NCBI GenBank assembly: GCA_965197905.1 | Contig: CBDAOB010000003.1 | Location: 864,001 to 928,000 of the forward strand | Source of the DNA: Candidatus Latescibacterota bacterium | Lineage (GTDB): Bacteria; Latescibacterota; UBA2968; UBA8231 | Length of the DNA stretch: 64,000 nucleotides | Reading direction: 5' to 3' | Shown: positions 1-64,000 of the stretch, one piece after another | Layout of the letters: every line of letters begins with the position of its first letter | How positions within the stretch are numbered: the stretch's first letter is position 1 | Program-made: the position numbers and the translations under genes | Notes under the pieces: model-generated | The model's database searches: none | The model's input: the letters and a program-made list of their open reading frames with translations, nothing else | What the model was told of the DNA's origin: nothing

Positions 1-1175
1 TCGCTGGCATACAGCCCCATGCGCCCGCTGAACAGGGGCGGGTACTCAATGGGAGGCAGGTCACACGGATCGTCAGCGGCTACCGGCAACGCCCGCTCGT
101 GGCCGTAGTCGTAGTTGAACAGGTGCACGCCGGCTGCCCCCTGGCGGTAGGCGTTCAGCGCAATTCCCCTCCTGACCGTCGGTTGTCCCGACTCGTATCC
201 TTCCTGCGGTGAAGCGCGCGGAACCACTGAGGATCCGACGTAAATGAGGGTTCCGCTCTTTTCGGCGGCGGCCACCGCTCTGGCAACGTCATTTTCCAGC
301 TGCCAGTGACCCATGGAAGAGATTGCGACGATGTCGGCAAACCCTTCGCGAATCCAGTGTTCAGCATCCAGACCTTGTTCGGCGCACGCATCCAGGCTGG
401 ATGCTACCCTACACATCAGCTTGATTTCTTTCCCTTTGCGCTCGGCATGGCGCCGAACGATGTCAGATGCTTCCTCCATGAACCGGTTCATGGTGTCGAC
501 ATGTTTGAATCCCTGGAAACGTCTGAAGAAGGGAAAGTTGCGACAGAAATCCAGCTCCAGCCCATCGACGTCGTACCGGGTCAGAACCTCGTTGAAACGA
601 CCGAGGAAGCGATCCCGGATTTCGGCCTCAGCCCAGTTCCATTGCCAGCAGAAATTGAATCCTCGGCCATTGCCATCCAGCTCCCCGGCCCCGATCAACA
701 GGTCCTGGCGCTCCAATGTCATGGCGGAGCGGCGGCCGTCGGCCATTCTATGTTCGACGTTGGCGTTGGCGGCGTTCATGCGAAAGGAGGCGAAGATCCC
801 CATGCCAAGCTTGCGGGCCCGGTCGACGTATGATTGATATACGTCGTGGCCGTCGTCGATCATCGCCCGCATACCCATCTGCAGCAGATCGCTGGGTTCG
901 ATGTGAACAGCAAGCGACGATCGGAGGTTGCCGCCTTCGTCGAGCAGATCGTCTAAGCGGTCCCCGACGGTGTCACCCCACACCTCGCCGTAGTCGCTGC
1001 CTGGCCAGCTGAGGTCGTCGTTGACCCCTACTAGAGCGCAAACCACGTCGACGCCGGTGCCTGCCAGTGGAGCCATGAATTCAGTTACGTCCTCCGGATT
1101 GCGGCGGCGCAGGTATTTGAAGGCATGGCACCCGTCCGTATTGAAAAGGATGCGCGGAGGCCAGTGATAGGACAT
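1..1175 (-). CDS. GHL10/family-10-like glycoside hydrolase TIM-barrel protein (partial, runs off left edge)
   Basis: Not in ORF track (no stop in window). Read by hand from ATG at 1175: MSYHWPPRILFNTDG...; near the left edge the same frame gives ALNAYRQGAAGVHLFNY. Same motifs as 38589-40268 (IIYNNDG...GADGLYIFN). Confidence 0.7.
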   Translation of the reverse strand, partial: MSYHWPPRILFNTDGCHAFKYLRRRNPEDVTEFMAPLAGTGVDVVCALVGVNDDLSWPGSDYGEVWGDTVGDRLDDLLDEGGNLRSSLAVHIEPSDLLQMGMRAMIDDGHDVYQSYVDRARKLGMGIFASFRMNAANANVEHRMADGRRSAMTLERQDLLIGAGELDGNGRGFNFCWQWNWAEAEIRDRFLGRFNEVLTRYDVDGLELDFCRNFPFFRRFQGFKHVDTMNRFMEEASDIVRRHAERKGKEIKLMCRVASSLDACAEQGLDAEHWIREGFADIVAISSMGHWQLENDVARAVAAAEKSGTLIYVGSSVVPRASPQEGYESGQPTVRRGIALNAYRQGAAGVHLFNYDYGHERALPVAADDPCDLPPIEYPPLFSGRMGLYAS

Positions 1176-1341
1176 GCGGTTCCCCCCTTTTTTGGTTCTC
1201 GGCTGCGATGATAAAGAGGGATTATCGGTGTGGGGTCAAGCGAAACAAAATTTGGAACCAGTTTAAACGATCACCTGCCAGGTAAGGTCTAACCCGGTGC
1301 ACGTCGGTCGGTTTCGCAGGCATCAACGGTAGGAGATTCGA

Positions 1342-2127
1342 ATGATCAGAAATGCGCTCACGATTTCGCAGCTGTCTCTGGGTGTGGTGATCGTCTTCGC
1401 TGGCGCAATCTTCGCGGGGGAAAACGCCGGGGCGACGTTCAGCCTGACAAGTGAGGATCAGCTGGAAGTTGTGCCCGGCGAAACGGCAAAGGCTCAGATC
1501 GCCGCCGCCGGCCTGATCGATGTGCGACAGATCGAGATCTACCTGGACGTTTCACCAGCCAGTGCATTCGATCTCGAGGCAACGGCGTACGAAGTGCCGA
1601 CCGTGTGGATCAGTCCCGGTAGTATCGACTCCGACTTCGACCCGACTAAGATCGACCGCTTCTTCAGCGCCGAGCTGAAAACCTCGCCCGAATTCGGCAG
1701 GGCATCCGAGACCATGATCACGGTCGAGAGGATTACAGTCAGCACGTCGGGTGGTGAGAGTGACGAGTTCGATGGCGATGACTTGAGGATGAGTATTGGA
1801 GTGCGTCCCATCCCGACCGCGGTGAGCGAGGGTGTATTGCCGGCACCGATGACCTCCCTGGATCAGAACTTCCCCAATCCGTTCAACGCCGAGACATATA
1901 TTCGCATCGATCTGAACCGCGCCGCGAGTGTCACATTGACGGTGTACGACGTAACCGGTCAAGCCGTTCGGACCCTATTGTCCGGAGGACTGATGGAGGC
2001 GGGCACCCACGGAGTAGTTTGGGACGGCTGCAATACAAGAGGGGACATCGTCGGAAGCGGGGTCTACTTCTACGAGTTGCGAGCCGGCTCGCGCACTCTC
2101 GTGAAGAAGATGCTGCTGCTGCAATAA
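1342..2127 (+). CDS. Secreted protein with C-terminal FlgD Ig-like / T9SS type-A-like sorting domain
   Basis: AGGAG RBS, signal peptide, C-terminal LDQNFPNPFN...VYDVTGQAVRTL...WDG...SGVYFYEL...KKMLLLQ. Confidence 0.85.
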   Translation: MIRNALTISQLSLGVVIVFAGAIFAGENAGATFSLTSEDQLEVVPGETAKAQIAAAGLIDVRQIEIYLDVSPASAFDLEATAYEVPTVWISPGSIDSDFDPTKIDRFFSAELKTSPEFGRASETMITVERITVSTSGGESDEFDGDDLRMSIGVRPIPTAVSEGVLPAPMTSLDQNFPNPFNAETYIRIDLNRAASVTLTVYDVTGQAVRTLLSGGLMEAGTHGVVWDGCNTRGDIVGSGVYFYELRAGSRTLVKKMLLLQ

Positions 2128-2141
2128 CGCTGTGGTGCCTG

Positions 2142-3434
2142 ATGAATACCTTAGCTTCCAAGACTTTTTCTGACATCTGTTTCTGTTGCTTCGCGATCTC
2201 TCTCTGTCTGTCGGCGACGGTGTCGGCTCAGGAAGGCGCAACCCTCTTCTTGAGGGTCTCTCTTGGCGATGACAACCGTATACGATTCGAGGTGCCGTCA
2301 ACAGAGGACCAGTACCACATCCTTTACTACCGCCGGGAGATCGGTGACCCAGATTCCGAGAGCCCCGTCGCCATGCACTTCGGTCGCGCGGGAAGCGCAA
2401 TGTTGACCGAGCCGCTGGGAATTGGTCCACCCACGGGGCTGTATCGCATGGAGTCGTACCGGCGCGCCCAGCCCGGAGACATCGATGGTGACGGTCGCAG
2501 TGATGTGGAGGAACTCGCCGACCTGACGGGGGCGTTGTCACCGCTCAATCCGGCTAACCCTATCGACTTCGTCAACGGCGTCGTCGCGATCGTGGATCGC
2601 CAGATGTTTCGAGACCTGTCTTACCAGGGGGGGGACGTCCTCATCGACACGCACCTGGAAGATCTCGAGTACGTGAAGTTCTATCTGCTGGAGACGGACG
2701 GCGATAATCCCCAAGTCTACTTCATGAATACGGATACCCACCGGGCACACAGAAGTTTCGCTACAGCTATCGGAATTCCCGGTGGGGGTGGCCGCGGTGG
2801 TCGTGGCCGAGGAGGTGGTCAACAAGGGGGTGGTGGGCAGCCTGGTGGTCAACAAGGTGGGAATGCCGGGGCGGGTGCTCCTGCTGAGGGTGCTCGAGGC
2901 GCCGGCGCTGGCGGAGGTGGCAGCGAAAACGGAGGAGGTGCGATACCCGGCCAAATGCGCGGCGAGATTATCTACCATCCGTTTCTCACCGCTCCGAGTG
3001 GGGGCGCGGGCGTCTATCGGTTCGAGTTCGAACCGAACGATGCTTACTCTTTCGAGACCGTAGAGATGGCCTACGAGCTGCTGGCGGCCAACATGCTGGT
3101 ACTGGAAAACAACCTCATGTACTACCCGATGCCGAATGCGGCGTTGCCGCGCTACCTGGATGAGAAGGCGCTCTACGATGCGTCGAGGGTGCCGATTCTG
3201 CTCGAGGAGCAGATCTACGCTGATATCAGCTTCTTGCCGCTGAATATCGCCGAAGGCTACGGCCTGTTGCGGGTGATGGAACTGGACGAGCGCCCCAACT
3301 CGCGGGATATCGTCATCTACGAAGCCCTGCCCAACCGTTCTGGAAATAATCGAGCACCAATGACGAGGCCGGGTGTCGCTATCACGTCCCCATTAAGGCA
3401 CCTGCAGCATCGATTTGAGCCCTCAGGTCTATGA
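2142..3434 (+). pseudogene. Truncated secreted PEP/pyruvate-binding-domain (PpsA-like) family protein, N-terminal part only, with Gly-rich insert
   Basis: Signal peptide, DxDxDG motif (DIDGDG), VKFY..VYFMNT and GYGLLRVM..DIVIYEALPN motifs. Family-like sequence stops at ~3335 and is followed by an unrelated-looking tail. Confidence 0.55.
2814..2857 (+). repeat. Direct repeat GGTGGTCAACAAGG (2 copies, 30-bp period) within a Gly/Gln/Arg-rich low-complexity coding segment
   Basis: Copies at 2814-2827 and 2844-2857, encoding GGQQG twice. Confidence 0.7.
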
Positions 3435-3656
3435 ATGCTCTGTTAGTGAGGAACTTCCGCTGTTCCTTTTCCGGTTTCTTCAGGAAGTCTTGCAACACGA
3501 TCCGCATCCACCTGCGACCGATTTTATTGCCCGACAGTTAGCTGGTCGAGTGCGCCGCTCCAACTTCCTCTCGGTTCAACCGCATGGTACCCACAGCTCC
3601 CGGCCGGGGCGCCAATAGGTCGCGTCGGCCGCCGGCGTTCGCCGCGGGTTACAAAA

Positions 3657-5051
3657 CTACTCGAGCCAGAAAGAGTACAGCCTCGCTTGATTCAAATAGA
3701 AGCGGACCTTCACCGGCTTCTCGAACACCAGGTCGTGGTCTGGTTTCCATTCCATCTTGTGACGCCAGTGGTCGCCCTTGAGCGGCGTCGGTAACTCCGC
3801 CGGCACCCAGAAGCCGGGAAATACCTTGTTGGTTTCCGCGTCCATGATATCAGCGTAGACCTCACCCCACTTGGCGTCGACGTTTATGTAGAGATCCTCC
3901 CCTTTCCATTCGAAGGGTTTAGTTACGATCGTGCCGGCGTCGTCGGCGTCGAGGGATACGAAGCCGTCCGGCCGCAGCTTTGCGAGACAGATGGTGGTAC
4001 TGTCTTTGAACACTTCCGGATCGACGTTGAGGCGGAACAGCTCGCGGCAGCCGCCGTATTGCTGGTATTGCCCCAAATTTGAAGGCATGCGGCTGGCGAT
4101 GTGGTAGATCCAGATCTCTCCGTTCTCCTTGACGATCGGTTGGCCCGACATGCCCACCTGGCTCGTGTCCCAGCGCTTCCCGTCCCAGGGCTCGATGCCG
4201 ATAAAGAGCTCACGGTTGGCCACCCGGTCCCAATGATAGAGGTCGCGCGAGACCGCTAGCTCGATCTGGTTGATGCGGGAGAAGTTCATGGCCGGCGGCG
4301 GCACGGCGCCGATCGGATTGAGAATCAGCGGAAATCCGACGTAGAGACCGTGGTACGGCATCACCGCCATATGGTAGGCCTCGGCGATGTAGTCCTCGTT
4401 ATCGATAAACGCGGGCTTGATATACGCCGGATTATCCAACACCTCGCGCACCCGTTTGCGGCAGTTCTCCCAGTCCTGCTCGTCGGTATTAAAAATGAGC
4501 TCGAGCTCAGAGTAGCGCTCGCCATCTTTGCTGGTGGAAAGGAATACTGACCGGCCCCATTCGGTACTCTGCTTCACCATGGCAATGAACTGTTCGTTGT
4601 AGGGGTCGTAGGTGAACTGGGACTCGTCCTGACTGGGAATCTCGGCGACGTCCGGGCGGGTCCAATGGATTCCGTCGGCCGAGAGTCCAGGACATTGATT
4701 GTTGTTGATGCCGTTACTCAACATGCCTTTGTAGCGTCGATTCGGATCGGGGTCGCGCTCGTCTCTCACCAGGTGCCGGGGAGATTCCTCGATGGGAGTG
4801 CGATTCCAATGCTCTGCATCCTCGGAGGTGGCGTAGTCGGAGCCGAGCCACCATTCCCACAGCTTCTTCTCCGAGTTCCATTGGGGCGCGACTCGGCTCT
4901 GGAGGCCGGATTCGCCTCTGGCGAGGTCAGGCATGACGACGGGGCCGCACTTTTCAGGCTGATGCAGCTGCTGACGCACGCCGATCTTGCTGTCCACGGC
5001 GCCGTCGTCCAGAAACAGTTGATGATACTTCTTGGGATCTATGAGCTCCAT
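3657..5051 (-). CDS. GH32/GH43-like five-bladed beta-propeller glycoside hydrolase-like protein
   Basis: QLFLDD start, DPDPNRRYK, SADGIHW, ELAVSRDLYHWDRV, LRPDGFVSL, C-terminal LYSFW. Confidence 0.75.
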   Translation of the reverse strand: MELIDPKKYHQLFLDDGAVDSKIGVRQQLHQPEKCGPVVMPDLARGESGLQSRVAPQWNSEKKLWEWWLGSDYATSEDAEHWNRTPIEESPRHLVRDERDPDPNRRYKGMLSNGINNNQCPGLSADGIHWTRPDVAEIPSQDESQFTYDPYNEQFIAMVKQSTEWGRSVFLSTSKDGERYSELELIFNTDEQDWENCRKRVREVLDNPAYIKPAFIDNEDYIAEAYHMAVMPYHGLYVGFPLILNPIGAVPPPAMNFSRINQIELAVSRDLYHWDRVANRELFIGIEPWDGKRWDTSQVGMSGQPIVKENGEIWIYHIASRMPSNLGQYQQYGGCRELFRLNVDPEVFKDSTTICLAKLRPDGFVSLDADDAGTIVTKPFEWKGEDLYINVDAKWGEVYADIMDAETNKVFPGFWVPAELPTPLKGDHWRHKMEWKPDHDLVFEKPVKVRFYLNQARLYSFWLE

Positions 5052-5251
5052 AGCCAGCAGTTCTCCTTCCGCAAAGTTCGTTCATTCAACCCGCGAAATG
5101 TCCGGCTGCAAAGGATATTCTATATTGTTCCAGCGGACAATCGAAAAATTCCGCGGCCATCGCACTGTTCGCCACGGCGCATGGAAGGAGATGCGCCCGA
5201 CATTCGTGATCTTCGCCCAACAGCCGCGACAACCACAGCCCAAGAGGAACC

Positions 5252-6109
5252 ATGACTGATCGCAAGTTGCGCATACTGACGGTTTCCGCCCACCCCCACG
5301 ATTTCACCTGGTACTCCGCGACGCTCGGGATCAATATCGAGCGCGGCGGTCAGGCCACCGTCTGCGTGGTCACCCATGGCGGCAGCACTCATCGGGAAGA
5401 TTGGATGGAAGAGCTGCGGAAACCGGAGGAGGAGCGCGATCTCTCCATCGTCAACGCGCCAGCCGAGAAATACATCGAACAGAAGGAGCAAGAGCTGCGC
5501 AACGCGGCGGCGATCTTCGGCATCACCGACATACGGATGCTCAACTACCCCGACAAGCCGTTCCTCCTTTCCGAACAACCCGACGTGATCGATCGCATCG
5601 CCGAGCTGATCGTCGAGGTCAGACCGCACGTCATGATCACCGAGAGCCCCTTTACCGACAACGGACGGCCGGCGCGCCATCGCTCCGATCACACCGAGGT
5701 CGGTATCGCCGCAGCCGAGGCAAAACTGCGCGCCGAGTTGCCGCGCCCCGGCTCCACGTGGCGGTCCCATCAGGTCGCCATGACCTTCTGGCCCGGGGAC
5801 GCCTTCGATCGGAGCCGGCTCGACCTGGTGGTGGACCTGTCGGATGAGTGGTTCGAAAAACGGATCCAGGCGGAAGCCTGCTTCTCGACCCAGGGACATG
5901 ACGAAGAGTGGGCTCGCCGCCGGATGCTCCTGGACCTGGGGCCCATGGGCAACCATGCGCGGACGGCGTACGGCGAGGGGTTCGTGCGGGATAAAGTGGA
6001 GCTCTACGATCATCTTCCGGTATCCGAGGCAATGATCCGTCAGACCGAGACGGGCGACACTCAGAACGTGCGCAGGATGTTCCGGCTCGATGACGCGGCA
6101 AAGAGTTGA
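5252..6109 (+). CDS. PIG-L/LmbE family deacetylase
   Basis: ILTVSAHPHD motif, VTHG, ELRNAAAIFG, RPHVMIT, HRSDH; GAGGA RBS. Confidence 0.85.
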   Translation: MTDRKLRILTVSAHPHDFTWYSATLGINIERGGQATVCVVTHGGSTHREDWMEELRKPEEERDLSIVNAPAEKYIEQKEQELRNAAAIFGITDIRMLNYPDKPFLLSEQPDVIDRIAELIVEVRPHVMITESPFTDNGRPARHRSDHTEVGIAAAEAKLRAELPRPGSTWRSHQVAMTFWPGDAFDRSRLDLVVDLSDEWFEKRIQAEACFSTQGHDEEWARRRMLLDLGPMGNHARTAYGEGFVRDKVELYDHLPVSEAMIRQTETGDTQNVRRMFRLDDAAKS

Positions 6110-6152
6110 GCTCGTTGCGGGACGCAAAAGTGCAGAACCCTAAGGTTCCCCG

Positions 6153-7055
6153 TTGAGCGGGACCTCCGGTTCCAGCCAACACCTCAAAGGTATTCTGCTC
6201 GCCCTGGCTGGGGTCGTCGTCATAAGCCCCGATGGCCTGCTGATCCGTCTCATCTCTCTCGACCACTGGACCCTGCTGTTCTGGAGAGGGGTCCTGATCG
6301 CTGTAGCTCTATCCTCGGCACAGCTGGTCATGCGCGGTCGCACCATAGTTGCGGCATTTACTGCTATCGGTCGCCTCGGTCTTGTGGCTTCCCTGGTTCG
6401 CGGCATCGGCATGGTATTTTTCGTCCTGGCGATCCGCCACACTACCGTCGCAAACACCCTCATCATCCTCGGACTGTCACCGCTTTGGGGAGCGGTATTG
6501 AGTCGTCTTTTTCCGCGGGAAGCGGTACCGTTGCGTACCTGGATGGCTATTCCGGTGGCGCTCGGTGGGATTGCGCTGACAGTTTCAGCGGACTACGGCG
6601 GCGTGAAATCGGGGGATCTCTTTGCGATAGTGGGATCGGTCTCGATTGCCATCTACGTCACTCTCGTACGCAAGGTGCGCCATCTGGATATGACCCCCAG
6701 CTTGACTATCAGCTCTCTCTTCGTGGCGCTAGCCGTCTTACCACTGTCCACACCTGCGGCACTGGGACTGCGAGACGCCGCCCTGCTGGGCATCATGGGA
6801 TTGGTGGTGATGCCGGTTTCTCTCGTCTTGTTCGTGATGGCACCGCGCCATATTCTGGCGCCCGAGGTCAGCCTGATCTTCCTGCTGGAGATGGCGTTGG
6901 GCCCGTACTGGGTATGGCTCGCTCTGGGTGAGCAACCACCTGCCCTGGTCATCACCGGTGGAGGCGTAGTTATGGCAACCCTTGCCGTGCACACCGGGCT
7001 GGCACTACGCGAGTCGATGGTCCAGCGCCAATCCGCATCGACTGCGCCAGCCTAA
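6153..7055 (+). CDS. DMT/EamA family transporter
   Basis: About 10 TM segments, SPDGLLIRL, APEVSLIFLLE..LGPYWVWLALGEQP. Confidence 0.9.
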   Translation: MSGTSGSSQHLKGILLALAGVVVISPDGLLIRLISLDHWTLLFWRGVLIAVALSSAQLVMRGRTIVAAFTAIGRLGLVASLVRGIGMVFFVLAIRHTTVANTLIILGLSPLWGAVLSRLFPREAVPLRTWMAIPVALGGIALTVSADYGGVKSGDLFAIVGSVSIAIYVTLVRKVRHLDMTPSLTISSLFVALAVLPLSTPAALGLRDAALLGIMGLVVMPVSLVLFVMAPRHILAPEVSLIFLLEMALGPYWVWLALGEQPPALVITGGGVVMATLAVHTGLALRESMVQRQSASTAPA

Positions 7056-8383
7056 TGAACGAAAATCCGAACACGACTACCGATCAAAGCCTGACAGATG
7101 AAGAGTGCCGCCGCGGTCAATCTTTGTTGATCGGCTCCTCATCGTCCGCCAGGTTTGCAGGCCATCTGATCGGGTCCACCGCTTCGCTGTTCCTGCTGGG
7201 GTTGGGGGCATCCCCGTTTCATCTGGGGGTTCTGGAAACCCTCTCCAACAGCAGCAGACTCCTGCGGGTCGTCGGTGTGCAGGCGTTGCGCGAAACAACA
7301 AAAGCACAGCTGCTCTTCCGCATGCGTGTGCTGTCTGCTCCCGTCATTCTGGGTTTGGCGATGTTGGCGTACTTCGGACACGTGGACTCCAGGTACATGT
7401 GGATCGCCATACTCACAATCGCCAGCCGTTTCGCCATGATTCAGATCGGAATGGCCGCCTGGTGGCCTCTGGTTCAGGACAACACTACACGGGCATCGTT
7501 GCCCATGTTTTTGGCGCGCCTGAGGATGGCGGGTCGCGGCGTCGAGCTTGTGCTTCCCCTCTTCGTCGGGTGGTACCTGGGATCCCAACCCGCCGTCGAA
7601 CGTTTCGGCTGGCTCTACGTCGCCGCATTTCTGGTCACGATGGTGTCGGCCTGGCTGGTGCGCCGGGTCAGGGAGCTCCCTTCCGAGCGGCCCACGGAAG
7701 GGCTGAGACATCGATTCTTTGCTGCCTTGAAAATTCGCGACCTGCAGCGATACTGCCTTTTCAACGGCACGATGAATCTGATCCACGCGGCATCGCTGCC
7801 TTTCTGGGTCGTGGTGTTCACCCAGCGGGGCATGCCGATCCTGTATTTCGTGTGGATGATCTCGGTCCGTTCGTTGGGTCACCTGGCAACGCTGTATTTC
7901 TGGGGTCGACTGGTTCAGTCTCACGGTTCCCGAGCAGCCATCAGCCTCGCACTCGGTGGTATGTTTGTTCTGGCACCGTTCTGGCAGCTCTTGCCAAGCG
8001 GCAGCCTGAACCTGATTCTTGCGGCCGGATTTTTCTATTTCATGTGGGGCGCCTTCGAAGCCGGCTTACAGAGCGGCCAGACTCCAGTCATGATGGAGTC
8101 GGTTGCAACCGAATACCGCGCTGAAGGTTTCACGGTGTCGATGTACTCCATCGCCCTGGGCGGTGGCATCGGCGGACTCGTCGGTGGATTGATCTTCGAG
8201 CAATTGAACGAGATTCCTAGCGACGCACTGTCATGGGAGCCGGAGCTGCTCTACCTCAGCGTGGCGCACTTATTGTCCGTGCCGTTGTGGCTATTGAGTC
8301 GCAATCTGAAAGGCGCTAGGGAGCAGCTATCGGCACGGGAATTCGTGCGCCGTCGGCTACTCAAGCGCAGACGGTCGACCTAG
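7055..8383 (+). CDS. MFS transporter
   Basis: About 12 hydrophobic segments, WGRLVQSHGSR loop; translationally coupled to upstream gene (TAATG). Confidence 0.8.
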   Translation: MNENPNTTTDQSLTDEECRRGQSLLIGSSSSARFAGHLIGSTASLFLLGLGASPFHLGVLETLSNSSRLLRVVGVQALRETTKAQLLFRMRVLSAPVILGLAMLAYFGHVDSRYMWIAILTIASRFAMIQIGMAAWWPLVQDNTTRASLPMFLARLRMAGRGVELVLPLFVGWYLGSQPAVERFGWLYVAAFLVTMVSAWLVRRVRELPSERPTEGLRHRFFAALKIRDLQRYCLFNGTMNLIHAASLPFWVVVFTQRGMPILYFVWMISVRSLGHLATLYFWGRLVQSHGSRAAISLALGGMFVLAPFWQLLPSGSLNLILAAGFFYFMWGAFEAGLQSGQTPVMMESVATEYRAEGFTVSMYSIALGGGIGGLVGGLIFEQLNEIPSDALSWEPELLYLSVAHLLSVPLWLLSRNLKGAREQLSAREFVRRRLLKRRRST

Positions 8384-8493
8384 GGAAGCAAGGCCGCGAT
8401 CGTTCGGCGCTAGAGGCGTATCCGGCCGGTTCGCACTGGTGCAAAGTGGGTGCGGCTTTAGTTTCTTACCCCTGCAATTCAGGAGGAAGCAAA

Positions 8494-9510
8494 ATGGCTG
8501 GCAATACCGTTCTATTCGTTTCGCTGACCGGCGACGAAGCGATCAAACTGTTCAATCTCGACACCGACTCGGGGGCGCTGAGCCTGCGGGCGACCAGCGG
8601 TGCCCACGGTCCGACAGGAGCATTGTTTCTTCACCCCGACAAGGACAAACTGCTGCTGGCCCATGTGGGTTCGTCGACCCTGGCGAGCCTCAACCTCGAT
8701 CGCGCTTCGGGTGAGATGACGTTGATTAACCAGGTGGACACGGGAATCGGAACACCCGCCCATCTGATAACCGATCGGGCCGGCCGCTTCCTGCTCACCG
8801 CTTTCTATGGCGGCGGCGGTGTAACTGTACACCAGCTGGGCGAAGACGGCTCCATCGGTGAACTCGTGCAACGCATCGATACCGGCATCAAGGCCCACTG
8901 CATTCAGTTGGACGCGTCTGAGCGTTTCGTCTTCGTTCCGCACGTCTGCCCGAACAACAAGACCAGCCAGTTTAGCTTCGATAACAAGAGCGGCCAACTT
9001 ACGCCGAACGAACCGGAAGAGGTGGCGCCACCCGACGACAACACGGGCCCTCGCCATCTCTGTTTCTCGAACGACGGCGACACGGTATACATCGTCAATG
9101 AGCAGGGGAACACAGCCACCGCGCATCGCTTCGACGAAGAGAGCGGCACGCTGACGATGTTCCAACACCTGGATACGCTGCCTGCTGGTGCTGACCGCAG
9201 CGGGCACACTGCCCACATCGAGATGCATCCAAACTCAAAGTGGGTTTACGCTTCCAATCGCGGACACGACAGTATCGTTGGGTTCAACGTCGACAGCGAC
9301 GGTTCACTGAGCCCGTTCGGTCATTTCTCCGTTCCGTCCAGTCCACGTTCGTTCAACGTCGAGCCCGGAGGACGTTTTCTATACTGTGCTGGGGAATCCG
9401 CCGGCCGCATGGTTGTGTTTCGCGTCGATGCGGAATCGGGCGAGCTGGATAGGACGGCGGAATTCGACGTGGGGAAGAGTCCCTTCTGGGTGATGACAGC
9501 TACGCTTTAG
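8494..9510 (+). CDS. pgl: 6-phosphogluconolactonase / lactonase family beta-propeller
   Basis: AGGAGG RBS; AHCIQLD, GPRHL, YASNRGHDSI, PRSFN motifs. Confidence 0.85.
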   Translation: MAGNTVLFVSLTGDEAIKLFNLDTDSGALSLRATSGAHGPTGALFLHPDKDKLLLAHVGSSTLASLNLDRASGEMTLINQVDTGIGTPAHLITDRAGRFLLTAFYGGGGVTVHQLGEDGSIGELVQRIDTGIKAHCIQLDASERFVFVPHVCPNNKTSQFSFDNKSGQLTPNEPEEVAPPDDNTGPRHLCFSNDGDTVYIVNEQGNTATAHRFDEESGTLTMFQHLDTLPAGADRSGHTAHIEMHPNSKWVYASNRGHDSIVGFNVDSDGSLSPFGHFSVPSSPRSFNVEPGGRFLYCAGESAGRMVVFRVDAESGELDRTAEFDVGKSPFWVMTATL

Positions 9511-9592
9511 ACAATCTCGCTTCAGGGATTTTCTGGCATCGGGCAATTGCATCCATGTGCGCCCAATCCAGGGTGAACTGCGGTGACGGAGA

Positions 9593-10384
9593 ATGGAGCC
9601 ATTCTTGCGTAGGCTAAGTACGGAACAGCTCACTTCGTTCAAAGTCGACGGATTTCTCACCGTTGAAAACGTGCTGACCGACGACGAAGTCGATTCCCTT
9701 GCCGAACGTGCCGATCTGATCGCCTCAGGCAACGCCGAGCACATCCCCGAAAAATGTATTCAGCAAGAGCAGGTTTTTCGAAGGGGCGAACGTGAGGTCA
9801 CCGACCAGGTCCTATCGGTGCGCAAACTCCACATGTTGGCCGTGAACGACGAGGTGATGTGGCAACATGCGACCAACCCCAAAATCGTCGACATCATCGC
9901 TGATCTTCTGGGTACCGACGACATCAAACTTTACAACGATCAGCTGTTCATGAAGGCACCGGAAACCGGCACTGCGCAGGGTTGGCATCGAGATTCGGGG
10001 TCATGGAGGGATATCTTTCCGATGGATCTGGTCTCCGCTTGGACCGCCATCGACGACGCCACCCTGGAGAACGGCTGCCTCAATTTCGCGGTGGGCACTC
10101 ACCGGTGGGGAATGATCTCGAACACGGTTCGAAGTGCGTTGGTCGACGAGCTGAATGGCGGGCAATGGCCAGTGAAACCGGCTCCCCTCAATCGCGGAAG
10201 CGTCAGCTTCCATCACAGCCTCACCCTGCATCAGAGTGGCGCCAACACCTCATCCAAACGCCGGCGTGGGTACGCCACTCACTACATGCGTGCTACCTCC
10301 GTCAAGGACGAAGCCGTAACCGACGCTCCAAAGGTTCCTCCCTTCAAGCAGGTGAGAGGGCGATCGTTACCGGGACACGTCTAA
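9593..10384 (+). CDS. Phytanoyl-CoA dioxygenase (PhyH) family Fe(II)/2OG dioxygenase
   Basis: DQLFMK, WHRD, AIDDATLENGCL..GTH, HHSLTLHQSGAN. Confidence 0.9.
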   Translation: MEPFLRRLSTEQLTSFKVDGFLTVENVLTDDEVDSLAERADLIASGNAEHIPEKCIQQEQVFRRGEREVTDQVLSVRKLHMLAVNDEVMWQHATNPKIVDIIADLLGTDDIKLYNDQLFMKAPETGTAQGWHRDSGSWRDIFPMDLVSAWTAIDDATLENGCLNFAVGTHRWGMISNTVRSALVDELNGGQWPVKPAPLNRGSVSFHHSLTLHQSGANTSSKRRRGYATHYMRATSVKDEAVTDAPKVPPFKQVRGRSLPGHV

Positions 10385-10529
10385 CCGAGTCGTTAAGAAT
10401 CGCTTGCCCTGGCGCCGTCCCTTTCGTACCGTGTGATCGACTTGCCGAAATATCTTCTTTTTTAACAGCAACTTACGGTCCGCCAGAATTCGACATTAAA
10501 GCGGTTCGAGTGCACTTGAGGGATAGTCA

Positions 10530-13484
10530 ATGAATTACGCGCGCCGAATGCGCTGGATCTTCGGGCAGATTCTGATCGCCCTGCTGGTTTTTGCCCAAAC
10601 TTCTGGCGCTCAGAAAGAGCGCACCGAGGGTGCCCCCGAAACCACCCGGTCGCGTCTGCAGCTACGCTGGGAGCGCCCTGCCTACCGCAGCTTCGCCCTC
10701 GATCCGTACACCAACTATTCGAATCACTCCGTCCCTTACGAGGATGCCCCTCGCGCGGTCTACGGACCGATGGGCAACTATCTGACTACTGGATACGATC
10801 TCTATTCCTGGTCGGAGACGCGACAGCCTGGTCAGGTTTACGGCAGTGCCATATTCAAGCCTGGCCCCCAGGGTACCCTCTGGAACAAGGTATACGATGC
10901 CACGGTAGTTGGAAGGGACGGGTACGGCGACTGGGGCTACAGCATGATTGTAGCCGATGGTATTATCTCACGGTTTTCGCCGCTGACCCTTTCCATGAGC
11001 AATATGAACGGCTTCCGACTGGACGTAACCACGCCACACCTGCAGTTCACCGGTCTGGCTTCGCGGATCGAGCGGCCACACACCTACATCTCGCGCTCGG
11101 TCTTCGTCCTCGATGATGTCTTACACGTCGCGGATGATTCGACCTTGCTTCTGGGGGGCCGGGCGCAAGCGATGCTCGGCGGTGCCCGATTGGGGCTCAA
11201 CTGGGTCAACACCCACGTCTACCACAGCACGCAGTCAGGAAATGGTCTCAAGGGGGTGCTGCGTCCGGATCAGACCTTCGCGGATTGGATCGTGGTGCGT
11301 TTTTCCGACGACTCCCCAGAGGATGGACGGGGTGGCGCAGCGGTTCAGGATGTACGCCTCATCGTCAACGGCGAAGAGCGACCGGACCTGATGCCCCGCG
11401 TATTGCGACACCCGTCCAACTACACGCCGCAGGTCGGGTCGGTCTCCGTGGCTACCGGCAGCTTTCGACCGGTGGACTACACCTCTTTTCGCGGACACCG
11501 GTTATTCTATCGCGGGCGCGACGACACTCCGTTCTACTCCGATTACTTCTACCGACTGGACCACGAAGCGGGCGTCGACGTGAGCGGGGATGCGAATCTG
11601 GTGGGCATGTTGCCTTTGATGCATGTGGAGTCGGCAGCCGAGGTGTTGCGCGCCGACGGCACCGATCAGCTCGCCTTTCTCTTCGATCTTTCCCAAGAGC
11701 CCACGGTCGAAACAGTGCAGGTCGAAGCGTTGCTGGGTAGCGACTTCCGGGTGGACGTGGCCTCTTTGACCGATGCGAACCCGCGCGGCAAGACCAACCA
11801 CGCCCGCTATTCCAGCACCTTTTACCGGGCAGTACTACGCGCAAAGGGGAACGTACAGGATCAGTCGAACTTACGGCGGGTCCGCTTCCAGGTGGGCGAG
11901 AATACCGGACTTTTCACCTACAGCGCCGATCTAAACCTGGCTCTCCCCGGTCTGGAGCTGACCGGAGAGTACGCCCGCTCGTCCCTTTACTCGCGCTACC
12001 CCGCCCGCGCCGACGGCAACTCGATGTTCGACCAGAGCAAACGGTTCTCGGAGCGTGGATCGGCCTACTACCTCAACGCCACGCACTGGTTTCGAAGGGG
12101 ACGGATCGGGGGTGAGGTCTTCGCCATCAATCCGGACTACACCACCTCCATGCGCACCTTTCTCGACAAGACCAGCGATCTGACCTACAGCAACATCTCG
12201 GGCATGCTGAACGATACGGTCTACTGGGATTTGGTGCAGGACAACGACGATGCCGATCGCTTCGCCGACCGTCGCGTCGGCAACGTGGGCGGGTTCGCGC
12301 CCGACGAAAAGCCGTTCGATCTGGATGGAGTATTCGTTGGACAGGACGCGGACAACGACGGCATCCCCGAGATCAACCGCAACTTGAATACCATCGCCGA
12401 TTTCGATGAGCCGTTCTTGATGTACGATGTCGAGCCAAACATCTACGTCTACGGGCTCGACCGCAACAACAACGACGAGCCGGATCACCGGGAAGACGAC
12501 GGGGAAGTCGACTATCCGTACGACTTCGACCAGAAAGGTATCCACCTGTTCGGGCAACTGGATCTCTCACACCGCTGGTCGCTGGGATTGGGGCGCTACG
12601 ACGTCGACCAGATCGCCGGGCCGGGCCGCAATCGCTCCACCTACGCTCTTGTCAACTATCGCTACGAGAGTCTGGCGCGACTACGCAACCTGTTCTTCGA
12701 GAACCACTATCGCCACGTGCAGGACGACATCGCCGACGTATTCGTCGTTACCGGCGAAAACGCTTCACTCGTAGAAAACTTCAGCTCGGATGGGTTACGC
12801 GTAGAGATTTCCAACGACGTCACCCGGGCAAGCACCCACAAGCCACCGATCTATACAGGCCAATTCGTGACCGACACCCGGTTCTACCAGGACAGCTACG
12901 TGAATGAGAGTTATATCGACGCCCACATCAAACCGCTCCCCGGAACCAACGTGATTCAGAAGCTGCGGTTTCGCGCCAACTGGCAGCAGGGAGGCGAGCT
13001 CTACAATCAGACCTTCCAGCGCGAGCGCCGCCTGGATTTCTGGAGCTGGGTGACCCGCGTAGATCACACCTGGCGTTGGGGGGACATCAGCTTGACGCCG
13101 CAGTACAAATTCATGCTGTTGCGGCTCACCGATCAGGACCGGGACGTGCGGCTGCTGTCGGAGATCCGCTCTATTCCGATCTTGCGGCTGGAGTATCAGA
13201 TACTTCCTCGTACCACGCTGCGCGCTGGCTTTCAGGGGCTCGGGCCGCTGCCGTACCGCCTGCGGAACGACAACGCCGGGCGCAACAGTTTCGATCAGCA
13301 CACCGCCTTTACAACCTTGACCAATCGCACCAAGTATTTCGGCTATGAGCTGATCACCGTCGCCGGTATCCTCAAGAATCGCCGGGACTACGACACCAAA
13401 TTCCAGGACCGCCGCAACTTCGACGATGTATCTTTTTTCGTGCGCACCCTGGTCGGATTCACGGAGTTCGGGCCCAAGCTATAG
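10530..13484 (+). CDS. Large secreted/outer-membrane hypothetical protein (984 aa)
   Basis: Signal peptide, acidic DxDxDG-like stretch (DNDDADR, DADNDGIP, DRNNNDEPD), aromatic beta-strand-rich C-terminal half. Confidence 0.7.
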   Translation: MNYARRMRWIFGQILIALLVFAQTSGAQKERTEGAPETTRSRLQLRWERPAYRSFALDPYTNYSNHSVPYEDAPRAVYGPMGNYLTTGYDLYSWSETRQPGQVYGSAIFKPGPQGTLWNKVYDATVVGRDGYGDWGYSMIVADGIISRFSPLTLSMSNMNGFRLDVTTPHLQFTGLASRIERPHTYISRSVFVLDDVLHVADDSTLLLGGRAQAMLGGARLGLNWVNTHVYHSTQSGNGLKGVLRPDQTFADWIVVRFSDDSPEDGRGGAAVQDVRLIVNGEERPDLMPRVLRHPSNYTPQVGSVSVATGSFRPVDYTSFRGHRLFYRGRDDTPFYSDYFYRLDHEAGVDVSGDANLVGMLPLMHVESAAEVLRADGTDQLAFLFDLSQEPTVETVQVEALLGSDFRVDVASLTDANPRGKTNHARYSSTFYRAVLRAKGNVQDQSNLRRVRFQVGENTGLFTYSADLNLALPGLELTGEYARSSLYSRYPARADGNSMFDQSKRFSERGSAYYLNATHWFRRGRIGGEVFAINPDYTTSMRTFLDKTSDLTYSNISGMLNDTVYWDLVQDNDDADRFADRRVGNVGGFAPDEKPFDLDGVFVGQDADNDGIPEINRNLNTIADFDEPFLMYDVEPNIYVYGLDRNNNDEPDHREDDGEVDYPYDFDQKGIHLFGQLDLSHRWSLGLGRYDVDQIAGPGRNRSTYALVNYRYESLARLRNLFFENHYRHVQDDIADVFVVTGENASLVENFSSDGLRVEISNDVTRASTHKPPIYTGQFVTDTRFYQDSYVNESYIDAHIKPLPGTNVIQKLRFRANWQQGGELYNQTFQRERRLDFWSWVTRVDHTWRWGDISLTPQYKFMLLRLTDQDRDVRLLSEIRSIPILRLEYQILPRTTLRAGFQGLGPLPYRLRNDNAGRNSFDQHTAFTTLTNRTKYFGYELITVAGILKNRRDYDTKFQDRRNFDDVSFFVRTLVGFTEFGPKL

Positions 13485-13546
13485 GCCCCGTTAGATTCGG
13501 CCGCCGCTTCCCGCGCCATCGACTTTCACGACCAAAGGAGATCCCA

Positions 13547-14380
13547 GTGGAACGACAGCAGTTGCGCATACTGACCATATCCGCCCACCCGCACGATTGG
13601 ACCTGGTTCGCAGGCACCCTGGGGATTCACGTAGAGATGGGAGACAAGGCCACCGTCTGCATCGTCACCCACGGCGGGCGCACCCACCGCGAGGTATACC
13701 TGGACGAGCTACGAAAACCGGAAGCCGAGCGCGATCCGGAAATCCTCAACGTGCCGATCGAAAAATACACCGAACAAAAGGAAGACGAGATGCGGCGCGC
13801 TGCCGCGATATTTGGCGTTACCGACGTGCGCATGCTCGGCTTTCCGGACAAACCGTTCCTGCTTCAGGATCATCCCGACGCCATCGAGCAGCTCACCGAG
13901 CTCATCCTCGACGTGCGGCCGCATGTTCTCATAACCGAGTGTCCGTTCACTGACACGGCGCGCAAGATGGCTCACCGCACCGACCACACGGAGGTGGGAT
14001 GCGCCGCGTTGGAGGCGAAGGACCGGGCGGCGCGGCCGCGGGGTGCTCACGTTGCGCCCCACCGCATCGCGGTTACCTTCTGGCCCGGCGATCAGTTCAG
14101 CCACGACGAGCTAGACTTCGTGGTGGAGCTTTCGGAGGAATGGTTCGAGAAGCGGGTGCAGGCGGAAGCCTGTTACGAGAGCCAGGGGCACGACGAAACC
14201 TGGTCACGCCGGCGCATGATCGTCGACCTGGGCAAGGTCGGCTGGAGTGTGAAGACCAACTACGCGGAGGGGTACGTGCGCGAGCATCCGGAGCTGCTGA
14301 CCTCACTGCCCGTTCCGCAGCCGATGATCGAACAGGCCGAAGAAGGGGCGATGGAGCGCATTCGCCGCCTGAGTCACTGA
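13547..14380 (+). CDS. PIG-L/LmbE family deacetylase (paralog of 5252-6109)
   Basis: AHPHDW, HRTDH motifs; AAGGAG RBS with GTG start; colinear with the 5252 protein. Confidence 0.85.
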   Translation: MERQQLRILTISAHPHDWTWFAGTLGIHVEMGDKATVCIVTHGGRTHREVYLDELRKPEAERDPEILNVPIEKYTEQKEDEMRRAAAIFGVTDVRMLGFPDKPFLLQDHPDAIEQLTELILDVRPHVLITECPFTDTARKMAHRTDHTEVGCAALEAKDRAARPRGAHVAPHRIAVTFWPGDQFSHDELDFVVELSEEWFEKRVQAEACYESQGHDETWSRRRMIVDLGKVGWSVKTNYAEGYVREHPELLTSLPVPQPMIEQAEEGAMERIRRLSH

Positions 14381-14426
14381 AGTACCGACCGCATACGTCG
14401 GAACGCACCGTAGAAAGAAGGTATTC

Positions 14427-15899
14427 GTGAAGTTCCTTTTCCTCGATGACTTCCACGTCGAACGCATCGACAACCTGGCACGCAAGATGCACCAGCTTGA
14501 GAAGTTCCCCGGCAACGCCGTGATCCGGCCGGAGTATCGCTGGGAAAACATGACCTGCCAGATCCGCAACACCCCGGTGTGGGACCCGGAGGATCAGATC
14601 TACAAGGTGATCTACGCCGGCAAGGCGGAGGTTCTCGAGCAGGAGCTGGAAGTCGACCAGACCGGCACCGCGCCCTTGACCATCGCAGTTTGTTATGCCA
14701 CCTCCGAAGATGGCGTCAACTGGGAAAAACCTTTTCTGGGCATCTACGATTATCCGGGGCTCAACTGGAACGGCACCCGCATCGGTACCGACAACAACGT
14801 CATTCGCGACGGGGCCAGTCTGTTTACTGTTTACGACCCGAACGAAGACGATCCAAACCGTCGGTTCAAGGGAGTGATCTACCGCGACAAGGCGTTGCAT
14901 CCAATCGCCTCGCCCGATCATATCCACTGGGAGGAGCTGGGGTACCCGCCCTGTCCCACCGCCGATCAGTCCCATTTCACCTACGACGCCGACAACGGCG
15001 TGTTCATCGCCACGGTAAAACACCGCGGCCCGTACGGGCGCTCCTGGTATATCACCACCAGCGACGACTTCCAGAACTGGAGCGAGCAGCTGCTGGTCTT
15101 TCACGCCGACCAGGTGGACCAGGAGAACGGCTTCGAGCGGCTGCAACGGTTCTTCGACGATGACGCCTACCTGACGCCGGTTTACAACCGTCCCGAGGAA
15201 TGGCGCACCGACGTCTACAACTACCCGGTCTTTCCGTACGAGGGACTCTACATAGGCATGCCGGTGATGCATCACTGGTCTGGCAAACACCCGCCGCTCT
15301 ACGAGAACGTGGACAGCCGCAAGTCGGTGGAGCTCACGGTTAGCCGCGACCTGATCAACTGGGAGCGGGTGGCGAACCGTGCGCCGTTTCAGGAGCAGTC
15401 GCCGGTGGAGGACGGCCGCAACTACGACACCGGACAGATCCAGAACAGCAACGGACCGATAGTGCGCGGCGACAAGCTGTATTTCTATTACTCCGGCCTG
15501 CGGGCGCGGTCCGACACCATCGCTTCTTCCATGAATCGGGGTGGGCTCGACCATGGCGCCATCTGCATGGCGCGGCTGCGTCTTGACGGTTTCGTATCGT
15601 TGAAAGGTGGCATCGAGCCTGGCAGCATTACCACTGCACCCGTACAGATAGAAGGACGCGAGCTGCACGCCAACATCGATGCCTGGCGCGGACAGGTACG
15701 GGCCGAGGTTCTCGATCCCGCCGAGGAGAAACCGTTGTCCGGATTCAGTCTTGACGAAAGCATTCCCGCGTCGGTGGATGATATCGACGTGAGCTTGCGA
15801 TGGAAGGAGCAGGCCGATCTGTCGTCGCTCAAGGGTCGCACGGTACGTCTCCGGTTCTCTCTCCTTCGAGGAGAGATCTACTCCTTTTGGTTCGCTTAA
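14427..15899 (+). CDS. GH32-like beta-propeller glycoside hydrolase-like protein
   Basis: CYATSEDGVNWEKP, SRDLINWERV, LRLDGFVSL, YSFWF. Confidence 0.75.
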   Translation: MKFLFLDDFHVERIDNLARKMHQLEKFPGNAVIRPEYRWENMTCQIRNTPVWDPEDQIYKVIYAGKAEVLEQELEVDQTGTAPLTIAVCYATSEDGVNWEKPFLGIYDYPGLNWNGTRIGTDNNVIRDGASLFTVYDPNEDDPNRRFKGVIYRDKALHPIASPDHIHWEELGYPPCPTADQSHFTYDADNGVFIATVKHRGPYGRSWYITTSDDFQNWSEQLLVFHADQVDQENGFERLQRFFDDDAYLTPVYNRPEEWRTDVYNYPVFPYEGLYIGMPVMHHWSGKHPPLYENVDSRKSVELTVSRDLINWERVANRAPFQEQSPVEDGRNYDTGQIQNSNGPIVRGDKLYFYYSGLRARSDTIASSMNRGGLDHGAICMARLRLDGFVSLKGGIEPGSITTAPVQIEGRELHANIDAWRGQVRAEVLDPAEEKPLSGFSLDESIPASVDDIDVSLRWKEQADLSSLKGRTVRLRFSLLRGEIYSFWFA

Positions 15900-15997
15900 G
15901 GCGGCGAGTCGTGAATGCTTCTCCCGGTCTCTTCGAAGGGAACATGGCCCACCATTACCCCCGCCTGTTCGATTAATACGCTCCGCCCGAGGATCTC

Positions 15998-17968
15998 GTG
16001 GCGGTGACCTCCCAAGCAGACGCAGAAGAGAACGAACGATCCGAACCGGCGATCACGTTGCGGGGCGTTTTGCTCGGCGCGCTGACCGTGGCTCTGGCGG
16101 TATTCTACGTCATCGGAATTGCCCGCAGGCAGGGATCGGGAAGTTACATCCACTCTCAGTACCCGATGGCGGCTTTTCTGCCATTCGTCTTCTGGCTGCT
16201 CGCCAACCTGCCTCTCAAAGCGTTCTGGCCTCGCATCGCGCTCAAACGGGGTGAGCTGCTGACGATCTTCTCCATGACCTGGCTCGCCGGAGTGGTGCCC
16301 GATTGGATCTGGCGCTGGGCCGGCACAATGACATCGCCCATTCACTTCGCCACTCCGGAGAATCGCTGGGCGGAGACCTTCTTCGACTTTCTGCCGTGGC
16401 AGATCTTTCCCGAGACGACCAGCCGCGTGATCGACACCTTCTTTTACGGCCGCCCCGAAGGTATGCCGATCCCATGGGACGGGTGGTACCTGCAGATATT
16501 CAACTGGCTCGGTATCGCCGCGGCCGTCGTCACCTTCTGTTTCTGCATCCTGATTCTGCTGCAGCGGCAGTGGCAGGAGGCGGAGAAGCTGGCCTTTCCG
16601 CTGGCTCAGCTGCCGATGGATCTGACCATCGGCACGGATGGACCGCGACGGATCCCAAAGCTGTTCCGGTCGCGGCTTTTCTGGGCCGGATGTCTGGTTC
16701 CATTCCTGCCGCAGCTTTACAACCTGATCACCTACTTCACCCCGGGACTGCCGGTCTTCTGGCTGATCAACGACTGGAAGTACTTCTTCTTTGTCGACGA
16801 CATGATTCTTGTATCGGTGCGGATCATGCCGCTCATGTTGATGGTGGTCTACCTGTGTCCCCTGGACATCCTCGGCAGCATGCTCCTCTTCCACGGAGTC
16901 GCCACAGCGAAGCGCTACCTGATGGACCGTTTTGGGGCTCCGAGTTTCGGCCTGGTGGGTTACAGCGGCGAGCATCAGTTCAGCGAGGCGGGCATGGTGC
17001 TCAATACGGAAAGCCACGGAGCAATGGTATTTCTGGCGCTGTGGTCCCTGTGGATCGCGCGCCGGCATCTGAAACGCGTGTGGCATCAGGTGCGTACGGG
17101 GACCGGTGATGAAAACGAGGCGCGCCTCTATCGCTTTGCTGTCGTCGGTCTCCTGGTTTCGGGGACCTACGCGACGGTGTGGGCCGTCAGCATCGGCGTC
17201 AGTCTGCCGATGGCGATCGCCACCATAATACTGATGACGATCTCTTATCTGGTGACCGTGAAACTGGTGGCAGCCAGCGGCTGCGCCTACATCTTCCCGA
17301 ATCGACCCTTTCTAAAAGGGGAGACCTTTGTTCTCGAGCTGATCGGTTCGACCTACATCTCTCCAGAGCGCCTGGTACCGTACAAGATGTTTACCGGTTA
17401 CGCCCTGTTGGGACGTTTTATCATTCCCGTACTGCCGGCCATCCCTCATCACTTGAGGATTTTCGCAGCCAGACGCCAACCGGGTTGGGTCCTGCTGACG
17501 GTGCTCGTCGCTTTTCTCGTCGCTTTCGGCGTGGCAGTATGGGCATCTCTCCACCTGAATTACACCGACGGCGGTGACTACGAGGACGGCCGCAGCTTTT
17601 TCATGGGCGTTTCATATCTCGCAGAGAATCCGATCACGCCGAATCTCGGCAAGTGGATCTTGTGGCTCACCGGCTTCGGTGAGGGGGCGTTGATCACCTT
17701 GCTGCGGGCGCGCTTCCACTGGTTCCCGATTCACCCTATCGGATTGGTCTTTCAGTACACCCACGCCACGTTCCATTATTGGAACAACTTCTTCATCGTT
17801 TTCGTGGTCAAGCTGGTGCTGCTGCGTTACGGCGGGGTCAACGCCTACTTGGCGGGCAAGCCGTTCTTTTACGGGCTGGGTATCGGATATACAGTGGGGG
17901 TGCTGCTGTCCACCATCGTGGATGCGATCTGGTTTCCCATGGCCGGCCATCACGTACACGGATGGTGA
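15998..17968 (+). CDS. Polytopic membrane protein, DUF6785/DUF6784-like (putative transporter)
   Basis: RQWQEAEKLAFPLAQLP and WFPIHPIG...KPFFYGL motifs, many TM helices. Confidence 0.75.
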   Translation: MAVTSQADAEENERSEPAITLRGVLLGALTVALAVFYVIGIARRQGSGSYIHSQYPMAAFLPFVFWLLANLPLKAFWPRIALKRGELLTIFSMTWLAGVVPDWIWRWAGTMTSPIHFATPENRWAETFFDFLPWQIFPETTSRVIDTFFYGRPEGMPIPWDGWYLQIFNWLGIAAAVVTFCFCILILLQRQWQEAEKLAFPLAQLPMDLTIGTDGPRRIPKLFRSRLFWAGCLVPFLPQLYNLITYFTPGLPVFWLINDWKYFFFVDDMILVSVRIMPLMLMVVYLCPLDILGSMLLFHGVATAKRYLMDRFGAPSFGLVGYSGEHQFSEAGMVLNTESHGAMVFLALWSLWIARRHLKRVWHQVRTGTGDENEARLYRFAVVGLLVSGTYATVWAVSIGVSLPMAIATIILMTISYLVTVKLVAASGCAYIFPNRPFLKGETFVLELIGSTYISPERLVPYKMFTGYALLGRFIIPVLPAIPHHLRIFAARRQPGWVLLTVLVAFLVAFGVAVWASLHLNYTDGGDYEDGRSFFMGVSYLAENPITPNLGKWILWLTGFGEGALITLLRARFHWFPIHPIGLVFQYTHATFHYWNNFFIVFVVKLVLLRYGGVNAYLAGKPFFYGLGIGYTVGVLLSTIVDAIWFPMAGHHVHGW

Positions 17969-17993
17969 GCAGCGACGGGCCCGCGCGCCAAGC

Positions 17994-18887
17994 TCAAAAC
18001 GGACGAAAACCGAGAAAGGTCTGCGCGGTAGCACCCATGATGTCGGAGTACTCTTCGTCGCTCAGCTCCGGGAGCAATTCCCGGATGATCGTGGTCAAGG
18101 GTCCATAACCAGGGTCCTCCTGAATCCACGGGAAATCGGTCGCCCACATCAGGCGTTTCGAGCCGTAGCTGCCCAGCAAGCGGTCGTGCCACCGCGTGAG
18201 GTCCCGGTATGGGAGATCCTCCTTGCTGAACGCGTATTGACCGGAGAGTTTCACCGCCACATTCTCGTATTTGGAGAATCGATAAGGAGTGTGAAAGGCT
18301 GGATTGTAGCTCGGAGTGTCGATATGCGGCCGTCCCTTCTCGTCGCGGAAAGCCTGCCCTTCGCCGGGACACACCCCTAGATGATTGAGAACCACCCGCA
18401 CCTTCGGGAACGTTTCCAAGAGATAGGGAACCAGGTGCACCTGGTTCGCCGGCGGATAGAGCCAGATGACTAGGTCGTTGGCCGCCGCATGTTTCCAGAT
18501 GCGATAGGTCTCCAATTCCTCTACAACCACGGGTTCAAACGGGTCTCGTGGTCCGCCGACAGCAAATAGCCTGAAACCGATCAGACCCGGCGTCTCCGCC
18601 AACCGGTCCATCAGCGCTTCGGGCTCGGCTGAGTCCGGAGAGATGGCGGCGATGCCGCGAAAGCGGGCTTGATGGTTCTCGAGGCAGTGGATCAGATAGG
18701 CGTGGTGCTCGAGCTCGTTGCCACCGATCTGTACCAGAACCGCCCCGTCGATCTCATGGGTGTCCATGGCGGCGAGCAGCTTTTCCGCCGTCTCTTGCCG
18801 GTCACCGGGGCAGTAGCGGTCGGTGACGCGGGGGAACCGGCTCGATTCGCGAGCGAAGACGTGAACGTGAGCGTCGATGCGTGCCAT
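17994..18887 (-). CDS. Amidohydrolase_2 family protein
   Basis: IDAHVH, LNHLG, VKLSG, RLMWATDFPW. Confidence 0.9.
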   Translation of the reverse strand: MARIDAHVHVFARESSRFPRVTDRYCPGDRQETAEKLLAAMDTHEIDGAVLVQIGGNELEHHAYLIHCLENHQARFRGIAAISPDSAEPEALMDRLAETPGLIGFRLFAVGGPRDPFEPVVVEELETYRIWKHAAANDLVIWLYPPANQVHLVPYLLETFPKVRVVLNHLGVCPGEGQAFRDEKGRPHIDTPSYNPAFHTPYRFSKYENVAVKLSGQYAFSKEDLPYRDLTRWHDRLLGSYGSKRLMWATDFPWIQEDPGYGPLTTIIRELLPELSDEEYSDIMGATAQTFLGFRPF

Positions 18888-19618
18888 CAGGCTTGCAGGC
18901 AGAGAAACCGGCGCCGTTCCTCATGGGTAGCGCGCGCCTCCAGGAACTTGAACGGACTCCGATCGACACGGTCATTCTCGGTCCGCTTGTGGTAGGTGAT
19001 GATGATCGACCTTCTGGGAATCGCACCGTCGTTGTCCAGGGCGGTATGCCAACCGTAACAGTTGAACATGATCGCCATTCCCGCTGGGCCCGAAAACCGA
19101 GCGAGACCCGGCATGTCCTCCTGCCGGTGGGGATGTGCGGACGGTGCAAAATCCGGCTTGTGGCTTCCGGGGATGAAGGCGAATTCTCCCCCTCCGTGTG
19201 CCATGTCGCTCAGGTAGATCTGAATCTTTATGTGCAGCGGGCGGTCTTGAGGGGTATCGGCATGCCAGCTGGTATAGCTCAGCGGAGACGGGGAAACGAT
19301 GCGGGGCCCCACATCCTGCAAGATAGGCTCGCCGTCGCAGAACGCCTTGAGACAACCGTAGTAGCTGGGATGATCGGCGATCTCCAGAAAAGCATCGTCT
19401 TTCCTCAACGAATCTGGAAAGTCGTAGAAAGAAGGAGCTGATTCGCCGGCGGCGACGCGAGCGAGCCAATCCGGTTTGTATCCCTCCGACCAGTGGTCGA
19501 AGGCGTCCTGGAGTCTTTGCAGTAGCTCTCCGGTAATCGCGTTCTCGAATACCAGATAACCCTCCTCATCCCACTGTTTCTGCTGAGCTGCCGTTGGTGT
19601 GTTCATGTCGATCTCCAA
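18887..19618 (-). CDS. PhyH family dioxygenase
   Basis: WDEEGYLV, WHAD, IPGSH, GWHT. Confidence 0.85.
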   Translation of the reverse strand: MEIDMNTPTAAQQKQWDEEGYLVFENAITGELLQRLQDAFDHWSEGYKPDWLARVAAGESAPSFYDFPDSLRKDDAFLEIADHPSYYGCLKAFCDGEPILQDVGPRIVSPSPLSYTSWHADTPQDRPLHIKIQIYLSDMAHGGGEFAFIPGSHKPDFAPSAHPHRQEDMPGLARFSGPAGMAIMFNCYGWHTALDNDGAIPRRSIIITYHKRTENDRVDRSPFKFLEARATHEERRRFLCLQA

Positions 19619-19637
19619 TCTTGCGGCCCGCGGCCAT

Positions 19638-20456
19638 TTACCCGGTGACCCGAATCAGCTCTCCCGCGCCTTTCTCGCTACCGGCGTAGCGGCGTTTCGT
19701 GGCGCCGGGATACGAAAACCCGTTGATCAAGATTCGCCGCGGTTGACTCGAGACGTTCGGCTTGCTGCCGTGGATAGTGTACGGATGCCATAACAACAGA
19801 TCGCCGCGCTCCGGTAGGGGTGCGATCTCCGACTCTTCAGATACCTGGTCCGCCGATAGGCGCCCCGCTTCGCTGTGAGGCAAATGACCTGCCCCACAAC
19901 TCTGGGGAATAAACGCGAGGGGACCCGAGTCGGCGCCCACTGAGTCAACCGCGAGACCGGTTTGCACGAAACTGCCTGTACCGTTGACATCGGTAAACAA
20001 CCCTTTGTGAAAACCGCGGTTGACGCTGTCCTGGTGCCATCCGAAAGCGACAGTCGTACCCGGCATCTTCAGATGAGCCTGGTTGATGAGGTGGTTCATC
20101 TCGTCAGAATCGAGCAACTGAGAAGCCGCACGTAACAATCGGGGGTGGCGGCCGTATTGTAATAACATCGGTACGGCGCCTCCACACCAAGCAACCTTGC
20201 GGATTTCGATCTCTTTCGCATTCGCCATCCGTAGGTCGAAGTAAGATCCCTCGTATTCTAAAATAGCCTCGTCCGGATCGAAGTCGGGAGAGCCGACGAT
20301 ATCCTCGGCGATCTCCAGAAGGCGATCGAAGCCGGCGGAGATTTCCTCCATCTCACGATCATCGAAAAACTGAGGGACAGTGGTGAAACCGATGTCGAAG
20401 AATTCTGCAATCTGTTGATCGTTCAGAGTGCGGTCCACGAATTTTCTCACACGCAT
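19638..20456 (-). CDS. PhyH family dioxygenase
   Basis: KMPG..FGWHQD, GPLAFIPQS, HPYTIHGSKPN; start chosen at MRVRKF. Confidence 0.85.
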   Translation of the reverse strand: MRVRKFVDRTLNDQQIAEFFDIGFTTVPQFFDDREMEEISAGFDRLLEIAEDIVGSPDFDPDEAILEYEGSYFDLRMANAKEIEIRKVAWCGGAVPMLLQYGRHPRLLRAASQLLDSDEMNHLINQAHLKMPGTTVAFGWHQDSVNRGFHKGLFTDVNGTGSFVQTGLAVDSVGADSGPLAFIPQSCGAGHLPHSEAGRLSADQVSEESEIAPLPERGDLLLWHPYTIHGSKPNVSSQPRRILINGFSYPGATKRRYAGSEKGAGELIRVTG

Positions 20457-20669
20457 GTCTTTTCCTGGAGCACCATTCAAAGAATAGTCTCCTCAGCAAG
20501 GAGCGACAACCTCTGTCCCTCGATGCCGATGGCGTTGAACCCAAATACTGACTCATGCCGCATTTTGGGTCTGAAAGTAATCCGATGTACCTTGGGTTGG
20601 CGATGGAGTGCCAGCCACCTAAATTTCGAATTGGGTGGGACCTCGGTTCTCCCCATGTTGGCCGTATGA

Positions 20670-21254
20670 TTGATGAAACTCCAGAGATTTAGTTGCGTGA
20701 CTGAATTGGAAGAGTCGGCTGAGGCGGCGCATGACTTGATCAGGGAAGAATTGCAGCGGAAGAACGACGAAGATGGAATGCGATGGACGGGATGGGTACT
20801 CCTATCGACCATGGCCCTTGCCTTACTCTCCGCCCTTGCAGCCCTATTGGCTGGGTTTACCGCAAACGAGGCTGTGCTCGAGAGAACTCAAGAGCTTCTC
20901 GAGGTGTCATATTACGAAAGCGATTGCCTCAACATGGAGATATTGAAGTCCAAACACGAAATTTTGATTTCCCTGGGTGAAACTCCGAGTAGAGCCGAAA
21001 TCGACAGAATCCAGAAGTACGAAGACGAGGTGAGTCGATTGAAACTGAGCGTTTCAAAAGAAGAGTTAAAAGCCCAGGAGGCGATCTTCGAGCACGAGCT
21101 CTTTGCAATTGGTGTGACCCTATTCTCCATCGCTATAACGCTGTGCGGCATGGCTCTGGTTGTACAGCGACGAAGGATATGGGGCGTCGGGCTGGTCTTT
21201 GGTCTGGCGGGGATCTGCATCGTCGGTGTAGGTATCTTCAAGATGTTTTCTTAG
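20670..21254 (+). CDS. DUF4337-like membrane protein
   Basis: N-terminal TM, coiled-coil middle, HELFAIGVTLFSIAITL plus C-terminal TM. Confidence 0.6.
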   Translation: MMKLQRFSCVTELEESAEAAHDLIREELQRKNDEDGMRWTGWVLLSTMALALLSALAALLAGFTANEAVLERTQELLEVSYYESDCLNMEILKSKHEILISLGETPSRAEIDRIQKYEDEVSRLKLSVSKEELKAQEAIFEHELFAIGVTLFSIAITLCGMALVVQRRRIWGVGLVFGLAGICIVGVGIFKMFS

Positions 21255-21275
21255 TCAGCTGGGAAAGCGCGATAT

Positions 21276-22325
21276 GTGGACGTGAACGGGATCGAACTGG
21301 ACAGTTTCGGCCATACCGGGGCCGGTGAGCAGGTCGAGCGTTTGACGCTGGAGAACGCCCTGGGCTCTAGGGTTCGGATCATTGCGCTGGGTGCGACCGT
21401 AACTGAGCTCCATGTGGCCGATCGCAACGGCATACTCACCGATCTCGTTCTGGGTTTCGATGCCGTCAAAGAATACGAGATAAACGAGCCGTACATGGGT
21501 TGCACGGTGGGCAGGGTGGCCAACCGGATCGCCAACGGCTGCTTCAACCTCGACGGCACCCTATATCAGCTCGCTCGGAATCTCGATCCCCACCACCTTC
21601 ACGGGGGTGCGGTCGGATTTCATCAACGGATCTGGGAGGCCGAGATACTGGAGCGGGAAAGTGGGCCGGCGGTGAGGTTCACCTACGTCAGTCCGGACGG
21701 GGAGGAAAATTACCCGGGCAGACTGCAGGTCCATGTAGTCTACTCACTTACGAATGCTAACGGACTGCGCATCGAATACGAGGCGAGCACCGACAAGGCC
21801 ACGCCCGTAAATCTCACCAATCACTCCTACTTCAACCTGGCGGGGTCGGGAGCCGGGACCATCCTCGATCACGAAATCACCGTTCACTCCGACTACGTCA
21901 CCGAGCGCGACCCAGACGGCGTACCTACCGGTCAAATCCTTGGGGTTGAAGGCACGCCCTTGGATTTCCGGGCGCCAAGGCGGATGGGCGCAAGAATTGC
22001 CGAGCTCGAATGTGGTTTCGACCACAACTACGTCTTTTCAAGCGGCAGTCGAGAGAATCCCTTATTCGTTGCGGAAGTGTATGATCCTGCTAGCGGGCGC
22101 GGAATGGAGGTGTGGACGACGGAACCGGGAATGCAGCTGTATTCCGGATCCTTTTTGAACGGTTACGAAGGCAAAGCGGGGGCGGTCTACGATCAGTTCA
22201 CCGGGTTCTGTTGCGAGACCCAGAATTTCCCGGATGCGGTTAACAAACCTCATTTTCCGGAGGTGATCTTGCGTCCCGGGAAGACCTACCGGCAGACTAC
22301 CGAGTACCGCTTCAAGACTGCATAG
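21276..22325 (+). CDS. galM: Aldose 1-epimerase (galactose mutarotase)
   Basis: GRVANRI, HLHGG, NLTNHSYFNL, FDHN, CCETQNFPD. Confidence 0.95.
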   Translation: MDVNGIELDSFGHTGAGEQVERLTLENALGSRVRIIALGATVTELHVADRNGILTDLVLGFDAVKEYEINEPYMGCTVGRVANRIANGCFNLDGTLYQLARNLDPHHLHGGAVGFHQRIWEAEILERESGPAVRFTYVSPDGEENYPGRLQVHVVYSLTNANGLRIEYEASTDKATPVNLTNHSYFNLAGSGAGTILDHEITVHSDYVTERDPDGVPTGQILGVEGTPLDFRAPRRMGARIAELECGFDHNYVFSSGSRENPLFVAEVYDPASGRGMEVWTTEPGMQLYSGSFLNGYEGKAGAVYDQFTGFCCETQNFPDAVNKPHFPEVILRPGKTYRQTTEYRFKTA

Positions 22326-22385
22326 ATGGATACCATAGCCCGGTTGCCATTGCGGCGATCGGGGTCCACCTGTCTCGGGTCATTC

Positions 22386-23033
22386 TCAGTCTCCAGCTGA
22401 ACCGGCTTCAATTTGGAGGCCGAACTCAGTGGACGAATGTTCGATCCACTGGAACAGATAATCCGCGAAGCTGCGGCGCACGACCAGCTGGAAGCATGGG
22501 TTGTCGCCATCATTGACCGCTGGAATCAACAACACGCTGGTCTTGCCTACGTTGGTCTGGGCGCATTGTCCAACGCCAAAGCCCCGAGGATCCAGGTCGA
22601 GCGTAGATCCCTTGGCTAGCAATTCGCGAACCCGAGGTCCACTTAGCTGGATCGTTGTGTAACCACCAGTCAGATCGGTAACGGCGACATGCAACTGCGT
22701 CGTCGCCAGCACAAGCGCCGCCATCAGTCCGGTCTGCCGATCGGGCGGAGTGATCACCATCCATTCGTCCGGACCCAACCAACATGCGGTTACGCCAGCT
22801 TGGGCTGGCTGCGCCGCCGGTGAGACGGTGTTGGGTTCCACCGGTAAGCCGATTCCAAGCGCGTCGCTCGCAGCATTCAAGAAGGCGTTTTCCCGCGGAT
22901 CGCCTCGAAGATTCAGATAGCCCGCGAAAGCGCGCTCGATCAGCACAATTGCTTCCTCGGATCTTGCGTTCGGACTGGAACAGGTGGCCAGAGCGGCAGC
23001 CAACGGGCTTTTCTGCGCGGGTCGTTCAGACAT
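22386..23033 (-). CDS. soxG: Sarcosine oxidase subunit gamma
   Basis: LNLRG, WLGPDEW, CAQT, VRRSFADY; last gene of soxBDAG. Confidence 0.92.
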   Translation of the reverse strand: MSERPAQKSPLAAALATCSSPNARSEEAIVLIERAFAGYLNLRGDPRENAFLNAASDALGIGLPVEPNTVSPAAQPAQAGVTACWLGPDEWMVITPPDRQTGLMAALVLATTQLHVAVTDLTGGYTTIQLSGPRVRELLAKGSTLDLDPRGFGVGQCAQTNVGKTSVLLIPAVNDGDNPCFQLVVRRSFADYLFQWIEHSSTEFGLQIEAGSAGD

Positions 23034-26031
23034 TCTGCCGCTCCCCATCGGGATCATAAAACACCGGGTTGGAAACGCGTGCTCTCACGGTGCCGCCGTC
23101 GAAATCCTGGACATAAACCGTATCGCCCATGCGACGGTGGCCTCCCTTGACCAGACCCAGTGCGATCGATCTTTCCAGAGTGGCGCTGAAGTAGGACGAA
23201 GTAACGTGTCCCAACATCGGTCGAGGCAGTGGCGCCTGCGGATCATCGACGATCTGGCCCCCTTCGGGTAGCACCGTTTGCGGATTTTCAGTGAGCAAGC
23301 CGACGAACTGTTTGCGATCGGGTTGGGAGATGTAGGAGCGGGAAAGGGAGCGTTTGCCGAGAAAGTCCTTGTTCTTAGCCACCATACGGTCCATTCCCAA
23401 GTCGATAGGGGTCACCGAGCCGTCCGTGTCCTGCCCGACGATGACGTATCCCTTTTCGGCACGCAGCACGTGCATCGCTTCGGTGCCGAATGGGGTGATC
23501 TGGAATTCCCGGCCTGCGTCCATCACCGCTTCCCACACATGGCGTCCCAGGTTGGCGTTCACATTGATCTCGTAGGTCAGTTCTCCCGTAAAGCTTATTC
23601 GAAAAATCCGGGCCGCGACGCCGGCAACGGTGCCGTCGCGCACACTCATGAAAGGGAAACTTGCGTTGGAAAGGTCCAGGTCGGAACAAATCTTTTGCAG
23701 AGCCTTGCGTGCATTCGGCCCGCAGAGGGAGATGGTTGCCCAATGATCTGTGACCGAGGTCAGAAACAGGTCGAGATCGGGCCATTCAGTCTGCAGCCAC
23801 AGTTCGAGCCAGGACATGATGCGAGCGGCCCCACCGGAGGTGGTATGCATCAGATATCGATGCTCGCCAAGTCTGGCCGTCACTCCATCATCGATGACCA
23901 TGCCGTTCTCGTCCAGCATCAAGCCGTAACGGCAGCGTCCTACAGGCAGCTTCAGAAACGGGTTGGTGTATACCCGGTTTAGAAAGCGAGATGCGTCCGG
24001 TCCCTGGATATCGATCTTGCCCAGGGTGGAGGCATCGAGAATACCGATGCTCGCCCGCGCCGCCTTACACTCCCGATTGACCGCGTCTTCCATCGACTCG
24101 GCTCCGCGGGGGAAGTACCAGGGCCGCTTCCACTGACCCACATCCTCGAAAAGCGCACCCTGGTCCACGTGCCAGGAATGAATGGCCGTCTTGCGAACCG
24201 GATCGAACAGGTCGCCCTGCTCGCCCCCCGACATGGCGCCATAAGTCACAGGGGTGTACATCGGCCGGTAGGTGGTGGTTCCGACCGATCCGGGATCGGT
24301 CTGCCCGTGGTCCGCGAGTACCCCGATCGCGTTGACGTTACCCAGCTTCCCCTGATCGGTGCCCATGCCGAGGGTCGTGTAGCGCTTTACATGTTCGATT
24401 GATTGGTACCCTTCGCGCGCGGAGATGAGAAGGTCGGCAGCGGTTATGTCCATCTGCAGATCGACGAACTGTTTCGGAGCTCGACTGACTGGTTTCTTTC
24501 CGGGAACGACCCACAACGCGCGAATCGAATCCGCGCTTGCAAGCTCGGTGGATGGCACGATCCCGGTCATGGAGCCGTCACCGAATCCCGACAGCGCCGC
24601 CGCCTCCGCGCCGGCGGCAAAACCTTCGGCCATGCAGGCAGTCGTCTCGAAAGTGCCGTTGCAAGCACCTGCAGAGCGTTCGGCTTGCACCGGATCTCCG
24701 GGCAGGAAACAGGCTCTTTCTTCGTCGTAGCGTGGATTCCCTCTCGACTGGGCATGCAACTGGACGTTCGGATTCCAACCACCCGAAACCGCCAACAGGT
24801 CACATTGAATGGAGGTGGACTTGCCAGCCAGGAATTGTCCGTCGGCACCCAGGGCGCCGGCACGAACAGCGCGAATCCGTTTCGTTCCGAGGACATCGAA
24901 GACGACGTATTTGTCCAGGACCTCTATCCGTCGTTCGCCTGCGGTCCGTGCCAACTCCCCAGCGGGACGCGGATCGACGATGGAGGCGATCTCAATCCCC
25001 GCTTCCTGTAGTTTGAACGCCACCGCGTAAGCACTGTCGTTGTTGGTGAACACCACCGCCCGCGAGCCCGGTAGCGCAGCGTAGCGAGACAAGTATTCGC
25101 CAGCGGCCGCCGCCAGCATGACTCCTGGCCGGTCGTTGTTGGAAAAGACCAAAGGCCGTTCGATGGCGCCGGCCGCGAGCACCACCTGTTTCGCACGCAA
25201 TCGCCACAGCCGTTGACGGGCACCCTCGCCAAGGCCAGGCCCCAGGTGGTCGGTGCGGCGTTCCAGCGCCAGGAGGAAATTGTGTTCGTAATAACCGGAC
25301 CCCGTCGTGCGGGTCAAAAGCTGTACTTGTGGAAACGAACGTAGCTCTCGAACAGTCGCTTCTACCCACGTGACTGCAGATTTTCCTTCAATCACCTCCG
25401 AGCTGGCCAGCAAACTCCCGCCCGGTTCCGACCGCTCGTCTACGAGAATGACCCGCGCGTCCGCCCGGGCTGCTTCCAGCGCCGCGCTCAATCCGGCGGG
25501 GCCGCCGCCCACGACCAGGACATCGCAATGGGCGTTCATGAGATCATAGTTGTCCTGATCCGGACCGTCAGGAGCGACTCCAAAACCGGCGGCCTTGCGA
25601 ATCTGGTGTTCGTAAAAGCGCCACCATCCCGCTGGCCACATGAAGGTCTTGTAGTAGAATCCGGGAGGCATGAAGCGGGCGAACCAGCCGTGGACCGATC
25701 GCCAATCGAACTCCACGTTGGGTGAAACATTCACGCTGCGCGCCGTAAGACCGTCATACAATTCCACCTGAGTGGCGATCAGGTTGGGCGAGCTTGCAGA
25801 GCCTTCACCTACCTGGACGATGGCATTGGGGTCTTCGGAGCCGGCGGCGACGATGCCCCGGGGCCGGTGATACTTTAAACTGCGCGCGACCAGGTGAACC
25901 CCGTTGGCGATCAAGGCGGACGCCAAGGTATCTCCCTGAAATCCCATCAGCGTGCGGCCATTGAACGAAAATCGAAGCGGTTTGTCGCGGTCGATGCGGC
26001 CTCCACTGTCGTGACGGAATCTCTGCTTCAC
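23026..26031 (-). CDS. soxA: Sarcosine oxidase subunit alpha
   Basis: GDTLASAL..SLKYHRPRG, GGGPAGL, KRYTTLGMGTDQGK, GcvT-like C-terminal domain. Confidence 0.97.
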   Translation of the reverse strand: MKQRFRHDSGGRIDRDKPLRFSFNGRTLMGFQGDTLASALIANGVHLVARSLKYHRPRGIVAAGSEDPNAIVQVGEGSASSPNLIATQVELYDGLTARSVNVSPNVEFDWRSVHGWFARFMPPGFYYKTFMWPAGWWRFYEHQIRKAAGFGVAPDGPDQDNYDLMNAHCDVLVVGGGPAGLSAALEAARADARVILVDERSEPGGSLLASSEVIEGKSAVTWVEATVRELRSFPQVQLLTRTTGSGYYEHNFLLALERRTDHLGPGLGEGARQRLWRLRAKQVVLAAGAIERPLVFSNNDRPGVMLAAAAGEYLSRYAALPGSRAVVFTNNDSAYAVAFKLQEAGIEIASIVDPRPAGELARTAGERRIEVLDKYVVFDVLGTKRIRAVRAGALGADGQFLAGKSTSIQCDLLAVSGGWNPNVQLHAQSRGNPRYDEERACFLPGDPVQAERSAGACNGTFETTACMAEGFAAGAEAAALSGFGDGSMTGIVPSTELASADSIRALWVVPGKKPVSRAPKQFVDLQMDITAADLLISAREGYQSIEHVKRYTTLGMGTDQGKLGNVNAIGVLADHGQTDPGSVGTTTYRPMYTPVTYGAMSGGEQGDLFDPVRKTAIHSWHVDQGALFEDVGQWKRPWYFPRGAESMEDAVNRECKAARASIGILDASTLGKIDIQGPDASRFLNRVYTNPFLKLPVGRCRYGLMLDENGMVIDDGVTARLGEHRYLMHTTSGGAARIMSWLELWLQTEWPDLDLFLTSVTDHWATISLCGPNARKALQKICSDLDLSNASFPFMSVRDGTVAGVAARIFRISFTGELTYEINVNANLGRHVWEAVMDAGREFQITPFGTEAMHVLRAEKGYVIVGQDTDGSVTPIDLGMDRMVAKNKDFLGKRSLSRSYISQPDRKQFVGLLTENPQTVLPEGGQIVDDPQAPLPRPMLGHVTSSYFSATLERSIALGLVKGGHRRMGDTVYVQDFDGGTVRARVSNPVFYDPDGERQNV

Positions 26032-26309
26032 TTCCCGTCCCCTGGAGATTGTTCACCAACCTTGTAGACCGACTTGATCTGGTAGGTCACCGTGTCCCGT
26101 TCGACATTGAAATAACGCCGGCAGCCGGAGCTGTGGTTCCACTGTTCCAGGTGCCGACCGCGACTATTGCGGCGGTAGAACAAATAGTCGGCCCACTCTT
26201 CGTCCGAGAGGGTCGCCGGTTTCGCTGGCCGGGTGATGTGGGCTTCCCCCGAATAGGTGAATTCGGATTCGTCGCGGGCGCCGCAGAAGGGGCATTCAAT
26301 CAGGAGCAC
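26028..26309 (-). CDS. soxD: Sarcosine oxidase subunit delta
   Basis: MLLIECPFCG.RDE.EF, WNH..GCRRYFN..RDTVT. Confidence 0.97.
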   Translation of the reverse strand: MLLIECPFCGARDESEFTYSGEAHITRPAKPATLSDEEWADYLFYRRNSRGRHLEQWNHSSGCRRYFNVERDTVTYQIKSVYKVGEQSPGDGK

Positions 26310-26321
26310 GAAATCACTTCC

Positions 26322-27572
26322 CTAATGAGCGACGCCGGCTGCACCGTGCTCGTCGATAAGGTGGCCAGTTGTGAAACGTTCCAGGGCGAACGGTTCGTTG
26401 AGAGGATGGGGTTTGTCATGGGCAATGGTGTGGGCGAACACCCAGCCGGACCCCGGAGTCGACTTTAATCCACCGGTGCCCCAGCCACAGTTGAAGTAGA
26501 GCCCTTTCAACGGCGTTGGGCCTATGATAGGGCAGGCGTCGGGGCAGGTGTCGACGGTGCCGCCCCATTGTCTGAGCATGCGCACCCTGCTGAAGGTAGG
26601 GAACATCTCGAGAATGGCACTGATGGCATGTTCCAGCGTCGCGGGACTTCCGCGCTGGGCATATCCGTTGTAGGAGTCGACGCCGGCGCCACACAGCAGC
26701 TCTCCGCGGTCAGTCTGGCTGAGGTACGCGTGCACCGCGTTCGACATGATAACCACATCGAGAACCGGTTTGATCGGCTCAGAAACCCATGCTTGTAGAG
26801 GCCGGCTTTCCAACGGGAGGCGAAGATCGGCCATGGAGGCGAGCACGCCGGAGTTTCCCGCCGTGACGCACCCGATCTTGTTGCTGCCAATAAATCCGCG
26901 ATTGGTTTCGATTCCGGTGACGGTTCCGTTTTGCCGACGAAAGCCGGTTACCTCGCAATTCTGGATGATGTCGATACCAAGCGCATCGGCAGCGCGGGCG
27001 AATCCCCACGCGAGGGCGTCGTGGCGCGCGGTGCCGCCTCTACGTTGGAGTGACGCGCCGAGAATCGGATACCGCGCCGAAGGCGAGATGTCGATGGCTG
27101 GCACCATTTCCTTGATCTGTTCGGCGGTGACGAATTCGCTGTCGATACCGTTGAGGTTGTTGGCGTTCACCCGCCGCCGGATATCGCGGATATCCTGCAG
27201 ATTGTGACCCAGGCTGAGCAGTCCGCGCTGACTGAACATCAGATTGAAGTTCAGATCCTGAGTGAGGCCCTCCCACAGCTTGAGGGAGAATTCGTAGAGG
27301 TGGGCTGACTCGTCCCAGAGGTAGTTGGAGCGCACGATCTCGGTATTGCGTCCGGTGTTACCACCTCCCACGAAACTCTTCTCTACCACCGCTACATTGG
27401 TTATCTGGTGCACACTTGCCAGGTAGTAGGCGGTGGCGAGGCCGTGACCACCGCCGCCCACGATTATTACGTCGTAGGATGATTTGGGTTCGGCACTGCG
27501 CCAGGCTCGCTGCCAGTTTTCGTGCCAGCTGAATGCGTTTCGGGCGAGGGAGAGAAAGGAGTATTTCTGCAT
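26322..27572 (-). CDS. soxB: Sarcosine oxidase subunit beta
   Basis: Start MQKYSFLSL; GGGGHGLATAYYLA, GGNTGRNT, ARHDA, IDEHGAAGVAH. Confidence 0.97.
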   Translation of the reverse strand: MQKYSFLSLARNAFSWHENWQRAWRSAEPKSSYDVIIVGGGGHGLATAYYLASVHQITNVAVVEKSFVGGGNTGRNTEIVRSNYLWDESAHLYEFSLKLWEGLTQDLNFNLMFSQRGLLSLGHNLQDIRDIRRRVNANNLNGIDSEFVTAEQIKEMVPAIDISPSARYPILGASLQRRGGTARHDALAWGFARAADALGIDIIQNCEVTGFRRQNGTVTGIETNRGFIGSNKIGCVTAGNSGVLASMADLRLPLESRPLQAWVSEPIKPVLDVVIMSNAVHAYLSQTDRGELLCGAGVDSYNGYAQRGSPATLEHAISAILEMFPTFSRVRMLRQWGGTVDTCPDACPIIGPTPLKGLYFNCGWGTGGLKSTPGSGWVFAHTIAHDKPHPLNEPFALERFTTGHLIDEHGAAGVAH

Positions 27573-27678
27573 GCGAGAAGCTGTCGGCCGCGGTTTGGTG
27601 TAGTCCGCGAAAACATGGCGTATACTATAGGCCACGGTCGGTATCTGATCCAGCACCCAGAGCGTCAAGGAGGATGAA

Positions 27679-28605
27679 ATGCAGTTTAGACAGTTGGGAA
27701 AGGACGGTCCTCGAATCCCGGTGATCGGTCTCGGCGCCTGGCCTCTCGGGGACGGCATGGGCAACCTGGACGAAAAGGCGATTGTCGACACGGTTCGCAC
27801 TGCGATCGACAGCGGCGTGACCCTGATCGACACCGCCCAGCTCTACCGCAGCAGCGAGGGTCGATTGGGCAAGGCCTTAAGAGACGGATATCGCCAACGC
27901 TGCTTTCTGGCCACCAAGGCCAGCGACGACTATTCGCGGCAGGGCATCATCGCCGCCATGGAGAGCAGCCTCACCCAACTTGGCGTGGATTGCGTCGATC
28001 TCTACCAGATACACGGATGGGATCCCAAGTATCCGATTGACCAGAGCATGGAGACCATGGCTCGACTCCAGGAGGAGGGCAAAACCCGCTACATCGGAGT
28101 TTCAAATTTCACCGCAGAACAGATGCAGCAGGCCGCTGAGACGGCGTCGTTTCACTCCAGCCAGCCGCGTTACAATATTATCGATCGACAGATTGAAGCG
28201 GAGGACATTCCGTTTTGCGAGCGGGCCGGCATCGGAATCCTGGGCCACAGTCCGCTGGCCAAAGGGTTGCTCAGCGGACGTTACAAACCGGACGACACGT
28301 TTTCTGAGGATGACGAACGTTTCGAGCGCCCGCGTTTCAAAGGCGAGGCGTTTGCCCGCTTTCTAGCCGTGGCCGCCGGGTGCAAGGAGGTTGCCGATGC
28401 CAAGGGCATCACGCCGGTGCAGCTGGCCATCGCCTGGATCCTGAGATTACCGGCAATAACCTGTGTGCTGGTCGGTGCCAAGAATCCGGGTCAGGTGAAG
28501 GATCATCTGGGGGCGGTAGGAGTGGAGTTCAGCGACGAAGAGCTAAACCATATCGATGCTGCGCGCGCGATATTGCCAGCGGAAACGCTGAATCAGTATC
28601 CGTGA
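27679..28605 (+). CDS. Aldo/keto reductase
   Basis: IDTAQLY, ATK, DLYQIH, IGVSNF, SPLAKGLL; AGGAGG RBS. Confidence 0.93.
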   Translation: MQFRQLGKDGPRIPVIGLGAWPLGDGMGNLDEKAIVDTVRTAIDSGVTLIDTAQLYRSSEGRLGKALRDGYRQRCFLATKASDDYSRQGIIAAMESSLTQLGVDCVDLYQIHGWDPKYPIDQSMETMARLQEEGKTRYIGVSNFTAEQMQQAAETASFHSSQPRYNIIDRQIEAEDIPFCERAGIGILGHSPLAKGLLSGRYKPDDTFSEDDERFERPRFKGEAFARFLAVAAGCKEVADAKGITPVQLAIAWILRLPAITCVLVGAKNPGQVKDHLGAVGVEFSDEELNHIDAARAILPAETLNQYP

Positions 28606-28638
28606 TGCGGGATTCTGCGATGGCGACGCGATAGGTTC

Positions 28639-29301
28639 TCAAATGGCAGCCAGCGCTTCTTCTAGCGAAACCTCGCGAAACGACTGAGCGGGAAGGCCAT
28701 CCAAGGCTAGCGCGTCTTCCCAAAAGGTCCGTCGCTCTGGGCTCTCCGACAGCTCGACTGATCCCAGAACCTTTCGCACCCAGTCACTTAACTCCGGTTT
28801 CTCACAGGTTATCGTCAAATCCGGATCTACAACCACCCCGGAAGTCGAGTAGAGGTAACAGCGGTGGATATTGCGCCGAGCGCTTTCGAGACCAACCGGT
28901 TCGATGGTCACCTCGCCTGTGCGGTCTTCGGGTACGAGCAGAATGTTCACAGCACGGTCGGTTACGGCGGCGGCCCTTTCGTCCTGACTACCGCTGATGA
29001 ACACGTTCTTATGGTGAGGCCACACATCGAACATACCGTAGTTGGCGACCGGCTGTTGCAGCTGAAACGTGAAGAAGTCGGGATAGGCGAAGAACTCCAC
29101 CTCCCTTTCGCGATACCTGTCGTAAAACGCGGTGACGTAGGCCATGATCAAGGTGGCTGCCCCGATGACACTGAAGCGATCAGGAGAGAGTACGCCCAGT
29201 CGTTCCGTGCTTCGAAAGTCGGTAAAGTATTCGGCGTGGGGCAGCTGTTTGCCCCCGTAGTTGAGGCTGAAATCAGTGCCCCTTAGGAAGCTGCTGTGCA
29301 T
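28639..29301 (-). CDS. Hypothetical protein
   Basis: AAGGAG-like RBS region upstream; protein-like composition (MHSS...FFAYPDFFTFQ); no family recognised. Confidence 0.65.
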   Translation of the reverse strand: MHSSFLRGTDFSLNYGGKQLPHAEYFTDFRSTERLGVLSPDRFSVIGAATLIMAYVTAFYDRYREREVEFFAYPDFFTFQLQQPVANYGMFDVWPHHKNVFISGSQDERAAAVTDRAVNILLVPEDRTGEVTIEPVGLESARRNIHRCYLYSTSGVVVDPDLTITCEKPELSDWVRKVLGSVELSESPERRTFWEDALALDGLPAQSFREVSLEEALAAI

Positions 29302-29510
29302 TTGGACATCGCTTTCGGAAGGAGAAACCTGCGCATGGTGAATCCATGTCAGATAATAACCAGAGGAAGTGGCGATGGCCACTATTCAGTCGCCTTTGCT
29401 CACCCGAATCGAGGTCCGCATCCACCGTCCGGTGCTGGATGCCCTCCTCGTATTTCCTATACTCTGTTCCTTCGCAATTTCTCGGCGCTAAATATTGCTC
29501 GGAGGTCTCC

Positions 29511-30521
29511 ATGTCCTGGCCCATCGAACACTTTCACTACATGCCCGGCTCATCCAGCTTTATCGAGATGATGCCTGGGGCCATGAAGGCAATGACCCAA
29601 TGCGCTGGACTACAACCGGGTGAGAACGTGACCATCGCCTGCGACACCAATAAGATGCGGTTGGCCGAAGCCCTGGCGGCAGCCGCGTACGCCGCCGGCG
29701 GCATTCCAACGATTGCCGCTTTCCCCCCAACCGGGGCCCACGGTGCCCAGGTACCGGCGCCGGTGGTAGGGGCATGCGCCCGCTGCGACGTCTTCTTCCT
29801 TCCCACGAGCTGGTCGATGACCCACACCGATGCGCGCACTGAAGCGACCAAGAACGGAGCGCGCGGTGCCACCATGTGCGAGGTGACAGAAGACTGCCTG
29901 TGCACCGGTGGAATTCTCGGAGATTACGAAGAGAACGATCGGCGAGGTCGCCGGCTCGGCGCCGTTATGGCCACCGGTAAGACGATTCGTATGACGTCGA
30001 CAGGTGGAACGGATCTATCGGGCAAAATCGAGGATCGTCCCGTCCAGTACGAAACCGGCCTGTTCCGTGAGCCGGGACAGTTTGGCGCGTTGCCCAACAG
30101 CGAGCTCAACATCTCGCCCTTCGAAGGAACTACCGAGGGCGTAATCGTCGGCAACGTGCGCCTCATGGGATTCGGCATCCTGCGTGAGGAATCGATTACC
30201 GTCGAAGTGGAAAAAGGGGTTGTGACGTGGGCGACGGGAGGGGCGGCGGCGGATTACCTGAACACCACACTGAAATCGTTCGGCGACGATTCCGCCTACA
30301 ATCTCGCCGAGTTCGGTTTGGGTCTCAATCCCGCCAGTCGTGCTTACGCCACCAACCTGGAAGATCTGGGTAAACTCGGTTTCGGCCACCACGGCATTGG
30401 CAGTAACTATGCTATTGGCGGCAGTGTCAAAGCGCCGTGCCACATCGACGTCATTTACTCGGATGCGACCGTGGAGATCGACGGCAAGGTTATTCTGGAC
30501 CGGGGTGTGACAACGGTTTAG
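29511..30521 (+). CDS. Aminopeptidase T-like (M29 / leucyl aminopeptidase-like) metallohydrolase
   Basis: GGAGG RBS; PGENVTI..D, GTDL, AEFGLGLNP, GIGSN..IGG...PCHID. Confidence 0.8.
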   Translation: MSWPIEHFHYMPGSSSFIEMMPGAMKAMTQCAGLQPGENVTIACDTNKMRLAEALAAAAYAAGGIPTIAAFPPTGAHGAQVPAPVVGACARCDVFFLPTSWSMTHTDARTEATKNGARGATMCEVTEDCLCTGGILGDYEENDRRGRRLGAVMATGKTIRMTSTGGTDLSGKIEDRPVQYETGLFREPGQFGALPNSELNISPFEGTTEGVIVGNVRLMGFGILREESITVEVEKGVVTWATGGAAADYLNTTLKSFGDDSAYNLAEFGLGLNPASRAYATNLEDLGKLGFGHHGIGSNYAIGGSVKAPCHIDVIYSDATVEIDGKVILDRGVTTV

Positions 30522-30556
30522 ACGGTATCCTCTAGGAGTATTCAGGAGATCTTCAT

Positions 30557-31447
30557 ATGGCAAGAGTTGGACTCATCGGCGCTGGCGACATGGGTCTGGA
30601 AATGGCAAAAAACCTGCTAAGCGCGAGTCACGAGCTGTCGGTTTATGATCCCCGCACCGAACCGCTTAAGGAGCTCGAGAAGCAGGGCGCGAGGATCGCC
30701 ACGTCGCCGCGAGACGTTGGAGAGCAGTCGGCCTACGTGTTTCTCATGGTGTTGACGGGAGAACAGGCCCTGGACGCTACCACAGGCAAGGACGGATTGT
30801 TCGAAGGTTTTCAAGCGGATAGCACAGTCATCTGCACGGCGACCATCGGGCAGCCGATCATGGCGGAGATCGCCGTGGCGGCAAAGGCGCGGGACGTTCA
30901 CGTGCTCGATTCGCCGGTGAGTGGCAGCACTCCAAGGGCAAAAGAAGGTACACTGACCCTGATGCCCTCCGGTGAGAAGCAGATTTTTGAGCGATGTCTG
31001 CCGATTCTGGAGGCTGTCGGCAAGGATATCATCTACGTGGGGCCGGAGCCGGGTTTGGGACAGACGGCGAAAACCGCGCTGCAGGTCCTGGTGGGAGCCA
31101 CCTTTGCCGGGGCATGCGAAGCGCTTGTGCTCGGGGTCAAGGCCGGCATAGAGGCCGAATCGTTGTCTCAAGTCCTCTGCCCCAGCATTGCCGGCAGCTT
31201 GCTAGTGGAGATCGTGACCGAAAACGTCATGAAGCGAAACTTCACGGCCGGCAGCAAGATCGCCACGACCTACAAGGATCTGGGACTGGCCAACGATCTG
31301 GCCAAGGAGCTGGGTGTTCCGATGTTCGTCACCGGAGCCGTGCACGAGCTGTTCCAGGCGGGTATCGCCATGAATCCGGATGAAGACAACCACACCATCA
31401 TCAAGCTTCTGGAACAGGTGGCAGGGGTCGAAGTGAAGGGCCGTTGA
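30557..31447 (+). CDS. NAD(P)-dependent beta-hydroxyacid dehydrogenase (3-hydroxyisobutyrate / tartronate semialdehyde reductase family)
   Basis: GLIGAGDMG, DSPVSG, AK, KDLGLA. Confidence 0.9.
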   Translation: MARVGLIGAGDMGLEMAKNLLSASHELSVYDPRTEPLKELEKQGARIATSPRDVGEQSAYVFLMVLTGEQALDATTGKDGLFEGFQADSTVICTATIGQPIMAEIAVAAKARDVHVLDSPVSGSTPRAKEGTLTLMPSGEKQIFERCLPILEAVGKDIIYVGPEPGLGQTAKTALQVLVGATFAGACEALVLGVKAGIEAESLSQVLCPSIAGSLLVEIVTENVMKRNFTAGSKIATTYKDLGLANDLAKELGVPMFVTGAVHELFQAGIAMNPDEDNHTIIKLLEQVAGVEVKGR

Positions 31448-31580
31448 ACTCGACCAGATTCCCTAGCAGCCGGTTTCTTCACCGAGGAGCGGCTGGCAGG
31501 CTGCCGCGAGAATCCCTCAACCGTACACAACCGAGCAAGTCTTTTCGACATTGGCAGTTGAACTTCACTGGGAGATCGAG

Positions 31581-32192
31581 ATGAGCAGGATCCAGGTATT
31601 AATGGCCGCGCTGACTTTGTTGCTGGTGCAAACGGCGGGAGCGTTGGATGGCCGACGCCAGGGTTTCTTCTACCAGGTCGGTATTGGCGGCGGAACGACA
31701 TCTGCCGATCAGGAGTGGACCGTTCTGGACACGGACTTCGAACTGGACGACAGCGCCGGCGGTATAGCGTTCGATCTCAAAATCGGTTATGGGATTACCA
31801 GCAAACTCTTGCTCTCATACTCGATAAACGTGGGAAGCGCAGACCTTGAAACCATCGATGGGCAGATAACCGGATTTTCCAAGAGCAAAGAAACGGCGTC
31901 GTTTGGGGCAGGGGGAGTTGGCTTAACCTACTTCGTTAAGGATGCCGCACCTTCGCTGTTCGTCGATTTGGCGATAGGTGTTTCCACCTGGGATGATGGA
32001 GATGGCAACGAATTCAGCGGTGGGGGTGCTTCCGTCGGCGCCGGGTACGAGTTCAAAAAGAACTGGACCGTTGAAGCGGACTACAGCCTCGGCAGTCCCA
32101 GTGAGGACAAGTCGCTGTTCGGAGAGAAGGTTCTCGAAGCGGAGGTGACCGGCGCCACCCTCGGGATCACGATCAATCATATCTGGTACTGA
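31581..32192 (+). CDS. Outer membrane beta-barrel protein
   Basis: Signal peptide, alternating beta-strands, GAGYEF, terminal aromatic residue (IWY). Confidence 0.75.
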   Translation: MSRIQVLMAALTLLLVQTAGALDGRRQGFFYQVGIGGGTTSADQEWTVLDTDFELDDSAGGIAFDLKIGYGITSKLLLSYSINVGSADLETIDGQITGFSKSKETASFGAGGVGLTYFVKDAAPSLFVDLAIGVSTWDDGDGNEFSGGGASVGAGYEFKKNWTVEADYSLGSPSEDKSLFGEKVLEAEVTGATLGITINHIWY

Positions 32193-32216
32193 TTTCCGCC
32201 GACCTGAGGATACCAC

Positions 32217-33806
32217 GTGACCCGGCTTGCCGATGTAAACACCACTGACATTCGAGATGCGATCCGCCTCGGCTGCCAGGCTATGGGCAAGGCCTTCAAC
32301 TCGGACGACGGCGACATTCCGTACCGAGGCGCGTCCATCCGTCCCATCGCCAAGCTCGGCGGTAGCTCAGAATCCCACACGCCCGGTCGCCACCTTAATG
32401 CCTTGCTCAACGCGGAGGACGCAGCGGGCATATCTATCGATGAGTCAGTCATCGAGAACCACACCCGGGCGGCGATGTACTCTTATTCCCGCGCACCCCT
32501 GCCGCTACAACGGGTACGGGACCTAGAGGGGATGGGCTACGGAGAACCGGTTGAGCTGGAGGATCACGATCTTCGCGAAGGGTTCCACGCCCTCACGGCG
32601 TTGGTCCGGTTCCGCGGCTCAGAGAAAGCCCGAGTTCTAGCAGAAGACAGCATTCAAGCTGTCCTCGACTACTGGATTCCAGATGAACGCTGGAACCTGG
32701 AAGCTCTTCGAGAACAGTTTCAGATGACGGAGAGGAAGCCTGGCTACCAGACCTTCATCCAACGACTCGCCCGTTCAATCGGTCCCCTGGTCAAACTCTA
32801 CAACGTCACCGCGCATCAACCGGCGCTCGATCTCGCGATCGCATTGAAGGAGAAGGCGATTCGGGAATTTTTCACCGAGGAGGGTGATTTTTCCACCGAG
32901 CTGTTTGGCGCCCATGCGCATTCCACGACATGCGTCATGTCCTCTCTGGCGCAACTCGCCGATCTTACCGACGATCGAGTTCTGTTGCAGCGGGTGAAGT
33001 CGTTCTATGACAACGGGTTGTGGCAGATGCGGGATCAGGTCGGATGGTCCATCGAAAACACGCGGACCGAAGACAACTGCGGTCGTGGGGAAGCCAACAA
33101 TACGGGAGACATCGTGGAGACCGCTTTGCTCCTGGCGCGCAATGCAGATACGGATTATTACGCTGACGCCGAGCGCATTCTGCGCTCTCATCTGCTGCCC
33201 TCGCAGTTGCGTGACGTCTCCTTTGTGATCGAGCCGGACAATCCGAACGGTCTTGACGGATTGCGCAACGTAGCCGAGCGGCTCCGAGGCGGGTTTGGCT
33301 TTCCCGCCCAGTATGGCCACGAACCGGCCGGCATCTGGGAATCGAATAAGCCGCGCATCGATTTCAATCTGGATATTGTCGGTGGTGCCGTCGATTCCCT
33401 TTGCGCCGCCTATCGGGCAGTGACCCGATCGGACGAAACCGGTCACTGGATCAACATGCTATTCGATCACCAATCCCCGGATCTGGAGGTGCGGTCGCCC
33501 TATAGCCACAAACGGCTACAGGTGAGCCTCAAGCGGCCCGGACCGCTGCACGTGCGGGGCATACCTGGTCTGGCCGTCGCGCCGGTTGGCATCGATTCGT
33601 CTGATGTCCCGCGCCTCGAAAACGGTTCTCTGGTCATCGACGATCCGGACGTGGGCAAGTGGATCGAGTTCGAATGCGAATTGCCCATCCACGACGAGCT
33701 CTTGACCTGGGAGGGCACCGAAACCCGCGCCCGGTTCAGGGGTGATGAGGTGGTCGCCATGGAGAATTTTGGCACGGACCTGACCTTCTTCGAATCCCTG
33801 GACTGA
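32217..33806 (+). CDS. Hypothetical protein, GH127-like (alpha/alpha)6-barrel plus beta domain
   Basis: GEANNTGD...YYADAERILRSHLLPSQ resembles the GH127/146 core; C-terminal VRSPY..L.V. Confidence 0.5.
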   Translation: MTRLADVNTTDIRDAIRLGCQAMGKAFNSDDGDIPYRGASIRPIAKLGGSSESHTPGRHLNALLNAEDAAGISIDESVIENHTRAAMYSYSRAPLPLQRVRDLEGMGYGEPVELEDHDLREGFHALTALVRFRGSEKARVLAEDSIQAVLDYWIPDERWNLEALREQFQMTERKPGYQTFIQRLARSIGPLVKLYNVTAHQPALDLAIALKEKAIREFFTEEGDFSTELFGAHAHSTTCVMSSLAQLADLTDDRVLLQRVKSFYDNGLWQMRDQVGWSIENTRTEDNCGRGEANNTGDIVETALLLARNADTDYYADAERILRSHLLPSQLRDVSFVIEPDNPNGLDGLRNVAERLRGGFGFPAQYGHEPAGIWESNKPRIDFNLDIVGGAVDSLCAAYRAVTRSDETGHWINMLFDHQSPDLEVRSPYSHKRLQVSLKRPGPLHVRGIPGLAVAPVGIDSSDVPRLENGSLVIDDPDVGKWIEFECELPIHDELLTWEGTETRARFRGDEVVAMENFGTDLTFFESLD

Positions 33807-33808
33807 CC

Positions 33809-35701
33809 TTGCAATACCGGATTCCACAGCAGGTCTATCCCGAAGATCCAAGACTCAATCAGAGCGGAGACGACCGTCCAAACACCGGGCTGCGCGAGGG
33901 CAACATTCCGCACAGCGAAGTCAACGACACCATCCGCACCTGCGCGAAAACCGTGATCTTCGGACAGCAGACGCGTTTGCGGAACGGCGAGCTCCTGCCC
34001 GATCAAAAGCTGCCCCGTTTCCACGCGGGCCACGATCTGGTCAAATTCTTTTATAGCGCCGTGCGTCAATTACCGCCCTATCTAATCGATGCCCTGCTGG
34101 AGAACAATGTCAGTGTCACGCTGGTCCAAGGCCCCTCGTTGCTGGTATTCCACGATTCCCGTGAGCACCAGTCATTCCACATGGGCCGCACCCGTAGGAC
34201 ACTCTACATCCCCGAAAAAATATTGCGAGAGGCCGCCGACAAAGGGTACGATTATTGGGCGATCAGTGAGGTTCTCATCCAGGAATCGTTGCCGCTACTC
34301 AATTACATTCTACTCTTGGAGACCATCCGTCGGATTCAAGAACATCTCAAGATCCATCTCACCATCGGGTATTACATCATCGCGGATACGCTCCGACGCT
34401 TCAACCACCATCTGGTCGACAACGAGGAGAAGGACGAGGACGAGTTTCGCATCTTCTTTCGCTACTACGCGGACGCCCTCTACAGCTTGAAACCATCGGA
34501 TCTTAAACGGGATCCGTATCTCATAGTCGACGACATGATCGACGAAAAGCGCGAGCGTTTCTGGGCCCAGCTCAAGCTGCATGACATCTGCGACGTCTAC
34601 CGCTATCCCACCTACTTCGCCGTCGACCGGGACATCTGCCACGGCGCCGCGTTTCGATTGGCTCGAGAAATCTCGTTGCCTCTTGAACCGGAGACCATCG
34701 ACGATGTGATGCACGATCTTTGGGATGAGGGTCGTTTCAAGCTCAGTCGTTCAGTCAAGACCGAAGAACTGTTGGAGCAGCTCATCCGAATTGGTGCCGA
34801 TGGGATTACCGCATTCGTGGCGGTGGTAGCTGAAGAGATCGTCGGGGGTTACGCTTACGTTACGGCCAACCGCATGGATGGCTTCAACATTGCCGCGGGG
34901 TTCAAACGCATGCTGCAGTCGTATTCCACCACCCGCCGTGCGGATCTTCCAGGTTGTCTAGGATTTCACTTCAAGGCGCTTACGGAATATTTTATGGAGC
35001 AAAAGCGGTACGAATTCTTCGAGCACTTCAAGGAGATGGAGCCGCGAGCGCAAGAAGAGAACCTGGTGGAGATACGTCAGCTACTCTACCGTGTCATAGA
35101 AGTACGGCTGCGCCCTTCTCAGGCTCCCGACTTCAAGCGCCGGGTGGAGCTTGCGGACAGTGCCCGGGTTCTAATCGACACCGGGGAGGGATTGCTTCGA
35201 AAACCGGAGGAGAAGCAGGCCACGATAGCGATCTGCGGTCTGCTGGCCAAACTCGATCGCCACCCGCTCTATCATACGCTATTGCTTGAACAGTTCCGCG
35301 AGCTGTCCGGAAATGACGCGGTGGTCCTGAAGGAGCATCTTGCCCCGGAAATAGAGCGACTTGCCGAGTACCTACCCTCGCCCCTCCACGACTACAGCGC
35401 AGATCCACACGGTGTCACCTCCCGTTACCGAAAATTCGAAGAGGTGCGCCGATTCGATCCGAACAGTGCGGAGCTCTTGGAGCTGCTGGCGGCACTATTC
35501 GTGCGACTCGATCGGGCGGAAAACTACGACGAGCTGGTGGAACAAACCCGAGCTCTTGGAGAATACGCGGTGCCGGCGTTGCAGGAGGTTGTCGAGAATA
35601 CCGATCTCTTTGGCGACAACCTCCGGGGGGGGATTCGCGACCAGTGCAAGGAGCTGTTGGATGAGCTGTCGGCCCGGGAGCCGACGGCGCAGGCGAACTA
35701 G
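33809..35701 (+). CDS. Hypothetical helical protein (630 aa)
   Basis: Long ORF, TTG start coupled to upstream stop; no family recognised. Confidence 0.7.
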   Translation: MQYRIPQQVYPEDPRLNQSGDDRPNTGLREGNIPHSEVNDTIRTCAKTVIFGQQTRLRNGELLPDQKLPRFHAGHDLVKFFYSAVRQLPPYLIDALLENNVSVTLVQGPSLLVFHDSREHQSFHMGRTRRTLYIPEKILREAADKGYDYWAISEVLIQESLPLLNYILLLETIRRIQEHLKIHLTIGYYIIADTLRRFNHHLVDNEEKDEDEFRIFFRYYADALYSLKPSDLKRDPYLIVDDMIDEKRERFWAQLKLHDICDVYRYPTYFAVDRDICHGAAFRLAREISLPLEPETIDDVMHDLWDEGRFKLSRSVKTEELLEQLIRIGADGITAFVAVVAEEIVGGYAYVTANRMDGFNIAAGFKRMLQSYSTTRRADLPGCLGFHFKALTEYFMEQKRYEFFEHFKEMEPRAQEENLVEIRQLLYRVIEVRLRPSQAPDFKRRVELADSARVLIDTGEGLLRKPEEKQATIAICGLLAKLDRHPLYHTLLLEQFRELSGNDAVVLKEHLAPEIERLAEYLPSPLHDYSADPHGVTSRYRKFEEVRRFDPNSAELLELLAALFVRLDRAENYDELVEQTRALGEYAVPALQEVVENTDLFGDNLRGGIRDQCKELLDELSAREPTAQAN

Positions 35702-36450
35702 CAGGCCGTCGCTGTGGCTCTTACTTGACCTACGCATCGGCGCAGCGCCGGGACCGGGTCCTTCACATCCCCTTCATATTCGATCACCACATATCCGACC
35801 TTGGCATTCGATTCGAGGTGTTCCGTTAAGCCGCCGAGATCGAGATTTCCCGTTCCCACCACCACGTCCTCCGGAACACGGCCGCGATCGAAAACGAAGT
35901 CCTTGATATGCACGCCGTAGAGCCGGTCGCCAAAGTGCTCAGCCAGCGCGAGCGGATCCTCGCCGGCGTCCAGGGCCCAGGCAGTGTCGAGGCAGAATCC
36001 AATGCGCTCGGAGGAAGCTGAAAAGAGGTAGTCGAGCATCTGTTTCGATCCCAGCCAATGGCGGCCACCATGGTTGTGCACGCAAAGATGGAGATCGTAA
36101 TCCTCCGCCATCTCTGTCGCCGTCTGCCAGCTGGCGGGAGAGGAATCGGGCAGAAAGTGGACACTTATGAAACTAGCTCCGGCGAGTCGAGCGAACTCGA
36201 AAATGGGGCGCTCCACCTCGCGGTCGCCACGCAGGGTTTCGACCCCGATGCTGACGATCTCGATGCCGGCCTTGTGGTATTCATCCACGACGCCCTGATG
36301 AGAATCCACATCGTCGAAGTCGGTGTGTACTCGGCATAGCTCGACAGCGGCAACTTCACACCGTTTTAGACCGTCGATCACTTCTGGGTGGGTTGAAAAA
36401 CCTCGAAAACAATAACTCTGGATGCCCAGCTGTTTGGATATGGATTTCAC
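35698..36450 (-). CDS. Sugar phosphate isomerase/epimerase (AP endonuclease 2 TIM barrel)
   Basis: GIQSYCFR, VHNHG, CLDTAW, HIKD, IEYE. Confidence 0.9.
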   Translation of the reverse strand: MKSISKQLGIQSYCFRGFSTHPEVIDGLKRCEVAAVELCRVHTDFDDVDSHQGVVDEYHKAGIEIVSIGVETLRGDREVERPIFEFARLAGASFISVHFLPDSSPASWQTATEMAEDYDLHLCVHNHGGRHWLGSKQMLDYLFSASSERIGFCLDTAWALDAGEDPLALAEHFGDRLYGVHIKDFVFDRGRVPEDVVVGTGNLDLGGLTEHLESNAKVGYVVIEYEGDVKDPVPALRRCVGQVRATATAC

Positions 36451-36454
36451 GAAC

Positions 36455-38544
36455 TCACTTTTTCTCCGGTAAGATTTTTGTTGCTGAAGTCTGAGGATTC
36501 GAGTGGCCCCAGTAGGTGCGAAGGATGTTGGAGGCTGCGTTCGCCTGAATGCCTCGTGTCACAAGATTTCGTAGGTCATTGGCGCCGCCGATCTGTTCCC
36601 CTTCGAGTGCTCCGTGGATCTCAACGGCTTCAGAATAGGTATTCTCTGCCCGTTCAACATCTCCCAAGGCGAGATAGCTGAGGGCCAGGTTGAAATGCGC
36701 ATGGCTACTGGGGGTTGATTGCAGTACCTGGCGAAACTGGCCGATGGCACCTTCCAGATTCCCCGCTTCGAAGAACGACCAGCCTAGGTTGACGCGGGCC
36801 TTGACATTGGCAGGGTCCCACCTCAGGGCTTGGGCAAAGGCATCTACAGCCGCCTTCTGGTCATTCTGCAGCCAATATTTAACGCCGAGCTGGACGTAAG
36901 CCTGCCCAAGCGCGCGCCGCGTCATCGCTCGCTGAGGAGCGTAATGCAATGCTTGTGTCAACGCGCGTACAGCCCGACGAGGTTGATCGTATCGGGAATA
37001 CCCGACGCCCATATTGTAATACGCGGCCGACAGATTGCGATCGAAATCTATCGCGAAACCAGCTGTCTGTGCCCGTCTCGAGGTCGAATCGATCCACGCT
37101 CTCCAATGAGCACTGTCGGGACTTGAAGTTTCCAAAAGATAAACGGCGCCCAGGGCCGTCAGCCACAAATTGTCGGGAAAACGATCGGTAGCTTTCTGCA
37201 GGACGGGTCCCGGGTCATCACCCAAATAGAGAAGGGCATAGGACAACCTCGCGTAAGCGTCTGCCAGGGGAATCGTCGACGGGCTATGGTTAACTGCACG
37301 GCGCAGTTGCTGCGCCCCGAGGGCATTGTCACCATTGCTGATGTAACTGCGCCCCGATGTATACAACCCTAAAGCTTCCACCCGCTTGAGGCTCTCGAAG
37401 CTCGACACCATGAGGATGAAATAACACAACATGATCGCCGGTTGATAGAGCCGTCCGACCTTCGAAAACAAATATCGCAAGAGCCAAGCGAGGAGAACGG
37501 AGGTTCCGGCACTGGCGCCGTATAGATAGCGAGACGGTCCCGAGGGCAGGTCGAGCACGATTCGTTCGTTGAGCAGCGAAAACGGCAACAGACTCAGCAG
37601 CACCCACAACGCCCAGAGGCGGAGTCCGTGGTTTCCTCGAGTGACCAACGGAATCAACAGCACCACCAGCAGCCCGAAGCCGACGTAGAGTTCCCAGGGG
37701 TGCCGCGTATAGAGGGCCATGGGAACCCAGTGCGCGGTGGTAACCAGCCGACTCAACAACCACAGTAGAACACCGGTCGCCCCTCCGATGGTGGAACTCG
37801 AGCTCTTCGCCGAATAGCCGTACGACTCTATGGCCTGCCAAGTGCTGGTCTCGTCGGCCGCCCAAAGGAGCCCGAGTAAGATTGCGGGTACACTTACGCA
37901 TCCGCCCCACGCGAAAAGACGAAGAGACCCTCGGACGTCGCCCCGCCGCTGCCAGTACCAGAAGGCGCAAAGCGGCCAGACGACAGCTGCGGACAGGTGC
38001 GAGAGGGTGCCGAGGGCGAGGCATGCCAGCCACGGACCCCTCCACAACGGTCGATTCTCAAATACCAGAACCCGAACGAAATCAGGAAAGCCAGGGCCAA
38101 CGATAGCGCCAGCGGATAGTCCATCGCCGAGATGTACTGCACCGCCTGGAAATGACCGACGTTCACGAAAAAAAGCAACGCGGCGCACCAGCTGAAGTCC
38201 CGGCTTTCCCCTAACTGCCGAATCCAAACGGCAAGTAGCACTGTCGCCAAGCCATGCAAACATACCGACAACAGGTGGAACCACTTGGGATCGTTCCCGA
38301 AGGCGAGAAACGCAAGCCACTTCGTCAGCTCGGCGGTTGGCCTTCCTGATGGAACCTCCTTCTCCGAAGAGAAGAAAAAGGAGAAATCATTGCTGATGGC
38401 GACATTGTCGCGAAATGTTTCCGCATCGTGAGTGTCGAGGAGGTGATCGGCCAGTGCGCCGAAATAGATCCATCCGCAAGCGCCAACCGCGATCAGGAAT
38501 GGAAGACAATAAAGGTAGGCAGATTTTCTTGGACTTTTGGTCAC
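36455..38544 (-). pseudogene. TMTC-like membrane glycosyltransferase (GT-C) plus C-terminal TPR protein, frameshifted near 38040-38075
   Basis: Frame 1 (38544 to ~38050): LLDTHD, RPT, FHLLSVCLH, AALLFFV..HFQAVQYISA. Frame 2 continues with TM helices, SRYLY and TPRs (YYNMG, VNLG, HFNLAL). Confidence 0.7.
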
Positions 38545-38588
38545 GACGCATTCTTAGACGAGGAAGAGCACACCTCTGGTACAAGCTC

Positions 38589-40268
38589 TTACTTCCAGGC
38601 GTGAGTCGCAATGTCCAGCCGGAGCTTACTCTTCGAGCGAAGTCGCAGCTGTGCCGTGTCAAACACGACAGGTGAGGTAGCGGACTCGCCCCTTTTCTCC
38701 ACGACTATTTCCAGCCGATTTTCACCGCGTTTTACCTGCCCGGCATCGAGGTGTCCTTCCAGCCATTGACCCTGTTGTGGATTCCTTCCTGGATCCGCGG
38801 GTTCAAGACCATCGATCGACACTCCGTTCAGTTTCACTGCGATGTCATCACCAGGAACGTGATTCCACAGGTGGATGCGGAAATCGGTGCTGTGAGAGCG
38901 GGCAGCACTCACATCCTCGCCCACCTGAAAGCCGACGGCAAAGGAGACGCCAGGCTCCAGGTCCACTTCCTCCACGTGATGGAAGCTGCTTTCGCCTTCG
39001 AACCGGTCGACGCCATAGATACGGTCCTTTCCCGCCATCGTCTCCACCTCGCCGATCTCGAACCACCACTGGGGTTCGCCGAGGGCCGGGTTGAAGATGT
39101 AGAGCCCATCGGCGCCGGCGTTGAACAAGTTCATGGCAGCGCCGCGCCAGGAAGGAAAGGTGCCCTCCCACGCATTGAATACCAGGATGTACGACGGTAA
39201 GCCCGTGCGGTCCACCTGCCCCCCGTACAGGGTTTCGAGCCAATCGGCGTACTGACGGAAGCGGCCGTCATTGTGATCCAGGTACACCCAGCGATCCCAG
39301 AATGCCCACGAGATGCACGGGTAGACAGGAATCTCGTACTTGTGTCCCAACTCGATAATCTCGGTATAGGAATCGCGAAAGACCGACTCTTGGCTGCCGC
39401 CGGGGCAGAACTGGTCGATCAAATCTTCCTTCAGCCAGGTCTCAAGATCGACCCCGGCGTGGATGCAGTCCTCCAAGCTGAACGGCGTGTGGGCGGACAG
39501 CAGCAAGGGGCGGCCACGACGTTCGCCTACTTCGTCAGCCATGCGCCGGATGCGGCGCAAGAGATCGTTCATTATCTCCATGTGCTCTGGGGTGACCGGA
39601 TCTCCGCCCAGCGACTCGCGGAAGAACGGCCAGTATTTGAAGAACTCCATGCCGATAAGGTCCACATCGTAGTTCTGAGCCACCTCCTCGATGATGGCGA
39701 AGATGTGCTCGCGCACCTCCGGCTTGGCGAAATCCAATCGCGTCCATTGCCCGTGCAAGCGGTGTTGACCGTGCTTCTCCCAGGCGCCTTCCTCACCCAT
39801 CAAACAGTCGGGATGCTCTCGTTTGAACGGCGCGATCCCGTAGGTCCAGCGGCGGCTTCCAGGCGGAAAGGCGTCGTGGACATCGTTCATACGCAGGCAC
39901 CATGCGGCTTCCATGCCGTGCTCGCGGCTGAAGTCCAGCTGAATCTCGAGGGTGTCGCGCCCGTACTTCTCCACCAGCTCCAACGGAACTTCTTTGCCGT
40001 AAAAGCCACCGAGCTTGGTGTGATGGGAGAAGGTCAAACCGGCCATGGCGCTGGCGAACCAGTTGCTGTCCACCTGCGACCCGATCAGGGGGGTGCTGCG
40101 GGCGTCGAGGAAATCCTGAACCAGGTCTCCACTCGAGCGCACCATGAGGGATTCGGCGACGTCGTGCCCGTGCTCGACTCCGGAGCGGGCTTCCAACGCA
40201 TCGTCGCCGTCGTTGTTGTAAATAATCCGGCGTCTCCGCCAGCGTGCTTTCTCTCGTGCCGCGTCCAT
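38589..40268 (-). CDS. GHL10/family-10-like glycoside hydrolase TIM-barrel protein
   Basis: RRIIYNNDGDD, LRMNDVHD, LDFAKPEVR, YDVD...EF, GADGLYIFN. Confidence 0.75.
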   Translation of the reverse strand: MDAAREKARWRRRRIIYNNDGDDALEARSGVEHGHDVAESLMVRSSGDLVQDFLDARSTPLIGSQVDSNWFASAMAGLTFSHHTKLGGFYGKEVPLELVEKYGRDTLEIQLDFSREHGMEAAWCLRMNDVHDAFPPGSRRWTYGIAPFKREHPDCLMGEEGAWEKHGQHRLHGQWTRLDFAKPEVREHIFAIIEEVAQNYDVDLIGMEFFKYWPFFRESLGGDPVTPEHMEIMNDLLRRIRRMADEVGERRGRPLLLSAHTPFSLEDCIHAGVDLETWLKEDLIDQFCPGGSQESVFRDSYTEIIELGHKYEIPVYPCISWAFWDRWVYLDHNDGRFRQYADWLETLYGGQVDRTGLPSYILVFNAWEGTFPSWRGAAMNLFNAGADGLYIFNPALGEPQWWFEIGEVETMAGKDRIYGVDRFEGESSFHHVEEVDLEPGVSFAVGFQVGEDVSAARSHSTDFRIHLWNHVPGDDIAVKLNGVSIDGLEPADPGRNPQQGQWLEGHLDAGQVKRGENRLEIVVEKRGESATSPVVFDTAQLRLRSKSKLRLDIATHAWK

Positions 40269-40294
40269 TTATTCAGCTCCCTTCGCCGTCGCCT

Positions 40295-41206
40295 TCAGGA
40301 CGGCATTTCCAGTTTTTCCGGGTCGATAACGCACCACTTGTGCCGGCCGCCACGACCGGCGCCGTCGAGCAGCTCGGGGCTCGTAACAACGGTCCCGAAT
40401 TCGAGTGGGGTCATGAAGTCGGTTTCCCCTTCCGGCGTCCGGAAGATGTTGTAGTCCTCGTGCGCCTCCTCCTGCGCAAGATCCGCTAAATCGCGCATGC
40501 GAAAACGCCGCACGGCGCTGTTGCCTATCGCCGCCAGACCGACCCGGCCCCGATCCTCGAGCATGCGGCCGAGGCGGTTGAAGTCGGGATGGCGCGAGCC
40601 GTAGTATCCTCCATCACTAGGTTTGGGCTGGTAATCGATCATCGGTTGCTCGTAGACAGTTCCATCGTCGCGGCGCACCTTCGCAGTCATGTCGATGGTA
40701 TGCCGGTAGGGCACATCGCAGAGAAATTCGGCGAAGTGATGGCTTGTGGAGCTGGCGTAGGTCAACCCCAGCATGACCACCTGCGTTCCCAACCCCAGCA
40801 TTACACCGAAACAGGAGCGGGGGTCGAACGCGGAATTCGCGGGGTCAACCTGGGTTATGACTTCGGCCCTGCGACCGATGGCAGCGAAGCTATGTCGATA
40901 CGCGGTGCTGCGCAGCGCTTTGGGCCGGCGACGCGCTGCTTCTGTGATGGCGCCCATCTCTGATGGATCCGAGGCGGGATCGATAATCGGATCCTCTTCG
41001 CCTTCGTGGGCAAAGGTGAACGTGGGAACGATCAATGTACCGCGCTCGCCAAGAATCTCGAGCAAGACATCTACAACGGTGTCGGCACCGCCCTCGACAC
41101 GACCCATGGTGCGCATCGCCGTATGCACCAGTACCGTATCGCCCTCCTGCAGGCCGAGGCGACGGAAGCCCTCGGCGATTTCACTGCGTGTCAGTTCCCT
41201 TGCCAT
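40295..41206 (-). CDS. AAC(3)/YokD family N-acetyltransferase
   Basis: LGLQEGDTVLVH, GTLIVPTF, MGAITE, HSFAAIG, STSHHFAE. Confidence 0.88.
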   Translation of the reverse strand: MARELTRSEIAEGFRRLGLQEGDTVLVHTAMRTMGRVEGGADTVVDVLLEILGERGTLIVPTFTFAHEGEEDPIIDPASDPSEMGAITEAARRRPKALRSTAYRHSFAAIGRRAEVITQVDPANSAFDPRSCFGVMLGLGTQVVMLGLTYASSTSHHFAEFLCDVPYRHTIDMTAKVRRDDGTVYEQPMIDYQPKPSDGGYYGSRHPDFNRLGRMLEDRGRVGLAAIGNSAVRRFRMRDLADLAQEEAHEDYNIFRTPEGETDFMTPLEFGTVVTSPELLDGAGRGGRHKWCVIDPEKLEMPS

Positions 41207-41414
41207 ATCCGAACTCCGTGCTCCAATACCAAGACAGATGGGGGCGGAAACTATCAAAGCTGTGCGGGGCCTGCAACTACAGCGAAGGCCAATCATTTGG
41301 AATCCGCAAAGGTGGATTGCTATTATCTTGGTTCAATCGGCCGCCATGGTTCGCACTTCGTTTATCCTCGCGATCGGCCGAGGGACCCATTCCATCGCAG
41401 ATAGGAGAGCAACA

Positions 41415-42938
41415 GTGAGTAACAATGGCCCTACCCTTAAACCGTTCGTCGACTGGTATGAGATCTGGCCCGGTCAGGCCGGCAGGAGGACGGATGACGA
41501 CGGCAGCTGGCTGCAGGATCCTCCCGAGGGTGTCAGGCTCTCGATTCAGGAGGCACGCCGGTCGGAGCCGATCGTGCGGGCCAAAAAACCGTGGGAGGTG
41601 GATTCGGTCGTCTACCCCTGTGTGATCCACGAAAATGGTCGCTATCGCATGTGGCACTGGTCACAGACGAAGGAGGGCCGGTTCAACTGTTATCAGGAAA
41701 GCGGCGATGGCATGAACTGGGAGCGGCCAGAATTGGGATTGGTCGAATTTCGGGGTTCTACCGCCAATAACCTGATCTCAAGCCACGAAGAGTTTGAGAT
41801 CGATTCCGTCTTTGTCGACCCGACGGCCGGTCCGGAGGAGCGTTACAAAGCGATCTGCCCCAAAACGATCTTCTTTCGCGATGGTGTTCTGGACCCCGAC
41901 ATGGACTGGCCCAAGTTCCGCGAGCTCGGGCAGCAGACCGGAGCCGCAAGCGACCCTACCCGCAATACGATGACCGAGGTCCGCGAACAGTTCGGGGTCT
42001 GGAGGGACAATGTGGTGCTCGGCGCCGTTTCCGCGGATGGTCTGCGCTGGCGTCTTCTGGAGGACCCGCTGGTGAACGTCGGGAGCACGCCGCTGGACAC
42101 GCAAAACGTCGCGGCATTCAACCCTGACACCGGTGAATACCTAGCGTTTCTTCGGGGATTTCCAGAGGAGCCGGAGTACGGTGTTCGCGGACGCCGGGTA
42201 TTGCGTCGGACCGGGGGCAAGGAGTTCGGAAACTGGCATGAGCCGCGGTTTGTGCTGGCCGCCGATCCTCAGGATCCGCCGACCGACGATATATATACGC
42301 CGGCGTACTGTCGCTACCCGGGTGTACCCGGACTCTATCTGATGTTCCCGTCGATCTACCACCGCCTCGATTCGGAGCTCGACGTGCAGCTGGCGATCAG
42401 CCGCGACGGCTGGAGCTGGGCTCGTCCCGAGCGCCGGCCGATCATCACGAGAGAAAGCGGTGACAGCGAGTACGGCATGATCCACGCCGGCCCCAATCTG
42501 GTTCCCTTGAACGACGACGAGTGGGCGGTGGCGTACGACGGACGGTATGGTCGGCACGATCACGGAACTCCGGACGCGCCGTGTGAGATTCGTTGGGCTA
42601 TCTGGCAACGCAACCGACTCGTCGCCCTGGAGGCACCGGTGGAAGGGCGGGTGACCACCATAGGCCGGCCTTGCCACGGCAGCGAGCTGCGCATCAACTT
42701 CCGCACTCAAAGGGCAGGCTGGGTAAAGCTCGAACTGGTTACGCCCCCAACTTTGCCAATTAGCGAGACCAAGGTGCTGGAAGGGTTCAGCGCAGCCGAG
42801 ATGGAGACGCTGACCGGAGACGAGCTCGATAGAGTGGTGACCTGGAACGGAAAGAGCGATCTGTCTGCGTTGAGGGGGATGACGATCTCGGTGCGTCTGC
42901 AGATGGCGCGGGCCGAGGTGTTCTCCCTGGAGTTTTAA
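41415..42938 (+). CDS. GH32-like beta-propeller glycoside hydrolase-like protein
   Basis: AGGAG RBS plus GTG at 41415; ESGDGMNWERPELG, DTQN, QLAISRDGWSW. Confidence 0.75.
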   Translation: MSNNGPTLKPFVDWYEIWPGQAGRRTDDDGSWLQDPPEGVRLSIQEARRSEPIVRAKKPWEVDSVVYPCVIHENGRYRMWHWSQTKEGRFNCYQESGDGMNWERPELGLVEFRGSTANNLISSHEEFEIDSVFVDPTAGPEERYKAICPKTIFFRDGVLDPDMDWPKFRELGQQTGAASDPTRNTMTEVREQFGVWRDNVVLGAVSADGLRWRLLEDPLVNVGSTPLDTQNVAAFNPDTGEYLAFLRGFPEEPEYGVRGRRVLRRTGGKEFGNWHEPRFVLAADPQDPPTDDIYTPAYCRYPGVPGLYLMFPSIYHRLDSELDVQLAISRDGWSWARPERRPIITRESGDSEYGMIHAGPNLVPLNDDEWAVAYDGRYGRHDHGTPDAPCEIRWAIWQRNRLVALEAPVEGRVTTIGRPCHGSELRINFRTQRAGWVKLELVTPPTLPISETKVLEGFSAAEMETLTGDELDRVVTWNGKSDLSALRGMTISVRLQMARAEVFSLEF

Positions 42939-42940
42939 GA

Positions 42941-44398
42941 TTGAAGCATCTCTTCATAGACGATCACGATATCCAGCAGATTGACAACCTGGCGCGCACG
43001 CTGCACCAACTCGAGCACTTCCCAAACAATGTGGTGCTGCGTCCCGAGTATCGCTGGGAGAATGCGGGCATACAGCTCGGCACTGCACCAATCTGGGACC
43101 GGTCCGATGCGAAGTTCAAGACGATCTACGTGGCCGACGGCGCCCCGGAGGACAGCGATGAATCCGGGCGCCGCAGCTATTCCTGTTACGCGGAATCCGC
43201 CGACGGCATCAACTGGGAAAAACCGTTTCTGGGTCTCTGCGACTATCCAGAACCGACGTGGACCGGTAAGCCCATCGGCCGGGAGAACAACATCCTTCCG
43301 AGCCTCTCCGGCGTTTTGCGCGGTCCCCTCTACGACTCTGTGGACGAGAATGACCAGCGGCGTTACAAAGGTTTTTTTCACGGCAGCAAGGGACTGCACC
43401 GTGTCGTCTCCCCGGACTGTCTGCATTGGGAGGAGATGGAAGGCGACCCGCTGCCCAGTCATGATGTCGCTCAGCTGACGCTGCAGGAGGATCCACATCT
43501 ATTTATTGCCATGGCCAAACAGCACGGACCGTACGGCCGCTCCTACTGCCTCACCACCAGTGAGGACTTCGTCAACTGGAGCGACCAGGAGCTGGTGTTT
43601 CACGCCGACCAGACCGACCAGGAGAACGGCTTCAAGCGCCTGCGTCGATTCTACGACGATCCGAGATACAAGACACCTATCTACAATCGCCCCGAAGAAT
43701 GGCGCACCGACATCTACAACTTTCCCGTCATTCCGTACGAAGGCCTTTACCTGGCGCTGCCGGTCATGCATCACTGGGCCGGTAAGAAACCACCGCTTTA
43801 CGAGAATGTGGAAAGCCGCAAGTCTTTAGAGCTGGCCGTGAGTCGCGATCTGCGTCACTGGGAGCGGGTGGCAAGCCGGAAGCCGTTTCTGGAGCTGTCG
43901 CCGGTTGGAGAGGGCAGCGCCTACGATCTGGCGCAGCTGGTCTCCACCGAGGGTTTTGTGCTCCGCAACGAGGAGCTATGGTTCTACTTGACTGGGCTCA
44001 AGCACAGAGCCTTGTCTATGGCTGACTCCAAGGGCGGGAAGTTGTTTGACAGCTCCGCGGTTTATATGACCAAGCTGCGGGTCGACGGGTTTGTTGGGTT
44101 GAAGGGAGGTGTCGAGTCGGGATCGGTGGTTACGAGGCCTCTGGATGTAACGGCGCCGATCCTCAGTGTAAACGTCGACTCGTGGGGGGGGGAGCTGCAG
44201 GTAGAGGTGTTGGATCCGGAAGAGAACAGAGCTTTACCCGGCTTTGGAGCCGAAGATTGTATACCAATCACCGTGGACCGCATCGACGAGAGGATTTGCT
44301 GGAAAAAGAAGCGGGACATGGGCGATCTTATGGGACGCACGGTGCGGCTGCGATTCTCACTCTTGCAAGCCGAGCTCTACAGTTTCTGGTTTCGCTGA
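42941..44398 (+). CDS. GH32-like beta-propeller protein (close paralog of 14427-15899)
   Basis: Shared blocks YNRPEEWRTD and PVMHHW.GK.PPLYENV.SRKS. Confidence 0.78.
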   Translation: MKHLFIDDHDIQQIDNLARTLHQLEHFPNNVVLRPEYRWENAGIQLGTAPIWDRSDAKFKTIYVADGAPEDSDESGRRSYSCYAESADGINWEKPFLGLCDYPEPTWTGKPIGRENNILPSLSGVLRGPLYDSVDENDQRRYKGFFHGSKGLHRVVSPDCLHWEEMEGDPLPSHDVAQLTLQEDPHLFIAMAKQHGPYGRSYCLTTSEDFVNWSDQELVFHADQTDQENGFKRLRRFYDDPRYKTPIYNRPEEWRTDIYNFPVIPYEGLYLALPVMHHWAGKKPPLYENVESRKSLELAVSRDLRHWERVASRKPFLELSPVGEGSAYDLAQLVSTEGFVLRNEELWFYLTGLKHRALSMADSKGGKLFDSSAVYMTKLRVDGFVGLKGGVESGSVVTRPLDVTAPILSVNVDSWGGELQVEVLDPEENRALPGFGAEDCIPITVDRIDERICWKKKRDMGDLMGRTVRLRFSLLQAELYSFWFR

Positions 44399-44507
44399 GC
44401 ATGGCGAACCGCCCGCCAAGAAAAGTCGACGAGGACACAATTTTTTCGTTGTCGCCATTTTCGTATGCTGACCTACAAATGGAATATCTCACAAGAAGGA
44501 AAGGGCT

Positions 44508-45535
44508 ATGCTCGAAACAACCGTAGTTGGCAGTTATCCGCAGCCGGACTGGCTGATCGACCGCGATCGCCTGCAGAAACGGCCGCCGCCGCGAGCTGTG
44601 GCTAAGGAGTTGTGGCGGATTCCGGAGGAGTATCTAACCGAAGCTCAAGACGACGCGACACGTCTGGCCATCAACTACATGGAAACCGCGGGTATCGATA
44701 CGATCACTGACGGCGAGGTTCGCCGAGAGAGCTACTCCAATCGATTTGCGAACGGTCTTTCTGGCATCGACATCGATAACCAGGTGTCTTCATCGAACGA
44801 AACGGTCGGGAGAATTCGGCGCCCCGCATCGTTGGTCCGATCCGTCACAAGGGGGATGTGGAGGTGAGCGACGTTCAGTTCCTACGCGCCAACTCCGACC
44901 GGAAGATCAAGATCACCATACCGGGTCCCTTCACCATGACCCAGCAAACCCAGGACGACCACTACGGCGACGAGCAGGCGATGGCCCTGGACTTTGCCGC
45001 GGCTGTCAACGTTGAGATCAAACATCTCTTCGCCGCCGGCGTCGATGTGGTCCAGCTGGATGAACCATACCTCCAGGCGAAACCAGAAAATGCCCAGGAG
45101 TACGGCGTCGAGATGATTAATAAAGCGTTGGAAGGGGTGACGGGAACCACCGCTTTGCACATGTGTTTCGGCTACGGATTTTTCATCAAGGACAAACCGG
45201 CCGGTTATTCCTTCCTGGAGGAGCTCAACGACACCACCGTGAATCAGCTGTCGATCGAAGCCGCGCAACCGGGGTTAGACGTATCCATTCTCAAGGCGAT
45301 TCCGGAGAAGATCATTATTCTGGGGGTCATCGACAACTCCAGCCTAGATGTGGAAACACCCGAACTCGTGGCAGACCGGATCCGCACGGCCCTTGAATAC
45401 GTTCCTCCAGAGCGATTGATGCCTGCGCCAGATTGCGGCATGAAATATCTGCCGCGGGATGCCGCGATGGCGAAACTAAAAGCCCTGGTTGCAGGCACCG
45501 AGATCCTGCGAACCGAGATGGCAGGGTCGATATAG
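44508..45535 (+). pseudogene. Cobalamin-independent methionine synthase II-like (MetE C-terminal domain) protein, frameshifted at ~44780
   Basis: TVVGSYPQP, TDGEVRRESY, then in the other frame PGPFT, QLDEP, LHMCFG, APDCG. Adding one C at 44780-81 gives DN-PGVFIERNGRENSAPRIVGPIR. Confidence 0.85.
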
Positions 45536-45614
45536 AGTCATGCTGCGGGTCGGCGGCTCAGTCACACCTACTGGTTCGAGGAAAGAAACGAACTCCGTAT
45601 AGAACCAGTGACCG

Positions 45615-46853
45615 ATGCCGAATCAATCGGGTTTACCGCCGCTGCGACGAGTTGCGGGACGAAACTACGCCTATTCCACACTCGCCGGTGTCACGTCCGG
45701 TACGTGGCAGCCAATAATTGTGTTGCACCTGGCGGACCGCAACCTTCCGCTGGTCGCGTTCGGCGTGCTCACCGCTTCGGTGGGCATCGCACATTTGATT
45801 TCAGAAGTCCCCACTGGCGTGATCGCCGACCGCATCAGCCGGAAGTGGAGCCTCACCCTCGCCTCGCTGCTACATGCCGTCGCGATGTTAATGCTCGCAT
45901 GGGCTCCAAACGTCCCCATGCTTGTGCTCGTCGGCGGCCTTTATGGTTTGGGGGCGTCGTTCCTTTCCGGTGCCGGAGAGGCTCTTCTCTACGACAAGCT
46001 CAAGGATCATGGGTTGGAAAAGCGCGCCCATGAGGCACTCTCGTCGGACGCGTCGTTCAGCCTGGCTGGAACGCTGATCGGCATCATGGTTACCAGCCTG
46101 ATGATCCAGATCACGGAACTGTGGGTGCCACTGGTCGTCGGTGCCTCCGCGGCGATGGCCGCTGCTGGCGTCGCGGCATCGCTTGTCGAGCCGGTCGTGC
46201 TCCAGCAAACACGTACCGCTCAATCGGAAGGTAGCAGCTTCATTGCGAGTGTTCGCCATGTAGGCGTCAGTCTCCGAGCGATATCCCACGCTCCTGCACT
46301 GAGTATCGTCGCGGTGTCGGTGTTCATTCAGCGTATCTTTCAGTTCGTTCCCAACTTCTTCGCCCAACTTCACCTGAGAGCGCTGGGTCTGTCCGCCTCA
46401 GGGATCAGTAGCCTGTACATCCTGTTCAGGTTAGGAGCCCTCGCCGGCGCCAGGAGTTCGGGGCGGATTACCAGCCGCTTCGGTGAGAACGAACGTTGGC
46501 CAATTACTCTGGTGGTGACCCTTGCCATACTCTCACTCGCACTCTTGAACGCGGTGCCTATCGTTACCGCGGCGGTGCTTGCGTTAGTGGGAATCAATTT
46601 CATGGCAGGTGTCCATGGACCGCTCGTGTCGGCGAGCCTCAATCGACGCCTTGCGAGTGAGACTCGGGCCAGCGCGCTGTCCTTTGTGGGCATGACTCAC
46701 AGTTTAAGCCAAATCGTTGTCACGCCGGTGTTTTCGGGCATTGCCGACGCGACATCTCTCGACGCCAGCATGAGCCTGTTCGGTTGGATATTCTCCGCTG
46801 GTTGTCTCGTCGCACTTGGATTCGTTTGGATGACTCTGTCAAACGGACGGTAG
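45615..46853 (+). CDS. MFS transporter
   Basis: EVPTGVIADRISRK, SGAGEALLYD, RASALS. Confidence 0.9.
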   Translation: MPNQSGLPPLRRVAGRNYAYSTLAGVTSGTWQPIIVLHLADRNLPLVAFGVLTASVGIAHLISEVPTGVIADRISRKWSLTLASLLHAVAMLMLAWAPNVPMLVLVGGLYGLGASFLSGAGEALLYDKLKDHGLEKRAHEALSSDASFSLAGTLIGIMVTSLMIQITELWVPLVVGASAAMAAAGVAASLVEPVVLQQTRTAQSEGSSFIASVRHVGVSLRAISHAPALSIVAVSVFIQRIFQFVPNFFAQLHLRALGLSASGISSLYILFRLGALAGARSSGRITSRFGENERWPITLVVTLAILSLALLNAVPIVTAAVLALVGINFMAGVHGPLVSASLNRRLASETRASALSFVGMTHSLSQIVVTPVFSGIADATSLDASMSLFGWIFSAGCLVALGFVWMTLSNGR

Positions 46854-47032
46854 GAGCCACCAATCGGAACTGCAGGGTGCCACGGTAGAGCGGCAGCAAC
46901 GAAGACGCGAGGCGGCGTTGACCTCAGGCGGACATTCATGACCACTACCCAAACTCGCCAGCGCTTTCAGACCGCGCTCGACACCCTCCTAACAGGTGCG
47001 GGACGACCGGCACGCCGAGCTCGAGATAGGCT

Positions 47033-48418
47033 TCAATCTTCGGCGAAGCCGAAGAGCCACTTCTGCTCCGAAGCGACGGACAACACCAGGGACCAGCCGG
47101 TCTCAAGTGGCCCCCAGAGATCCTCGTCCTCGATGTAGAGCCCGTACCGCTGGGTGCCGTCATCGTCCGTGACAATCTCGCTCCCCTGGGCGAAGCGGAA
47201 GCGGGTGCCCCTCAAATCCTTCGCTTCGTCACACGCCCCCTTGTCTCGGTAGACGGTCAGTTTGCCCAGCTCGAACTCCCAGGCAAACAAACAGCTAACA
47301 CAGGGCTCCACCGGCACGGCTCCCGTAATCTCGTAGGAGAGCTCGCAGGTTGCACCGGTGCCGACGTTCCGCTCGAAGCGGATGCGGCCGTTACCGGTAT
47401 CCGTGTCGATAGTGCCCGTCCATGAACTGCGGTCGCCGCAGCCCCAGCATTCGCACCCGGAGCAGGGAGGAACCCCTTCTGACCGGACGAAGAATCCGAC
47501 TGAATCCACCGAAGCGGAAGCGAAGAGGCCGATCCCGTTCTCGATGTTGAACAGGGGCCGCTGAAATCCCTGGCCGGCTTCTCCTGCGCCCCGGTCCGCA
47601 TCGACGTTATCGGTGCGGACAAGGTCGAACCAATTCTGGTCGACGGCGAAGAGTTTGACCTTGTGCCGTCCAGCGAAGAAGATGCCCTGCCACGGCAGGT
47701 AAAGGGCCGCTTCGTCCAGTCTCAGGAGTGGTGAGGTCTCCAGGCGCTCGAGGTCTTCCACATCCTCGTCGCTGATCAGGTCACTGTCGAACAACAGCGG
47801 ACTGGTGTTCTCCAGGTTCTGCACCCCGAACTGGTAGGAGGCGGCATCGCCGGCGAGCTGCAGCCGGACTTCCAGGGCGCCGACCGTATACTCAAGCTGG
47901 TTCTCGGGGGCCTGGTAGACACCGTCGCCAATGTCGTCGAACAATCTCAGGCGCCGTAGTTCCTTCTCCAGGTCATCGTCCAGCAATACAAACTCGGAGA
48001 TGCGCATGCGTGGTGGGGTCTGGGTTGTCGCACGAATCTCTGGGTGTCCTGTCGAGATGACAGACAACTCGTAGGTGGAGGCGGGGGCCACGGGCGGCGC
48101 TCCATCTGGAGGCAGGTAGCGTCCCGGTGTCGACTGATCGGGTAGATAGTCGAAAACTGCGTCCGCGGTCTGAATCGAGACCTCCGCTCCGCTAAACGCC
48201 GTTGCGGCCGCCAAGTAGGCCAAGCCAGGCGCCACCGTGATCCGCAGATCCACGTGGGGCAAGGGGGCGTCGACGATGAGGATGGCGTCGACCACCACAG
48301 TGTTGTCCTCGCTGGGGCCGAACAGGTCTTCTGGATCCCTGTCCGCCTTGAGGGGCCCGGGCGCGTCGCAAGCCAGCAGAGTTACAAGAGAGAGGAACAA
48401 AAAGAGTAATGCACCCAT
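47033..48418 (-). CDS. DUF4249-like lipoprotein with Cys-rich C-terminal extension
   Basis: Lipobox LLAC, NIENGIGLFASASVDS, downstream of TonB-dependent receptor. Confidence 0.75.
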   Translation of the reverse strand: MGALLFLFLSLVTLLACDAPGPLKADRDPEDLFGPSEDNTVVVDAILIVDAPLPHVDLRITVAPGLAYLAAATAFSGAEVSIQTADAVFDYLPDQSTPGRYLPPDGAPPVAPASTYELSVISTGHPEIRATTQTPPRMRISEFVLLDDDLEKELRRLRLFDDIGDGVYQAPENQLEYTVGALEVRLQLAGDAASYQFGVQNLENTSPLLFDSDLISDEDVEDLERLETSPLLRLDEAALYLPWQGIFFAGRHKVKLFAVDQNWFDLVRTDNVDADRGAGEAGQGFQRPLFNIENGIGLFASASVDSVGFFVRSEGVPPCSGCECWGCGDRSSWTGTIDTDTGNGRIRFERNVGTGATCELSYEITGAVPVEPCVSCLFAWEFELGKLTVYRDKGACDEAKDLRGTRFRFAQGSEIVTDDDGTQRYGLYIEDEDLWGPLETGWSLVLSVASEQKWLFGFAED

Positions 48419-48421
48419 CGC

Positions 48422-51016
48422 TCAGAACCTGAAGTCGATGCCGAAGGTGGGAAGGACCGGGAACATCCTGACCACGTTTGGTTTCTTGCTGGAATCCTCG
48501 GTGTCGTATTCGACAAACCATTCGTTGCGTCGGTTGTAGATGTTGAAGACCTGCACGTAGAGCTCGGCGTTGACCCCGTCGCCAAACATCGTGAGCGTAC
48601 GCCGCGCACCAACGTCCAGACGGTGATAGGGCAGCAAGCGGGCCGTGTTACGCCGCGCTGCGAGCAGCCGGTCTACGGGCTGGTCGGAAGCCGGGTTGCG
48701 CAGTGTATAGCGGGCACCGGCGGGGGTAAAGGCCTGGCCGGTTCCGTAGACAAAATTGGCAGTCAGAATCCACCCACCGCAGGTGGGACAGAGGGGGGCG
48801 AAACGATAGGTGGCAGTCAGCGAAAGATCGTGGCGCCGATCGTACTTCGGTGGGAAGGACTGGCCTGCATCGATCTCCGGGAAGGTTCGCCGCGTCCTGC
48901 CAAGAGTGTAGCCCAACCAGCCGGTTAGGCGGCCGCTGCGTTTCTCAGCGAACAGCTCCAGGCCGGCGGCGTACCCCTTGCCTCCGGTCTTGAACACGTC
49001 TTCGGAGGTCTCCTGCTCCCTGTTCTCCTCCCGCTCCTCGTCGATGACGACCAGATTCGCCAGATCGGTGTAGTAGGTCTCGGCGCTGAGCCGGTAGGCG
49101 TTGGAAGGTTCCCATTCCACGCCCGCCACCGCCTGCCGGGAACGTCCGGGTTCCACAGTCTCGTCCAGCGGGACCCAGCTGTCGGCGCCGCTGAAACCCT
49201 CTGTCGACACCAGCTGCAGGTACTGCCGGTATTGCCCCGCGGCGAGCTTGAGGCGCAGACCCTCCTGCAGCAAATGGCTGACAGACAGACGTGGATTCAC
49301 CGACAGGTGATCCCCCTCTTCGTAGTAGGTACCCCGAACGCCGAAGCGAGCTTCTGTTAGCTGAGTGAGCTGCCAATCGTCCTGGAGGTAGGCCGAGAGG
49401 AGGAACGGTTCGATGGACAGATTGTCTCTGTACTGATCGAACCGGAAGCCGTAGTCGAAGCGGAAGAAGGTGAGATCGAGCCCCGTTCGCAGCGTGTGAT
49501 CGGTCGCGGCGTAGTAGTCCAGGTCCCCCTTCAGGGTTATATCACGCACGCGGTTGCGGATGGCGATGGGTGTATCGAAGATGTCCAGGGTGATGTCGCT
49601 CTGGTATTTGGAGAACATCGCGATAGCGCGTCCGAAAACCGCTGGGGAGAAGACGTGGGTCCAGCGACCGGTCAAGGCCCGGTTGCCCCAGCGCATATCG
49701 AAGGCGAGACTGTCGGCTCCTTCGCTCACACCGACGTTGAGATCGTCGTCGCCCCCGTAGACACTGATCATGAGGTTGTCATCTGGTGTGACCTGGGTGT
49801 TCACCTTGCCGTTGATATCGTAGAAGTAATAACCAAGGCCATCCAGGTTGTCCGAAGCGCCACGAATCGCGCGCAGAACCGGATCGATGTAAGTGCGCCG
49901 GCCGGCCACCATCCAGGAACCCCGACCCAGAGGTCCTTCGACCATGAGGCGGCTGGAGATGAGGCTGACGCCGCCGCTGGTGTTGAAGTCGCGGCGATTC
50001 CCATCGCGATTCTGTACGTCGAGGACCGCGCCCAGGTTGCCGCCGTACTGGGCGGGATAGGCGCCCTTGTAGAAGGTGACGTCCTTGATGGCGTCCGGAT
50101 TGAAGGTGGAGAAGAATCCGAAGGCATGGGAGGGGTTGTAGAGCCGCACTTGGTCGAGCCGGATCCCGGTCTGGTCGGGGCCACCCCCGCGCACGTAAAG
50201 CCCGCTGCTGAAGTCCGACGCCGTCTGCACCCCCGGCAGCAGCTGCAGGCTGCGCAGCAGGTCGGGTTCCGCCATGGCCGGCATGCGCTGCAGCGTCTGC
50301 ATTTTCAGGGCGACGACGCTCGGCTGCTGGCGCAGCTCGTTTTTGACCGGGTTAGCCTCCGCTTCCACCACAACCTCACCCAGGATCAAGGTCTCCCGCT
50401 CCAGCTCGATGTCTAGGCGCAGGTCCTCTCCGGGGGTCAACTCCAAGGTGTCGCGGAACGTGGTGTAACCCACATAGGACACCGCAACTGCAGAAATCCC
50501 TGCGGGGACGCCCTTGATAGCGTAGTAACCTTCGGTGTTGCTGAGAGCGCCCATATTTCGCTCCCCGAACCTCACCGCCACGGTGGCGTTTGGAAGGCTT
50601 TCGCCGTCCCTGCGATCGCGCACGAAACCACTGACGGTGCCGACTCGACGCTGTTTGCCCGACCGTTTCGAGGGAACAATGGCCAACTGACCCTTTTCGG
50701 TAATGTGCAGCTCCGTTCCGGTCTTATTCATCACGTAGAGCAAGGCTTCCAGGGCTCGTACGTCTTTCATTCTGATCGTAATCTTCTCGTTGACCGGAAT
50801 GCGGTCGCGATTGTAACTCAAAGTGAAATCACCCTTGTCGGCGATATCGACGAGGGCCTTCTCCAGGGGGACATCGGTGAGATCGATGGATATGACTGTG
50901 AGAACGGCTTGCGGAAGGTTGCGTCCGCTGAGCTCGATGAAGGAGGCGGGACGAGCGGTTGAGGGAGCGATCAAAGCGGCAATGGCGGCCACCAGGACGA
51001 GCCAGGATCTTGTCAT
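48422..51016 (-). CDS. TonB-dependent receptor with N-terminal STN signalling and carboxypeptidase-like domains
   Basis: STN-like N-terminus, SGFVRD..GESLPNA, VRGGGPDQ, YKGAYPAQYGG, terminal DFRF. Confidence 0.92.
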   Translation of the reverse strand: MTRSWLVLVAAIAALIAPSTARPASFIELSGRNLPQAVLTVISIDLTDVPLEKALVDIADKGDFTLSYNRDRIPVNEKITIRMKDVRALEALLYVMNKTGTELHITEKGQLAIVPSKRSGKQRRVGTVSGFVRDRRDGESLPNATVAVRFGERNMGALSNTEGYYAIKGVPAGISAVAVSYVGYTTFRDTLELTPGEDLRLDIELERETLILGEVVVEAEANPVKNELRQQPSVVALKMQTLQRMPAMAEPDLLRSLQLLPGVQTASDFSSGLYVRGGGPDQTGIRLDQVRLYNPSHAFGFFSTFNPDAIKDVTFYKGAYPAQYGGNLGAVLDVQNRDGNRRDFNTSGGVSLISSRLMVEGPLGRGSWMVAGRRTYIDPVLRAIRGASDNLDGLGYYFYDINGKVNTQVTPDDNLMISVYGGDDDLNVGVSEGADSLAFDMRWGNRALTGRWTHVFSPAVFGRAIAMFSKYQSDITLDIFDTPIAIRNRVRDITLKGDLDYYAATDHTLRTGLDLTFFRFDYGFRFDQYRDNLSIEPFLLSAYLQDDWQLTQLTEARFGVRGTYYEEGDHLSVNPRLSVSHLLQEGLRLKLAAGQYRQYLQLVSTEGFSGADSWVPLDETVEPGRSRQAVAGVEWEPSNAYRLSAETYYTDLANLVVIDEEREENREQETSEDVFKTGGKGYAAGLELFAEKRSGRLTGWLGYTLGRTRRTFPEIDAGQSFPPKYDRRHDLSLTATYRFAPLCPTCGGWILTANFVYGTGQAFTPAGARYTLRNPASDQPVDRLLAARRNTARLLPYHRLDVGARRTLTMFGDGVNAELYVQVFNIYNRRNEWFVEYDTEDSSKKPNVVRMFPVLPTFGIDFRF

Positions 51017-51065
51017 CTTAACGGAGCCCGTTCATGGCTCTCGCATCAAGATCATCGTCGTTCTT

Positions 51066-52085
51066 TCAGTCTTTCGATGTCAACCGGACCACATCGCCAG
51101 TTCGCTGATATTCCAGATCCGTCAATGCCGAGCTCAGCTCCAGAACACCCTCCAGGGACTCAGCGTCGATATGCAACGTAAGCTGCTCCGCAGCAATAGC
51201 GGTATCCTCAGTAATAAATCGCACATCGTACCAGCGTTCTAGTTGATGCAGGATCTCACTCAAGGGAACGCTGTCAAAGAACGCTTCCCGATGCAGCCAG
51301 CCCAGATGTTTCGCTATCTCCACAGCACGCGGTTTTGCTGGCAAACCGTCCTTCGGACACACGCTCATCTCTCCCTTCCCGATCCCCACATCCTGCCTTC
51401 TGTCCCCATCAGCACCGAATGAGACTTTTCCTTCCGCAACCGCGACGGTGACCCTCTGTTCCCCCTGCCACGCTCTCACATTGAACCGAGTTCCCAGAAC
51501 CCGGATTCTCGCGTCATCGGCGCGTACGACAAACGGCTGGTTCGTACGGGACGCCACCTCGAAATACCCCTCGCCGGAAAGCCGCACCGCGCGCTCTTCT
51601 CCTTCGAACGTTGCGGGATACTCTAGAACGCTTCCGGAATCCAATCGAATCCGGGTGCCGTCGCTGAGAGCGAGTTGGCGATGAGCACCGCTCTCCACCA
51701 CCATCTCTTCCCATTCGATCCGTTTCTCGAACGGGAAAACTCCTGCTTCCCGCGCCCCGTAAAACGCCACCGAGGTGGCGATGAGCAAGACAGCGGCTGC
51801 CGCATACCGACGGACAGGATGAAACCAATCGACGAAACGGCCGGCACGGCGGGTTTTTACGGCCGGCACGGTTATTCCCGTCTTCTCGGCGATGTCGTGC
51901 CACATTCCGTTCAGATCAGAGGTGACAGGCTGTGGTTCCGACGTATTCCACACGGTGCTCATGATCGCCATAAGCCGCCGATTTTCCGGGTCGGCAGCGA
52001 TCAGCTCTTCCACTGCTGCCTTTTCTTCCATCGAGCATTCACCCGATAGATAACGTGCGAACAACGCGTCGGATGTCTCGCTCAT
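51066..52085 (-). CDS. fecR: FecR family anti-sigma factor
   Basis: Single TM, LSDGTRI.L, GEGYFEV, VLGTRFNV, LERWYDV. Confidence 0.92.
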   Translation of the reverse strand: MSETSDALFARYLSGECSMEEKAAVEELIAADPENRRLMAIMSTVWNTSEPQPVTSDLNGMWHDIAEKTGITVPAVKTRRAGRFVDWFHPVRRYAAAAVLLIATSVAFYGAREAGVFPFEKRIEWEEMVVESGAHRQLALSDGTRIRLDSGSVLEYPATFEGEERAVRLSGEGYFEVASRTNQPFVVRADDARIRVLGTRFNVRAWQGEQRVTVAVAEGKVSFGADGDRRQDVGIGKGEMSVCPKDGLPAKPRAVEIAKHLGWLHREAFFDSVPLSEILHQLERWYDVRFITEDTAIAAEQLTLHIDAESLEGVLELSSALTDLEYQRTGDVVRLTSKD

Positions 52086-52185
52086 GTCTCCTCCATAGTC
52101 CCAGCCTGCCAACCTGTCAGAAACTCACCGAAAGCTTTGCGCCCAGACTTCCGTTCTCTGGATTGAGAGTGGGACTCATGCTCAT

Positions 52186-52791
52186 CTAACCGGCAGACTT
52201 TCCGTATTTGAATCTCACCGCGTCCCGCTTTCGCTCAATCGTCTTGATGCCGTCAATCCAGTCGTGAAGGATCTGACCTACCAGCAAACCTGCTCCGAGA
52301 ACGACGAATGGCCCGCCCCCACCCCCATCGGTTTTTCGCTCCAGTTTCCTCAGCTTGTAGGTCAAAACACCGCCCTCGTCCTCGATCGGTATCTTCTCGT
52401 AACGTCTGACCCTGCCGCGCACTCCGGTCACATCGACGATCTCGAAGTTGGTTTTCTCCCATCTGTTCTCCTTCTTGTCCCTCATGGATGCGCCAAGGAC
52501 AACGGATACTCCCCCCAATACGGCGGCGCCCACATGCATCCAGCCTTCTCTCTTCTCACCGGCATAGAAGTGCAACGTCCCGGGGAGTGGGACCGACATC
52601 AAAATCAAGCCGACACCCAACCGGCGGTTGGCGTCTCTGTACTCCTCCAGGGTCATTTCAGCCGGTACCGGCCATATGGGAACCTCATTAAGCATCTCGT
52701 TGCCACCATGACTCTGTGCCGTTGAATCTTCGACTACGACGATCGATGATGAGAAGAGCAGGACTGCGAAAACTCCGATGATCTCTTTCAC
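52186..52791 (-). CDS. Hypothetical membrane/secreted protein between ECF sigma and FecR
   Basis: GGAGG RBS plus GTG at 52791; signal-like N-terminus, PG..HFYAG motif, TM segments. Confidence 0.65.
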   Translation of the reverse strand: MKEIIGVFAVLLFSSSIVVVEDSTAQSHGGNEMLNEVPIWPVPAEMTLEEYRDANRRLGVGLILMSVPLPGTLHFYAGEKREGWMHVGAAVLGGVSVVLGASMRDKKENRWEKTNFEIVDVTGVRGRVRRYEKIPIEDEGGVLTYKLRKLERKTDGGGGGPFVVLGAGLLVGQILHDWIDGIKTIERKRDAVRFKYGKSAG

Positions 52792-52963
52792 GATAACCTC
52801 CAGGATGGGCTGAAAAACTACGATCTTGGACCGGAATACTCGATAAAACACACCACTGATACCCCTGAGTCAGAAGTTACCCTGACATCGATCACAAAAA
52901 AACTCCACCAATGAATGTGCCTGCGACGACGTGGAGGCGCGAGTCTCAGAAAATGGGAGGCGC

Positions 52964-53515
52964 TCAGAGCAGGTGGGCGAGTCGTTCCCGCAAGAATCTC
53001 AGGGCATGCCCCATCTGTGTTTCCACAGTCTTGATGGAAACGCCCTGAATCTCGGCGATCTCGGTGTAGGTCAAATGATCGAAGCGGTTCATGGAAAAAC
53101 AGATCCGAGTTTTTTCAGGGAGTGCCTCGACGGCCTGGTGAATTGCAGTGGAAATCTCCGTACCCTGCAACTCATCCTCCGGCGTCTTTGGTCCGGGAAA
53201 CTTCGGAGTTTTGTCTTCCAGGCTCCGGCGCACCACGTCTCCATGCCTCAGGTGCTTCAGCGCCCGGTTCTTGGCGGCGGTGTACAGGTAGCTCTTCACG
53301 CTGAGGGTTGGATCGAGCTGGGTCCTGTTCCCCCACACGGAGAGAAACAGATCCTGGACGAGATTCTCCGCAGTTTGAATATCGCGTACATAGCGGCCGA
53401 CGAACTGAATCAGGGGTTGACAATATGAGCGGAAAAGTTGCTCAAACGCCTTCCCGTCGCCGACGCGAATATTCCGGACCCATTCGGCTTCAATATGCTT
53501 TGACACGTTGGGCAC
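52964..53515 (-). CDS. ECF RNA polymerase sigma-70 factor
   Basis: GDGKAFEQLF, AENLVQDLF..W, LPEKTR..F, EIAEIQGVSIKTVETQM. Confidence 0.95.
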   Translation of the reverse strand: MPNVSKHIEAEWVRNIRVGDGKAFEQLFRSYCQPLIQFVGRYVRDIQTAENLVQDLFLSVWGNRTQLDPTLSVKSYLYTAAKNRALKHLRHGDVVRRSLEDKTPKFPGPKTPEDELQGTEISTAIHQAVEALPEKTRICFSMNRFDHLTYTEIAEIQGVSIKTVETQMGHALRFLRERLAHLL

Positions 53516-53660
53516 ACTGACCTAGCTCCAATAACACGCTATATCAACTCCTCAAGGAAAATAGACTGTCCACTTGGCGATACAACAGGTTCCAGCCCGA
53601 TGTGCCACAATGGCGGCGCCAACTACGGGAGGTCCACTGAAAACGCCGACCAGTTTTTAC

Positions 53661-53689
53661 TTGCAATGGTTCACCTCTCCTGCTACTAT
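53661..53689 (+). promoter_or_regulatory. Sigma70 promoter for the ankyrin gene: TTGCAA-17bp-TACTAT with extended -10 TG
   Basis: -35 at 53661-66, TG at 53681-82, -10 at 53684-89, 17-bp spacing. Confidence 0.7.
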
Positions 53690-53694
53690 CCCCG

Positions 53695-53826
53695 TCAGAG
53701 CGCGCCAGGGCGCTTCCGGTCCGCGGGCAGGGCAGAGCCCACCTGATACATTTTCGTTGAACCACATTCGACGAACTCTTCTTACCCGTTACGCGGACAT
53801 CGGGTGCTGCCTTCGAGGAGGTCGTC
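53695..53826 (+). promoter_or_regulatory. Candidate structured 5' leader RNA
   Basis: Stems: AGCGC/GCGCT (53699-703/53710-14); GTCCGCG/CGCGGAC (53719-25/53792-98) enclosing GGGC/GCCC and TTCGTTGAA/TTCGACGAA hairpins; followed by GAGGAGG RBS. Confidence 0.5.
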
Positions 53827-55021
53827 ATGGCTGCATCTAATTCCCCCCAGGGGTCTCGTTCCCTTCCGGAACATCCCGATCTTCACCAACTCAAGAAACA
53901 GGCCAAGGAACTGCTCAAGGGCTATCGCTCTGGTAATTCGGCAGCGGTAGCTGAGGTGGAAACCCACGAGCGGGAGCCGGATCCAGGAAGATTCTCCCTG
54001 AACGATGCGCAGCGGGTGTTGGCCCGGGCATACGGGTTTACCAGCTGGGCGCGGCTAGTTGAGCGCGTAAACGGCTTTAGCGCCGAACGCTTTTGGGTAG
54101 CCGCCCAAGAGGGGGATCTGCAGACCCTGAAGTCGATGGTTGCCAAACGACCTGCGTTGGTCATGATGGCACGGCCCAGCCACGGCAATCCGTTGCATTG
54201 CGCCGTGCTCAACCGGGACGTTGCATGCGCTCGCTTTCTGCTCGAAAACGGAGCCGATCCTCACAAAGGTGTCTATCCGCACCGTGAGTCCACTTCCCCG
54301 CTTGTTCTGGCACAAGAAAGGGAATTCGACGACATCGTAGAGGTCATTGAAACCGAGCTCCAGCAACGGAGGTTACGGGTCGGCGCCACGCGATCAGATA
54401 CGAGAGACGTTGCAGAGGCGATCCGCAAAAACGATGAGGACGCCGTGTACCGGTTACTAGAAGCGGACGCTGAACGCGTGACGGCCGTCGACGAACGGGG
54501 CCGCAAGCCCCTGCATCACACTGCTGCGGCGCGCAATCGGACGCTGACCGCACGCATCTTGCAATTGGACCGCAAACTCTCCGAACCTGACGTCGACGGT
54601 TTGAGCCCGATCGACTGCGCCGTGTTGGCGGCCGACTGGACGCAGAGAGAGGAAACTACGAGGGCGGGCAGATCCGTGGCCGAACTCCTGTTAGAGCACG
54701 GAGCGGATCCTACGCCGCGAAGCGCCGCAGCGACCGGAGACTTGGCGTATTTGCAATCACTGAATCGCACAAACCTGGAGGCATGCGCCATAGACGGTGG
54801 TGGTGGGTTGTTGACACTGGCCGTGAAATACGGCCAACGGGAAGTCTTGAACCATCTGCTGGAATCAGGTCTGGACCCGGATGAGCGCGTGCAACTCGAC
54901 GATGCAGAGGAAGAGATCTACACCTGGGGAATGCCGCTCTGGCACGCCGCTTCCTACTCCGAATACGAGATGGCGGAATCGTTGATCGCTGCCGGCGCTG
55001 ACGTTAACGCGGCAGTTTATG
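53827..55021 (+). CDS. Ankyrin-repeat protein, exon 1 (N-terminal LP..PDL.QLKKQAKELL domain plus ankyrin repeats)
   Basis: GAGGAGG RBS; ankyrin repeats (NPLHCAV..FLLENGADP, PLWHAA..LIAAGADVN); interrupted after the first base of codon 399. Confidence 0.9.
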
Positions 55022-55770
55022 GTGCGCCGTGCTAAGGCGCACATCTTCAGTGGGTGCGAATCCCACCCGGCAAGGGTCGCTCCAGCCGGTAGCAATCGGA
55101 GCAGTGGTGGAGGCGACGAAGCCGCTGAAGCCTCCGGTGTAGAGGGTCGCCTTGGGCGACTTGGCGAGCACACAGGCCGTAACGTGAGTAAACGCTGAGC
55201 AGGCCTCGAAAAGTGTAATGCGGAAGCCGACCTGCCCGTAAACCAGGGAAGGCCGCTGCAGCTGGGGAAGTCGAGCGACAAGCGCACTCAGCTGTTCCGC
55301 CGGGGTAGTGGCGACAGCATGTGTGTAAGAGGAGATGTGGCGCAACACGGGAAGCCTCATCCGGTGGAAGCAGCGAGTGCCTCCAACCGGTAACCCGCGA
55401 GGGCCAGACTGGGCTGGATGAGGTGGCGGACAGGCGCGTAGTACCGAGGAAGCCGGGTAACTCCGGTGGAGGGAAGGGGCCTGACTTCGGACATGCTGCG
55501 GAAGTGCAGAGGGTTGGAGAGTGGCGTGAGCCTATTGCCTCCAGCAGTAAGACTAGTATGCATCGGAAGCAGCTTGACTACCAGGTGAAGTCCTTGTGGC
55601 GTGTGCCTGGATGTGACGTTCGTCGGGAAGCCGGATGCGGGAGATCCGCACGTCCGGTTTGAGGCGGCGGGAACTGGAAACGTAGCGATGGGAGTCGGAC
55701 TGAGGGCTATGGCGAAAGCCATGGGGAACCCACCGAACCCTAAGGCTGGCGCGCCAGTTCTCGACCCTAC
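55022..55770 (+). mobile_element. ORF-less group II intron (749 nt; IIB/bacterial class E-like by inference)
   Basis: 5' GTGCG; domain V GAAGCCGGATGCGGGAGATCCGCACGTCCGGTTT (55627-55660) with AGC triad; domain VI GGGAACTGG...CCAGTTCTC with bulged A at 55764; 3' end CCCTAC; EBS1 CGTAAAC (55237-43) pairs with exon end GTTTATG. Confidence 0.93.
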
Positions 55771-56522
55771 CCAGCGGTTCACCGATGGACCGGGCTTACG
55801 GTGCCGACGATGAGAAGATGAAGGTCTTGTTGCGTCGCCACGGTGCGTTCACTAGCGTCGAAACCATGGGACTGTATCGCGACACCGAAGCGGCACGAGC
55901 AGTCCTGGAAGGAAGGACGACCGCGTACTCTCATCCCGACCCGGTCAGAGACGGTTCTACCGCAGAGAATATGCTATGGGGGGCGGCCTGTGGGGGCGAT
56001 CCCGAGATCGTCGCCATGTGTCTCGCCCGCATCGACCGTGCACCGGACGATTCATGGTGGGCGGTAATCCTCCTGCAACCCATGCGCACGTGGAACCATG
56101 GTTACCACCGACGCCATTCGGGCTTCGACAGGTCTACCTATACGCAATGTCTCGACTTGCTGTTGCAGCACGGCATCAATCCGGACGTTACGGATCAACG
56201 GGGGTTCACTGCGCTGCACGATCTTGCCCACGGCTCTTGTTCAGGTTCCTGGAACATGACGGAAAAGGAGGAACTCGAATTCGGCCGCCTGTTGTTGGAT
56301 GCCGGCGCCAGTTTGGCAGCGCGCGATCCGCTACTAAGGTCAACGCCTCTGGGATGGGCTTGCCGCAACGGTCGAATTCGGCTGGCTGAACTAATGATCG
56401 AACGCGGCGCTGCCGTCAACGAACCGGACGCCGAACCCTGGGCAACGCCACTTGCGTGGGCAACGAAGATGGGTCACGAAGAGATTGTGACGCTGCTTCG
56501 AGGTCGCGGGGCGAAGGCGTGA
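55771..56522 (+). CDS. Ankyrin-repeat protein, exon 2 (spliced product 648 aa)
   Basis: G(55021)+CC joins in frame to give VNAAVY-ASGSP-MDRAY; further repeats TALHDLA, TPLGWAC, TPLAWA..GH. Confidence 0.88.
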
Positions 56523-56532
56523 GGTGGATACC

Positions 56533-56703
56533 ATGACCAAAACACCTATAGACTCAGTTCGCCGCGTGGCGCGACTCTACGCTTCCAACAGAGATGCGGC
56601 GGCCGCGCTTGGAATCGACCTTCGCAGTTTCGGACGTATCTGTCGGCGACACAACATCGAAACACCATACGTGAGAAAGCGCAGACGCAGATCCTTGGCG
56701 TAA
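56533..56703 (+). CDS. Small Fis-like HTH protein (56 aa)
   Basis: Below ORF-track cutoff; GAGGTG RBS; MTKTPIDSVRRVARLYASNRDAAAALGIDLRSFGRICRRHNIETPYVRKRRRRSLA. Confidence 0.75.
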   Translation: MTKTPIDSVRRVARLYASNRDAAAALGIDLRSFGRICRRHNIETPYVRKRRRRSLA

Positions 56704-56739
56704 GTAGGAACCCAATGTCATCATCGATATCATTCTGAC

Positions 56740-59700
56740 ATGCAGAAGTACCTACTACCCCGCCTTTCCGTAAACCGGCCCGTCACCGTCGTGATGGCGC
56801 TCACGGCGTTGTTGGTGGTCGGATGGATTTGCCTATCTGCGCATACCGGTGGCTCTCGAACCCAAGGGCGAGGCCAAACCGGTTCTTTGGGCATGGCTTC
56901 CTTTTCCGAACGCCACCGCCCCCCAGGTTCTTGAGGAGATCGTCATTCCCCTGGAGGACGCATTAGCCACGCTTACGGGCTTCAAAGGCACCAAAGCCGG
57001 CGCGCAGAGAGACCGGGGTCATTCGATGGTCTATTACCACAAAGGCACCGATATGAAACGGGCATGGCTCGAGCTGTTGGAGCGCATGGATTGGCTGTTC
57101 GCCCAACTTGACTACGACGCCACCCTCAAGCGTCGTGAGATCGACATCGGCTGGTTGGATTCGGGGGATGAAAGTTTCCGCGTGATGGGGATCCGCTGTC
57201 TCTTCGACCAATCGGTGACGCGGCCGGGACTGCTGCTCGAAGAAACGATAAAACCGGCTTTGATGCGCATCGCCGGCGTCGCCGGCGTTGGAGTCTGGAG
57301 TGGTCCCGACCAAGAGCTTCTGATTGCTTTGGACGAGGACAAGGTGCAGAGCCTCGGTGCCGATGTCGATCAGGTGCTGGAACGAATCACGGAGGACAAC
57401 TTCGCCCTCTCCGGCGGCCATGTCATCGAAGGAGGTCGTCGCATTAAGGTGCGTTCGATGGCGAATCTGAACTCGGTCGAGAAGTACAGGAATCTTCTTG
57501 TTGATCCCCGGCGCGGCCTGCGCCTGCGCGACATCGCCGATGTCCAGCTGAACACCGATACCGGTATCCGGTTCACCCGCATCAACCGCAAGGACGCGGT
57601 CTGGATCGGAATTCAGCGTTCCCCTGACGCCAATATCGTTGCAGTCTGTGCCGAGGCGCGCAAGAGTCTGGAGAAATTCGCCCAAGATCCACGAATGGCA
57701 GGAGCCGAATTGAGAGTTGTCTGGGATCAGGCGGAATACATCACGGCGTCGATCGACAATCTCAAGATTTCGGGACTTTGGGGCGGACTGTTTGCGGCGA
57801 TCATACTGGTGTTCTTTCTGCGCAATATTCCCATGACCTTGATCATCACCAGCGCTATACCACTGTCGATCCTCGCCAGCATGACTGCCGTTTATTTCTA
57901 CGGTTGGACGTTGAACGTGGCCACCATGATGGGTTTGATGTTGAGCCTTGGATTGGTAGTCGATAATGCTATCGTAGTGGTGGAGAACATTTTTCGTAAG
58001 CGCGCGGAAGGAATCGACGCGCGGGAAGCTTCCATCCAGGGTGCCGGAGAAGTCGGTCTGGCCATTACCATGGCGACATTAACTACGGTCGTCGTATTTC
58101 TGCCCCTGATCCTGATGACCGACGATGATTTTTTCTCCTTTTGGATGTGGCGAGTAGGGATGCCCGTCACGCTAGGGCTTTTCGCCTCCCTCTTCGTAGC
58201 TTTGTTTCTGTTTCCGCTGGCGGCCCAGCGTTTTTCCAGTCGTGGGGCGCAGAGGGAGCGGAGGGCAATTCGGCAGCTTGAGCGCAAATACGGATCCTCT
58301 CTTCGATGGGTCTTGTCACACCGTCTGGACGCCTTGATCCTGGTGGTGGTTGTGGGGGCCAGTGCATGGATCCCATACGAAGGCATCGAGCAGACCGACC
58401 GGGCATCCAAACGGCGCAGTTACGCCTGGATGAAGTTCGACATGCCCCGGGGCTATTCGCTGGAACAGCTGAACGAGTTCATGACCACCGTCGAAGATAC
58501 CCTCATGAACCAGCGCGAGCGGTACAACGCCGATCAGGTTCGGATTTCCTACTACTACGGCTTTGGTGGGCGGGCTTCGATCTCGTTGCAGAAGGAGGAG
58601 CGCCTGGAATGGTACGAGGTGGTCTGGAGCGGTATTCTCGATCGGCTCGGCATGCTGGAAAAAACGAGACTGGACTACGACGAGCTGATCGCCGACTTGA
58701 GGCAGCGCCTGCCGACCCGGCCGGGCATTTTCTTGAGAATCAACGACGAACAGGGCGAAGAGAGCGACGCTTCCCTGACACTGAATATCTGCGGTAAGGA
58801 CTATCTGGTGTTGACGGAGCTGGCGCTGGAGGTGCAACGGCGCCTGTCGAGCATTCCCGGTTTCCTTGCTGTGCACACCGACATGGATCGCGGATCATCG
58901 GAGGTCCAGATACAACTGGACCGCGAGAAGATGGAGCGCTACGGGATCCAGCCGCGCTCCGTGTCCAACGCCATCAGCATGCGCTGGCCCATCGGCGCTC
59001 AACCGATTGACGAGATCGGATGGACTCGTATCGGTAGCGATCGCGAAATCCGCATCAAAGCCCAGTTGGAGGATGAAGACGGCCGCAGTCTTCAACAGCT
59101 GCGAAACCTGACGTTCAAGGCAAACGACACTACCGAAATTCCGCTCACAGCCTTCGCTGCCTTCTATTTCGACAACACCCTCGACTTAATAAGGCGCTAC
59201 AATCGTCAGACCATGGTGGCGGTGACGGACTACGCCACCAAGGACGATGCCAAGGGTCTCTTCGACCAGGTGGACGCGGCTATGGCGGACCTGGAGATGC
59301 CCCGGGGATACCGCTGGGACAAAGGTGCGCGCTTCATCCGCATGGAGGAGACTGACAAAGCCCAGCAGTTTGCCATAGCGCTGTCAATCACGTTCGTGTT
59401 TCTGCTCATGGGGGTTCTGTTCGAATCGTTCGTGTTGCCGCTGTCGGTCATCGTCTCTATTCCGTTCGCCGGCCTGGGGGTCTACTGGACCCTCTACGCT
59501 ACCGGTACGCCAATGGATGACATGTCCCGTATCGGCATGGTGATCCTGGTGGGGGTGGTAGTGAACAATGCTATCGTCCTGGTGGATCTGGTCAATCGAC
59601 TGCGCAATGAGGGCATGGAGCGATACGAGGCCTTGGTGCAGGCCGGCCGGCACCGGTTTCGACCGATCCTCATGACTACCTTTACGACAATCTTCGGTTT

Positions 59701-59917
59701 GATCCCCATGGCGGTAGGAAACCCGAATGTCGTCGGCACCGATTACGCACCGTTGGGTCGGACGATGATGGGGGGATTGCTGGCGTCGATGGTGTTAGCC
59801 CTGTTAGTTGTGCCTCTATGCTACACCTTTTTCGACGATCTCCGCGAGGTGGTGGGGCAAGCCATGAGATCGGCGGCGCGGTCATCGGCGCGCCGACTTA
59901 CGCAAGGTGTGGCGTAG
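56740..59917 (+). CDS. RND efflux permease (AcrB/AcrD/AcrF family), apparent +1 frameshift at ~56828-56830
   Basis: N-terminal SVNRPVTVVM in one frame; removing one T gives WIAYLRIPVALEP joining the 1022-aa ORF; GLVVDNAIVVVENI, VVNNAIVLVD, RFRPILMTT. Confidence 0.88.
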
Positions 59918-59938
59918 CCGAACGAGCTGGTACCACCG

Positions 59939-61051
59939 TCAACCAGTTACGCTCTCGTGCTCGACGGTGTACTCCTCCAGCAATTCAGGATCGGGTTGCG
60001 GCAGACCTTCCAGAAATGGCGTGAAGGTCAATCGCTCGGTCAATTTATTCTCGGGTTGCGACAGATCGCGCGCATAGAAACGCTCCGATGGAAACAGGTC
60101 TCCGGGATAGGTGAAGTTCGGCAGGGTCGCCAGCTCGATGCAGATCGCACCGCCAAGCGCGCTCTCCAGCATGCCGCCCACCCAGACCGGCACCCCGGCG
60201 TCGGCGCAGATATCGTGGATGCGCACGGAATTCGCCAACCCACCCACTCGCCCGGGTTTGATATTTACGAGCTTGCAAGCACCGATCCGCAGAGCTTGCT
60301 CGACCTTGTGCGGTCCGGTGATGCTCTCGTCCAGACAGACGGGTGTCGCGATGGTCGCCGCTAGCTCGGCGTGATCCAACAGATCATCGTGGCCCAACGG
60401 TTGCTCGATGAACTCGAGATGGAACGAATCGATTCTCCGGAACATCTCCAAATCTTCCAAACCGAATCCGGAGTTGCAGTCGATGTGAATCCGCAGGTCG
60501 GGAAAGGCGCCGCGAACCGCAGCCAGCATGTCCACATCCCACCCCCGCGCGAACTTGAGTTTGATACGTGGAAATCCACGATCGACCGCCCCTTGAATAT
60601 TGCCGAGCAGCATATCGAACGAGTCCTGAACCCCGAAGTCCGCGCCCGCTGCAACCTCGCGTGTATCGCCTCCCAAGAGGCGGTGCAGTGGTTCTCCGGT
60701 TTTTTTACTCTGGGTCGTCCACCAAAGAATCTCAAGTGCCGCTTTGGCGAATTGATTTCCTTTGTAGGCCGCAAGTAGGTCGTTTAATGCCTCCGCTGAT
60801 TCGATCTTTTTGCCGATCAGCTGCGGTCCGAAGAACTGGACGATATTCCTGAACGCGGTGCCTGCACCTTCCGTCAGATACATGGGTCGCTCCAATGGGC
60901 AACTTTCAGTCCAGGCCGTGGTCTCGCCTGCCCGGCCTTTGACCAGCACGGAGTGGATCGCCCAGTCTTCCCCATAGGAAGTCCGCCATGGGTACAACAG
61001 CGGCATGGCGACGTGATAGACATCAAAGCGATCAAAATGAACGGGCATCAT
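59939..61051 (-). CDS. menC: o-succinylbenzoate synthase / N-acylamino acid racemase (enolase superfamily)
   Basis: KLK, IDCN, IEQPL, CLDESI, NIKPGRVGG, WVGGMLES; OSBS/NAAAR type, no men operon context. Confidence 0.75.
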   Translation of the reverse strand: MMPVHFDRFDVYHVAMPLLYPWRTSYGEDWAIHSVLVKGRAGETTAWTESCPLERPMYLTEGAGTAFRNIVQFFGPQLIGKKIESAEALNDLLAAYKGNQFAKAALEILWWTTQSKKTGEPLHRLLGGDTREVAAGADFGVQDSFDMLLGNIQGAVDRGFPRIKLKFARGWDVDMLAAVRGAFPDLRIHIDCNSGFGLEDLEMFRRIDSFHLEFIEQPLGHDDLLDHAELAATIATPVCLDESITGPHKVEQALRIGACKLVNIKPGRVGGLANSVRIHDICADAGVPVWVGGMLESALGGAICIELATLPNFTYPGDLFPSERFYARDLSQPENKLTERLTFTPFLEGLPQPDPELLEEYTVEHESVTG

Positions 61052-61207
61052 CGTAGCGGAAGGATGGGTGTTAAGCCGAGCGAGTCAAGAGCGGGTCCGG
61101 AGCGGCGGTCGCTCCTGCCGAATTCGCCCTCGATCGACTGGATTGGAAACGAACTAGGGAGCATCTTCAGACGAGCCTGGCGCCCAATCCACATCCATTC
61201 CAGTCGC

Positions 61208-63232
61208 ATGAGTGATTCCAACAAGCCCAGATCTACCTACCCTATAGAACACGCGAGCCCGCCGGGTAATGAGCCGGACGTGAGTACGGAGGAATCCGCT
61301 GCCGAATGGCCGCGAATCCGCTGGCGCGCTGTCCTTCTCTCGATGCTGTCGATCGCGGCGATGTTCTTCTACGTGATCCAGGTTTCCGAGCGCCAGCGCT
61401 CCGGCGCCTTTACCCATTCTCAGTACCCGCTCACCGCCTTCATTCCGTTCGTGGTGTGGCTGGTGGCCAACGTCATACTCAAGCGGATCTGGCCCAGTAT
61501 CGCCCTGAGTCGGGGCGAGCTCCTGACCATATTCACCATGACCTGGGTCGCCGGCGTCATTCCCTCCTGGATCAAGATCTGGGCTTCGATCCTGACCACG
61601 CCAACCGTATTTGCATCCCCGGAAAACCAGTGGGAATTGATTTTCGATTTCCTGCCCTGGCATGTGCTGGCACCGACCGCGCCGGAGGTCGTGGTAAACT
61701 ATTGGTACGGCCGACCCGAAGGCATGGATATTCCGTGGGTGCTGTGGATCGGTCCGCTCTTCCAGTGGTTGAGCGCTACCACCGCCGTGGTTGTGTTCGG
61801 GTTTTGTCTCGTTTTGCTCTTTCAGCGTCAGTGGGAACGACACGAAAAGCTCACCTTTCCGCTGGCGCAGCTGTCGCTCGATCTGACCGAGGGCCTCGAC
61901 GGACCTCGGCGGATGCCGGACCTGTTCCGCTCCAATCTGTTCTGGACCGGTGTTGTGTTGGTTCTTGTTCCAATGGCGTACCGCATCACCACCTATTTCA
62001 TGCCGAGCCTCCCGGAGCTGAACATTCTGTGGGAGCACTATTGGCTGAGCTGGGGAGATGGGGGGCTATTCTTCCGCGTTATGCCCGTGGCGATGGCAGT
62101 GGTCTATCTCTGCCCCCTGGACATCATGGGAAGCATCGCGCTCTTCCACGTCCTCGGCTCGGTCAAAGGCACGCTGATGCGACGCTACGGGACGCCGGAC
62201 TTCGGTTTTTCCGGTTCCACCATAAATCCCACCTTTCCTGATTCAACTCAGGTACTGCACGGAGAAAGTTACGGGGCGGTCTTTTTTATTGCCTTGTGGT
62301 CGATCTGGCTGGCGCGTCGGCATCTCAAGGATGTGTGGAAACAGGTCAGGAGCGGAACTGGCGATCGAGCCGATCTGTTTCGCTACCGGCTGGCTCTTGT
62401 TGGCATGCTGCTGTCCGGGGGGTACGTCATCGCTTGGGCGATCTTCATGGGAGTACACCCATTAGCGGCGACGCTCACCTTCCTGCTTATGGCCCTGGTC
62501 TACTTCGTCACCGTGAAGCTGGTAGCGGCCACCGGTTTCGCCTATCTGTTGCCCAACCGACCTCACCTCAAGGGTGAGTTTATGGTGGTGGAGATGATCG
62601 GATCCGCCTACATGTCGGCACGCAATCTCGTCGCTTACAAGGTTTTTACCAGCTATGCGTTTTTCGGTCACATCCTCATTCCGGCATGGCCTGCGCTGCC
62701 GCACCATCTGCGTATCTTCTCTTTTCGGAAACAGCCAGCATGGGTTATGGGCACGGTGCTGATCGCCTTTGTTGGAGGTTTTCTGGTCGCTTTTTGGGCG
62801 CTGTTGGATATGACTTACACAGAAGGCGCGATCATCCTCTCGGGTAACCGGGTGCCACGAGATTACAATGTTGCCGTGAACCTGATGAACAACCCGATCG
62901 AATTCCGCTGGGAGAAATGGGCGCTCTGGTTCATCGGATTCTTCGAATCGGCCTTTCTGGTTTTGTTGCGCACCCGGTATCACTGGTTTCCGATCCATCC
63001 GATCGGCCTGGCGTTTCAGATGACCGTCGGAACCTGGGTCTACTGGTCTACCCTGTTTATGATGTGGATGGTGAAGATAACCCTGCTACGTCTTGGGGGC
63101 GTGAAGATGTACCTGGCCGGCAAGCCGTTCTTTTACGGCATGGGCATCGGATATATGGTCGGGGTCATCGCCAGCACCGTAGTGGACCTGATCTGGTTTC
63201 CCGGTGCCGGCCACCGCATCCACTGGTGGTAA
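61208..63232 (+). CDS. DUF6785/DUF6784-like polytopic membrane protein (paralog of 15998-17968)
   Basis: HSQYP, RQWERHEKLTFPLAQL, WFPIHPIG, YLAGKPFFYG, ends HRIHWW. Confidence 0.75.
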   Translation: MSDSNKPRSTYPIEHASPPGNEPDVSTEESAAEWPRIRWRAVLLSMLSIAAMFFYVIQVSERQRSGAFTHSQYPLTAFIPFVVWLVANVILKRIWPSIALSRGELLTIFTMTWVAGVIPSWIKIWASILTTPTVFASPENQWELIFDFLPWHVLAPTAPEVVVNYWYGRPEGMDIPWVLWIGPLFQWLSATTAVVVFGFCLVLLFQRQWERHEKLTFPLAQLSLDLTEGLDGPRRMPDLFRSNLFWTGVVLVLVPMAYRITTYFMPSLPELNILWEHYWLSWGDGGLFFRVMPVAMAVVYLCPLDIMGSIALFHVLGSVKGTLMRRYGTPDFGFSGSTINPTFPDSTQVLHGESYGAVFFIALWSIWLARRHLKDVWKQVRSGTGDRADLFRYRLALVGMLLSGGYVIAWAIFMGVHPLAATLTFLLMALVYFVTVKLVAATGFAYLLPNRPHLKGEFMVVEMIGSAYMSARNLVAYKVFTSYAFFGHILIPAWPALPHHLRIFSFRKQPAWVMGTVLIAFVGGFLVAFWALLDMTYTEGAIILSGNRVPRDYNVAVNLMNNPIEFRWEKWALWFIGFFESAFLVLLRTRYHWFPIHPIGLAFQMTVGTWVYWSTLFMMWMVKITLLRLGGVKMYLAGKPFFYGMGIGYMVGVIASTVVDLIWFPGAGHRIHWW

Positions 63233-63295
63233 ACGCAGATTCGAAACGCACGCAATGACACCTGGACACACCCCTAGCAGAAGGAGGTTAATAAA

Positions 63296-64000
63296 GTGAA
63301 GATTGTAGATCTCAAGATTCTTCCCATCAACTCGGACGTTTTCGTGCAGATCGTAACGGACGAAGGCCTGACCGGGATCGGAGACGGTTCGTTGAGCGGG
63401 CGCTCGCAAGCGGTGGTGGGTGCCCTGGAGCACATCCGGGAATATCTCATAGGACAGGATGCCACGCGTATCGAGCACATCTGGCAGGATATCTTTCGCG
63501 GTACCTTCTGGCGCGGTGGCCCGGTGCTGCAGTCGGCACTGGCCGGCATCGACATTGCACTCTGGGACCTGGCCGGCAAAGCACTTGGAGTTCCCACTTA
63601 CCGGCTGCTCGGAGGTGCCAGCCGCGACGGGGTGATGGCGTACCGACACACCGGGGGTGGTCCTCCCGAAGAGCTGATCGATGATGCCCACAGATTGATG
63701 GAAGAAGGATGGCGGGCCATTCGCATGTCTCCCATGCGAGGTTCCAAGCCGTTCAATCAGAAGGCAGCTACTAGACGCGGCATCGAACACATGGGCGCTT
63801 TGCGGCACGCCGTTGGCGATGATCTGGAAATCATCATGGAGGTGCACACGCGGTTGACGCCAACGCGCGCCATCGAACTCTGCAACGGCATCGAACCATT
63901 TCAGCCGTATTTCGTGGAGGACCCGATTCGCTCCGAGAACCCAGCATCGTTCCGTACCCTGCGGCAGCATACCAATGTGCCCATCGGCACCGGCGAGCAG
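63296..64000 (+). CDS. Galactonate dehydratase-like mandelate racemase/enolase family enzyme (partial, runs off right edge)
   Basis: AAGGAGG RBS plus GTG; VTDEGLTGIG, IEHIWQ..FRGTFWRGGPV..SALAGIDIALWDLAGK, EVH, VEDP, TGEQ. Confidence 0.88.
   Translation, partial: MKIVDLKILPINSDVFVQIVTDEGLTGIGDGSLSGRSQAVVGALEHIREYLIGQDATRIEHIWQDIFRGTFWRGGPVLQSALAGIDIALWDLAGKALGVPTYRLLGGASRDGVMAYRHTGGGPPEELIDDAHRLMEEGWRAIRMSPMRGSKPFNQKAATRRGIEHMGALRHAVGDDLEIIMEVHTRLTPTRAIELCNGIEPFQPYFVEDPIRSENPASFRTLRQHTNVPIGTGEQ

What the first reader, a model, noticed from the sequence alone, without database searches (positions are those of the whole stretch)
55009..55247. Exon-binding sites match this exact insertion site (EBS1/IBS1 and EBS2/IBS2)
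Seen: the loop of hairpin CCTG-CCCGTAAAC-CAGG (55231-55247) contains CGTAAAC, which pairs over 7 bp (one G-U) with the last 7 exon nucleotides GTTTATG (55015-55021). GCCGT (55176-55180) can pair with GCGGC (55009-55013). Inference: the intron retrohomed here or co-adapted and is still splicing-competent. Related ankyrin paralogs with similar codons could be further homing targets.
Basis: partly seen in the sequence, partly recalled or inferred. Interest (0 to 1): 0.7.

Follow-up and report, generated by a model that had tools for sequence, protein, structure and literature searches.

The report
Gene-less intron favouring integron attC sites
A mobile intron that has lost its own enzyme gene splits an ankyrin gene here; one of the two guide sequences proposed for it is right and the other lies elsewhere, and its near-identical copies mostly sit in the joints of gene-cassette arrays, so this gene looks like a side target.

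Summary
The motifs lie in a 749-nt ORF-less group II intron (55022-55770; class F by its relatives) inside an ankyrin gene. EBS1 is right: a blind covariation scan over 94 sites returns 55237-55243 for exon positions -1 to -7, and also EBS3 (G55308 with C55771). The proposed EBS2 is wrong: GCCGT is family consensus and does not covary (z 0.2). The real EBS2 is GTGT 55213-55216, pairing with ACGC 55007-55010 behind a conserved TA (z 8.5-11; only z 1.7 in a small held-out set). The match is not special to this site. The genome holds 13 copies (at least 99.6% identical, same EBS) and one RT-encoding partner. Seven of 12 independent sites are integron attC sites or halves, cut on the top strand just after the L'' box; 4 are sense-strand genes. 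A same-genus genome has this gene intact. No ankyrin paralog carries a comparable target. Splicing was not shown. This scan earlier noted top-strand attC homing on other DNA, at the R' box by another lineage. A class F intron at L'' was not found in my literature searches.

The parts
53827..55021 (+). 5' exon of an ankyrin-repeat gene
   Evidence: ORF from 53827; Pfam Ank_2 74 bits; 84% DNA identity to the uninterrupted G098 gene
55005..55006 (+). TA dinucleotide just 5' of IBS2; conserved across the lineage, no RNA partner found, probably read by the RT (inferred)
   Evidence: TA with its A at -14 to -17 in 63 of 94 sites against 9 in a control window of the same width further upstream
55007..55010 (+). 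IBS2 (ACGC), pairs with EBS2 GUGU, one G-U
55015..55021 (+). IBS1 (GTTTATG), one G-U at -2
55022..55770 (+). ORF-less group II intron, 749 nt, GTGCG...AC ends, IIB-like, class F (g2-g5) by relatives
   Evidence: RF02003 106.8 bits; RF00029 39.2 bits, just under its cut-off of 40; ends fixed by 12 full copies and by the empty G098 allele; class labels
55076..55082 (+). alpha (GTCGCTC)
   Evidence: C55078 covaries with G55277; 55077-55081 finds a 5/5 partner in the alpha' region in 90 of 94 (no shuffle control)
55176..55180 (+).
55213..55216 (+). EBS2 (GTGT), variable 4-mer after the conserved GAAA
   Evidence: 32 distinct motifs in 94 sites, z 11.2 and 8.5; a TA-anchored blind scan returns 55216, 55215, 55214, 55213 for TA+1 to TA+4; held-out z 1.7
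55237..55243 (+). EBS1 (CGTAAAC) in the loop of hairpin 55231-55247
55273..55279 (+). alpha' (GAGCGAC) at the end of the stem-loop that follows the EBS1 hairpin (IIE/IIF feature)
   Evidence: feature described in PMC3753933
55308..55308 (+). EBS3 (G)
   Evidence: best column for exon +1, MI 1.36, 90% Watson-Crick against 32% expected; G-C 34, T-A 22, A-T 8, C-G 4 of 75
55628..55660 (+). Domain 5, AGC triad, 5-nt loop GAGAT
55663..55768 (+). Long domain 6 (about 110 nt) with a bulged A at 55764, the likely branch point
   Evidence: fold z -3.6; the same length in most relatives
55771..56522 (+). 3' exon of the ankyrin gene; C55771 is IBS3
   Evidence: in frame with the 5' exon once the intron is removed, 648 aa, same length as the G098 orthologue

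Best explanation
A non-autonomous class F (IIB-like) group II intron, recently amplified to 13 copies. SHOWN by sequence comparison: boundaries; EBS1 55237-55243, EBS2 55213-55216, EBS3 55308; the target rule TA-ACAC-(3-4 nt)-GTTTACG|C; 7 of 12 independent sites are attC sites or halves. INFERRED: the intron splices from host transcripts, binds in trans the En-minus RT of the sister intron at G000:C3:1187174-1189158 (same EBS2, EBS1 and EBS3), reverse-splices into any DNA that fits the rule, preferably the lagging-strand template, and is copied by the RT. The 5' arm of one attC subfamily of this genome (R'' TAAC, spacer, L'' GTTYRCG) fits the rule, so cassette arrays are its main reservoir of targets; EBS1 reads like the attC L' box. 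The ankyrin gene was hit because its Val-Asn-Ala-Ala-Val-Tyr codons spell the same motif; the sense-strand insertion would be tolerated if splicing restores the frame.
For: Covariation. 13 copies at 99.6-100% with precise ends. RT partner: 441 aa, YADD, TIGR04416 323 bits over the cut-off of 300, Pfam RVT_1 and GIIM only; first 237 nt identical to the ORF-less intron but for one base. attC census: 58 attC-like hits in the intron-free genome; the 4 occupied by this intron score 10-11 of 12, the other 54 score at most 9.5. Integron integrase TIGR02249 366.7 bits at C3:204281 and a remnant beside the C2 array. Same attC position in L039 and G107. Empty orthologue lacks both TA and IBS2. 4 of 4 gene insertions are on the sense strand. 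14 of 14 copies (13 plus a related intron) lie on the G-rich strand against 58-60% of 3080 long ORFs. Trans-mobilised ORF-less introns are established in Thermosynechococcus (PMC2882425, abstract).
Against: No spliced joint in two RNA runs, and the ankyrin exons were not covered there. Held-out EBS2 test is weak: 3.19 against 2.80, z 1.7, 151 of 3000 shuffles, 7 EBS combinations. 12 of 21 genome sites that meet the rule are empty, including one attC half with perfect IBS1 and IBS3, and 3 occupied sites lack TA, so the rule is neither sufficient nor strict. attC use is not lineage-wide: 1 of 57 non-G000 sites with both flanks matched the attC profile, which was built from this genome and is biased to it. 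Minimum-energy folds of rebuilt attC bottom strands did not give the canonical single hairpin in most cases. The only RT partner has a base change in its EBS1 stem and sits in tandem behind an ORF-less copy; I could not check that arrangement on reads. Class F rests on labels of 47-62% identical relatives; no tree was built. The five C2 copies share one array, so the strand and occupancy counts are not independent.
Confidence: 0.8

Rival explanations
1. attC sites are recognised as structures (extruded hairpin or single strand, as for IIC-attC introns), and EBS pairing is only part of the specificity.
For: Among 21 sites that meet the sequence rule, 7 of 8 attC-type sites are occupied against 2 of 13 others (Fisher p 0.002, sites not independent). 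A second, divergent intron uses the same spot in another attC subfamily.
Against: 5 of 12 sites have no attC at all; within attC, occupancy follows EBS pairing exactly; most relatives do not use attC. Selection against insertions in genes and strand bias can explain the excess: 6 of 12 empty sites lie on the C-rich strand at 25 kb, 0 of 9 occupied.
Confidence: 0.2
2. One reading: EBS2 is GCCGT and the intron has co-adapted to this ankyrin site.
For: 4.5 of 5 pairing at this one site.
Against: No covariation (z 0.2 and -0.8; -0.5 held out); motif is family consensus and paired inside the intron; identical EBS in all 13 copies.
Confidence: 0.02
3. The intron is dead cargo: it no longer splices, the ankyrin gene is a pseudogene, and copies spread by cassette shuffling or recombination.
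For: One truncated copy (C3:360466) shares about 230 bp of 5' flank with C2:7475, so that one moved with its cassette. No spliced product seen. Other interrupted genes show short or shifted frames near the site.
Against: 12 different flanks with precise ends and EBS-matching targets; D5, D6, bulged A and alpha-alpha' intact; both exons keep one open frame of the orthologue's length.
Confidence: 0.1

Closest known systems
Class F (IIF) group II introns, e.g. Pe.th.I2 and Ge.ur.I1-1 (Nagy et al. 2013, PMC3753933: passages and Introduction read, figures not seen); F(g2-g5) of Miura et al. 2022 (PMC8919778: passages and supplement rows)
   Same: alpha' at the end of a stem-loop, 5-nt D5 loop, En-minus RT in the partner; 4 of 4 plasmid relatives that I looked up are labelled F(g2-g5) at matching coordinates
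   Different: No ORF; 13 copies; target set dominated by attC sites. Neither paper's main text has the word attC.
ORF-less introns of Thermosynechococcus elongatus (Mohr et al. 2010, PMC2882425: abstract read)
   Same: Many ORF-less copies served in trans by the RT of a related intron; insertion into repeated non-essential DNA
   Different: Those are IIB1/CL1 introns with diverged target families (PMC8643678, passages); here all copies share one EBS set, class F, and the repeat is attC.
Group IIC-attC introns (S.ma.I2 type; as described in PMC7923331 and PMC4424553, passages)
   Same: Insert into integron attC sites, also found away from them
   Different: They insert in the bottom strand, opposite to the cassettes, at TTGT/T, with 3-4 bp EBS1, no EBS2 and a stem-loop requirement. 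This one inserts in the top strand after L'' with 7-bp EBS1, 4-bp EBS2 and EBS3.
UHB.I2 (IIB1/CL1) and H.ha.F1/F2 (class E fragments) in cassette arrays (Sonbol and Siam 2021, PMC7923331: passages, sections 7 and 12)
   Same: IIB-type introns in cassette arrays, in cassette orientation
   Different: UHB.I2 lies immediately after an attC; H.ha.F1/F2 are 5'-truncated so their target was not defined. Different RT class and position; no EBS-based account of attC choice in what I read.

Membership tests
Group II intron | GUGYG...AY ends, D1 scaffold, D5 with AGC triad, D6 with bulged A | tested here: met
Group II intron | EBS1-IBS1 pairing at the 5' splice site | tested here: met
Group II intron | Splices in vivo or in vitro | tested here: inconclusive
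   No joint 55021-55771 in 2 RNA and 2 other runs (contigs only); exons not covered in the RNA runs
IIB-like ribozyme | EBS3-IBS3 for the 3' exon and an EBS2-IBS2 pairing | tested here: met
   EBS3 55308; EBS2 55213-55216 (weak in held-out)
Class E/F (IIE/IIF) ribozyme | alpha' at the end of a stem-loop in DId3 | tested here: met
   55273-55279; feature from PMC3753933
Class E/F (IIE/IIF) ribozyme | 5-nt loop in D5 | tested here: met
   GAGAT
Class E/F (IIE/IIF) ribozyme | Additional bulge loop in DId3 | not tested
   Reference figure not available to me
Class F (g2-g5) by RT | RT falls in the F(g2-g5) clade | tested here: inconclusive
   4 of 4 looked-up plasmid relatives (47-62% identical, including the best hit) are labelled F(g2-g5); no tree with reference RTs was built; the intron itself has no ORF
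Class F (g2-g5) by RT | No endonuclease domain | tested here: met
   Partner RT 441 aa, Pfam RVT_1 and GIIM only
Group IIC-attC intron | Insertion in the attC bottom strand, opposite to the cassettes, at TTGT/T | tested here: not met
   Top strand, after L'', cassette orientation
Group IIC-attC intron | IIC ribozyme with short EBS1 and no EBS2 | tested here: not met
Integron attC site (for the main targets, not the window site) | R''/R' and L''/L' inverted boxes, repeated behind single ORFs, integrase in the genome | tested here: met
Integron attC site (for the main targets, not the window site) | Bottom strand folds to one hairpin and is recombined by IntI | tested here: inconclusive
   Minimum-energy folds mostly non-canonical; recombination cannot be tested here

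The most novel reading that the evidence does not exclude
A class F group II intron sub-lineage has re-aimed its guides at the R''-L'' arm of the attC top strand (EBS2 on the end of R'', EBS1 a copy of L', the RT reading TA) and spreads through cassette arrays with an ORF-less satellite: a route into attC distinct from IIC-attC introns and from the R'-box IIB introns, reached at the same spot by a second, divergent intron. Insertion splits L'' from L' by 749 bp and should lock the cassette against IntI excision. A bolder extension (about 0.1): because side targets such as this ankyrin site mimic the attC 5' arm, recombination between a gene copy and an attC copy followed by intron loss would create a new cassette with a complete chimeric attC.
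Probability: 0.55. Interest if true: 0.62.

Novelty: new variant of a known kind. Interest (0 to 1): 0.45.

Why it matters
It gives an evidence-based target code for class F introns (TA + 4-nt IBS2 + 3-5 nt + 7-nt IBS1 | IBS3). EBS2 in this class was reported as dispensable for self-splicing and only presumed to serve homing; 32 natural EBS2 variants that covary with their targets now make that directly testable, and would allow retargeting. It also shows an ORF-less bacterial intron amplifying like a non-autonomous element, which reviews call rare, and using integron attC sites by plain base-pairing, with possible effects on cassette mobility. The window's own site is an ordinary side target.

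Tried and rejected
My own first alternative, the linker 55253-55257 after the EBS1 hairpin: no covariation, z -0.8. My first class call, E: dropped. IIC-attC identity for the genome's other 11-copy intron family: rejected, its flanks are a transposase-like reading frame, not attC. Ankyrin paralogs as targets: 5 other loci, best score at most 9 (tblastn found only 6 loci, distant ankyrin genes may be missed). Lineage-wide attC targeting: not seen. An RNA partner for a fifth IBS2 base: none (TA+5, TA+6); a partner for the TA itself cannot be seen by covariation because it hardly varies. Whole-intron energy fold was uninformative (z -1.58). Reads: RNA contigs of two sponge metatranscriptome runs cover 587-612 nt of the intron with one difference and none of the exons; this cannot tell which copy is transcribed and contigs cannot show ends, so I take it as no evidence on splicing; 4 of 24 listed runs were laid. 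D4 remnant shows no RT-like frame by eye. Supplement search of PMC4028801 found nothing; file 4 of the PMC8919778 supplement was not searched. Scripts stopped with errors after printing part of their output; one search was redone.

Full report
What is there. The coordinates fall in a group II intron: RF02003 matches 55048-55187 at 106.8 bits and RF00029 matches from 55626 at 39.2 bits, just under its cut-off. The intron runs from 55022 to 55770 (749 nt) and has no RT frame. Leaving it out joins an ankyrin gene into one 648-aa frame. The same-genus genome G098 has the orthologue uninterrupted, 648 aa, 84-86% identical at DNA level, with the junction exactly there. Domain 5 (55628-55660) has the AGC triad and a 5-nt loop; domain 6 is about 110 nt with a bulged A at 55764.

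Copies. The genome holds 12 full copies and one 3'-truncated copy, 99.6-100% identical. An RT-encoding sister lies at C3:1187174-1189158, directly behind one ORF-less copy. Its RT is 441 aa with YADD and no endonuclease domain. Its first 237 nt equal the ORF-less intron but for one base in the EBS1 stem, then it diverges, which suggests recombination or gene conversion. The window copy and the copy in front of the RT intron are the only two with T at 55288. The closest RT relatives (82-83%) are in a record titled Candidatus Latescibacterota, which hints at the host phylum. Four plasmid relatives (47-62% identical, including the best) are labelled F(g2-g5) in the supplement of Miura et al. 2022 (PMC8919778). 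The alpha' position and 5-nt D5 loop fit the IIE/IIF features listed by Nagy et al. 2013 (PMC3753933).

Testing the EBS claims. From 173 fetched loci a profile gave 138 hits; 101 had a full 5' part and flank. I dropped 15 of a subgroup with another 5' end and 2 rows that repeat G000, added the 12 own sites and removed duplicates, leaving 94 sites in 56 clusters. A blind scan of every D1 column against every exon position returned 55237 to 55243 for -1 to -7 and 55308 for +1. EBS1 pairing was 5.50 of 7 against 2.65 shuffled (z 16.6; z 12.4 with 26 clusters at 85%). A variable 4-mer after GAAA, 55213-55216, gave 3.27 of 4 against 2.33 (z 11.2; 8.5 at 85%). To avoid choosing the register by the EBS itself, I anchored on a TA dinucleotide present once at -14 to -17 in 61 of 94 sites; the best columns for TA+1 to TA+4 were 55216, 55215, 55214, 55213. 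Related sequences inflate all z values. At the window site the pairs are IBS2 ACGC 55007-55010, IBS1 55015-55021 and IBS3 C55771. Nagy et al. found EBS2-IBS2 dispensable for self-splicing of a IIE and a IIF intron and suggested a role in homing.

Where the intron goes. An attC profile built from 12 empty sites of the C2 array found 58 attC-like sites, mostly in three arrays. A full integron integrase lies on C3 and a remnant beside the C2 array. Of 12 independent insertion sites, 5 are complete attC sites (4 in the list of 58, plus a long one at C2:34699), 2 are attC 5' halves (C2:28623, C3:1186425; my reading), 4 are inside genes, all on the sense strand, and 1 is intergenic. The thirteenth copy shares its cassette with C2:7475. 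In attC the cut is on the top strand right after L''. The 4 occupied sites score 10-11 of 12 for EBS pairing and the other 54 at most 9.5. The same position is used in L039 and in G107, but only 1 of 57 non-G000 sites with both flanks matched the profile, so this is a local retargeting, not a lineage trait. Genome-wide, 21 sites meet the rule and 9 are occupied: 7 of 8 attC-type, 2 of 13 others. All 14 copies (with the related intron below) lie on the G-rich strand at 25 and 100 kb, against 1844 and 1792 of 3080 long ORFs; with about nine independent regions this is suggestive only. Miura et al. report a strong lagging-strand bias for F(g2-g5).

The window site. The ankyrin codons give TA-ACGC-GGCA-GTTTATG|C, score 11. 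The G098 allele has a perfect IBS1 but neither TA nor IBS2 and is empty; that genome's intron also has a different EBS1. The five other ankyrin-like loci score at most 9. So the site is a chance mimic of the attC arm, not a product of co-adaptation.

Mechanism. Shown: structure, guides, target rule, copy number, empty allele. Inferred from established group II biology: splicing, RT supplied in trans, reverse splicing into single-stranded DNA at the fork. Not shown: splicing of this copy, RT activity, IntI activity on the sites.

What is known. Trans-mobilised ORF-less introns: PMC2882425 (abstract), PMC8643678 (passages). ORF-less introns rare in bacteria and attC targeting confined to class C: PMC4424553 (passages). 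IIB introns in cassette arrays: PMC7923331 (passages, sections 7 and 12), which also cites a IIC intron in an attC top strand that I did not read. PMC3552965 (passages) and PMC12584367 (abstract) added nothing on attC. Searches found no class F intron homing to attC; the library lacks most subscription papers, including Simon et al. 2008 and Leon and Roy 2009, which I did not read, and supplements of most papers were not seen. Earlier notes of this scan (unchecked) describe IIB introns on the attC top strand in at least 18 genomes, mostly at the R' box and close to UHB.I2; the class and the spot differ here. Gene labels NuoH-like, FlgE-like, FG-GAP and HicAB-like, and the attC box names as applied to these sites, are my recognition of the sequences and come from no call.

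Verdict. EBS1 confirmed, EBS2 relocated, EBS3 added; the site is a side target of an amplifying ORF-less class F intron whose main targets are attC sites. New variant of a known kind; interest 0.45.

Noticed in passing
G000:C3:348603-349429 (-), L240; relative L241 (G041): A second, divergent ORF-less intron (827 nt) with an 85% identical D5-D6 sits at the same spot after L'' in another attC subfamily; its EBS1 loop holds GCACGG for CCGTGC, and the G041 relative has CGCACGG for CCGTGCG, also in a full attC. Five more 5' flanks (L161, L171, L182, L248, L259) show TAAC at attC-like spacing. Possibly an attC-specialist lineage.
   Followed up: partly
L140, L146, L149, L161, L165, L174, L176, L185, L186, L187, L190: A subgroup starting GTGTGT inserts into the 3' strand of domain 5 of other group II introns, forming twintrons.
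   Followed up: no
G000:C3:1186425-1189158: ORF-less intron and RT-encoding intron in direct tandem in one attC half; the RT copy is a chimera sharing the first 237 nt and has a base change in the EBS1 stem.
   Followed up: partly
L213, L217, L226, L229, L232, L233, L235, L238, L239, L214 (G050, G056, G053): Another sub-lineage, with ORF-less copies, has locked onto a host repeat ATCCTGTNNATCCATG followed mostly by TAA or TGA; G050 has 27 RF02003 matches. Retargeting to a repeat family may be a general strategy.
   Followed up: no
G000:C1:64879-65627 (-): A copy interrupts a NuoH-like gene (label recalled) that also shows a frameshift just upstream; assembly error or pseudogene.
   Followed up: no
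G000:C5:2488115 and C4:593542: Copies in a flagellar hook FlgE-like gene and an FG-GAP repeat gene (labels recalled), both sense strand.
   Followed up: no
G000: 11 places, e.g. C2:426-2582: An unrelated RT-encoding group II intron family of about 2157 bp in 11 near-identical copies, mostly in a transposase-like gene, with no G-rich strand bias.
   Followed up: partly
G000:C2:36750-37707 (-): Truncated integron-type integrase next to the C2 cassette array, on the same strand as the cassettes.
   Followed up: no
G000:C3:295146 (-): Empty attC half with perfect IBS1 and IBS3: a predicted next target.
   Followed up: partly
window 51066-53515 (-): ECF sigma factor and FecR anti-sigma pair divergent from the ankyrin gene, followed by a long receptor-like ORF; ordinary.
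   Followed up: no

Follow-up and report, generated by a model that had tools for sequence, protein, structure and literature searches.

An ankyrin-repeat gene in the window (the whole stretch of 64,000 nt of Latescibacterota DNA analysed here) is interrupted by 749 nt with the hallmarks of a group II intron and no ORF of their own. The question raised by this locus is whether the intron is a retained ribozyme that switches its host gene between a short and a long isoform, as the original prediction held, or a mobile element that happened to land in a protein-coding gene. The features on which the answer depends are collected in Table 1.

Table 1. Features of the intron, its guides, and its host gene (window coordinates)
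Feature	Position	Strand	Evidence
ORF-less group II intron, IIB-like, probably class F (g3)-related	55022..55770	+	1 of 13 genomic copies
Domain I segment	55048..55187	+	Rfam RF02003 group-II-D1D4-4, 106.8 bits
Domain IV, no ORF; degenerate remnant common to ORF-less introns of another family	55488..55622	+	64-75% identity in 11 introns, 7 genomes
Domain V	55628..55660	+	AGC triad 55629-55631, GAGAU loop, CG bulge
Domain VI, long, bulged branch A at 55764	55663..55768	+	fold
5' exon, ankyrin-repeat gene, codons 1-398 plus one base	53827..55021	+	328/398 residues identical to G002 ortholog
3' exon, ankyrin gene, through stop; holds 245-aa ORF 55785-56522	55771..56522	+	219/249 residues identical to G002 ortholog, gapless
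EBS1 (CGUAAAC), loop of domain I hairpin	55237..55243	+	fold; pairing with all 13 sites
IBS1 (GTTTATG), resembles attC L'' box	55015..55021	+	with EBS1: 6 Watson-Crick, 1 wobble
Putative EBS2 (GUGUAA)	55213..55218	+	pairing peak, offsets -15 to -17, 31 loci
IBS2 (TAACGC, -17 to -12), resembles TAAC of attC R'' box	55005..55010	+	with EBS2: 4 Watson-Crick, 1 wobble, 1 mismatch
EBS3 (G)	55308..55308	+	pairs with first 3' exon base C55771

An ORF-less group II intron interrupts the ankyrin-repeat gene

The intron begins with GTGCG and ends with CCCTAC, and its termini (GTGCG ... AC) agree with the group II end rule of 5' GUGYG and 3' AY. The prediction that an ORF-less group II intron occupies this segment was borne out by the match to RF02003, at more than twice the cut-off of 49 bits, together with recognizable domains V and VI. 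The second Rfam comparison, with RF00029, gave 39.2 bits over 55626-55738 (E 9.9e-6) and thus stayed marginally below the cut-off of 40, which is due to the length of domain VI (~106 nt); a similarly long domain VI was seen in most of the RT-encoding relatives for which the intron end was located. In domain V, the AGC triad and the CG bulge were as first described, but the loop noted as GAGA is GAGAU, with 5 nt. The unpaired A that had been placed 7 nt before the intron end was recovered in domain VI by the fold. Compared with shuffled sequences, the fold of the whole intron was nothing unusual (z -1.58).

Since 16 of the 49 nearby boundary pairs also left an open frame after excision, the frame by itself cannot set the intron ends. 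Two comparisons fix these ends: that among the 12 full copies, which lie at different sites, and that with intron-less orthologs, in which VY-A-SGSP runs on gaplessly.

The gene with the intron removed is colinear with intron-less homologs

Excision of the intron gives a frame of 1947 nt, encoding 648 aa plus the stop, with a junction that reads DVNAAVY-A-SGSP, while the unspliced frame runs into a stop codon at 55033-55035 after 402 aa; both outcomes had been foreseen. The 648-aa protein aligned gaplessly, over all 648 residues, with the intron-less ortholog from a genome of the same genus (G002, 85% identity), and the close orthologs in G002, G020, and G004 (80-86% identity) were all without the insertion. 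Junction-spanning loci from other genomes were uninterrupted in 14 of 14 cases (the 3 close orthologs and 11 distant homologs), reading Y-A/G-SG, which confirms the colinearity across the VY-ASGSP junction that the prediction depended on. Restoration of the frame is nevertheless no sign of selection or function, since any exact sense insertion by reverse splicing gives the same result.

A comparison of homolog lengths, which took in proteins of 221-704 aa, revealed no natural form near 402 aa among the best 119 non-self homologs: 116 of these measured 557-675 aa, and the rest 238, 339, and (partial) 496 aa. Of the 36 same-family genomes searched, only 3 yielded a close ortholog. The gene is patchily distributed, and paralogs are present in the source genome. 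No clear promoter was found upstream of the ankyrin gene. Divergent from it, at window positions 47033-53515, lie genes for an ECF sigma factor, a FecR-like anti-sigma factor, and a TonB-dependent receptor, as well as a lipoprotein-like gene. At 44508-45535, two overlapping ORFs form one apparently split gene, which we take to be cobalamin-independent methionine synthase-like; the split is possibly a frameshift or an assembly error.

Near-identical copies and a candidate helper RT in the source genome

The source genome holds 13 copies of the intron (12 full and one 3'-truncated), which are 99.6-100% identical. The window copy carries no private change: it is identical to the copy at C3:1186425, with which it shares a T at base 267 of the intron, a position occupied by C in ten other copies. 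Gapless behind this sibling, at C3:1187174-1189158, follows an intron of 1985 nt whose RT/maturase frame is intact and contains YADD, and the search for an RT able to act in trans, proposed with the original prediction, was thus successful. The candidate helper RT scored 323 bits with TIGR04416 (cut-off, 300); in Pfam, it matched RVT_1 and GIIM only, with no endonuclease domain found in that search and the frame ending soon after. Its nearest protein relatives are in Latescibacterota records. Three features of TeI3-type ORF-less introns were found here: no ORF, several young copies, and a related RT in the same genome. Because the ORF-less intron differs from the helper intron by 13-20% beyond the first 225 nt, recognition by the helper RT is assumed.

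At C3:1186425-1189158 (L031), the ORF-less copy and the RT-encoding intron stand head to tail in an attC left half, identical over their first 225 nt. On its two sides the pair is flanked by what resembles a toxin gene of the HicA type and a remnant of a HigA-type antitoxin gene.

EBS1, EBS2, and EBS3 pair with the exons

EBS1 pairs with positions -7 to -1 at 13 of 13 sites, with 6-7 of 7 positions paired when wobbles are counted, and covaries with IBS1 across relatives. For EBS2, positions -17 to -11 gave 4.29 of 6 pairs in the real combinations, compared to 3.27 in permuted ones, and 0 of 5000 permutations reached the real value; this statistic draws on the 31 of 94 related loci that gave guide and exon, which are kin and not independent and contain 16 different EBS2 words. 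Watson-Crick covariation of EBS3 with the first 3' exon base was seen in 15 of 17 relatives (17 of 80 loci were usable). With all three guides pairing with the exons, the intron is IIB-like. In IIB1 and IIB2 introns, the base immediately 5' of IBS2 is described at -14 (PMC8643678); compared with this, the spacing in the present intron is 3-4 nt longer, and across its RT family EBS2 pairs 4-5 nt further upstream than is usual.

Copies lie at the end of the attC L'' box and in four genes

Eight of the 13 copies were found in attC sites (5 complete, 3 left halves), all in the top (cassette) strand and at the end of the L'' box. In the rebuilt sites the parts of an attC are recognizable: R'' (TAAC) and R' (GTTA), and between them L'' and L', which form an inverted repeat, the EBS1 word recurring in L'. 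An attC profile built from five of the rebuilt sites gave 48 matches, 45 of them within two arrays; site calls combined this profile of our own with inspection, and the matches on those five sites are circular, since the profile was made from them. A first strict attC pattern scan, with 29 scattered matches and no cluster, was replaced by the profile. Among the empty attC sites on C2, 18 of 21 lie within 100 nt after the stop of a same-strand ORF. Both arrays (C2:5230-35559 and C3:289408-363180) are large and without an adjacent intact integrase. An intact IntI (366.7 bits; cut-off, 265) is encoded ~84 kb from the nearest array match, on C3, and the C2 array has only a 5' intI fragment nearby, 1.7 kb before the array. 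One array cassette encodes a serine hydrolase with a beta-lactamase fold, which scored below all family cut-offs.

One of the eight, at C3:360466, has 79 upstream bases in common with C2:7475 and probably arose by cassette duplication rather than by an insertion of its own. Pairing with EBS1 is poorer in most of the empty attC sites, yet two sites with 7/7 pairing are empty. Outside the arrays there are 122 empty look-alike sites, so that attC is favoured either by further features or by selection. Full-length relatives in G002 and G020 also have attC-like flanks; for the RT-encoding relatives, 1 of 40 rebuilt sites matched the (genome-specific) attC profile, and attC targeting therefore seems local to the sublineage.

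Four copies are genic, all in sense (in the ankyrin gene, flgE, nuoH, and an FG-GAP-type gene), and one further copy is intergenic. After exact removal of the intron the ankyrin gene is free of lesions, unlike the other three host genes: nuoH has a +2 nt frameshift 79 nt upstream of the intron (compared to G002), the FG-GAP-type gene has a +2 nt frameshift 108 nt downstream of it, and the flgE frame ends after 497 codons and resumes in another frame. The 3' part of flgE was not found in G002, G020, or G004, and its frameshift is therefore without an outside check; all three frameshifts may be real or long-read assembly errors. The intact state of the ankyrin gene fits a recent hit, but it fits selection for keeping the gene spliceable as well.

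The copies lie on the locally G-rich strand in 13 of 13 cases, compared to 64 of 124 empty look-alike sites. This bias, drawn from ~8 independent regions and a weak skew that also tracks gene direction, fits insertion at replication forks, which has been reported for class F (PMC8919778). At C1:61500-69000 (L039), around nuoH, the divergent nuo cluster has the order G, H, J, K, L by inspection, with no nuoI between H and J.

Likely class F affiliation and mosaic origin

In a tree of 21 proteins, the helper RT grouped with two g3 references (support 100/99). Class F, like the ORF-less forms, was reportedly defined in a 2008 survey. The references, taken from the list in Table S2 of PMC3552965, were 2 of g3, 1 of g1, and 1 unclassified; the set is without g2, g4, and core F and without published members of C, D, and E, and the g3 branches are long; given this thin set, class F (g3) is the likely affiliation of helper RT and intron. 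Two traits agree with it, namely an RT-X protein without an endonuclease domain and a long, structured domain VI, which is a tendency of IIF introns (PMC3753933). Class E was considered and dropped, as published class E fragments looked unlike by eye and the tree favoured g3.

Judged from sequence comparison, the copies are young and the loss of the ORF is not. Domain IV resembles the beginning of the local RT ORF only weakly, and its identity to ORF-less introns of another family (Table 1) was measured on complete introns, which 11 of 21 loci gave; two-sided changes were found in 8 of its 47 predicted pairs. Since this ORF-less domain IV is common to another family, the non-autonomous lineage would be old and mosaic. 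Compared to the local RT-encoding intron, bases 1-225 are 100% and bases 226-466 80-85% identical, and domain VI is 85-93% like that of full-length introns and ~50% like that of the ORF-less relatives. An identical first stretch followed by a divergent remainder points to recombination, and the simplest reading is an exchange between an old ORF-less lineage and a local autonomous intron. A close RT was found in 3 of 5 genomes holding ORF-less relatives; in the other two, G109 and G101, none was detected at E 1e-60.

Further introns were seen in passing. ORF-less relatives interrupt a long frame in sense in G052 (L184; 205 + 413 codons) and in antisense in G106 (L202; 470 + 166 codons). The source genome also has a single-copy ORF-less group II intron of 827 nt (C3:348603-349429, L034, minus strand), with a different domain I and an 86% identical domain VI; it lies in another attC subtype, which its EBS1 candidate matches. 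A second family of introns, whose RT frame has 566 codons, is present in 11 near-identical copies (e.g., C3:277843-278535, L004), several of them inside a repeated 3.5-kb unit; in the tree it groups with the g1 reference, a placement to be read with caution because of long branches. A third RT-encoding intron (C1:176662-177803, L024) has a 454-codon frame whose C-terminus is class E-like by eye, and a domain V/VI match of 55.6 bits at C5:668275-668349 (L022) has no RT match nearby.

Read-derived contigs

Read evidence came as assembled contigs from 4 of 20 runs. Two RNA runs of one study gave contigs of 603 and 612 letters, with one difference between them, that hold the intron alone and neither exon; because the intron is multicopy, DNA may be present in the library, and contigs drop rare forms, these are uninformative on splicing. 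Contigs of two other runs extend from exon 1 into 29 letters of intron, and one contig runs from the last 26 intron letters into exon 2; both overlaps fall below the bridging threshold of 31 letters, and one of the runs is possibly the source of the window itself. One RNA contig begins exactly at 55022, a break for which the tandem copy accounts equally well. The 55021-to-55771 joint was absent from the contigs of the 4 runs, which has no bearing on splicing, given that contigs drop rare forms.

Comparison with known systems

ORF-less bacterial introns are nearly always found beside related RT-encoding introns (PMC4424553). In Thermosynechococcus elongatus, 17 TeI3 ORF-less copies, some of them genic, are mobilised in trans by TeI4 'driver' proteins (PMC2882425). 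Our intron is like TeI3 in its many ORF-less copies stemming from one deletion, the good EBS/IBS pairing at each site, the few genic insertions, and the RT-encoding relatives in the genome. It is unlike TeI3 in its main target, attC, and in an ORF-less domain IV shared between families; moreover, TeI3/TeI4 are chloroplast-like IIB1 introns with an endonuclease domain, while the RT here is without it and groups with class F/g3. In Trichodesmium erythraeum, four ORF-less introns in dnaN are spliced by the RT of the RIR intron (summarised in PMC12584367). In both cases a bacterial gene for a protein carries ORF-less group II intron sequence that depends on an RT in trans, a dependence which in ours is presumed; dnaN, however, is essential and its splicing demonstrated, whereas the ankyrin gene is patchy and its splicing predicted from sequence.

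The closest described class members are Ni.ha.I1 and D.a.I1 (IIF, g3), which likewise combine an RT-X of ~440 aa without endonuclease, an intron of ~1990 nt, IIB-like guides, and a long domain VI (PMC3552965, PMC3753933). The helper RT is only 47-48% identical to theirs, and the available parts of these accounts mention no ORF-less form, attC targeting, or distant IBS2. IIC-attC introns enter at R'' on the bottom strand, where they use a DNA hairpin together with a short EBS1, and UHB.I2, of IIB, CL1, sits just after attC in cassette orientation; one IIC intron has been reported in the top strand (PMC7923331). The present intron shares the integron attC with the former and the IIB type and cassette orientation with the latter, but its own position is the end of L'' on the top strand, selected by three base-pairing guides. 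Covariation of EBS2 and top-strand insertion at the end of L'' also set it apart from the IIC-attC group, whose class C RNA has no EBS2. Among the papers found in the literature outside subscription journals, none dealt with class F introns in attC L'' and none with this lineage; the 2008 class F survey may describe the IBS2 spacing.

In Clostridium tetani, C.te.I1 occupies one locus, to which it is adapted: its 5' site is shifted, it has four 3' ends, and it splices alternatively (PMC3919590). Like C.te.I1, our intron is an ORF-less bacterial intron in a protein gene from which unspliced RNA gives a shorter product; unlike C.te.I1, it is a multicopy mobile element with standard ends. Locus-specific adaptation without mobile siblings, as in C.te.I1, contrasts with an identical sibling and 13 copies here.

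A mobile intron that probably hit the ankyrin gene off target

We consider it very probable that the intron is a non-autonomous mobile group II intron and that its presence in the patchy ankyrin gene is a young hit at a mimic of its attC target. The RT of the 1985-nt relative would bind the ORF-less RNA in trans, and the RT-bound intron would splice as a lariat through the bulged A. The intron RNA would reverse-splice into DNA that pairs with EBS1 (-7 to -1), EBS2 (-17 to -11), and EBS3 (+1), and this target DNA would probably be single-stranded, at replication forks. The ankyrin gene would have been hit off target because its D-V-N-A-A-V-Y-A codons chance to spell the R''/L'' motif. The 648-aa product would then come only from spliced RNA, and unspliced RNA would yield a truncated by-product and no evolved isoform.

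A wider scenario, which we put forward tentatively, starts from an old, SINE-like ORF-less class F lineage in Latescibacterota. Its domain IV may have been recombined onto a locally active autonomous intron, inheriting the guides and the helper RT of the latter. The resulting split reader (IBS2 at -17/-16, a spacer of 4-5 nt, and IBS1) would fit R''/L'' of attC; landing in the top strand at L'' would probably lock cassettes, and genes that spell the motif would become dependent on RT-assisted splicing.

Among the alternatives, the one with most standing, which we nevertheless regard as unlikely, is that the ankyrin gene was knocked out by a recent insertion of a copy without useful splicing in vivo; the sole difference from the young-hit explanation is the amount of splicing. 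The genes that host the other three genic copies are frameshifted, as expected if hits persist mainly where the gene is dispensable, and the rarity of close orthologs (3 of 36 genomes) together with the paralogs in the genome would also agree with a knock-out. Against it speak the splicing determinants, which are all intact, with IBS1 paired at 7/7 with one wobble, the identity of this copy to the one beside the RT gene, and the self-splicing of class F introns in vitro (PMC3753933).

It is very improbable that the copies spread by DNA recombination (cassette duplication or gene conversion) in place of retrohoming, or that the genic copy arose as an artefact of assembly. One pair of sites does go back to a duplication, and ORF-less and full-length introns agree in every base of their first 225 nt but differ beyond; however, the other sites combine unrelated flanks, which largely refute spread by recombination, with exact ends and guide-matched targets that include four unrelated genes, and an assembly error would not put a repeat exactly at a guide-matched site and rebuild the ortholog gaplessly. 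Least credible of all is the retained ribozyme of the original prediction, i.e., a domesticated intron switching between 402-aa and 648-aa isoforms, possibly gated by the RT in trans: although the ankyrin gene is otherwise intact, the cut falls (from sequence) at the turn between two repeats, so that the short product could fold, and C.te.I1 (PMC3919590) and the Trichodesmium dnaN introns (PMC12584367) provide bacterial precedents, against it stand the 13 near-identical copies, the lack of any private change in this copy relative to its mobile sibling, 14 of 14 related loci without the intron, the best 119 homologs with no form near 402 aa, and the altered splice sites and missing helper RT of C.te.I1, neither of which applies here.

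Significance

Bacterial protein genes interrupted by an ORF-less intron have been described before, and the present case is best understood as a side hit by a selfish element. New here are the target in L'', the remote position of IBS2, and the sharing of an ORF-less domain IV between families. Base pairing into the L'' box of the top strand is a third route of introns into integron arrays, and insertion at L'' should block the hairpin needed by the integrase. The distant EBS2 pairing matters for predicting or programming target sites, and the 749-nt RNA with its natural protein-coding host is compact enough to serve for testing how class F introns splice and how they move in trans. ORF-less bacterial introns were termed rare in a 2015 review (PMC4424553); the shared domain IV suggests that they can persist across families.
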